Of a stretch of 32,000 bases of DNA, positions 1-32,000 are shown piece by piece. The stretch is taken from positions 30,001 through 62,000 of the forward strand of contig NZ_BCZP01000028.1 of NCBI RefSeq assembly GCF_001598795.1. Reading direction: 5' to 3'. The notes beneath the pieces are model-generated. The model saw only the letters and a list, made by a program, of their open reading frames with translations, was not told the DNA's origin and searched no databases. The stretch comes from Delftia acidovorans NBRC 14950 (GTDB lineage Bacteria > Pseudomonadota > Gammaproteobacteria > Burkholderiales > Burkholderiaceae_C). How positions within the stretch are numbered: the stretch's first letter is position 1; each line of letters begins with the position of its first letter. Made by a program: the position numbers and the translations under genes.

Positions 1-494
1 ATGGCTCGCCCATGCACTTCCTCGGCGAGATGGTCCGGCGCGCCACGGGCGCCCGCTTCGAGGCCATTCCCTACAAGGGCGTGGCGCCGGCCGTCACCGA
101 TGTGGTGGGCGGCCATGTGCCCTTCACCTACAGCACGCTGGGCTCCATCGCTCCCTATCTGCCCGGCGGCAAGCTGGTGGCGCTGGCCGTGGCCGACGCC
201 CAGCGCTCACCGCTGGCGCCCGACGTGCCCACGCTGGCCGAGCTGGGCTACAAGGACGTGGAGCTGACTGCCTGGTACGGCCTGTTCGGCCCCAGGAACA
301 TGCCCGCCGAGGTGGTCAAGCTCCTGAACACGCACCTCAACGAGATCCTCAGGATGCCCGACGTGGTGGCGCGCATGGCCACGCTGGGAACCGTCCCTGT
401 GGGCGGCCCGCCCCAGCGGCTGGGCAAGACCAATGCCGGCGATTTCGAGCGTTTCGGGCGGCTGGTCAAGGAGCTGGGCATACAGCCGGACTAG
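1..494 (+). CDS. Bug/TctC-family periplasmic solute-binding protein (tripartite tricarboxylate transporter receptor), C-terminal fragment; 5' end lies outside the window
   Basis: Frame 3 is open from the window edge to TAG at 492-494. The translation (IPYKGVAPAVTDVVGGHVPFTYS...LAPDVPTLAELGYKDVELTAWYGLFGP) resembles the C-terminal lobe of Bug/TctC proteins. Codon usage is GC3-rich. Confidence 0.8.
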   Translation, partial: GSPMHFLGEMVRRATGARFEAIPYKGVAPAVTDVVGGHVPFTYSTLGSIAPYLPGGKLVALAVADAQRSPLAPDVPTLAELGYKDVELTAWYGLFGPRNMPAEVVKLLNTHLNEILRMPDVVARMATLGTVPVGGPPQRLGKTNAGDFERFGRLVKELGIQPD

Positions 495-547
495 ATTGAA
501 CAGGCGCTGAACGAAAGGAGGGAGGAAGCAGCGGGCGCCGGCGCAAG

Positions 548-1288
548 TCATCCCGGGTGGTGGCCCGGGGAAGGAGGGTGGTCTTGCGCCGGCGCATCCT
601 GCCTGATGCGCTCGGCCAGCAGGTGGGACATGAAGCGCAGGTAGCGCTCGATCTGCTGGTCTGCCTCGGGTCCCTCACCGAACAGTTCGGCCAGCAGCGG
701 CCGTGCCGTGGGCAGGAAGGCCGAAATGCTGAGGATGGCCAGGTGGATGAAGCGCGGGTCCACCTGTGCCGGGTGGCTGGCCTGCGCTCCGTCCATCAGC
801 ATGGTCGAGGTTAGCTCCAGCCCGCGCCGCGTGATGCGCTGCAGCGGCGTGCCCGAGGGCGGCGGCTCTTCTTCGCTTTCGTAGTGGTAGATCTCGGAGA
901 GCGCCAGCCGCTCGAACTGCGGGTGCTCGCGCATGAAATCCAGCCGCAGCAGCAGGCGCTGGTAGACGCGCTCTTCCACCGTGCCCTGCGTCCTGAGCGC
1001 CACTTCCATGCGGTTTTGCAACTCGCGCATCAGTGACTCCGTCACCTCCTGCAGCAAGCCCTTGAGGCTGCTGAAGTAGTAGCGCACCAGGGCACGCGTG
1101 ACACCGGCTGCCGCCGCGATTTCCAGAATGCTCAGCTGCTCCGGCGTGCGGGTCTTGAGCAGGTTGACCGTGGTCTGCAGGATGATGTCCCGTCCCACGG
1201 CATCGTCGGCCAGCGGGCGGCCGCTGTTGCGGCGGGGCTTCTTGGGCGCGGATTCGGTTGGCTTCTTTTGAGGCGGCATGCGGGCCAT
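548..1288 (-). CDS. TetR/AcrR-family transcriptional regulator
   Basis: N-terminal HTH segment LSILEIAAAAGVTRALVRYYFSSLKGLL. TGA at 548-550. The track ORF (to 1414) was trimmed to ATG 1288; ATG 1279 is an alternative. The upstream extension is Arg/Pro-rich junk that overlaps the neighbouring gene. Confidence 0.85.
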   Translation of the reverse strand: MARMPPQKKPTESAPKKPRRNSGRPLADDAVGRDIILQTTVNLLKTRTPEQLSILEIAAAAGVTRALVRYYFSSLKGLLQEVTESLMRELQNRMEVALRTQGTVEERVYQRLLLRLDFMREHPQFERLALSEIYHYESEEEPPPSGTPLQRITRRGLELTSTMLMDGAQASHPAQVDPRFIHLAILSISAFLPTARPLLAELFGEGPEADQQIERYLRFMSHLLAERIRQDAPAQDHPPSPGHHPG

Positions 1289-1325
1289 TGTCGGCGATAC
1301 ACAGGCAGCGGCCGCGCCGCAAGCG

Positions 1326-1658
1326 TCAGGGCTGGGCGGTAATGCGGGCCAGCGCGTCCGCGATCTCGCGGGCCTGCTGGGGCCGCACCAGCCTTTGCAC
1401 CTCCTGCCCGTCACGCAGAAAGATCAGGGTGGGCCAGAGCTTGACGCGGTAGCTGCGACCCAGGGCCCGGCCGGGGCCGTCTTCCACCTTGATGTGCGCC
1501 ACCTGCGGGGCGGCATCCAGCGCCTGCGCAATCAGCGGTTGCGCGCCCTGGCAGTGGCCGCACCAGGCGGTGCCGAACTCCAGCAAGGTAGCGCCGGGCA
1601 GCGTGTCGACGGTGCTGCGATCGGGGGCGTCGGTCAGGTGCTTGGACTGGAAGGGCAT
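1326..1658 (-). CDS. Thioredoxin-family protein (CxxC redox protein), 110 aa
   Basis: WCGHC active-site motif within a thioredoxin-fold-length protein. GGAG Shine-Dalgarno sits 6 nt before ATG 1658, immediately after the moeA stop codon (1670-1672). Confidence 0.85.
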   Translation of the reverse strand: MPFQSKHLTDAPDRSTVDTLPGATLLEFGTAWCGHCQGAQPLIAQALDAAPQVAHIKVEDGPGRALGRSYRVKLWPTLIFLRDGQEVQRLVRPQQAREIADALARITAQP

Positions 1659-1669
1659 GGAATCTCCTG

Positions 1670-3016
1670 TCAGGGAAAGGCCTGCAGCGGCAGGATGGAT
1701 ACGGTTTCGCCGGCTTGCACGGCACCGCGCTCATGTTCGAGCACGATGAGGCAGTCCGCCTCGGCCATGGAGCGCAGCACGCCCGAACCCTGCGGACCGG
1801 TCGTGCGGACCAGGCAGCGGCCATCGGCGCCTGTGGACAGAAGGCCGCGCTGGTACTCGGTGCGGCCCGGCCGTTTGGACAGCGCATGGGCAGCCACGGC
1901 CTGGGGCAGGGCGACCGGCTCGGCAGCCGCCTGCGCAGCGCCCATGAGCTGCAGCAGCGCCGGACGGACAAAGACCAGAAAGCTGACCATGGCGGCCACG
2001 GGATTGCCAGGAAGGCCGATCAGCACCGTGGTGCGTGCAGGCGTGCGGCTTGCGGCAAACGGCGTGCCCGCATCGGGCTGCAGCAGGCCCACGGCCAGCG
2101 GCCGGCCGGGCCGCATGGCCAGTCGCCAGAAGTGCACGCAGCCCATGCGCTGCAGCATGGCGCGCGTGTGGTCGGCCTCGCCTGCGCTGATGCCGCCGCT
2201 GGTCAGCACCACGTCGGCCAGGGAGGCGGCTTCGCGCAGGCGCTCCTGCAGGGCCTCGGGCTCATCGGCCACCACGCCCAGGTCCAGCACCTGCACGCCC
2301 ATGCGCTGCAGCAGGCCGATGAGGCTGAAGCGGTTGCTGTCGTAGACCGCACCCTCGCGCGGCGCCGTGCCGGGGTGGAGGATTTCATCGCCCGTGGAGA
2401 AATAGGCCACGCGCAGCCGCCTGCGCACGCGCACCTGGGGCTGGCCCAGGCTGGCGATCAGGCCCAGGGCCGCGGGATGCAGGCGCTGGCCCGCCGCCAG
2501 GGCCACGCGGCCCAGGCTCAGGTCCTCGCCGCGCAGGCGCCGGTTGTCCCCGGCACGCACGCTGCCTGCCGGAATGCCGATGTGGTCAGTGCCTGCGGAC
2601 ACGGTGCGTTCATGCGCGATCACCGTGTCCAGCCCGCTCGGCAACACGGCGCCGGTCATGATCTTGATGCACTCGCCGGCCTGCACGGTGCCGTGCCAGG
2701 GTTTGCCGGCCAGGGCCTGGCCGACCACGCGCAGCACCAGCGGTGCAGCGGGCGAACCGGCGTGAGCAGCCTGCAGCTGGCCGCCATCGAAGGCATAGCC
2801 ATCCATGGCGGCGTTGTCATGCGCTGGCACATCGACGGGGGAGACGATGTCTTCGGCCAGCACGCGGTCCAGCGCATCGGCCAGCGCCAGCGTCTCCAAC
2901 TCTGCCACCGGGCCCAGGGGCTGCAGCAGGCTGGCCAGCTGTGACAGGGCCTGATCGACCCTCAGGTCCTGGGTGGATGCGGTGGTGGGGGATGCGGGCT
3001 GGAAGGATGCGGTCAT
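1670..3016 (-). CDS. moeA: Molybdopterin molybdotransferase MoeA
   Basis: Motifs PVDVPAHDNAAMDGYA, TSGGISAGEADH and GLPGNPVAAMVSF are typical of MoeA/gephyrin E domains. The track ORF was trimmed to ATG 3016 (MTASFQ...); the upstream 77 codons are low-complexity Arg/Pro/Ala. Confidence 0.9.
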   Translation of the reverse strand: MTASFQPASPTTASTQDLRVDQALSQLASLLQPLGPVAELETLALADALDRVLAEDIVSPVDVPAHDNAAMDGYAFDGGQLQAAHAGSPAAPLVLRVVGQALAGKPWHGTVQAGECIKIMTGAVLPSGLDTVIAHERTVSAGTDHIGIPAGSVRAGDNRRLRGEDLSLGRVALAAGQRLHPAALGLIASLGQPQVRVRRRLRVAYFSTGDEILHPGTAPREGAVYDSNRFSLIGLLQRMGVQVLDLGVVADEPEALQERLREAASLADVVLTSGGISAGEADHTRAMLQRMGCVHFWRLAMRPGRPLAVGLLQPDAGTPFAASRTPARTTVLIGLPGNPVAAMVSFLVFVRPALLQLMGAAQAAAEPVALPQAVAAHALSKRPGRTEYQRGLLSTGADGRCLVRTTGPQGSGVLRSMAEADCLIVLEHERGAVQAGETVSILPLQAFP

Positions 3017-3068
3017 CAGAACGGAATCCGGTTGGGCAAGGCGGCGTGCGGGCCGGCGGCGCGGGGCG

Positions 3069-3752
3069 CTACGACGGGGTGGCTGCGGCGCGCGCCAACG
3101 CCTGCAGCTCCTGCTGCGTGTTGGCGTTGGCAAAGGCCAGCGGGCTGTCGCCCGCGCGGTCGAAGAGGGCCGTGGCGCAGCGGTGCTGGCCCGTCCATGC
3201 ATCGATCTTGCGGCCGCCCGAACGTATGAACGATTGCAGACTATCACGCAGCGATGACCGCATCAGGCAGAACACGGGCTGGGCCCGCAGCAGGGATTGA
3301 TCTGCGTCAAGCGAGCGCTCCCAGCCATGGGCGACGACGATGTCGGCCGCAGGCTGCTGCGACAGCGCCGCCTGCACAAGCCGCTCCACAAGGTCCAGCG
3401 GGAACAGCGGCGTATCGCAGGGCACGCAGACCAGCCAGGGCGTCCGGCAGTGCATCAGGCCGCTCAGGAAGCCGGCCAGCGGGCCGGGATAGTCGGGTTC
3501 GGCATCGGGCCAGACCTGCGCACTGTGGGCCGCGCCCAATTGCGCATAGGCCTCGGCATGGCGGTTGGCGTTGATCAGCAGATGCCCGACCTGGGGCGCC
3601 AGGCGGTCCAGCGCATGGGCCGCCAGCGGCTGGCCCAGAAAGGGCTGCAGCCCCTTGTCGATGCCGCCCATGCGCATGCCGCGCCCGCCTGCCAGCACGC
3701 AGCCCGTGATGTCGTTCAGGGGCAGGGGGGCGGGCTGGGAAGAAGGGGGCAT
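3069..3752 (-). CDS. mobA: Molybdenum cofactor guanylyltransferase MobA
   Basis: N-terminal ITGCVLAGGRGMRMGGIDKGL and VPCDTPLFP motifs, of MobA length. Trimmed to ATG 3752, placed by alignment logic to E. coli MobA, where the ITG..LAGG motif lies about 10-14 residues from the start. No Shine-Dalgarno; the leader is C-rich. Confidence 0.85.
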   Translation of the reverse strand: MPPSSQPAPLPLNDITGCVLAGGRGMRMGGIDKGLQPFLGQPLAAHALDRLAPQVGHLLINANRHAEAYAQLGAAHSAQVWPDAEPDYPGPLAGFLSGLMHCRTPWLVCVPCDTPLFPLDLVERLVQAALSQQPAADIVVAHGWERSLDADQSLLRAQPVFCLMRSSLRDSLQSFIRSGGRKIDAWTGQHRCATALFDRAGDSPLAFANANTQQELQALARAAATPS

Positions 3753-3810
3753 GTGGGGCGGGGGGGGGCAGCGGGGAAAAGGAGTAGGGGGCGGGGCGGC
3801 GATGGCAGGG
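3719..3810 (+). repeat. Dense G-run cluster (C-rich on the coding strand) spanning the mobA start and the moaA-mobA spacer
   Basis: There are eleven runs of 3 or more G on the + strand: 3719-22, 3725-30, 3732-34, 3737-39, 3745-49, 3755-58, 3760-68 (G9), 3773-76, 3787-91, 3793-96 and 3808-10. Confidence 0.75.
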
Positions 3811-3838
3811 CGCCGACGCCCCGCGCACGCCGCACGGA

Positions 3839-4975
3839 TCAGCCGCCGATGTAGCTCATCTCGATGCGCCTGCGCTGCGTGCCCGTGCTGGCCGGCAGGC
3901 TGGCGCGCAGTTCGGAGTAGCGGTCGCTGCGCTGCTGCCAGATGGGGGCCAGCGCGGAGGCGACCTCTGCATCGCTGGCGCCGCTGCGCAGCAGGCTGCG
4001 CAGGTCCCAGCCTTCGGAGGCGAACAGGCACAGGTACAGCCGGCCTTCGGTGGACAGGCGCGCGCGGTTGCAGTCACCGCAAAAGGCATGGGTGACGCTG
4101 CTGATCACGCCGACCTCGCCCAGCGACGGGTCGTGCAGGCCGCGCGCGTCGGCATAGCCCCAGCGCACGGCCGTCTCGCCGGTGGCGCTGGGCTGCAGCG
4201 GCACCAGGGGCAGTTCGGCGCGCAGCCGGGCGATGACCTCGTCGGAGGGCAGAACCTCGTCCATGCGCCAGCCGTTGGTCGCGCCCACATCCATGTATTC
4301 GATGAAGCGCAAGGTCACGCCCGTGCCCTGGAAGTGGCGCGCCATGGGCAGGATCTGGTCTTCGTTGGTGCCGCGCTTGACCACCATGTTGACCTTGATG
4401 TTGGTCAGGCCCGCGGCCTGGGCCGCCTCGATGCCGGCCAGCACGTCGGAGACCGGGAAGTCCACGTCGTTCATGCTGCGGAACACCGCGTCGTCCAGCC
4501 CGTCCAGGCTCACGGTGACGCGGTTCAGGCCGGCGTCCTTGAGCGCGCGGGCCTTGCGGGCCAGCAGGGAGCCGTTGGTGGTCAGCGTCAGGTCCAGGGG
4601 CTGGCCGCCGGGCGTGCGCAGGGCGGAGAGCTGCTCCACCAGCGTTTCCACGTTCTTGCGCAGCAGCGGCTCGCCACCCGTCAGCCGGATCTTCTGCACG
4701 CCGTGCTGCACGAACAGGCGCGCCGTGCGCGTGATTTCCTCGAAACTCAGCAGCGAGCCGTGCGGCAGGTAGCTGTAGTTCTTGTCGAAGACTTCCTTGG
4801 GCATGCAGTAGCTGCAGCGGAAGTTGCAGCGGTCGGTGATGCTGATGCGCAGGTCGCGCAGCGACCGGCCAAGCCTGTCCTGCAGATCGCCGGTGGGCGT
4901 CTGCAGCAGACTTGGCACGGCGGCCGGGCGCGTGGGGGAGCGCTCGTCGACCAGGGGGATCACTCGTTCTGCCAT
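3839..4975 (-). CDS. moaA: GTP 3',8-cyclase MoaA (radical SAM)
   Basis: CNFRCSYC radical-SAM cluster motif, a C-terminal [10 protein letters not shown] second cluster motif, and a terminal Gly-Gly. The 810-aa track ORF was trimmed to ATG 4975 ([10 protein letters not shown]...), giving 378 aa. Confidence 0.92.
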
Positions 4976-5040
4976 GCCTGTGATTTTGCCCGAATGCCTA
5001 TGTCCAGGCACTGCGCAAGCCTGCAGTTCTTGATCTGTGT

Positions 5041-5826
5041 CTAGACGCAGCGCGCTCCGTCCACCTCGATGCAGGTGCCGCTGATGAAGGCGGCCTCGTC
5101 GCTGGCCAGATACAGCGCGGCATTGGCCACGTCCCCTGCGGTGGAGAAGCGGCCCAGCGGAATGGTCGCCAGAAAGCGTGCGCGGCGCGCTTCGTCCACC
5201 GGGCCGCCGGCGAACTCGGCGGCCAGGCCGGTGTCCGGGTTGAACACGGGGTTGATGCAGTTGACGCGGATGTTCTCGGGACCGAGCTCGGCCGCCATGG
5301 ACTTGCTGGTGATGATGACGGCACCCTTGGAGCCGTTGTACCAGGTCAGCCCCGGCCGAGGGCGCAGGCCGGCCGTGGAGGCGATGTTGATGAAGCTGCC
5401 GCCGCCAGGGCGGCCATCGGCCAGCGCCGGGTTGGCGCGCATGGCGGGCACGCCGTGCACGGCAGAAAGGTAGATGCTCTTGACGTTGATGGCGTAGACG
5501 CGGTCGAACTCGGCCTCGCTGACTTCGAGCATGGGGCGGTTGCGGTGCGTCCAGCCCGCGTTGTTGATGAAGGCGTCGAGCCGGCCATGCGCCTGCAGCG
5601 TGGCCTCCACCAGGGCCTTGACCTGTTCGCTGCGTGTCATGTCCGCCTGCACGAAAAGTGCCCGGCCGCCTTCGGCGGTGATGGACTGTGCCACGCGTGT
5701 GCCGGCCTCGCGGTCGATGTCGTTGACGATGACCCGGGCACCTTCGGCGGCCAGCCGCTGGGCGATGCCGGCCCCGATGCCGCTGCCGGCGCCTGTGACG
5801 ATGATGGATTTGTCCTGGACACGCAT
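5041..5826 (-). CDS. Short-chain dehydrogenase/reductase (SDR) family oxidoreductase
   Basis: TGAGSGIG cofactor-binding motif, NNAG, and the catalytic YNGSK (YxxxK). 261 aa. GAGGAG Shine-Dalgarno upstream of ATG 5826. Confidence 0.9.
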
Positions 5827-5850
5827 CGGGCTTTGCTCCTCGGTCGGGGG

Positions 5851-6450
5851 TCAGGCCCCCTGGGTTGCGGTGGTGGCTGTGGTCGCCGGGATCGGGGTCG
5901 CGCCGCCTGTGCCGGGCTGCCAGCCCACGAATTGCGGGTAGTAGCGCGCCACGCCGGGGCCATTGAAGTCCCAGCCCAGGCACTGGCCCAGGTGGCGTGG
6001 CGGCTGGCTGGGGTCGGCATCGCCAAAGACGCCCGGCACGGACTGGAAGGCGGCCGTGGCCATGTTGAACAGCAGCTCGCGCAGATGCGTGCAGCTGGCC
6101 ACGCCGCCCAGGTTCTCGTTGATGGCCTTGCGCCAGCCGCGCGCCATGCTGCAGCCGACCATTTTCTGCAGGGCCCGCGTGGCCTCGGGGCAGTGGCCCA
6201 GCGGGTGGGAATCCATGACGACCTCGATGGCCTGCACCGCCAGGCGGGCATCGACCGTGGTGCGTATCCACATGTGGTGTATGGCCGTGCCGGCGGGCAT
6301 GTGGCGGCCGCCGCTCAGTTCGATGTCATGGGTCTTGCTGTCGCGCAGCTCGCCTTCGATATCCCAGAGGCCATCGGCGCGGGCGTAGCTGCGGTAGCGC
6401 ACGTCGCGTTCATGCTGGGGCGTGCGGTCGGGAATGGGGGACAAGGGCAT
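5851..6450 (-). CDS. DUF2889-family protein (function unknown)
   Basis: The translation MPLSPIPDR...[21 protein letters not shown]...HPLGHCPEA...SCTHLRELL resembles DUF2889 proteins as I remember them. The start is uncertain: ATG 6450 is preferred by family N-terminus, with ATG 6498 or TTG 6522 as alternatives. Confidence 0.7.
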
Positions 6451-6525
6451 GGGGGAAGCTGTTCTTTCTGTCGCGGGCTGCCGGCTGGCGCCGGGCATCC
6501 CGCGATTTTCCGTCACGCGCAAAGA

Positions 6526-7959
6526 TCAGCCATGCCGTATGGCGACGGTCTTCAGCGTGGTAAAGCCGTAGAGCGCCTCGAAGCCCTTTTCGCGGCCATG
6601 GCCGCTGGACTTGACGCCGCCGAAGGGCAGCTCCACGCCGCCACCGGCGCCGTAGTTGTTGATGAAGACCTGGCCGCAGCGCAGGCGCCGCGCCAGACGC
6701 AGCTGGCGCGCGCCGTCGCGCGTCCACAGTCCGGCCACCAGGCCGTAGGCCGTGCCGTTGGCCAGTTGCACGGCATGGTCCTCGTCATGGAAGGGCATGG
6801 CGCAGAGTACGGGGCCGAAAATCTCTTCCTGCGCCAGCCGGTGCTCGGGCGGCACGTCGCGCAGCAGGGTGGGCGCCTGGTAAAAGCCGCTGTCGGGCGC
6901 ATCCTCGACGATCTGGCCCTGCGCCACCACGGCAATGCCGGCCACCTGGGCGTCGGACAGGAAATCCCAGACGCGCTGCTGCTGGCTGGCGCGGATCAGC
7001 GGCCCCAGGTCCAGGTCCATGGCGGCCGGGCCCACGCGCAGCGCCTCGAAGGCCTGGCCCAGGCGTTCGAGCAGCGGCTCGTAGATCAGCGAGTCGATCA
7101 GCACGCGCGAACCTGCCGAGCAGGTCTGGCCCGCGTTCTGCACGATGGCGTTGACGATGGCGGGCACGGCGGCATCGAGGTCCGCGTCTGCAAACACGAT
7201 CTGCGGGCTCTTGCCGCCCAGCTCCAGCGTGACCGGGCAGTGGCGCTCGGCAGCCGCCTGCTGGATCAGCGTGCCCACGCCGGGGCTGCCCGTGAAGCTC
7301 AGGTGGTCTACGCCGGGATGGCGCGCCAGGGCCTCGCCCACCTCGTGACCCAGGCCGGTGACCACGTTGAAGGCGCCGGCTGGAAAGCCGGCCTCGGTGG
7401 CCAGCCGCGCCACGCGCAGCACGGACAGGCAGGCGTCTTCCGAGGGCTTGACCACACAGGTATTGCCCGCGGCCAGCGCCGCGCCCACGCTGCGGCCCAG
7501 GATCTGCATGGGATAGTTCCAGGGCACGATGTGGCCGGTCACGCCGTGGGGCTCGCGCCAGGTCAGGGCGCTGTAGCCCTGCTGGTAGGGCAGGGTCTCA
7601 CCGTGCAGCTTGTCGCAGGCGCCGGCATAGAACTCGAAGTAGCGCGCCAGCGCCAGCACGTCGGCACGGGCCTGGCGAGTGGGCTTGCCGCAGTCGCGCT
7701 GCTCAATGGCCGTGAGCTCATCGGCATGCTGGAGCACGCTGCCCGACAGGCGCATCAGCAGGCGCCCGCGCTCTGCGGCAGAAAGCTTGCTCCAGACGCT
7801 GTCCTGGCACTCGCGCGCCGAACGCACGGCCAGGTCGATGTCCTGGGGCGAGCCGCGCTGCAGCTCGTCGAAAGCCTGCCCGTCCGACGGGTCCAGCACG
7901 GGGGTCGTGCGTCCCGACTCCGTGGGCACGGACGCATTGCCGATGTAGTGGTATTGCAT
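6526..7959 (-). CDS. NAD(P)-dependent aldehyde dehydrogenase family protein
   Basis: 477 aa with VTLELGGKSP (catalytic Glu), GQTCSAGSR (catalytic Cys), FTGSPGVG and EEIFGPV motifs. Confidence 0.9.
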   Translation of the reverse strand: MQYHYIGNASVPTESGRTTPVLDPSDGQAFDELQRGSPQDIDLAVRSARECQDSVWSKLSAAERGRLLMRLSGSVLQHADELTAIEQRDCGKPTRQARADVLALARYFEFYAGACDKLHGETLPYQQGYSALTWREPHGVTGHIVPWNYPMQILGRSVGAALAAGNTCVVKPSEDACLSVLRVARLATEAGFPAGAFNVVTGLGHEVGEALARHPGVDHLSFTGSPGVGTLIQQAAAERHCPVTLELGGKSPQIVFADADLDAAVPAIVNAIVQNAGQTCSAGSRVLIDSLIYEPLLERLGQAFEALRVGPAAMDLDLGPLIRASQQQRVWDFLSDAQVAGIAVVAQGQIVEDAPDSGFYQAPTLLRDVPPEHRLAQEEIFGPVLCAMPFHDEDHAVQLANGTAYGLVAGLWTRDGARQLRLARRLRCGQVFINNYGAGGGVELPFGGVKSSGHGREKGFEALYGFTTLKTVAIRHG

Positions 7960-8030
7960 GGAGCCCGATTGTGGGGTGCCCGCGCCGCTTGTCCAGTCCC
8001 GGGCGTTGCTGCGTCCCCTCGATCGCCTTG

Positions 8031-8066
8031 GTGGCTCCAGCGGCTACAGCGGTTTCAGTGGCTTCA
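8031..8066. repeat. Four tandem imperfect 9-bp repeats (GTGGCTCCA GCGGCTACA GCGGTTTCA GTGGCTTCA)
   Basis: Read directly from the sequence; 6 of 9 positions are invariant across the four copies. The last copy contains the stop codon of the Crp-like gene (minus strand). The array lies upstream of the aldehyde dehydrogenase gene. Confidence 0.7.
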
Positions 8067-8900
8067 GTCCTCGGGCCAGCCCGCGTCGCGCAGGCCCTGC
8101 CGGTCCAGCACCTCCATCTTGCCGCGCCGCAGTTGCAGGCAACCGGCCTGCTGCAGCTCCTGCAGGATCTGGTTGGTGGTCTGGCGCGACAGGCCCAGCA
8201 TGCGCGCCAGCTGTTCCTGGGAAACATCCAGCTCGCGGCGCCAGCGCTGGCGGCCCTGGCCGTCCGGCTGCCACTGGTCAAAGCCTTCGGCCATGCGCAC
8301 CAGGCGCCGCGCCAGGCGCTGCGGCGCAGGCAGCAGCGTGTGCTCCTCCAGCGCCATCAGGCACACGCGTAGCTTGTCGGTCAGCAGCAAGGCCAGCACC
8401 TGCCAGTGTTCGGGATGGGCCGCCAGCCATGCCTGCAGTGGGGCCTGAGGCACGTGCAGCACGGTGCAGGCCGTGGCTGCCTGAGCATCGTGGGTGCGCT
8501 CGGCTCCATCGAACAGCGCGATTTCCCCCAGCCACATGGGAGGCTCCACCAGGGTCAGCAGCGCCGTGCGGGCCTGCTCGCCGCAGGCGGCCGTTCCCGA
8601 GATGCTGAGCGCCCCACGCGCCACCGCATACAGGCCGCAGGGCGGGTCACCGCGCCGGAACAGCCAGTCGCCTGCCGCCAGCGTGCGTGGCTGGGCCAGT
8701 GCCTTGAGCTGTGCGCCCAGCTCCGGCGGCAGGGCGTGGAACCAGCGGCCCGCCTCGATGGTGGCCCAGAGATCGGCCATGCCCGGCGGGCCGGCCGCAG
8801 CACGGCGCCGTACGCCGCGCGGGGCGGCGTGGGCTGCCGGAGCTGCCGGGGCGGGTGCGGGTAAGCCCGAGGTGTGCGATGAGGCTTGTGTCGGATCCAT
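8064..8900 (-). CDS. Crp/Fnr-family transcriptional regulator (cNMP-binding domain plus C-terminal HTH)
   Basis: cNMP-binding-like core (GDWLFRRGDPPCGLYAVARGAL...GEIALFDG) and HTH (VSQEQLARMLGLSRQTTNQILQEL). The start is ambiguous (ATG 8948, 8900 or 8780). I chose 8900 to avoid overlapping the divergent gene. Confidence 0.78.
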   Translation of the reverse strand: MDPTQASSHTSGLPAPAPAAPAAHAAPRGVRRRAAAGPPGMADLWATIEAGRWFHALPPELGAQLKALAQPRTLAAGDWLFRRGDPPCGLYAVARGALSISGTAACGEQARTALLTLVEPPMWLGEIALFDGAERTHDAQAATACTVLHVPQAPLQAWLAAHPEHWQVLALLLTDKLRVCLMALEEHTLLPAPQRLARRLVRMAEGFDQWQPDGQGRQRWRRELDVSQEQLARMLGLSRQTTNQILQELQQAGCLQLRRGKMEVLDRQGLRDAGWPED

Positions 8901-8962
8901 GACAGACGCCAATCCTTGATGACACCACCATGGTTGCGCAACATCCACCGCAGGTGCAGCCT

Positions 8963-9505
8963 ATGAAAACCCTCATCGACCAACTGTCCCAGTACGCGGA
9001 CTATCACCGTGATCCGCGCAACATCCTCACGCACTTCGTCGGCGTGCCGCTGATCATGTGGGCGGTGGTGATTTTGCTGGCCCGCCTGCAGTGGGCTGTC
9101 CCCTTGGGCGATGGCCTGCCCGAGCTGCCATTGAGCCTGGCCCTGCTGGCGGCACTGGCGGCAGGCATCTACTACTGTCTGCTGGACCTGCGCTACGGCA
9201 TCGCCATGGCCCTGGTGCTTGCCCTGATGCTGGCGCTGGCCCAGCCCATCGCCATGCTGCCGATGGGGGCTTGGCTGGGCTGGGGCTTGGGCATCTTCGC
9301 CGTGGGCTGGGTGATCCAGTTCGTGGGCCATTACTACGAGGGCCGCAAGCCGGCTTTCCTGGATGACATCGTGGGCCTGGTCATCGGGCCGCTGTTCGTG
9401 CTGGCCGAGCTGGGCTTTGCCCTGGGCCTGCGCCGCGAAGTGCAGCACGCGGTGGAGCAGCGCAGCGGGCCCGTGCAACGGCGCGCGGGCGGCGCACACG
9501 CCTGA
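8963..9505 (+). CDS. DUF962 / Mpo1-like membrane protein
   Basis: MKTLIDQLSQYADYHRDPRNILTHFVGVPLI...GHYYEGRKPAFLDDIVGLVIGPLF is characteristic of the YGL010w/DUF962 family. AGGTG lies 6 nt upstream of ATG 8963; ATG 8930 is an alternative start. Confidence 0.78.
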   Translation: MKTLIDQLSQYADYHRDPRNILTHFVGVPLIMWAVVILLARLQWAVPLGDGLPELPLSLALLAALAAGIYYCLLDLRYGIAMALVLALMLALAQPIAMLPMGAWLGWGLGIFAVGWVIQFVGHYYEGRKPAFLDDIVGLVIGPLFVLAELGFALGLRREVQHAVEQRSGPVQRRAGGAHA

Positions 9506-9616
9506 AAACGGCCCGGGCGCTGCAAGCTTGGCGCAGGCTTGCCGCCGTAGCATGGCAGGCGTTCCTGCGGAGCCATCCGTGGGGGCGTGTGCCTGCGCCT
9601 AAAATCACGCTGCTAT

Positions 9617-9636
9617 CCCCCTGCGGGGGCTTTTTT
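9617..9636 (+). terminator. Short putative intrinsic terminator downstream of the DUF962 gene
   Basis: CCCCC (9617-9621), TGC loop, GGGGG (9625-9629), followed by C then TTTTTT (9631-9636). The stem is only 5 bp. Confidence 0.45.
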
Positions 9637-9658
9637 GTTTCAACTCTCCTCATCCATC

Positions 9659-10186
9659 ATGTCTTTCGACAAAGTCACACCGGGCAAGAACGCTCCTGAA
9701 ACCTTCAACGTGGTCATCGAGATCTCGGCCAACTCCGATCCCATCAAGTACGAAGTGGACAAGGAAAGCGGCGCCGTCTTCGTGGACCGCTTCATGGGCA
9801 CGGCCATGCACTACCCGGCCAACTACGGCTATGTGCCCCAGACGCTGTCCGGCGACGGCGATCCGGTGGACGTGCTGGTGATGACGCCCTTCCCGCTGCC
9901 CCCGGGCGTGGTCGTGGCCTGCCGCCCCATCGGCATCCTGCTGATGGAAGACGAGTCCGGCGTGGATGGCAAGGTCCTGGCCGTGCCCACGCAAAAGCTG
10001 CTGCCCGCCTACGACAAGATCAACACGCTGGAAGACATCCACGAGATCACCCTCAAGCAGATCCAGCATTTCTTCGAGCACTACAAGGACCTGGAAAAGG
10101 GCAAGTGGGTCAAGGTGCTGGGCTGGAAGGGCGTGGACGAGGCCAAGAAGGAAGTCGTGGACGGCATCGCCAACTACAAGGGCTGA
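9659..10186 (+). CDS. ppa: Inorganic pyrophosphatase
   Basis: Near full-length collinearity with E. coli Ppa ([29 protein letters not shown]...[19 protein letters not shown]...[16 protein letters not shown]). Trimmed to ATG 9659. Confidence 0.95.
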
Positions 10187-10260
10187 TCCTTTTCACTCCC
10201 GTTGAGGGAGTCTCAACTGCGCTGAGGTAAATGCCCGCTTCGCAGTTGATACAATTTGAA

Positions 10261-10295
10261 ACGCACCCGTTGCCTACGCGCCGGGTGCGTTTTTT
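10261..10295 (+). terminator. Intrinsic terminator of ppa
   Basis: 9-bp stem ACGCACCCG (10261-10269) / CGGGTGCGT (10282-10290), followed by TTTTTGTTTT. Confidence 0.7.
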
Positions 10296-10367
10296 GTTTT
10301 GTCGTGGATCAGGGTTTGGGCAGATCAATCAGGCGCTGGTGCGAGCCATCAGCCCGGGAGCGAGCAA

Positions 10368-12128
10368 ATGAAGTTGGCAGATTGGCGCATGGGCACGAAG
10401 CTGGGCATGGGATTCCTCGTCATGGTCCTGTTCTCGGCCATCCTGGGGGCGGTGGCCTGGTTGCAGCTGGCGCAGATGCACCGCAACGCATTGCATTTGT
10501 CGGATGTTGCCCTGCCCAGCATGTTCCATGCGGGCGCCATGCGATCCGAATACAACCGCCTGCGCCGTCACGAGGCCGGCATTGCCTCGGCGCGCAGCCT
10601 GGGCGAGGTCGATGGCTTTGCCAAGCAGGTGCAGGACCGGCTGAAGACCATCGGCGAGCACGAGACGGCGCTGCGTGCGCTGATCGACCAGGAGGGCCTG
10701 CGCGCGGCCTTTGACGACTACCTCGGCTTCAAGCAGCAGTTCCTGGCCATGCATGCGCGATTGCTGGAGCGTGCGCGCGCCGGCAACTATTCGACCACCG
10801 AGGAGCAGGCCTTCATGGCCGACGAGATGGGGCTGATGTTTGCCGGCGAATCCGAGGCGCAGTTCGGCAAGCTGGCCGAAAGCGCCGGCCGCCTGCTGAC
10901 CCTGCAGCGCGAGGCGGGCGAGCAGGCACGCCAGCAGGCGCAGGCCGGCTTTGACCTCGCCCGCATCTGGGTGCTGGGCACGCTGGCCGTGGTGGTGGCC
11001 ATTGCCGCCCTGGTGGGCTGGGCCATCACGCGTGCCGTGACCGGCCCCGTCGCCCAGGCCGTCCATGTGGCGCGCAACGTGGCGGCCGGCCATCTGGAGA
11101 CGCCGGTCACCAGCCGCCGCCGCGACGAAATGGGCCAGCTCATCAATGCGCAGGAAGACATGCGCCGCAAGCTCGCCGAGCTGGTGGGCGAGGTGCGCGG
11201 CAACGCGCAGGGCGTGGCACTGGCCGCTGGCGAGATCGCCCAGGGCAATGCGGATCTGTCGGCGCGCACCGAAAGCCAGGCCAGCGCGCTGGAGGAAACG
11301 GCAGCCTCCATGGAGCAACTGGGCGCCACCGTGCGGCAGAACGCCGAAAGCGCACGCCAGGCCAACCAGATGGCGGCCTCCGCATCGGGCATCGCCGCGC
11401 GTGGCGGCGAAGTCGTGGCCCAGGTGGTGGATACCATGAAGGGCATCAACGACAGCAGCCGCCAGATCGCCGACATCATCGGCGTGATCGATGGCATTGC
11501 CTTCCAGACCAACATTCTTGCGCTGAACGCGGCCGTGGAAGCGGCCCGCGCAGGCGAGCAGGGCCGGGGCTTTGCCGTGGTGGCGGGCGAGGTCCGTTCG
11601 CTGGCCCAGCGCAGCGCCGAGGCGGCCAAGGAGATCAAGGCGCTGATCCAGGCCAGCGAGCAGCGCGTGGAGCAGGGCACGCAACTGGTGGACAAGGCCG
11701 GCGAGACCATGTCGGAAATCGTCACCGCCATCCGGCGCGTGACGGACATCATGGGCGAGATCAGCGCGGCCAGCAGCGAGCAGAGCGCGGGCGTGGCCCA
11801 GGTGGGTGATGCCATCACGCAGATGGACCAGGCCACGCAGCAGAATGCGGCCCTGGTGGAGCAAAGCGCCGCCGCTGCCCAGTCGCTGCAGCAGCAGGCA
11901 CAGGCCATGGTGGCCTCGGTCTCGGTATTTCGCACGGCGGCTGCCGATGCGCCAGTTGTCTCTGTGGCGACTGCCGCAGCATCGCGCGCAACGGTTGTTG
12001 CCTCCTTGGCACCGCGTCCGGCCCTGGCTCCCATGGCCGCCAGGCCGGCACAACAGATCGCTGCGGCCACCCCGGCCAAGGCCACCAAGACGGCCACCGC
12101 CGACGATGAGGAGTGGGCCGCGTTCTGA
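10368..12128 (+). CDS. Methyl-accepting chemotaxis protein (4-helix-bundle sensor, HAMP, MA domain, C-terminal EWAAF pentapeptide)
   Basis: Two TM segments ([21 protein letters not shown]; [21 protein letters not shown]), HAMP, and the highly conserved signalling hairpin [42 protein letters not shown] Shine-Dalgarno before ATG 10368. Confidence 0.9.
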
Positions 12129-12159
12129 GGCCTCACGCGCAGTTCAGCTTCCTTTTCTG

Positions 12160-12195
12160 GCGGCTCCATGCTTTGCATGGGGCCGCTTTCCTTTT
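12160..12195 (+). terminator. Intrinsic terminator of the first chemoreceptor gene
   Basis: 12-bp stem GCGGCTCCATGC (12160-12171) / GCATGGGGCCGC (12175-12186, one G-U pair) with a TTT loop, followed by TTTCCTTTT. Confidence 0.75.
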
Positions 12196-12620
12196 GTGTC
12201 TGCCGCTGAGCTGGCGCAAGACGGGAGCGAGAGGCTGTGGCACAAATCTGCCAGTGAAGGTTTCTGCCTACTACCAGTACCTGAACTTGTCCTGAACAAT
12301 GCCTGGATACTGGCAGAATGTAAGTGGATGTAGTCCTATTCTTACAGCGTGAACAATGGCGGCTTCTGGCGCCGCTCCCTAGGAGCGAAGGGATATCCCG
12401 TGATCACCTTGTTCTCATGGTCGCCACGCCTGGCGGCAATCAGTCTTCCAGCAGGCCGCGCCACCGCGGTGGCTCTCCCTCTCCAATCCCTGCCAACGAG
12501 CCGACTTGCGCGGCTGCGGCAGATCTGTTTTTGCGAAGTCCGCGCCGGGCCTGGCTGACGCCTGTCCATGGCGCAACACAAAGCTAGGCACAACAAGATG
12601 GCAGGACTTCGACAAGAAAG

Positions 12621-14459
12621 ATGAACGTGAAAAACCTCAAGATCTCAACGCGCATGCTGGGCACCTTCGGCCTGCTGGTGCTGCTGCTGCTGGCCGTGGT
12701 GGCCGCGGCCCTGGTGCAACTGCGTTCCATGCGCGCCAGCATGGAAGTCATCACGGGCAACGCCATGCCCAGCGTGGAAGTGATCAACCAGATCGGCACC
12801 GATGTCGTGCGCACGCGCCTTCTGGAAGTGCGCCATGTCAACAATGACGATGCCGCCTACAAGACCGATTCGGAAAAGCAGCTGGAACAACTGCAGCGCC
12901 GCCTGGCCGAGCGCAAGAAGGCCTATGAGCCGCTGCTGTCATCGGACGAAGAACGCAGGCTCTACGCGCAACTGGTCCAGGAACGCGAGCGCTACCAGCA
13001 ACTGAGCCAGCAGGTGCTGGCGCTGTCGCGCCAGGGCGAGAAGGAAAAGGCCCAGGCGGTGCTGGGCGGCGAGTCGCTGAAGCTCTACAACGATTCGTCG
13101 AACACGCTGGATCTGCTGGTCAAGCTCAACAGTGATGCCGCCTTGCAGGAAAGCCGCAATGCCGAGGCCGTGTACGGGCGCTCGGTCGTCGTTCTCAGCG
13201 TGGCGGCGCTGGCTGCCGTGCTGCTGGCCGTGCTGGCCGGCCTGTGGCTGACGCGCTCCATCCGCGCGCCGCTGGCGCATGCGGTCGATGCCGCAGACCG
13301 CGTGGCCAACGGCGATCTGGGCGGGACCATCCGCATCGACCGCCATGACGAAACCGGCCTGCTGCTGGGCGCGCTGCAGCGCATGCAGTCCAGCCTGGTG
13401 CAGACCGTGCGCAGCGTGCGCCAGAACGCCGAAGGCGTGGCCTCGGCCAGCGCGCAGATTGCCTCCGGCAATGCCGACCTGTCCAGCCGCACGGAAGAGC
13501 AGGCCAGTGCCCTGGAGCAGACGGCAGCCTCCATGGAGGAGCTGGGCTCCACCGTGCGCCAGAACGCCGACAACGCACGCCAGGCCAATCAGCTGGCGCT
13601 CAATGCATCCAGCGTTGCGCGCCGTGGCGGCGACGTGGTGGCCGAGGCCGTGGAAACCATGAAGGGCATCAACGACAGCAGCCGGCGCATCGGCGACATC
13701 ATCGGCGTGATCGACTCCATTGCTTTCCAGACCAACATCCTTGCGCTCAATGCCGCGGTGGAGGCGGCCCGCGCGGGTGAGCAGGGCCGGGGCTTTGCCG
13801 TGGTCGCGGGCGAGGTGCGCTCGCTGGCGCAGCGCAGCGCCGAGGCCGCCAAGGAAATCAAGGCGCTGATCACGGCCAGCGTGGAGCGTGTGGAGCAGGG
13901 CTCGCAACTGGTGGACCGCGCAGGCACGACCATGACCGAAGTGGTAGCCGCCATCGGCCGGGTCACCGACATCATGGGCGAGATCAGCGCGGCCAGCACC
14001 GAGCAGAGCTCCGGCGTGGCCCAGGTTGGCGAAGCCGTCACGCAGATGGACCAGACCACGCAGCAGAACGCGGCCCTGGTCGAGGAAAGCGCGGCCGCCG
14101 CTGCCTCGCTGCGCAAGCAGGCGCAGGACCTGGTCGAGGCCGTGGCCGTCTTCCAGTTGCCCCGTGGCGCCACGGACAGCCATGCGCATGTGCCGCACAG
14201 GGTGGCGGCGGCACCGGCCAGCACCGCAACGCGCCCCGCAGCCCCGCCTGTCCGGCCCGCCCCACCCGCCAGCCCTGCGCGGCCTGCGGCCCTGGGCGGC
14301 GGCGGTGCGCCTGCAGGCGGCGAGACGCTGGCCCGCCGGCTTGAGCGCGATGCCACGCCCCCCATCCGGCCGCGCGCCGGACCCACGCAGGCCGGCAAGC
14401 CGGCACCACGCCAGCCCGGCCAGCCCGGTCAGGGCGATGACGACTGGGAAACCTTCTGA
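12621..14459 (+). CDS. Methyl-accepting chemotaxis protein (4HB sensor, HAMP, MA domain, long Pro/Ala linker, C-terminal DWETF pentapeptide)
   Basis: N-terminal [22 protein letters not shown], second [24 protein letters not shown], and the same conserved signalling hairpin as the upstream paralog. Ends ...GDDDWETF. Confidence 0.9.
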
Positions 14460-14462
14460 GCC

Positions 14463-15680
14463 CTACCCCTGGCGCAGCGGGCTGTGGGCCTGCAGCTCCT
14501 GCAGATAGCCGGCCATGCCCTCGCCCTCGCGGTCCAGAAAGCGCGAGATGGCATCGGCAAAGGACGGGTGGGCAATCCAGTGGGCGCTGGGGGTGACCAC
14601 GGGCAACAGCGCCCGCGCCATCTTGTGCTCGCCCTGTGCGCCTCCCTCGAAATGCGCAATGCCGCGTTCTATGCACCAGGCGATGGGCTGGTAGTAGCAG
14701 GCCTCGAAATGTAGGCAATCCACACGCTCCAGTGCGCCCCAGTAGCGGCCGTAGGCCGTGCCCTGCGGGATCTGTGGAGCGTCCGGGGCGCAACTGCCGG
14801 CCGAAAGCCGTGCGGCTGCAGCATCGAGTGCGATCAGGCTGCAGGCCATGGGTTGGCCGTCGCGCTCGGCGACGAACATCAGCCAGTTCTCGGGCATCTG
14901 GTGAGCCATGGCCTCGAAGAAGGCCGGCTGAAGGTACGGGGCGTTGCCGTGTTCCAGATAGGTGCGTTCGTGGCAGCGGTAGAAGAAGGCCCAGTCCTGA
15001 GGGCCCATGTCGGGTCCGTGCACCGCTCGAAAGCGCACGCCGGCCTCGTGCACCTTGCGCCGTTCCTGGCGGATCTTCTTGCGCTTTTCCTGGTTCAGCG
15101 TGGACAGAAAGTGGTCGAAGTCCCGGTGGCCCGCGCCCCCCGCGTTCTGGTTGCTCCAGTGGAACTGCACGGTGCTGCGTTGCATCCAGCCGTCGGCATC
15201 GCAGGCGGCCAGATCCTCGGCATCGCTGAACAGCAGGTGCAGCGAAGACAGCTGCTGCGCCTGGGCCCATTCGCGCACCGCGCGCACCAGGGCTGCACGC
15301 AGCAAGGGCGTGCGCGCCAGCAGGCGGCTGCCCGGCACGGGCGTGAAAGGCACGGCCAGCACGCCCTTGGGGAAGTAGTCCAGCCCGTGCTGGGCGTAGG
15401 CACGTGCCCAGGCAAAGTCGAACACGTACTCGCCATAGGAGTGCGCCTTGGCGTAGACCGGGCAGGCGGCGACCAGCTCGCCGCCCTGCCAGAGCGTGAC
15501 CACGCGGCCGGCCCAGCCGGTTTGCGGCACGGCGCTGCCGCTGGATTCAAGTGCGCTCAGGTACTCGTGGCGCATGAAGGGAGTGGGCGCGGCCTGCGAT
15601 GCCAGCAGCGCATTCCAGGCCTGGGCATCGAGCTGCTGCACGCTGTCCAGCACGCGGGTGATAATTGCGGTTTCAGCCAT
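14463..15680 (-). CDS. DUF482 / FemAB-like GNAT-fold protein (function unknown)
   Basis: FMRHEYLSALESSGSAVPQTGW...YAKAHSYGEYVFDFAWARAYAQHGLDYFPKGVLAVPFTPVPGSRLL is typical of the DUF482 family. Trimmed to ATG 15680. Confidence 0.82.
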   Translation of the reverse strand: MAETAIITRVLDSVQQLDAQAWNALLASQAAPTPFMRHEYLSALESSGSAVPQTGWAGRVVTLWQGGELVAACPVYAKAHSYGEYVFDFAWARAYAQHGLDYFPKGVLAVPFTPVPGSRLLARTPLLRAALVRAVREWAQAQQLSSLHLLFSDAEDLAACDADGWMQRSTVQFHWSNQNAGGAGHRDFDHFLSTLNQEKRKKIRQERRKVHEAGVRFRAVHGPDMGPQDWAFFYRCHERTYLEHGNAPYLQPAFFEAMAHQMPENWLMFVAERDGQPMACSLIALDAAAARLSAGSCAPDAPQIPQGTAYGRYWGALERVDCLHFEACYYQPIAWCIERGIAHFEGGAQGEHKMARALLPVVTPSAHWIAHPSFADAISRFLDREGEGMAGYLQELQAHSPLRQG

Positions 15681-15766
15681 GCCATTCCTTGCAGGCCGGT
15701 GTGACGCGCGCTGCCGCCTTTCGCTGTGGGGTGGCCTTGTCGGCCCTGTTGGCTCCATTGCATTCC

Positions 15767-17416
15767 ATGACGCTCTCCATCTGCACTGCCCAGCTCAACT
15801 TTGTCGTGGGCGACCTGCCCGGCAATGTCCAGAAAATCATTGCCGCAGCCCGTGAAGCTTATGCCACGGGAGCGCGCTTGCTGCTGACGCCCGAGCTTGC
15901 CCTGTGCGGCTATGCGGCCGAAGACCTGTATCTGCGCCCCGCCTTTCTGGATGCCTGCGACCAGGCCGTGCAGCAGCTTGCGCTGGAGACCGCGCAATGG
16001 CCGGGCCTGGCGCTGGTGCTGGGCCATCCCTGGCGCGACCCCGGCGCCGGTGGCGCGTTGCGCAATGCGGCCAGCGTGCTGCGCGACGGGCGCGTGGAAT
16101 GCAGCCATGCCAAGCAATGCCTGCCCAACTACGGCGTGTTCGACGAGCAGCGCTACTTTGTGGCCGGCCAATCGCCCTGCGTGATCGAAGTGCAGGGCGT
16201 GCGCGTGGGCCTGCTGATCTGCGAGGACGCCTGGCATCCCGAACCCGCACGCGCCGCCGCTCAGGCCGGTGCGCAATTGCTGGCCGTGATCAATGCCTCG
16301 CCCTTCCATGAGGGCAAGCAGGCCGAACGCGAAGCCACGCTGGCCGCGCGTGCGTGCGAGACTGGCCTGCCCCTGGTCTACGCACATCTGGTTGGCGGCC
16401 AGGATGAAATCGTCTTTGATGGCAGCTCCTTTGCCGTGCAGGCGGACGGCTCCATTGCCGCGCGCGCGCCGGCCTTTGCCGAGGCCTTGCCGCGGGTGGA
16501 GGTCCGCACGGGCGGGCATGCGCTGGTGCTGGCAGGCGAGGTGATTGCGCAGCCAGGGCACCTGCCGGCGCTGTGGTCCGCCCTGGTGCTGGCCGTGCGC
16601 GACTACGTGGGCAAGAACCGTTTCCCCGGCGCTCTGCTGGGCCTGTCGGGCGGTATCGACTCGGCCCTGGTGCTGGCGATTGCAGTCGATGCCCTGGGAG
16701 CGGACAAGGTGCATACGGTGATGATGCCTTCGCCCTATACGGCCGACATCAGCTGGATTGATGCGCGTGACATGGCTGAGCGCGTGGGCGTGCGCTATGA
16801 CGAAATCTCCATCGCGCCCCAGTTCGAGGCCTTCAAGGCCGCCCTGGCCCCGGCCTTCGCGGGCCGCGCCGAGGACACGACCGAAGAAAACCTGCAGGCC
16901 CGCATCCGCGGCACCTTGCTGATGGGCCTGTCCAACAAATTCGGCTCCGTGGTGCTGACCACGGGCAACAAGAGCGAGATGTCCACCGGTTACTGCACGC
17001 TCTATGGCGACATGGCGGGCGGCTTTGCGGTGATCAAGGACGTGCTCAAGACCGAGGTCTTTGCGCTGGCGCGCTGGCGCAATGCCAACGATCCGTTCGG
17101 CACGGGGCTGGACCCCATTCCGGATCGCATCATCACGCGCCCGCCCAGCGCCGAACTGCGCCCTGACCAGAAAGACCAGGACAGCCTGCCCGCTTATGAG
17201 GTGCTCGATGCCATCGTGCGCCGTTACATGGAAAATAACGAAAGCATCGCCTCCATCGTGGCCGACGGATACGCCAGCGCCGATGTGGAGCGAGTGACGC
17301 GCCTGATCCAGATCAACGAGTACAAACGCCGCCAGGCGCCCGTGGGGCCGCGACTGACGCGCCGCAGCTTCGGCAAGGATTGGCGCTACCCCATCACCAA
17401 CCGCTTCCGCGCTTGA
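15767..17416 (+). CDS. nadE: Glutamine-dependent NAD+ synthetase
   Basis: N-terminal CN-hydrolase domain (LLLTPELALCGY, LLICEDAWHP with the catalytic Cys) fused to the synthetase domain with PP-loop GLSGGIDSAL. 549 aa from ATG 15767. Confidence 0.9.
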   Translation: MTLSICTAQLNFVVGDLPGNVQKIIAAAREAYATGARLLLTPELALCGYAAEDLYLRPAFLDACDQAVQQLALETAQWPGLALVLGHPWRDPGAGGALRNAASVLRDGRVECSHAKQCLPNYGVFDEQRYFVAGQSPCVIEVQGVRVGLLICEDAWHPEPARAAAQAGAQLLAVINASPFHEGKQAEREATLAARACETGLPLVYAHLVGGQDEIVFDGSSFAVQADGSIAARAPAFAEALPRVEVRTGGHALVLAGEVIAQPGHLPALWSALVLAVRDYVGKNRFPGALLGLSGGIDSALVLAIAVDALGADKVHTVMMPSPYTADISWIDARDMAERVGVRYDEISIAPQFEAFKAALAPAFAGRAEDTTEENLQARIRGTLLMGLSNKFGSVVLTTGNKSEMSTGYCTLYGDMAGGFAVIKDVLKTEVFALARWRNANDPFGTGLDPIPDRIITRPPSAELRPDQKDQDSLPAYEVLDAIVRRYMENNESIASIVADGYASADVERVTRLIQINEYKRRQAPVGPRLTRRSFGKDWRYPITNRFRA

Positions 17417-17475
17417 AGCACCTGAGGCGGCGGGGTTTCCTGGCCAGCCGTCTTGCCCCGTATTGCATGCACTGA

Positions 17476-17826
<351 letters not shown>

Positions 17827-17839
17827 GTCCGAGAGCAGG

Positions 17840-17870
17840 GCAGGGCGCATTCGGCGCCCTGCATTCTTGA
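17840..17870 (+). terminator. Putative intrinsic terminator after glnB
   Basis: 9-bp stem GCAGGGCGC (17840-17848) / GCGCCCTGC (17854-17862) with a 5-nt loop, followed by the moderately T-rich ATTCTTGAT. Confidence 0.5.
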
Positions 17871-17927
17871 TATCTCGACGCTGGCGGCCATCCTCTCAAG
17901 GGTGGCCGTTTCCGTTTCCGCTTCTGT

Positions 17928-18521
17928 TCAGATCACGGCGCGCAAGGGCGCAGTCTCCAGGCCGGTGCCGGCGTTCTGCACCAGGGATTGCAGCAGCGTG
18001 GGGATGTCGCTGCCGCTTTCGATCAGTCCCATCTGCCACTCGCCCATGAAGCCATGGCCCACGCAGGTCTGCAGGAACTGCAGCATGCTGTCGTAGTAGC
18101 CATCCACATTGAGCAGGCCGATGGGCTTGTCGTGATAGCGCAGCTGGCGCCAGGTCCAGACCTCGAACAATTCCTCGAAGGTGCCTATGCCGCCGGGCAG
18201 GGCGACGAAGGCATCGCTGCGTTCGGCCATCATGGCCTTGCGCTCGTGCATGGTCTGGACGATGTGCAGTTCATCGCAGGCATGGTTGGCCAGTTCCTTG
18301 TCCACCAGCGCCTGCGGGATCACGCCCACGACGCGGCCGCCGGCCTGTCGTGTGGCCTCGGCCACCTCGCCCATCAGGCCGCTGCGGCCGCCTCCATAGA
18401 CCAGCTGGCCGCCGTGCTCGCCGATCCAGCGGCCGGTGGCGCGGGCCGCCTCAATGAATCCGGGCTGGTCGCCGGGGCGCGAGCCGCAATACACACAAAT
18501 GGAAAACGTGGGATTTGTCAT
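17928..18521 (-). CDS. LOG-family (TIGR00730-type) nucleotide 5'-monophosphate nucleosidase
   Basis: GGGRSGLMG and PGGIGTFEE signature motifs. 197 aa from ATG 18521, which overlaps the dgkA stop as ATGA. Confidence 0.88.
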   Translation of the reverse strand: MTNPTFSICVYCGSRPGDQPGFIEAARATGRWIGEHGGQLVYGGGRSGLMGEVAEATRQAGGRVVGVIPQALVDKELANHACDELHIVQTMHERKAMMAERSDAFVALPGGIGTFEELFEVWTWRQLRYHDKPIGLLNVDGYYDSMLQFLQTCVGHGFMGEWQMGLIESGSDIPTLLQSLVQNAGTGLETAPLRAVI

Positions 18522-18931
18522 GCAATGAACCGTTGATAGAGGGCGGCCAGCCAGACGCCGGCGCACAGCAGCAGCGCCAGCATCACGGCCGCGCTGCCCA
18601 TGTCCTTGGCCTGCTTGGACAGAACGTGCCATTCGGGGCCTATGCGATCGACCACGGCCTCGATGCCGCTGTTGAGCAGCTCCACGATCAGCACCAGCAA
18701 GACGGTGCCCGCCAGCAGTGCGACCTCGATCCAGCTGCTTCCCAGCCAGAAGGCGGCAGGGATCAGCACGATGGCGGCGAGCGCTTCCTGGCGGAAGGCT
18801 TTTTCATTCCATCCGGCGCGAAGGCCTGCCAGCGAATAGCCTGCCGCGTGCCAGACACGCGTCAGGCCTGTGCGGCTTTTCTGGGGATTGACAGGTGCAC
18901 TGTCGGTCGGGTCGGGAGATGCGGCGGGCAT
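18518..18931 (-). CDS. dgkA: Diacylglycerol kinase
   Basis: Collinear with E. coli DgkA (AAGYSLAGLRAGWNEKAFRQE...VELLNSGIEAVVDRIG...SKQAKDMGSAAV). 137 aa. Confidence 0.88.
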   Translation of the reverse strand: MPAASPDPTDSAPVNPQKSRTGLTRVWHAAGYSLAGLRAGWNEKAFRQEALAAIVLIPAAFWLGSSWIEVALLAGTVLLVLIVELLNSGIEAVVDRIGPEWHVLSKQAKDMGSAAVMLALLLCAGVWLAALYQRFIA

Positions 18932-18971
18932 GCTTGCGAGTGTAGGAGATGCGACGCTGCCTCTGGGGCTG

Positions 18972-19517
18972 TCAGCGCTTTTTCCTGGGCGCCGGGGCCT
19001 GGTGGATCAACTGGGTGCCAGCCCATGCGTCATGCCAGAACTGCCGGCGCGGATGAAAGCGGCTCAGAAGCGCCCAGAGCGCTACCCACAGCACCAGCAG
19101 CATCAGCGTGGTCAGTGCAGGCACGCCGGTCGAATAGGCCGCCAGTGGCGGCAGCAGCCAGATCCAGCTGAACACATAGCGCCGCAGCGCGCGCAACTGG
19201 CTGACGGGCTGGCCTGCCGCATCCACCAGGCGGATGTGCCAGGTCTTCATGGCCAGCGTCTGGCCCTTGGACCAGAACCAGACGAAGTAGATCCCCAGCA
19301 CCACGAACATGAAGGCCTGCAGCGCATGGCGGTTGTCCATGGCATTGCGTGTCTGCGACAGGGTGCCGAACAGATAGCCTGCAATGAAGACCACGCCGAA
19401 CAGCAGCATGCCCTCGTAGAGCCAGCAGGCCATGCGCCGCGCCAGTCGCGGGGCCATCTGTGGGGATGCTGCGATTGCGGCTGCCGTGGTGGAGGCGGGG
19501 GATGTGGCGTTCGTCAT
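18972..19517 (-). CDS. RDD-family integral membrane protein
   Basis: 181 aa with three hydrophobic segments and the KGQTLAMKTWHIRLVDAAGQPVS segment typical of RDD-domain proteins. Confidence 0.72.
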   Translation of the reverse strand: MTNATSPASTTAAAIAASPQMAPRLARRMACWLYEGMLLFGVVFIAGYLFGTLSQTRNAMDNRHALQAFMFVVLGIYFVWFWSKGQTLAMKTWHIRLVDAAGQPVSQLRALRRYVFSWIWLLPPLAAYSTGVPALTTLMLLVLWVALWALLSRFHPRRQFWHDAWAGTQLIHQAPAPRKKR

Positions 19518-19546
19518 GCGGACGGGGAGATCGGTGCGTCAGTGCG

Positions 19547-20398
19547 TCAATGCGAGAGGGGCGCTTCGCCGTGCGATGGCTGGGATGCAGCATCGGGGCT
19601 GTCATGCAGTTCCATGGGCGGCAAAGGCATGGGCGTGGCCGAGGGCACTTCCACCGGCGCCGTCTCCACCAGCGCCGGCGGGCGCACGGGATGGGTTTCC
19701 ACACCTGGAGGGGATGGGGCCGGAGGTACGGGGAGCGGCGGGTTGTAGATGGTGGCGGGCGGAATCTTCGGCGGATTCGGAATGGTGGCCGGAGCCACCG
19801 AGGCCGCCGGAATCCGCGCCAGCCGCTTGGGGGCCACGGGCTCTATGGCGGTGGCGGCGCCCTTGGCCTTGGGCGCGGCGCGCGCGGCCAGCAGGCGTTT
19901 TTCCTCGTCGCTGAGCGCCTGGTAGGCCTCCCACTGGGCGCGCTTGTCTGTGGCCAGGCGGTTGGTCAGGGCGAAATTCAGGCGGGCCTGGCTGCGTTGC
20001 TGGGCGCTGAGGCTGGACCAGGTCTGCATGCGATCGCGCAGCTTTTCCTGCTCTTTCTCGCTGAGCTTGTCCCAGCCCTCGGCCAGCGCCATCCAGCGGC
20101 GCTTTTGCAGCGCATCCATCATGGACCAGCGCTCGGACAGGGGTTCAAGCACGCTGCTCTGCGCCGGTGTCAGCTCTGCCCAGCGCGGGCCGGAGGCCAG
20201 GTCCGTGGCGCGCTGGCGTGTGGCTGCATCACCGTGCAGGGTCTTGGAGGCTGCGATCGTGGCCGGCGAGACGGTGCTGGGTGCCAGTCGTACCTGCTGC
20301 ACGACGCGCCAGCCGGTCCAGGCCAGCGCCATCAACAGCACCGCCGCCAGGATGGCGGCGGCTGAGCGGTGGAACGCGGCGCGTGAATCAGTGGGCAT
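19547..20398 (-). CDS. DUF3106-family protein (N-terminal membrane anchor, helical repeat region, Pro-rich tail)
   Basis: Membrane anchor AAAILAAVLLMALAW, four [WY]xxL[ST]xx[QE] repeats, and a Pro-rich C-terminus. Start is ATG 20398; the track start 20410 is a TTG codon. Confidence 0.65.
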   Translation of the reverse strand: MPTDSRAAFHRSAAAILAAVLLMALAWTGWRVVQQVRLAPSTVSPATIAASKTLHGDAATRQRATDLASGPRWAELTPAQSSVLEPLSERWSMMDALQKRRWMALAEGWDKLSEKEQEKLRDRMQTWSSLSAQQRSQARLNFALTNRLATDKRAQWEAYQALSDEEKRLLAARAAPKAKGAATAIEPVAPKRLARIPAASVAPATIPNPPKIPPATIYNPPLPVPPAPSPPGVETHPVRPPALVETAPVEVPSATPMPLPPMELHDSPDAASQPSHGEAPLSH

Positions 20399-20418
20399 GC
20401 AGGCAGGCAAGGCGGGGA

Positions 20419-20877
20419 TCAGCGTTCCGTGTTGGTGGCCGAAGTCTTCAGGTACTGGATGAAGCCGGGGTCGGCGTAGGCGGCGGGCGGCAGATCATCG
20501 GTCAGCAAGGCGGTATCCACCTCGGCAACCTCGGTCAGACCTGTCTGGTCCGTCTGCACGTTGACGACCACCAGGCCAACGATCAACGCCAGCACCGGCA
20601 CGGCCGAGATCAGCGCGCGCCACCAGGTGCCGCCCTCGTCGCCCGAGCCCAGCGTCAGCGTGCCGCCCTGGGCCTGGGTTGCGCTGGCGGTCTGCAGCGG
20701 TGCAGACCGCAGCTCGCGCCGGCGAACGGACAGGGCGCGCTCGCGCCCAGCGCGCAGCCGCTCGGTGATGTCGTATGGCAGCAACGCCTCGCCGTCACCC
20801 AGGCGCGCGGTGATCCGGCGTGCGATGCGGTCGGCCGCCATTTCGCTGTGGAGAGTGAGAGTGGGCGCAGTCTTCAT
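20419..20877 (-). CDS. DUF3619-family single-pass membrane protein (candidate anti-sigma factor)
   Basis: 152 aa with a cytoplasmic N-terminus, one TM (WWRALISAVPVLALIVGLVVV) and a short C-terminal tail. ATG 20877 overlaps the sigma-factor stop codon as ATGA. Confidence 0.65.
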   Translation of the reverse strand: MKTAPTLTLHSEMAADRIARRITARLGDGEALLPYDITERLRAGRERALSVRRRELRSAPLQTASATQAQGGTLTLGSGDEGGTWWRALISAVPVLALIVGLVVVNVQTDQTGLTEVAEVDTALLTDDLPPAAYADPGFIQYLKTSATNTER

Positions 20878-21446
20878 AGCTCGATTCCTTTGGCCTTCAG
20901 TGCCTTGCTCAATGTCTGGATGGCGCGGAAACAATGTGTTTTTACACTTCCTTCGGAACACCCCATCGCGGCAGCGGTCTCCGCGACGTCCATCTCTTCC
21001 CAATAACGCATCAGGAAAGCTTCGCGTTGACGTGCTGGAAGCTCCTGTATCTCTTTTTCAATGCTTTGCAAAATCTGGGCCCGCTCGGTCAGATCTTCGG
21101 CGCTGCGGGCGGTTTCGCCGTTCTGGCCGGAGTCGGCATAGGTTTCGAGCCAGTCGAAGTCCGCATCGTCGCTGGCCGACGCCTCCAGATCGCTCATGCG
21201 GGTGAAGAGGGCGTTCTGCGTTTTTTGCCGGCGAAACCAGTCCAGCGTGCTGTTGGACAGGATGCGCTGGAACAGCATGGGCAGCTCGTTGATGGGCTTG
21301 TCGCCATAGTGCTGCGCCAGCTTGAGCATGCTGTCCTGCACGATGTCCAGCGCCGCCTCCTCATCCCGGACGTGAAAAAAGCTGCGCTTGAAGGCTCGCT
21401 TTTCTACGCTTTTGAGGAAGTCGGATAGTTCTTGCTCGGTTGCCAA
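20874..21446 (-). CDS. ECF (sigma-70 family, RpoE-like) RNA polymerase sigma factor
   Basis: Region 2 (ALDIVQDSMLKLAQHY...LFQRILSNSTLDWFRRQK) and region 4 (LPARQREAFLMRYWEEMDVAETAAAMGCSEGSVKTHCFRA). There is no in-frame ATG before region 2. I propose TTG 21446 (LATEQELSDFL), placed by resemblance to the N-termini of homologs as I remember them. TTG 21587, TTG 21527 and GVG-type GTG 21521 are alternatives. Confidence 0.8.
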   Translation of the reverse strand: MATEQELSDFLKSVEKRAFKRSFFHVRDEEAALDIVQDSMLKLAQHYGDKPINELPMLFQRILSNSTLDWFRRQKTQNALFTRMSDLEASASDDADFDWLETYADSGQNGETARSAEDLTERAQILQSIEKEIQELPARQREAFLMRYWEEMDVAETAAAMGCSEGSVKTHCFRAIQTLSKALKAKGIEL

Positions 21447-21506
21447 AAGGAACGCAGGCCCGGATGAGGGGCTCGTTGATGAGGGGCTGAACGGGTGCGG
21501 GGCCTG

Positions 21507-21571
21507 ATTATCGCACCGCACTGTCAATTTTTTTCGCAGGATGGCGCGCAGGCTTGTTGCAGTGCGATAAT
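21507..21571. repeat. 10-bp perfect inverted repeat ATTATCGCAC / GTGCGATAAT, 45 nt apart, in the sigma/ilvB divergent region
   Basis: Arms lie at 21507-21516 and 21562-21571. Each arm read outward is TGCGATAAT, which fits an extended -10 pattern (TGnGATAAT). Confidence 0.6.
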
Positions 21572-21723
21572 GTCTGCTGCAATTCAAAAAGGCAAACGGG
21601 TCACGGTCCGGCGTTTACTCACTCGCCCATGTCTGTTGGTCCTAAGTCCCGCACCGGCCTCACAAGGGCTTCAGGCAAGGGGCACCCAAGGTTTTTCGTT
21701 AGAGAAATTCACAAAGGTTGATC

Positions 21724-23505
21724 ATGGAAATTTCCAAAGCCGAGTACTCCAGCGCGGCAGCAGCGGCGTCGCAGTCCCATGCACCCCAGGAGCTGATGGG
21801 CTCCGAGATCCTCGTCAAGTCCCTGCAGGCCGAAGGTGTCAAGCAGCTTTGGGGCTATCCGGGCGGTGCGGTTCTGTACATCTACGACGCCCTCTACAAA
21901 CAAGATTCCATTCAGCATGTGCTGGTGCGCCATGAACAGGCGGCAGTGCATGCGGCAGACGGTTTTGCCCGTGCCACGGGTGAAGTCGGCGTGGCCCTGG
22001 TGACTTCGGGTCCCGGCCTGACCAACGCCGTGACCGGCATTGCCACCGCCTACACCGATTCCATTCCCCTGGTCGTGATCAGCGGCCAGACCTCGACGGC
22101 CTACATCGGCACCGATGCGTTCCAGGAATGCGACACCGTCGGCATCACCCGCCCCATCGTCAAGCACAACTTCCTGGTGAAGGATGTGCGCGAGCTGGCG
22201 GACACGATGAAGAAGGCCTTCCACATCGCGCGCACCGGCCGTCCCGGCCCCGTGGTGGTGGACATCCCCAAGGACGTGTCCTTCAAGAAGGCGCTCTACG
22301 CAGGCTACCCCGACAAGGTGGAGATGCGCTCCTACAACCCGGTGCGCAAGGGCCATGCCGGCCAGATCCGCAAGGCGCTGCAGTTGCTGCTGGCCGCCAA
22401 GCGACCCTATATCTACACGGGCGGCGGCGTTCTGCTGGGCAATGCCTGCAACGAGCTGCGCACGCTGGTGGACATGCTGGGCTACCCGGTCACGCATACG
22501 CTGCTGGGCCTGGGCGCCTATCCGGCCAGCGACCGCAAGTTCCTGGGCATGCTGGGCATGCACGGCACCATCGAAGCCAACAATGCCATGCAGAACTGCG
22601 ACGTGCTGCTGGCGGTGGGTGCACGCTTCGATGACCGCGTGATCGGCAACCCCAAGCATTTCATGTCGGTGGAGCGCAAGATCATCCACATCGACATCGA
22701 TCCCTCTTCCATCTCCAAGCGCGTGAAGGTGGACGTGCCCATCGTGGGCGACGTCAAGGAGGTGCTGACCGAGCTGATCTCCATGATCCGCGAGGCAAGT
22801 GCCCGTCCCGACGCAGCGGCCCTGGGCCAATGGTGGGAGACCATCGAAGGCTGGCGCAGCCGCGACTGCCTGCAGTACAGCCGTGGCGATGGCTCGGTCA
22901 TCAAGCCCCAGTACGTGGTGGAGACGCTGTGGAACATGACCCGCGACGCCGATGCCTACATCACGTCCGACGTGGGCCAGCATCAGATGTGGGCCGCGCA
23001 GTACTACCGCTTCGACGAGCCGCGCCGCTGGATCAACTCCGGCGGCCTGGGCACCATGGGCGTGGGCCTGCCCTACGCCATGGGCATCAAGCTGGCCAAG
23101 CCTGAATCCGAGGTGTTCTGCATCACGGGTGAAGGCTCCATCCAGATGAATATCCAGGAGCTGGCCACCTGCCTGCAGTACAACACGCCGGTCAAGGTGG
23201 TGTCGCTGAACAACCGCTACCTGGGCATGGTGCGCCAGTGGCAGGAGATCGAGTACTCGGGTCGCTACAGCAGCAGCTACATGGACTCGCTGCCCAACTT
23301 CGTGAAGCTGGCCGAGGCCTATGGCCACGTGGGCATGCTGATCGAGCGCCCCGAGGACGTGGAGCCCGCCCTGCGCGAGGCACGCAAGCTCAAGGACCGC
23401 ACGGTGTTCATGGACTTCCGTACCGATCCCACCGAGAATGTGTTCCCCATGGTGCAGGCCGGCCGTGGGATCACCGAGATGCTGCTGGGAGCTGACGACC
23501 TCTGA
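21724..23505 (+). CDS. ilvB: Acetolactate synthase (acetohydroxyacid synthase) large subunit
   Basis: GSEILVKSLQAEGVKQLWGYPGG N-terminus and the ThDP motif GGLGTMGVGLPYAMG...LNNRYLGMV. AAGG Shine-Dalgarno 6 nt before ATG 21724; the track start 21718 is a TTG codon. Confidence 0.93.
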   Translation: MEISKAEYSSAAAAASQSHAPQELMGSEILVKSLQAEGVKQLWGYPGGAVLYIYDALYKQDSIQHVLVRHEQAAVHAADGFARATGEVGVALVTSGPGLTNAVTGIATAYTDSIPLVVISGQTSTAYIGTDAFQECDTVGITRPIVKHNFLVKDVRELADTMKKAFHIARTGRPGPVVVDIPKDVSFKKALYAGYPDKVEMRSYNPVRKGHAGQIRKALQLLLAAKRPYIYTGGGVLLGNACNELRTLVDMLGYPVTHTLLGLGAYPASDRKFLGMLGMHGTIEANNAMQNCDVLLAVGARFDDRVIGNPKHFMSVERKIIHIDIDPSSISKRVKVDVPIVGDVKEVLTELISMIREASARPDAAALGQWWETIEGWRSRDCLQYSRGDGSVIKPQYVVETLWNMTRDADAYITSDVGQHQMWAAQYYRFDEPRRWINSGGLGTMGVGLPYAMGIKLAKPESEVFCITGEGSIQMNIQELATCLQYNTPVKVVSLNNRYLGMVRQWQEIEYSGRYSSSYMDSLPNFVKLAEAYGHVGMLIERPEDVEPALREARKLKDRTVFMDFRTDPTENVFPMVQAGRGITEMLLGADDL

Positions 23506-23659
23506 GTATGGTCCCTTGCGGGATTTGCCCGGGTTCATTCCTGCCGCATCCGTTCCAGTAAGCCGTCCTCGAGGCGGCCCCTTTGACGAATCTATTGCCT
23601 GCCAAGCCCGACGTTTACCGGCGCCGGGGGAGGGCAGCGAAAAGAGGAATCTTTCTTTC

Positions 23660-24151
23660 ATGAAACACATCATTGCCGTGCTGCTCGAAAACGAGCCGGG
23701 AGCCTTGTCGCGCGTGGTGGGCCTGTTCTCGGCCCGCGGCTACAACATCGAATCGCTGACCGTGGCCCCCACGGAAGACGCATCGCTGTCGCGCATGACC
23801 ATTCAGACGAATGGCTCCGAAGACGTGATCGAGCAGATAACCAAGCACCTGAATCGCCTGATCGAGGTCGTCAAGGTCGTGGACCTGACCGAAGGCTCCT
23901 ATACCGAGCGCGAACTCATGATGGTCAAGGTCCGCGCCGTGGGCAAGGAACGCGAGGAGATGAAGCGCATGGCGGACATCTTCCGCGGCCGCATCATCGA
24001 CGTGACCGAAAAGAGCTACACGGTCGAGCTGACCGGCGACCAATCCAAGAACGACGCCTTCCTGCAGGCGCTGGACCGCACGGCCATTCTGGAAACCGTG
24101 CGCACCGGCTCCTGCGGCATCGGCCGCGGCGAACGCATCCTGCGCGTTTGA
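23660..24151 (+). CDS. ilvH: Acetolactate synthase small (regulatory) subunit
   Basis: ACT domain HIIAVLLENEPGALSRVVGLFSARGYNIESL. 163 aa from ATG 23660, preceded by AGAGGA. Confidence 0.93.
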   Translation: MKHIIAVLLENEPGALSRVVGLFSARGYNIESLTVAPTEDASLSRMTIQTNGSEDVIEQITKHLNRLIEVVKVVDLTEGSYTERELMMVKVRAVGKEREEMKRMADIFRGRIIDVTEKSYTVELTGDQSKNDAFLQALDRTAILETVRTGSCGIGRGERILRV

Positions 24152-25240
<1,089 letters not shown>

Positions 25241-25297
25241 GATTGCTGCATTCCATCTTGTCTGGGTCGCGCAAGCGGCCTACGCAAGGTGCAGGAC

Positions 25298-25326
25298 AAG
25301 GCCACCCCGACGGGTGGCCTTTTTCG
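25298..25326 (+). terminator. Intrinsic terminator of ilvC
   Basis: 10-bp stem AAGGCCACCC (25298-25307) / GGGTGGCCTT (25312-25321) with a 4-nt loop, followed by a T run. Confidence 0.8.
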
Positions 25327-25450
25327 TGCAGGGAAGGGGTGCGGCGCGCAGGTACACTGACCCTTTCGGGGCGGCGCAGTCCGCTCCCTTAGAATACTAT
25401 CGTTTTAATAGCTGCCCGCGCCCGTAGGCGCTGTGCTGGAGGCTGGATTG

Positions 25451-26284
25451 ATGCAAAACCACAATGAGTCCAACGAGATTGAGGGCGTGGTGGTGCGCAA
25501 GCGCCGCAAGGGTATCTACATCCTGCCCAACCTGTTCACGCTGGCTGCGCTGTTCGGTGGCTTCTACGCCATCGTGATGGCCATGAATGGCCGCTTCGAA
25601 CTGGCTGCCGCAGGCGTGTTCTGCGCCATGGTGCTGGACAGTCTTGACGGCCGCGTGGCACGCATGACCAATACGCAAAGCGCCTTTGGCGAACAGATGG
25701 ACTCGCTGTCGGACATGGTGTCCTTCGGAGCCGCTCCGGCCTTGATCGCCTATGAATGGGCGCTCAAGGGCATTGGTCGCTGGGGCTGGATTGCCGCCTT
25801 TGTCTATTGCGCCTGCGCTGCACTGCGGCTGGCGCGTTTCAACGTGAATACCGGCACGGTGGACAAGCGCTGGTTCCAGGGCCTGCCTTCGCCTGCGGCG
25901 GCGGCGCTGGTCACGGGCTTCATCTGGCTGCTGGACGAGGCGGGCCTGCTGCGCGGGCAGGATGCCTGGCTGAGCTGGACGCAGATCACCTGGATCATGT
26001 TCTTCCTGACGTTGTACGCGGGCCTGACCATGGTCACCAATGTGCCGTTCTACAGCTTCAAGGACGTGCACTTCAAGAAGAGCGTGCCGTTTGCCGCCAT
26101 CGTGCTGATTGCGCTGGGCATTGCCATCATCAACATCCACCCGCCTATCGTGCTGTTCGGCGTGTTCCTGCTCTACGGTTTCTCGGGCTATGGCGTCTAC
26201 GCCTGGCGCAAGGCCAAGGGTCAGCGCACCAGCGTCATCAGCACCTCGACCGACGAGCCCGAGGAGCGCGGCCTGCACAAGTGA
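25451..26284 (+). CDS. pssA: CDP-diacylglycerol--serine O-phosphatidyltransferase
   Basis: CDP-alcohol phosphatidyltransferase motif DSLDGRVARMTNTQSAFGEQMDSLSD in a multi-pass membrane protein. GGAGG lies 8 nt before ATG 25451; the track start 25433 is GTG. Confidence 0.88.
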   Translation: MQNHNESNEIEGVVVRKRRKGIYILPNLFTLAALFGGFYAIVMAMNGRFELAAAGVFCAMVLDSLDGRVARMTNTQSAFGEQMDSLSDMVSFGAAPALIAYEWALKGIGRWGWIAAFVYCACAALRLARFNVNTGTVDKRWFQGLPSPAAAALVTGFIWLLDEAGLLRGQDAWLSWTQITWIMFFLTLYAGLTMVTNVPFYSFKDVHFKKSVPFAAIVLIALGIAIINIHPPIVLFGVFLLYGFSGYGVYAWRKAKGQRTSVISTSTDEPEERGLHK

Positions 26285-26335
26285 TGCGGCGCAGCATCTT
26301 CACAGCCTTTGTGAACCTGTGCTAAAGTCGTCCGA

Positions 26336-26389
26336 ATGCAATACCTGTCGCTAGCTCTACTACTGATGTCCAACGGGCAGAGACAGTAG
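26336..26389 (+). CDS. Putative leu leader peptide MQYLSLALLLMSNGQRQ (17 codons)
   Basis: ATG CAA TAC CTG TCG CTA GCT CTA CTA CTG ATG TCC AAC GGG CAG AGA CAG TAG. Five of the 17 codons are Leu, and three of those are CTA, which is visibly rare in the surrounding CTG-dominated genes. It lies in the pssA-leuA spacer directly upstream of a terminator hairpin. No strong Shine-Dalgarno. Confidence 0.55.
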   Translation: MQYLSLALLLMSNGQRQ

Positions 26390-26412
26390 CGCGCGCGTAC
26401 ATACCTACTTTC

Positions 26413-26450
26413 ACGGCCCGTTTGCACCAGCGACGGGCCGTTTTGCATTT
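26413..26450 (+). terminator. Attenuator terminator upstream of the first isopropylmalate synthase gene
   Basis: 9-bp stem ACGGCCCGT (26413-26421) / ACGGGCCGT (26433-26441), followed by TTTGCATTT. The 5' arm (GCCCGTT, 26416-26422) can alternatively pair with AACGGGC (26372-26378) inside the leader ORF. Confidence 0.68.
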
Positions 26451-26510
26451 GTGGGGTCGCTGGAGCAGGTGGGTCTTGTTTTTACCTAGACGATAGAAAG
26501 CACTTCAGCC

Positions 26511-28202
26511 ATGTTGCAAAACCCTTCGACCAAGTACCGTCCGTTCGCTTTCGCTCCCGTGCGTCTGCAAAATCGCAGCTGGCCCGACGCGACGATTACC
26601 AAGGCTCCGATCTGGTGCAGCGTGGATCTGCGCGATGGCAACCAGGCGTTGATCGAGCCGATGGACATCGATCGCAAGATGCGCATGTTCGAGCAACTGG
26701 TGAAGATCGGCTTCAAGGAGATCGAGGTCGGTTTTCCCTCCGCTTCGCAGGTGGAGTTCGACTTCATGCGCAAGCTCATCGAGGAAAACCGCATTCCCGA
26801 TGACGTGACCATCCAGGTGCTGACCCAGGCGCGCGAGCACCTCATCCGCCGTACCTTCGAAGCGCTCGAAGGCGTGCCCCGTGCCATCGTCCATCTGTAC
26901 AACGCCACCGCGCCCGTGATGCGCCGCGTGGTGTTGAACATGAGTGAAGACGAGATCGTCGAGCTGGCCACCACCAATGCCCGCATGTTCAACGAGATCG
27001 CTGCCGGCTACCCCCAGACGCAGTGGACCTTCCAGTACTCGCCCGAGATGTATTCGGACACCGAGCTGGAGTTTTCCAAGCGCGTCATCGATGCCGTCAC
27101 CGATGTATGGCAGCCCACGCCCGAGCGCAAGTGCATCATCAACCTGCCCACCACGGTGGAGCATTCCACGCCCAATCTGTTTGCCGACATGGTGGAGTGG
27201 ACGCACCGCCACATCCAGCGCCGTGATTCCATCGTGCTGTCCGTCCATCCCCACAACGATCGCGGCACCGGCACGGCCACGGCCGAGCTCGCGCTGATGG
27301 CCGGTGCCGACCGCCTCGAAGGCTGCCTGTTCGGCAACGGCGAGCGCACGGGCAACCTCGACGTGGTCAACGTGGCGCTGAACATGTATATCCAGGGCGT
27401 GTCGCCCGGGCTGGATTTCTCCGATATCGACGGCATCCGCAGCACGGTCGAGCATTGCAACCAGTTGCCCGTGCACCCGCGCCATCCCTATGTGGGCGAT
27501 CTGGTCTACACCTCGTTCTCTGGCTCGCACCAGGATGCGATCAAGAAGGCCTTCGCCGACCGCAAGGAAGGCGACGTCTGGGACATGCCCTATCTGCCCA
27601 TCGATCCCAAGGACCTGGGTCGCAGCTATGAGGCCGTGATCCGCGTCAACAGCCAGTCGGGCAAGGGCGGCATCGCCTATCTGCTTGAAAGCGAATATGG
27701 CCTCCAGTTGCCGCGCCGCCTGCAGATCGAGTTCAGCCAGGTCGTGCAGCGCGAGATGGATGCCAGTGGCAAGGAATTGGCTGCCGCCGACCTGTGGAAT
27801 CTGTTCCAGCGCGAATACGGCCTGCAATCCGTGCAGGCGCCGCACTACCGGCTGAGCGAGAACGATGGTGTGGTCAGCCTGTCGGCCGACCTGGCTGTCG
27901 AGGGCGGCAAGCGCACGGTCGAGGCCGAGGGCACGGGCCCGATCGACGCCTTCGTGCAGGCGCTGAGCGAGCACAGCGGCCGCGCGGTGCGCGTGCTGGA
28001 CTATGCCGAGCACGCCATTGGCGAAGGTGCCAACGCCAAGGCCATCGCCTATGTGGAACTGCGCGTGGATGAGTCCCACGTGTGCTACGGCGTCGGGGTC
28101 GATGCGAATATCGTCTCTGCCTCGTTCCGGGCCATCATGTCGGGCTTGCAGCGTGTTCCCTCCGCCGAGAATGCGGTGGAGCAGGAGGCGGTTGCCGCCT
28201 GA
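26511..28202 (+). CDS. leuA: 2-isopropylmalate synthase, long type (DLRDGNQ; actinobacterial/Pseudomonas-like)
   Basis: 563 aa with YRPF...[42 protein letters not shown], and a C-terminal LeuA allosteric/dimerisation region. Confidence 0.9.
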
Positions 28203-28214
28203 ATTTCGTTCCCG

Positions 28215-28247
28215 AGCCGGTGCAGCCACAAGCGCACCGGCTTTTTT
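28215..28247 (+). terminator. Intrinsic terminator between the two isopropylmalate synthase genes
   Basis: 9-bp stem AGCCGGTGC (28215-28223) / GCACCGGCT (28234-28242), followed by a T run (28242-28247). Confidence 0.8.
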
Positions 28248-28301
28248 CATCGCCTGCCCGTGGGCAGGGGCTTCGCATCCACAAGAAAGACGAGACTCCC
28301 C

Positions 28302-29840
28302 ATGACCGACCAATTGATCATTTTCGACACCACCTTGCGTGACGGCGAGCAGTCGCCCGGTGCCTCCATGACCCGCGACGAGAAGCTGCGCATCGCGCGC
28401 CAGCTCGAACGGCTGAAGGTCGATGTGATCGAGGCCGGTTTTGCGGCGAGCTCCAACGGTGACTTCGAGTCGGTGCAGGCCATTGCGCGCGCCATCAAGG
28501 ACTCCACTATCTGCTCGCTGGCGCGGGCCAATGACCGTGACATCGCCCGTGCGGCCGAAGCCCTCAAGGACGCCAACCGCGCGCGCATCCACACCTTCAT
28601 TGCGACCAGCGCGCTGCACATGGAGAAAAAGCTGCGCATGACGCCCGATCAGGTGCTGGAGCAGGCGCGCCAATCCGTGCGCTTTGCGCGCAACCTGATT
28701 GCCGACATCGAGTTCAGCCCGGAGGACGGCTACCGCAGCGACCCGGATTTCCTGTGCCGCGTCATCGAGACCGTGATCGCCGAGGGCGCAACCACGATCA
28801 ACGTGCCCGACACCGTGGGCTATGCCATTCCCGAGCTCTACGGCGCCTTCATCAAGAACCTGCGCGAGCGCGTGCCCAACAGCGACAAGGCGGTCTGGAG
28901 CGTGCACTGCCACAACGATCTGGGCATGGCCGTGGCCAACTCGCTGGCCGGCGTCAAGCTCGGCGGCGCCCGCCAGATCGAATGCACCATCAATGGCCTG
29001 GGTGAGCGCGCCGGCAACTGCTCGCTGGAAGAGGTGGTGATGGCCATCAAGACGCGCAAGGATTACTTTGGCCTGGACGTCAACATCGACGCCCTGCACA
29101 TCGTGGCCGCCAGCCGCATGGTCAGCCAGACCACCGGCTTCGTGGTGCAGCCCAACAAGGCCGTGGTGGGGGCCAACGCCTTCGCCCACGCCTCCGGCAT
29201 TCACCAGGACGGCGTGCTCAAGGCGCGCGACACCTACGAGATCATGCGTGCCGAGGACGTGGGCTGGAGCGCCAACAAGATCGTGCTGGGCAAGCTCAGC
29301 GGCCGCAACGCCTTCAAGCAGCGCTTGCACGAGCTGGGCGTGGAGCTGGACAGCGAAGCCGCGATCAATACCGCCTTCGCCGCCTTCAAGGAGCTGGCCG
29401 ACCGCAAGAGCGAGATCTTCGACGAGGACATCCTGGCCCTGGTGACCGAGCAGGACGCGCATCAGCAGGCCGACCCCTTCCAGTTCATCTCGCTGGCCCA
29501 GCAAAGCGAGACAGGTGAGCGCCCACATGCGTCAGTGGTGTTCAGCCGCGACGGCCGAGAGATCAAGGCCCAGTCCGACGGCAATGGCCCGGTCGATGCC
29601 TCGTTCAAGGCCATCGAATCCGAGGTGAAGAGCGGTGCCGAGATGCTGCTGTACTCGGTCAACGCCATCAGCGGCTCCACCGAAAGCCAGGGCGAAGTGA
29701 CCGTTCGCCTGCAGCGCAGCGGGCGCGTGGTCAACGGCGTGGGCGCCGACCCTGACATCGTTGTGGCTTCTGCCAAGGCCTATCTGAGCGCGTTGAACAA
29801 ATTACACAGCAATGCAGAGATCGTGGCTGCGCAGGGGTAA
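28302..29840 (+). CDS. leuA: 2-isopropylmalate synthase, short type (LRDGEQ; E. coli-like)
   Basis: 512 aa from ATG 28302 with [31 protein letters not shown], and the C-terminal regulatory domain ([12 protein letters not shown]...[23 protein letters not shown]). Confidence 0.9.
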
Positions 29841-29872
29841 GCACTCGCCTTATAATTTCACTTAAATTATCG

Positions 29873-29909
29873 AAAAGTCGCACAAGTTATTGTCACAGTG
29901 CGACTTTTT
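29873..29909 (+). terminator. Intrinsic terminator after the second isopropylmalate synthase gene
   Basis: 11-bp stem AAAAGTCGCAC (29873-29883) / GTGCGACTTTT (29898-29908) in an AT-rich spacer. The A run on the left and T run on the right make it potentially bidirectional. Confidence 0.7.
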
Positions 29910-29959
29910 CGATTAATGTAAGGTCTAGTCACAAATTCTTGCTGCTTGGAGCATTTCTC

Positions 29960-31057
29960 ATGCCCACCCTACGCCGTGCCCGCCTCGGTCGATTTGCTCA
30001 GGTCATGTCCTTTCTGGCCCTGAGTTGTGCTCTTGCTGCTCCGGGCGCATATGCCGCGCCCGCCAAGAAAGTTGCCAAGAAACAGGTGGCCGTGGCCCCT
30101 GTCAAGAAGAAGGCGGTGAAGGAGCGCGCCACGGCCGCTCCCCAGGGCAAGCGCGTTGCCAAGAGCGCGCGCCAGCCCAGCCGCGTCGCTGCACGCAGCG
30201 TGGCCAGCCCCATTCGCGCCGTTGCCTACGAGCCACGCCTGTCCTTTGGCCAGATGGCCGGTCTGCATGCGGTGGCCGATCCTCTGGATCTCAAGAGCAG
30301 CGTGGCCCTGGTCCTGGACCAGGACACCCATGAGGTGCTGCTGAGCAAGAACGACCATGCCGTCTTGCCCATCGCCTCGTTGACCAAGCTGATGACCGGC
30401 CTGCTGATTTCCCAGGCCCATCTGCCGATGGATGAAACCATCACCATCACGCAGGACGACGTGGATACCGAAAAGGGCAGCAGCTCGCGCCTGGCCGTCG
30501 GCACCACGCTCACGCGCGGTGAAATGCTGCACCTGGCCCTGATGTCCAGCGAAAATCGCGCTGCCCACGCCCTGGGCCGCACTTTCCCTGGTGGCCTTGA
30601 TGCCTTTGTCCAGCAGATGAATGCCAAGGCCCGTCTGCTGGGCATGACCGATACCCGCTACGTGGAGCCCACCGGGCTGTCCAGCCGCAACCAGTCCAGT
30701 GCCCGTGATCTGGCCGTGCTCGTCAATGTGGCCCACAGCGATCCGCTGGTGCGCGAGTACACCACCTCGCCCGGCTATGAGGTGGCCGTTGGCCGCCGCA
30801 CGCTGCAGTACAACAACACCAACCGCCTGGTGATGAGCCCCACCTGGGACATCGGTCTGCAAAAGACCGGCTACATCTCCGAGGCGGGCCGCTGCCTGGT
30901 CATGCAGGCGCAGGTGGCTGGCCGCAAGATCATCATGGTCTTCTTGGATTCGGCCGGAAAGTTCAGCCGCCTCGGCGATGCCGAGCGCGTGCGCCACTGG
31001 GTGGAGTCCATGGGACAGGTGGCTGGCGATCCCATGATCCACAAGGTCAAGGGCTGA
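29960..31057 (+). CDS. pbpG: D-alanyl-D-alanine endopeptidase / serine-type peptidase S11 (PBP7/PbpG-like)
   Basis: Signal peptide (MSFLALSCALAAPGAYA) and the SxxK (SLTK), SxN (SEN) and KTG motifs in the correct order. GGAG lies 9 nt before ATG 29960; the track start 29939 is TTG. Confidence 0.85.
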   Translation: MPTLRRARLGRFAQVMSFLALSCALAAPGAYAAPAKKVAKKQVAVAPVKKKAVKERATAAPQGKRVAKSARQPSRVAARSVASPIRAVAYEPRLSFGQMAGLHAVADPLDLKSSVALVLDQDTHEVLLSKNDHAVLPIASLTKLMTGLLISQAHLPMDETITITQDDVDTEKGSSSRLAVGTTLTRGEMLHLALMSSENRAAHALGRTFPGGLDAFVQQMNAKARLLGMTDTRYVEPTGLSSRNQSSARDLAVLVNVAHSDPLVREYTTSPGYEVAVGRRTLQYNNTNRLVMSPTWDIGLQKTGYISEAGRCLVMQAQVAGRKIIMVFLDSAGKFSRLGDAERVRHWVESMGQVAGDPMIHKVKG

Positions 31058-31075
31058 GTTTTCTTTCCCCTCACG

Positions 31076-31107
31076 ACAAAGGCGCCGATGGCGCCTTTGT
31101 TGTTTCT
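31076..31107 (+). terminator. Intrinsic terminator of the pbpG-like gene
   Basis: 11-bp stem ACAAAGGCGCC (31076-31086) / GGCGCCTTTGT (31090-31100) with a 3-nt loop, followed by TGTTTCT. Confidence 0.7.
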
Positions 31108-31168
31108 GGTGGGCAGAGGTCTGTCTTGCCAATGGCCCCTGGCCAATGCCAACGGGGCCGACGGCTGT

Positions 31169-31993
31169 TCAGTGGCTGCTGCGCGCGTAGGGGTTGGGTG
31201 GCGGTGCCGCCGGGCGGGTTGCGTTGAAGCCCAGGGCGCCCGAGATCTCCTGTGCGGTGGACTGGAGCTTGGACATCCAGCTTTCGTCCAGCCGGTCGGC
31301 GGGAGCGGAGATGGACAGGCCGGCCACCAGCTTGCCCTGGTCGTCGTAGATGCCGGCGGCCATGCAGCGCACGCCCAGTTCCAGCTCTTCGTTGTCGCGG
31401 GCCACGCCATGGTGGCGTACCTTGTCCAGCTCGTTTTCCATGTCGGCCAGCCGCGTGATGCTGAAGTGCGTCTTGCCGGGCAGGCCGGTGCGCGTGGCGT
31501 AGGCGCGGACCTGTTGCGCATCGTCCGCCGCCAGGAACAGCTTGCCGTTGGATGTCAGGTGCAGCGGCGCATGGCCGCCGATGGCGCGCACCACCTGCAT
31601 GCCGGAGCGCTCGCTGTAGGCGCGTTCCACATAGACGATTTCATCGCCCTGGCGCACGCTGAGGCTGACCGGCTGCTGGATCTGCTTGTGCAGCTGGCGC
31701 ATGGGGATCAGGGCCGCTTCGCGCACGCTCAGGCGGGCCTTGACCAGATTGCCCAGTTCCAGGAAGCGCATGCCCAGGCGGTAGCTGCCCGATTCGGGGC
31801 GATCGACAAAGCGGCCGATGGCCAGATCGTTGAGGATGCGGTGCGTGGTGGAGGGGTGCAGGCCGGTGCGCTCGCTGATCTCCTTGAGCGATACCGCTTC
31901 CTCGCGCGAGGCCAACACGTCGATCAACGTGAACATGCGTTCCAGGACCTGGACGCTGGGCTTGGGGGAGGCCGCGTTATCGTTTTTTTTCAT
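31169..31993 (-). CDS. IclR-family transcriptional regulator
   Basis: 274 aa with N-terminal HTH (VSLKEISERTGLHPSTTHRILNDL) and a C-terminal IclR effector domain (GVRCMAAGIYDDQGKLVAGLSISAP). Confidence 0.88.
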   Translation of the reverse strand: MKKNDNAASPKPSVQVLERMFTLIDVLASREEAVSLKEISERTGLHPSTTHRILNDLAIGRFVDRPESGSYRLGMRFLELGNLVKARLSVREAALIPMRQLHKQIQQPVSLSVRQGDEIVYVERAYSERSGMQVVRAIGGHAPLHLTSNGKLFLAADDAQQVRAYATRTGLPGKTHFSITRLADMENELDKVRHHGVARDNEELELGVRCMAAGIYDDQGKLVAGLSISAPADRLDESWMSKLQSTAQEISGALGFNATRPAAPPPNPYARSSH

Positions 31994-32000
31994 GAGGCGG

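Follow-up and report, generated by a model that had tools for sequence, protein, structure and literature searches.

The spacer between pssA and the first of two isopropylmalate synthase genes of Delftia acidovorans very likely carries a leucine-responsive, ribosome-mediated transcription attenuator that controls the long-type leuA downstream, here named leuA1. Judged from sequence comparison and modelled RNA folds, this leader element would be an unannotated addition to the textbook class of leader-peptide attenuators, outside Rfam, with two unusual details: a sensor ORF that is probably leaderless and a covarying helix, here named helix D, located past the terminator. If so, the leader would be a new regulatory mini-gene and RNA switch for a widespread family of environmental and opportunistic bacteria, and it would link one of two tandem isopropylmalate synthases to leucine supply. 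All positions refer to the window, that is, the whole 32,000-nt stretch of DNA that was analysed.

Leader ORF and its conservation among Comamonadaceae

Two isopropylmalate synthase genes lie in tandem in the window, and the genes around the spacer were assigned as follows:

21718-23505, + strand: ilvI (NCBIfam)
24224-25240, + strand: ilvC (NCBIfam); ilvH was also assigned by NCBIfam, between ilvI and ilvC
25433-26284, + strand: pssA (NCBIfam), stop codon at 26282-84
26511-28202, + strand: leuA1, long ('yeast/actinobacterial') type 2-isopropylmalate synthase (TIGR00970, 772.8 bits versus a cut-off of 697.4)
end at 29840, + strand: leuA2, bacterial-type leuA (TIGR00973, 700 bits versus a cut-off of 598.7)

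The spacer from pssA to leuA1 is 226 nt long (26285-26510), with the leuA ATG at 26511. An initial annotation of this DNA had described in it a 17-codon ORF rich in Leu codons, and re-reading of positions 26100-26700 confirmed its sequence and all of its coordinates. The leader ORF and the promoter elements in front of it are:

26299-26304, + strand: -35-like TTCACA
26318-26328, + strand: extended -10 element TGTGCTAAAGT (TGnTAnAnT), from a promoter scan
26336-26389, + strand: leader ORF of 17 codons, MQYLSLALLLMSNGQRQ followed by TAG (ATG at 26336, TAG at 26387-89)

Five of the 17 codons are indeed Leu codons (CTG at 26345, CTA at 26351, 26357 and 26360, and CTG at 26363), and the avoidance of CTA in the flanking genes, also noted before, holds when counted, with a single CTA among 243 Leu codons in seven neighbouring genes and four among 754 (0.5%) in 20 high-GC3 ORFs of the window. 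From the codon usage of the window, the probability that at least three of five Leu codons are CTA is 1.5e-6.

A scan with one genome per species returned 80 loci with LeuA identities of 71-99%, essentially all of them in Comamonadaceae (the LeuA of the window is 99% identical to that of locus L001). The genera with loci are Delftia, Comamonas, Acidovorax, Alicycliphilus, Diaphorobacter, Variovorax, Polaromonas, Ramlibacter, Caenimonas, Xylophilus, Lampropedia, Vandammella and Allofranklinella, and a further search for LeuA homologues returned close Comamonadaceae relatives only and did not widen this taxon range. We aligned 74 distinct spacers between an upstream motif common to all of them and the leuA ATG. 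Throughout these 74 Comamonadaceae spacers the ORF, its ATG, the Leu run, the choice of CTA, the ACGGGC block, the TAG, the terminator and the U-tract are kept together, and because of this conservation in distinct orthologous spacers the leader element stands far beyond chance. Rfam lacks the element, and the 74 sequences would allow a covariance model to be made for its annotation.

The leader ORF has 16-18 codons with 3-7 Leu codons in 74/74 orthologues and ends with TAG in 72/74. Its length varies by whole codons only, and the distance from the stop codon to the terminator takes any value between 21 and 47 nt, in any phase. CTA accounts for 217 of the 328 leader Leu codons (66%), compared with 5 of 3133 (0.16%) in the adjacent leuA genes, and the CTA at 26357 is the invariant Leu codon among orthologues. 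In the 49 leaders of seventeen codons, codons 4-10 ((L/I)-S-L-A-L-L-L) vary mostly at the third position, Ala being written GCT, GCC, GCA or GCG and Leu alternating between CTA and CTG, and this wobble is the signature of a translated frame. Together with the in-frame indels and the fixed ATG and TAG, it supports translation of the leader ORF. The opposite pattern is found in codons 12-15 of the same leaders, where the third position is fixed; across the 74 leaders Gly is written GGG in 74 of 77 cases, versus 7.4% among leuA Gly codons, and the ACGGGC block is therefore constrained as RNA, at the nucleotide level.

These patterns also bear on the idea that the product of the ORF is itself functional, a small hydrophobic peptide whose gene has its own terminator and no part in control of leuA. 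In favour of this, the S-L-A-L-L-L core is conserved as amino acids. Against it, residues at both the N-terminal and the C-terminal end vary freely, the constraint on the C-terminal codons acts on RNA and not on protein, the use of the rarest codons would be unexpected for a functional peptide, and the ORF always lies directly upstream of leuA. We consider this explanation extremely improbable.

The region in front of the ORF suggests how its translation might begin. The T, G, T, A, A and T of the -10 element are invariant in 74/74 orthologues, while the DNA upstream is unconserved and the -35 matches are weak, with at most three of six positions in 50/74 orthologues. The leader ATG lies 6-10 nt 3' of the -10 element (7 nt in 59/74), and nowhere else in the 32-kb window is the -10 motif followed by a start codon. 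Transcription is predicted to begin at A26335 or A26336. A Shine-Dalgarno (SD)-like 4-mer precedes the leader ORF in 0/74 orthologues, compared with a purine-rich ribosome-binding site (RBS) before the leuA start in 69/74, located around 26494-26500 in the window. The putative transcript is unstructured over its first 30 nt, with a mean minimum free energy (MFE) of -0.75 kcal/mol versus -5.74 kcal/mol for the next 30 nt, and leader codons 2-4 have 39% GC. Given the spacing from the -10 element, the missing SD and the unstructured 5' end, the leader ORF is probably read from a leaderless mRNA. Leaderless translation is uncommon in Proteobacteria. A search of the literature returned no leaderless leader ORF described for Betaproteobacteria and no transcription start data for Comamonadaceae; the start, if confirmed, would give a rare proteobacterial leaderless sensor ORF.

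The position of this promoter speaks as well to a reading in which the hairpin downstream of the ORF simply ends or insulates transcription coming from ilv-pssA, with the ORF open by chance. An open frame of 17 codons is not rare by chance, and between the pssA stop codon and the hairpin there is no other terminator; however, the stretch from pssA to the hairpin includes a conserved promoter element, all 74 orthologues keep the ORF with its Leu run and CTA bias, and leuA would be left without a promoter of its own 3' of the terminator. With these points set against it, the insulator reading has very little to commend it.

An ORF of 75 aa on the opposite strand (26221-26448, - strand) overlaps the leader region and the end of pssA; it is very unlikely to be a gene, since the orthologous spacers show indels that are out of its frame. 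Four loci with unexpected titles (L040, Pantoea sp. 18069; L055, Herbaspirillum MAG; L077, Sphingomonas sp. NCPPB 2930; L029, Lysobacteraceae MAG) have typical Comamonadaceae leuA loci and leaders, and the leader peptide of L055 is identical to that of Comamonas testosteroni loci; these titles probably reflect contamination or mislabelling.

The most distant loci, L078 and L080 (MAGs with 71-72% LeuA identity), have a different Leu-rich upstream ORF of 43-44 codons, with 9-13 Leu codons and the ending ...LLLP(S/G)GQK (L078:2235-2370; in L080 about 330 nt upstream of leuA). In L078 this ORF starts 10 nt past TAAAGT, and in both loci it is followed by a conserved GGCTTCACGGGGCC...CCGTGACA, with no U-tract terminator. 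Leu-sensing upstream ORFs before long-type leuA therefore appear to recur in different forms.

Terminator, antiterminator and ribosome position

The RNA elements downstream of, and within, the leader ORF are:

26360-26389, + strand: segment 1:2 hairpin, CUACUG (26360-65) with CAGUAG (26384-89, including the stop codon), around UGUCC (26367-71) with GGGCA (26375-79)
26372-26378, + strand: AACGGGC, antiterminator 5' strand (segment 2), pairing with 26416-26422
26413-26450, + strand: intrinsic terminator with stem ACGGCCCGT (26413-21) / ACGGGCCGT (26433-41), an 11-nt loop and the U-tract UUUGCAUUU (26442-50)
26416-26422, + strand: GCCCGTT, antiterminator 3' strand (segment 3, within the terminator 5' arm)

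The 9-bp GC-rich hairpin that had been reported 23 nt past the leader stop codon, followed by TTTGCATTT, was found as described; its stem is perfect, with a free energy of -20.2 kcal/mol. The U-tract of the window is interrupted (UUUU GCA UUU). A simple terminator scan missed the hairpin because the 11-nt loop exceeds the 8-nt limit of the scan. Pairing of the terminator reaches 99.4% among orthologues, with compensatory changes at three pairs, for example C-G to A-U in 8 sequences. The complementarity of AACGGGC to GCCCGTT, on which the initial annotation had built its antiterminator, is exact, and the antiterminator segment of the window has a free energy of -15.9 kcal/mol. Its core, CGGGC/GCCCG, is pairable in about 100% of the 74 sequences and never varies, and because it is invariant, covariation cannot confirm it.

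The 1:2 hairpin was absent from the earlier description. It is present in the MFE structure of the leader RNA, with -9.0 kcal/mol on its own, and its CUAC/GUAG core is pairable in most orthologues. The inner UGUCC/GGGCA hairpin, which holds part of ACGGGC, is 92% paired, with a U-A to C-G exchange at the closing pair. As GUAG, which includes the stop codon, pairs with CUAC of the Leu run, this pairing probably accounts for the fixed TAG. Folded in full, the terminated leader RNA of the window forms the 1:2 hairpin plus the terminator, at -42.6 kcal/mol.

To relate these folds to the position of the ribosome, we masked the RNA that a ribosome would cover (A site + 13 nt) and predicted the fold of the nascent transcript as it stands before the terminator 3' arm has been made. 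The MFE structure contains the antiterminator in 69/74 orthologues when the A site holds the invariant CUA and in 66/74 when it holds the next Leu codon. A ribosome at the stop codon gives the antiterminator in 0/74, and without any ribosome 55/74 lack it. The truncated RNA of the window itself has the antiterminator in its MFE structure even with no ribosome. In the window, the antiterminator stays free when the ribosome stalls at 26351, 26357 or 26360, and a stall at the last Leu codon (26363) masks part of it. These masked folds lend in silico support to the earlier proposal that a stall at the Leu codons favours the antiterminator and a ribosome at the TAG favours termination. When the energies of the two alternative folds were compared, the terminator fold was favoured over the antiterminator fold by 8.1 kcal/mol on average in orthologues; the switch must therefore be kinetic, as in classical attenuators.

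In the mechanism that we propose, transcription would start from the extended -10 promoter at the AUG of the 17-codon ORF, or 1 nt before it. When charged tRNA-Leu is scarce, above all the reader of CUA, the ribosome would stall on the CUA-rich run (26351-26362) and melt the 1:2 hairpin, so that ACGGGC (26373-78) could pair with GCCCGU of the terminator 5' arm; with this antiterminator formed, the polymerase would read through into leuA. When leucine is plentiful, the ribosome would reach the UAG (26387) and cover ACGGGC, the 9-bp terminator would form and transcription would end near 26445-50. Should no ribosome load, the 1:2 hairpin would sequester ACGGGC, and termination would be the default. 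Helix D (26427-34 / 26456-63) would form in the read-through RNA only, beside the antiterminator.

Two further pairings were seen in or near these structures. In the MFE structure of the terminated leader, the 5'-terminal AUGCAA (26336-41) pairs with UUGCAU (26444-49) in the U-tract, and Comamonas has an analogous pairing, GCAAAAC/GUUUUUGC; this may be an incidental complementarity of A-rich and U-rich sequences. A pairing of the leader GUCGCUAG (26347-54) with the terminator loop is unsupported: 74% of cells pair in the right register, but covariation is about nil.

Helix D and comparison with known leucine leaders

Three conserved segments are left to describe, a block of alternating GC and the two strands of helix D:

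26390-26397, + strand: alternating GC block (GCGCRCGCG), directly past the leader stop codon
26427-26434, + strand: helix D 5' strand CCAGCGAC, made of the 3' half of the terminator loop and the first 2 nt of the terminator 3' arm
26456-26463, + strand: helix D 3' strand GTCGCTGG, starting 6 nt past the U-tract

The attenuation model leaves helix D unexplained. It is 94% paired, with compensatory changes in four of the six core pairs and with G-U pairs present; at one pair, G-C is found 35 times, A-U 26 times and G-U 10 times. It occurs in more than 15 sequence versions, such as CCAGCAAC/GTTGCTGG, CCTGCAGC/GCTGCAGG, GCTGGTG/CACCAGC and GTGCAGC/GCTGCAC. The G-U pairs argue for RNA and against a DNA palindrome acting as a protein operator. 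Helix D and the terminator stem could together form an H-type pseudoknot; however, in two loci (L014 and L019) helix D has 13 bp and spans the whole terminator loop, which argues for a fold that is an alternative to the terminator stem and not simultaneous with it. Since it lies beyond the termination point, helix D cannot affect what its own polymerase does there. Constrained folding places helix D immediately next to the antiterminator, and the gap to the terminator fold falls from 8.1 to 5.1 kcal/mol. A role as a relay to the leuA RBS was discarded, as the predicted accessibility of this site is the same in the terminator fold (0.53) and the antiterminator fold (0.55). Possible roles of helix D include stabilisation of the read-through fold, mRNA stability and protection from Rho, and a covarying helix past the terminator would be a concrete, testable addition to the attenuation model.

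In orthologues the GC block hardly varies. The antiterminator fold has it in its apical part, where it may form a small hairpin; other candidate roles are a pause element or pairing with CGGGC. RNAalifold proposed a CGGGC/GCGCG pairing, which is invariant and interrupted and which we regard as a possibility from modelling.

The initial annotation had likened the leader to leuL-type attenuation, and here the architecture stood and membership of the family did not: Leu-rich leader, antiterminator and terminator are all found, and there is no match to RF00512 at E<=10. A search of the 32-kb window against Rfam at the gathering threshold gave no Leu_leader (RF00512), nor did one of positions 26200-26600 at E<=10, and in the latter region no riboswitch or T-box family was matched, the hits being at chance level only (SNORD82 and CC0196, E about 1). 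As in the enterobacterial leuL-leuABCD leaders of E. coli and Salmonella and in LeuL of V. cholerae, a short Leu ORF written mostly with the rare CUA codon is found, and such use of rare CUA is characteristic of the leu leaders of Salmonella and V. cholerae (PMC2836559). The position directly upstream of an isopropylmalate synthase gene and the overlap of the antiterminator with an intrinsic terminator are also shared with enterobacterial leuL. In contrast with the latter, the Delftia leader has 17 codons versus 28 in E. coli leuL, shows no similarity of sequence or structure, has no SD and is probably leaderless, is followed by an extra helix past the U-tract and has as its putative target a long-type leuA outside any leuABCD operon.

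Parallels to single features are also found in Actinobacteria. The leuA of Corynebacterium glutamicum, also of long type, is likewise preceded by a Leu-codon leader, with four consecutive Leu codons (PMC4046766). The leader peptides of its leuA and ilvB are described as leaderless and made without a ribosome-binding site (Morbach 2000 as cited in PMC4046766; PMC11857589). The transcription start was mapped experimentally in C. glutamicum, whereas in Delftia it is predicted from sequence. Mycobacterial leaderless short ORFs with poly-Cys runs are reported to control downstream biosynthetic genes (Canestrari 2020, cited in PMC13236596) and resemble the Delftia leader in being leaderless, short and rich in the cognate codon; unlike it, these actinobacterial attenuators sense cysteine, and no canonical pair of intrinsic terminator and antiterminator is described for them.

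As in the Delftia leader, an upstream ORF with Leu codons precedes a long-type leuA in the actinobacterial LEU element, and in both a conserved pairing over a long range might make a pseudoknot. The LEU element is reported to have no intrinsic terminator and to have a base stem formed by its Leu codons and the leuA SD (Seliverstov et al. 2005, PMC1262725). The Delftia leader differs by having a terminator and no such base stem. A pairing of the Leu run with the leuA SD was rejected, as the duplex has -5.8 kcal/mol versus -7.4 kcal/mol with a shuffled RBS, and only 2/74 orthologues beat the shuffled control by more than 2 kcal.

For the LEU element, an RNA switch independent of the ribosome was once proposed, and the same could be imagined in Delftia, with the terminator/antiterminator pair sensing a protein, a tRNA or a small molecule instead of ribosome position, and with the ORF being incidental. 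Consistent with this, the leader ORF has no SD, the GC block and helix D are conserved as nucleotides with no role in the simple model, and Leu-codon mutants of the Streptomyces leader reportedly behave unlike the prediction of classical attenuation (PMC1262725). Against it, the wobble in codons 4-10, the length changes that are in frame only and the fixed ATG and stop codon argue for translation, and the extreme bias towards a rare codon would be meaningless if the ORF were not translated; moreover, no Rfam riboswitch or T-box was matched and no large conserved unpaired core is present. We therefore judge a switch of this kind to be unlikely, and we retain ribosome-mediated attenuation as the preferred reading.

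Within ribosome-mediated attenuation, we put forward tentatively, as a proposal that is somewhat more likely wrong than right, that Comamonadaceae have a distinct design, in which a leaderless sensor ORF occupies the 5' end and helix D serves as a fifth segment and post-decision layer, perhaps with shared ancestry with the Leu upstream ORFs of actinobacterial long-type leuA. If this were true, leaderless 70S initiation with no SD would tie the loading of the ribosome directly to promoter escape, and helix D would lock the read-through fold or make a pseudoknot with the terminator, thereby controlling the fate of the mRNA; such a layer would lie outside the textbook four-segment model. A literature search gave no description of this leuA leader element, and an earlier in silico prediction for beta-proteobacteria may exist.

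Neighbouring genes and elements

The putative gene under control of the leader element is leuA1. A terminator-like hairpin, AGCCGGTGC-N10-GCACCGGCT followed by TTTTTT (28215-28247, + strand; -18.3 kcal/mol), lies between the leuA1 stop codon (28202) and leuA2. It is kept in Delftia and Comamonas loci, with compensatory changes; Variovorax, Polaromonas and Ramlibacter lack it, and there leuA2 starts within a few nt of leuA1. With this second terminator-like hairpin 3' of leuA1, the attenuator in Delftia may therefore govern leuA1 alone.

Upstream, a leader like that of leuA was not evident before ilvI. The Rfam ilvH RNA (RF02993) was matched in the ilvI-ilvH spacer (23585-23652, + strand), with 92.7 bits versus a gathering score of 55.1, and was the sole Rfam hit of the window at the gathering threshold. 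The start listed for the ilvH ORF (23438) is too early, because the family match starts at residue 75. Directly 3' of ilvC there is a terminator-like site, GGCCACCCCGACGGGTGGCC followed by TTTTT (25300-25329, + strand), which suggests that pssA is not simply co-transcribed with ilvIHC. The leuA2 ORF is listed from a GTG at 28260, and its family alignment starts only at residue 15; the ATG at 28303, with AAGAAAGACGAGA upstream, is the likely true start of leuA2.
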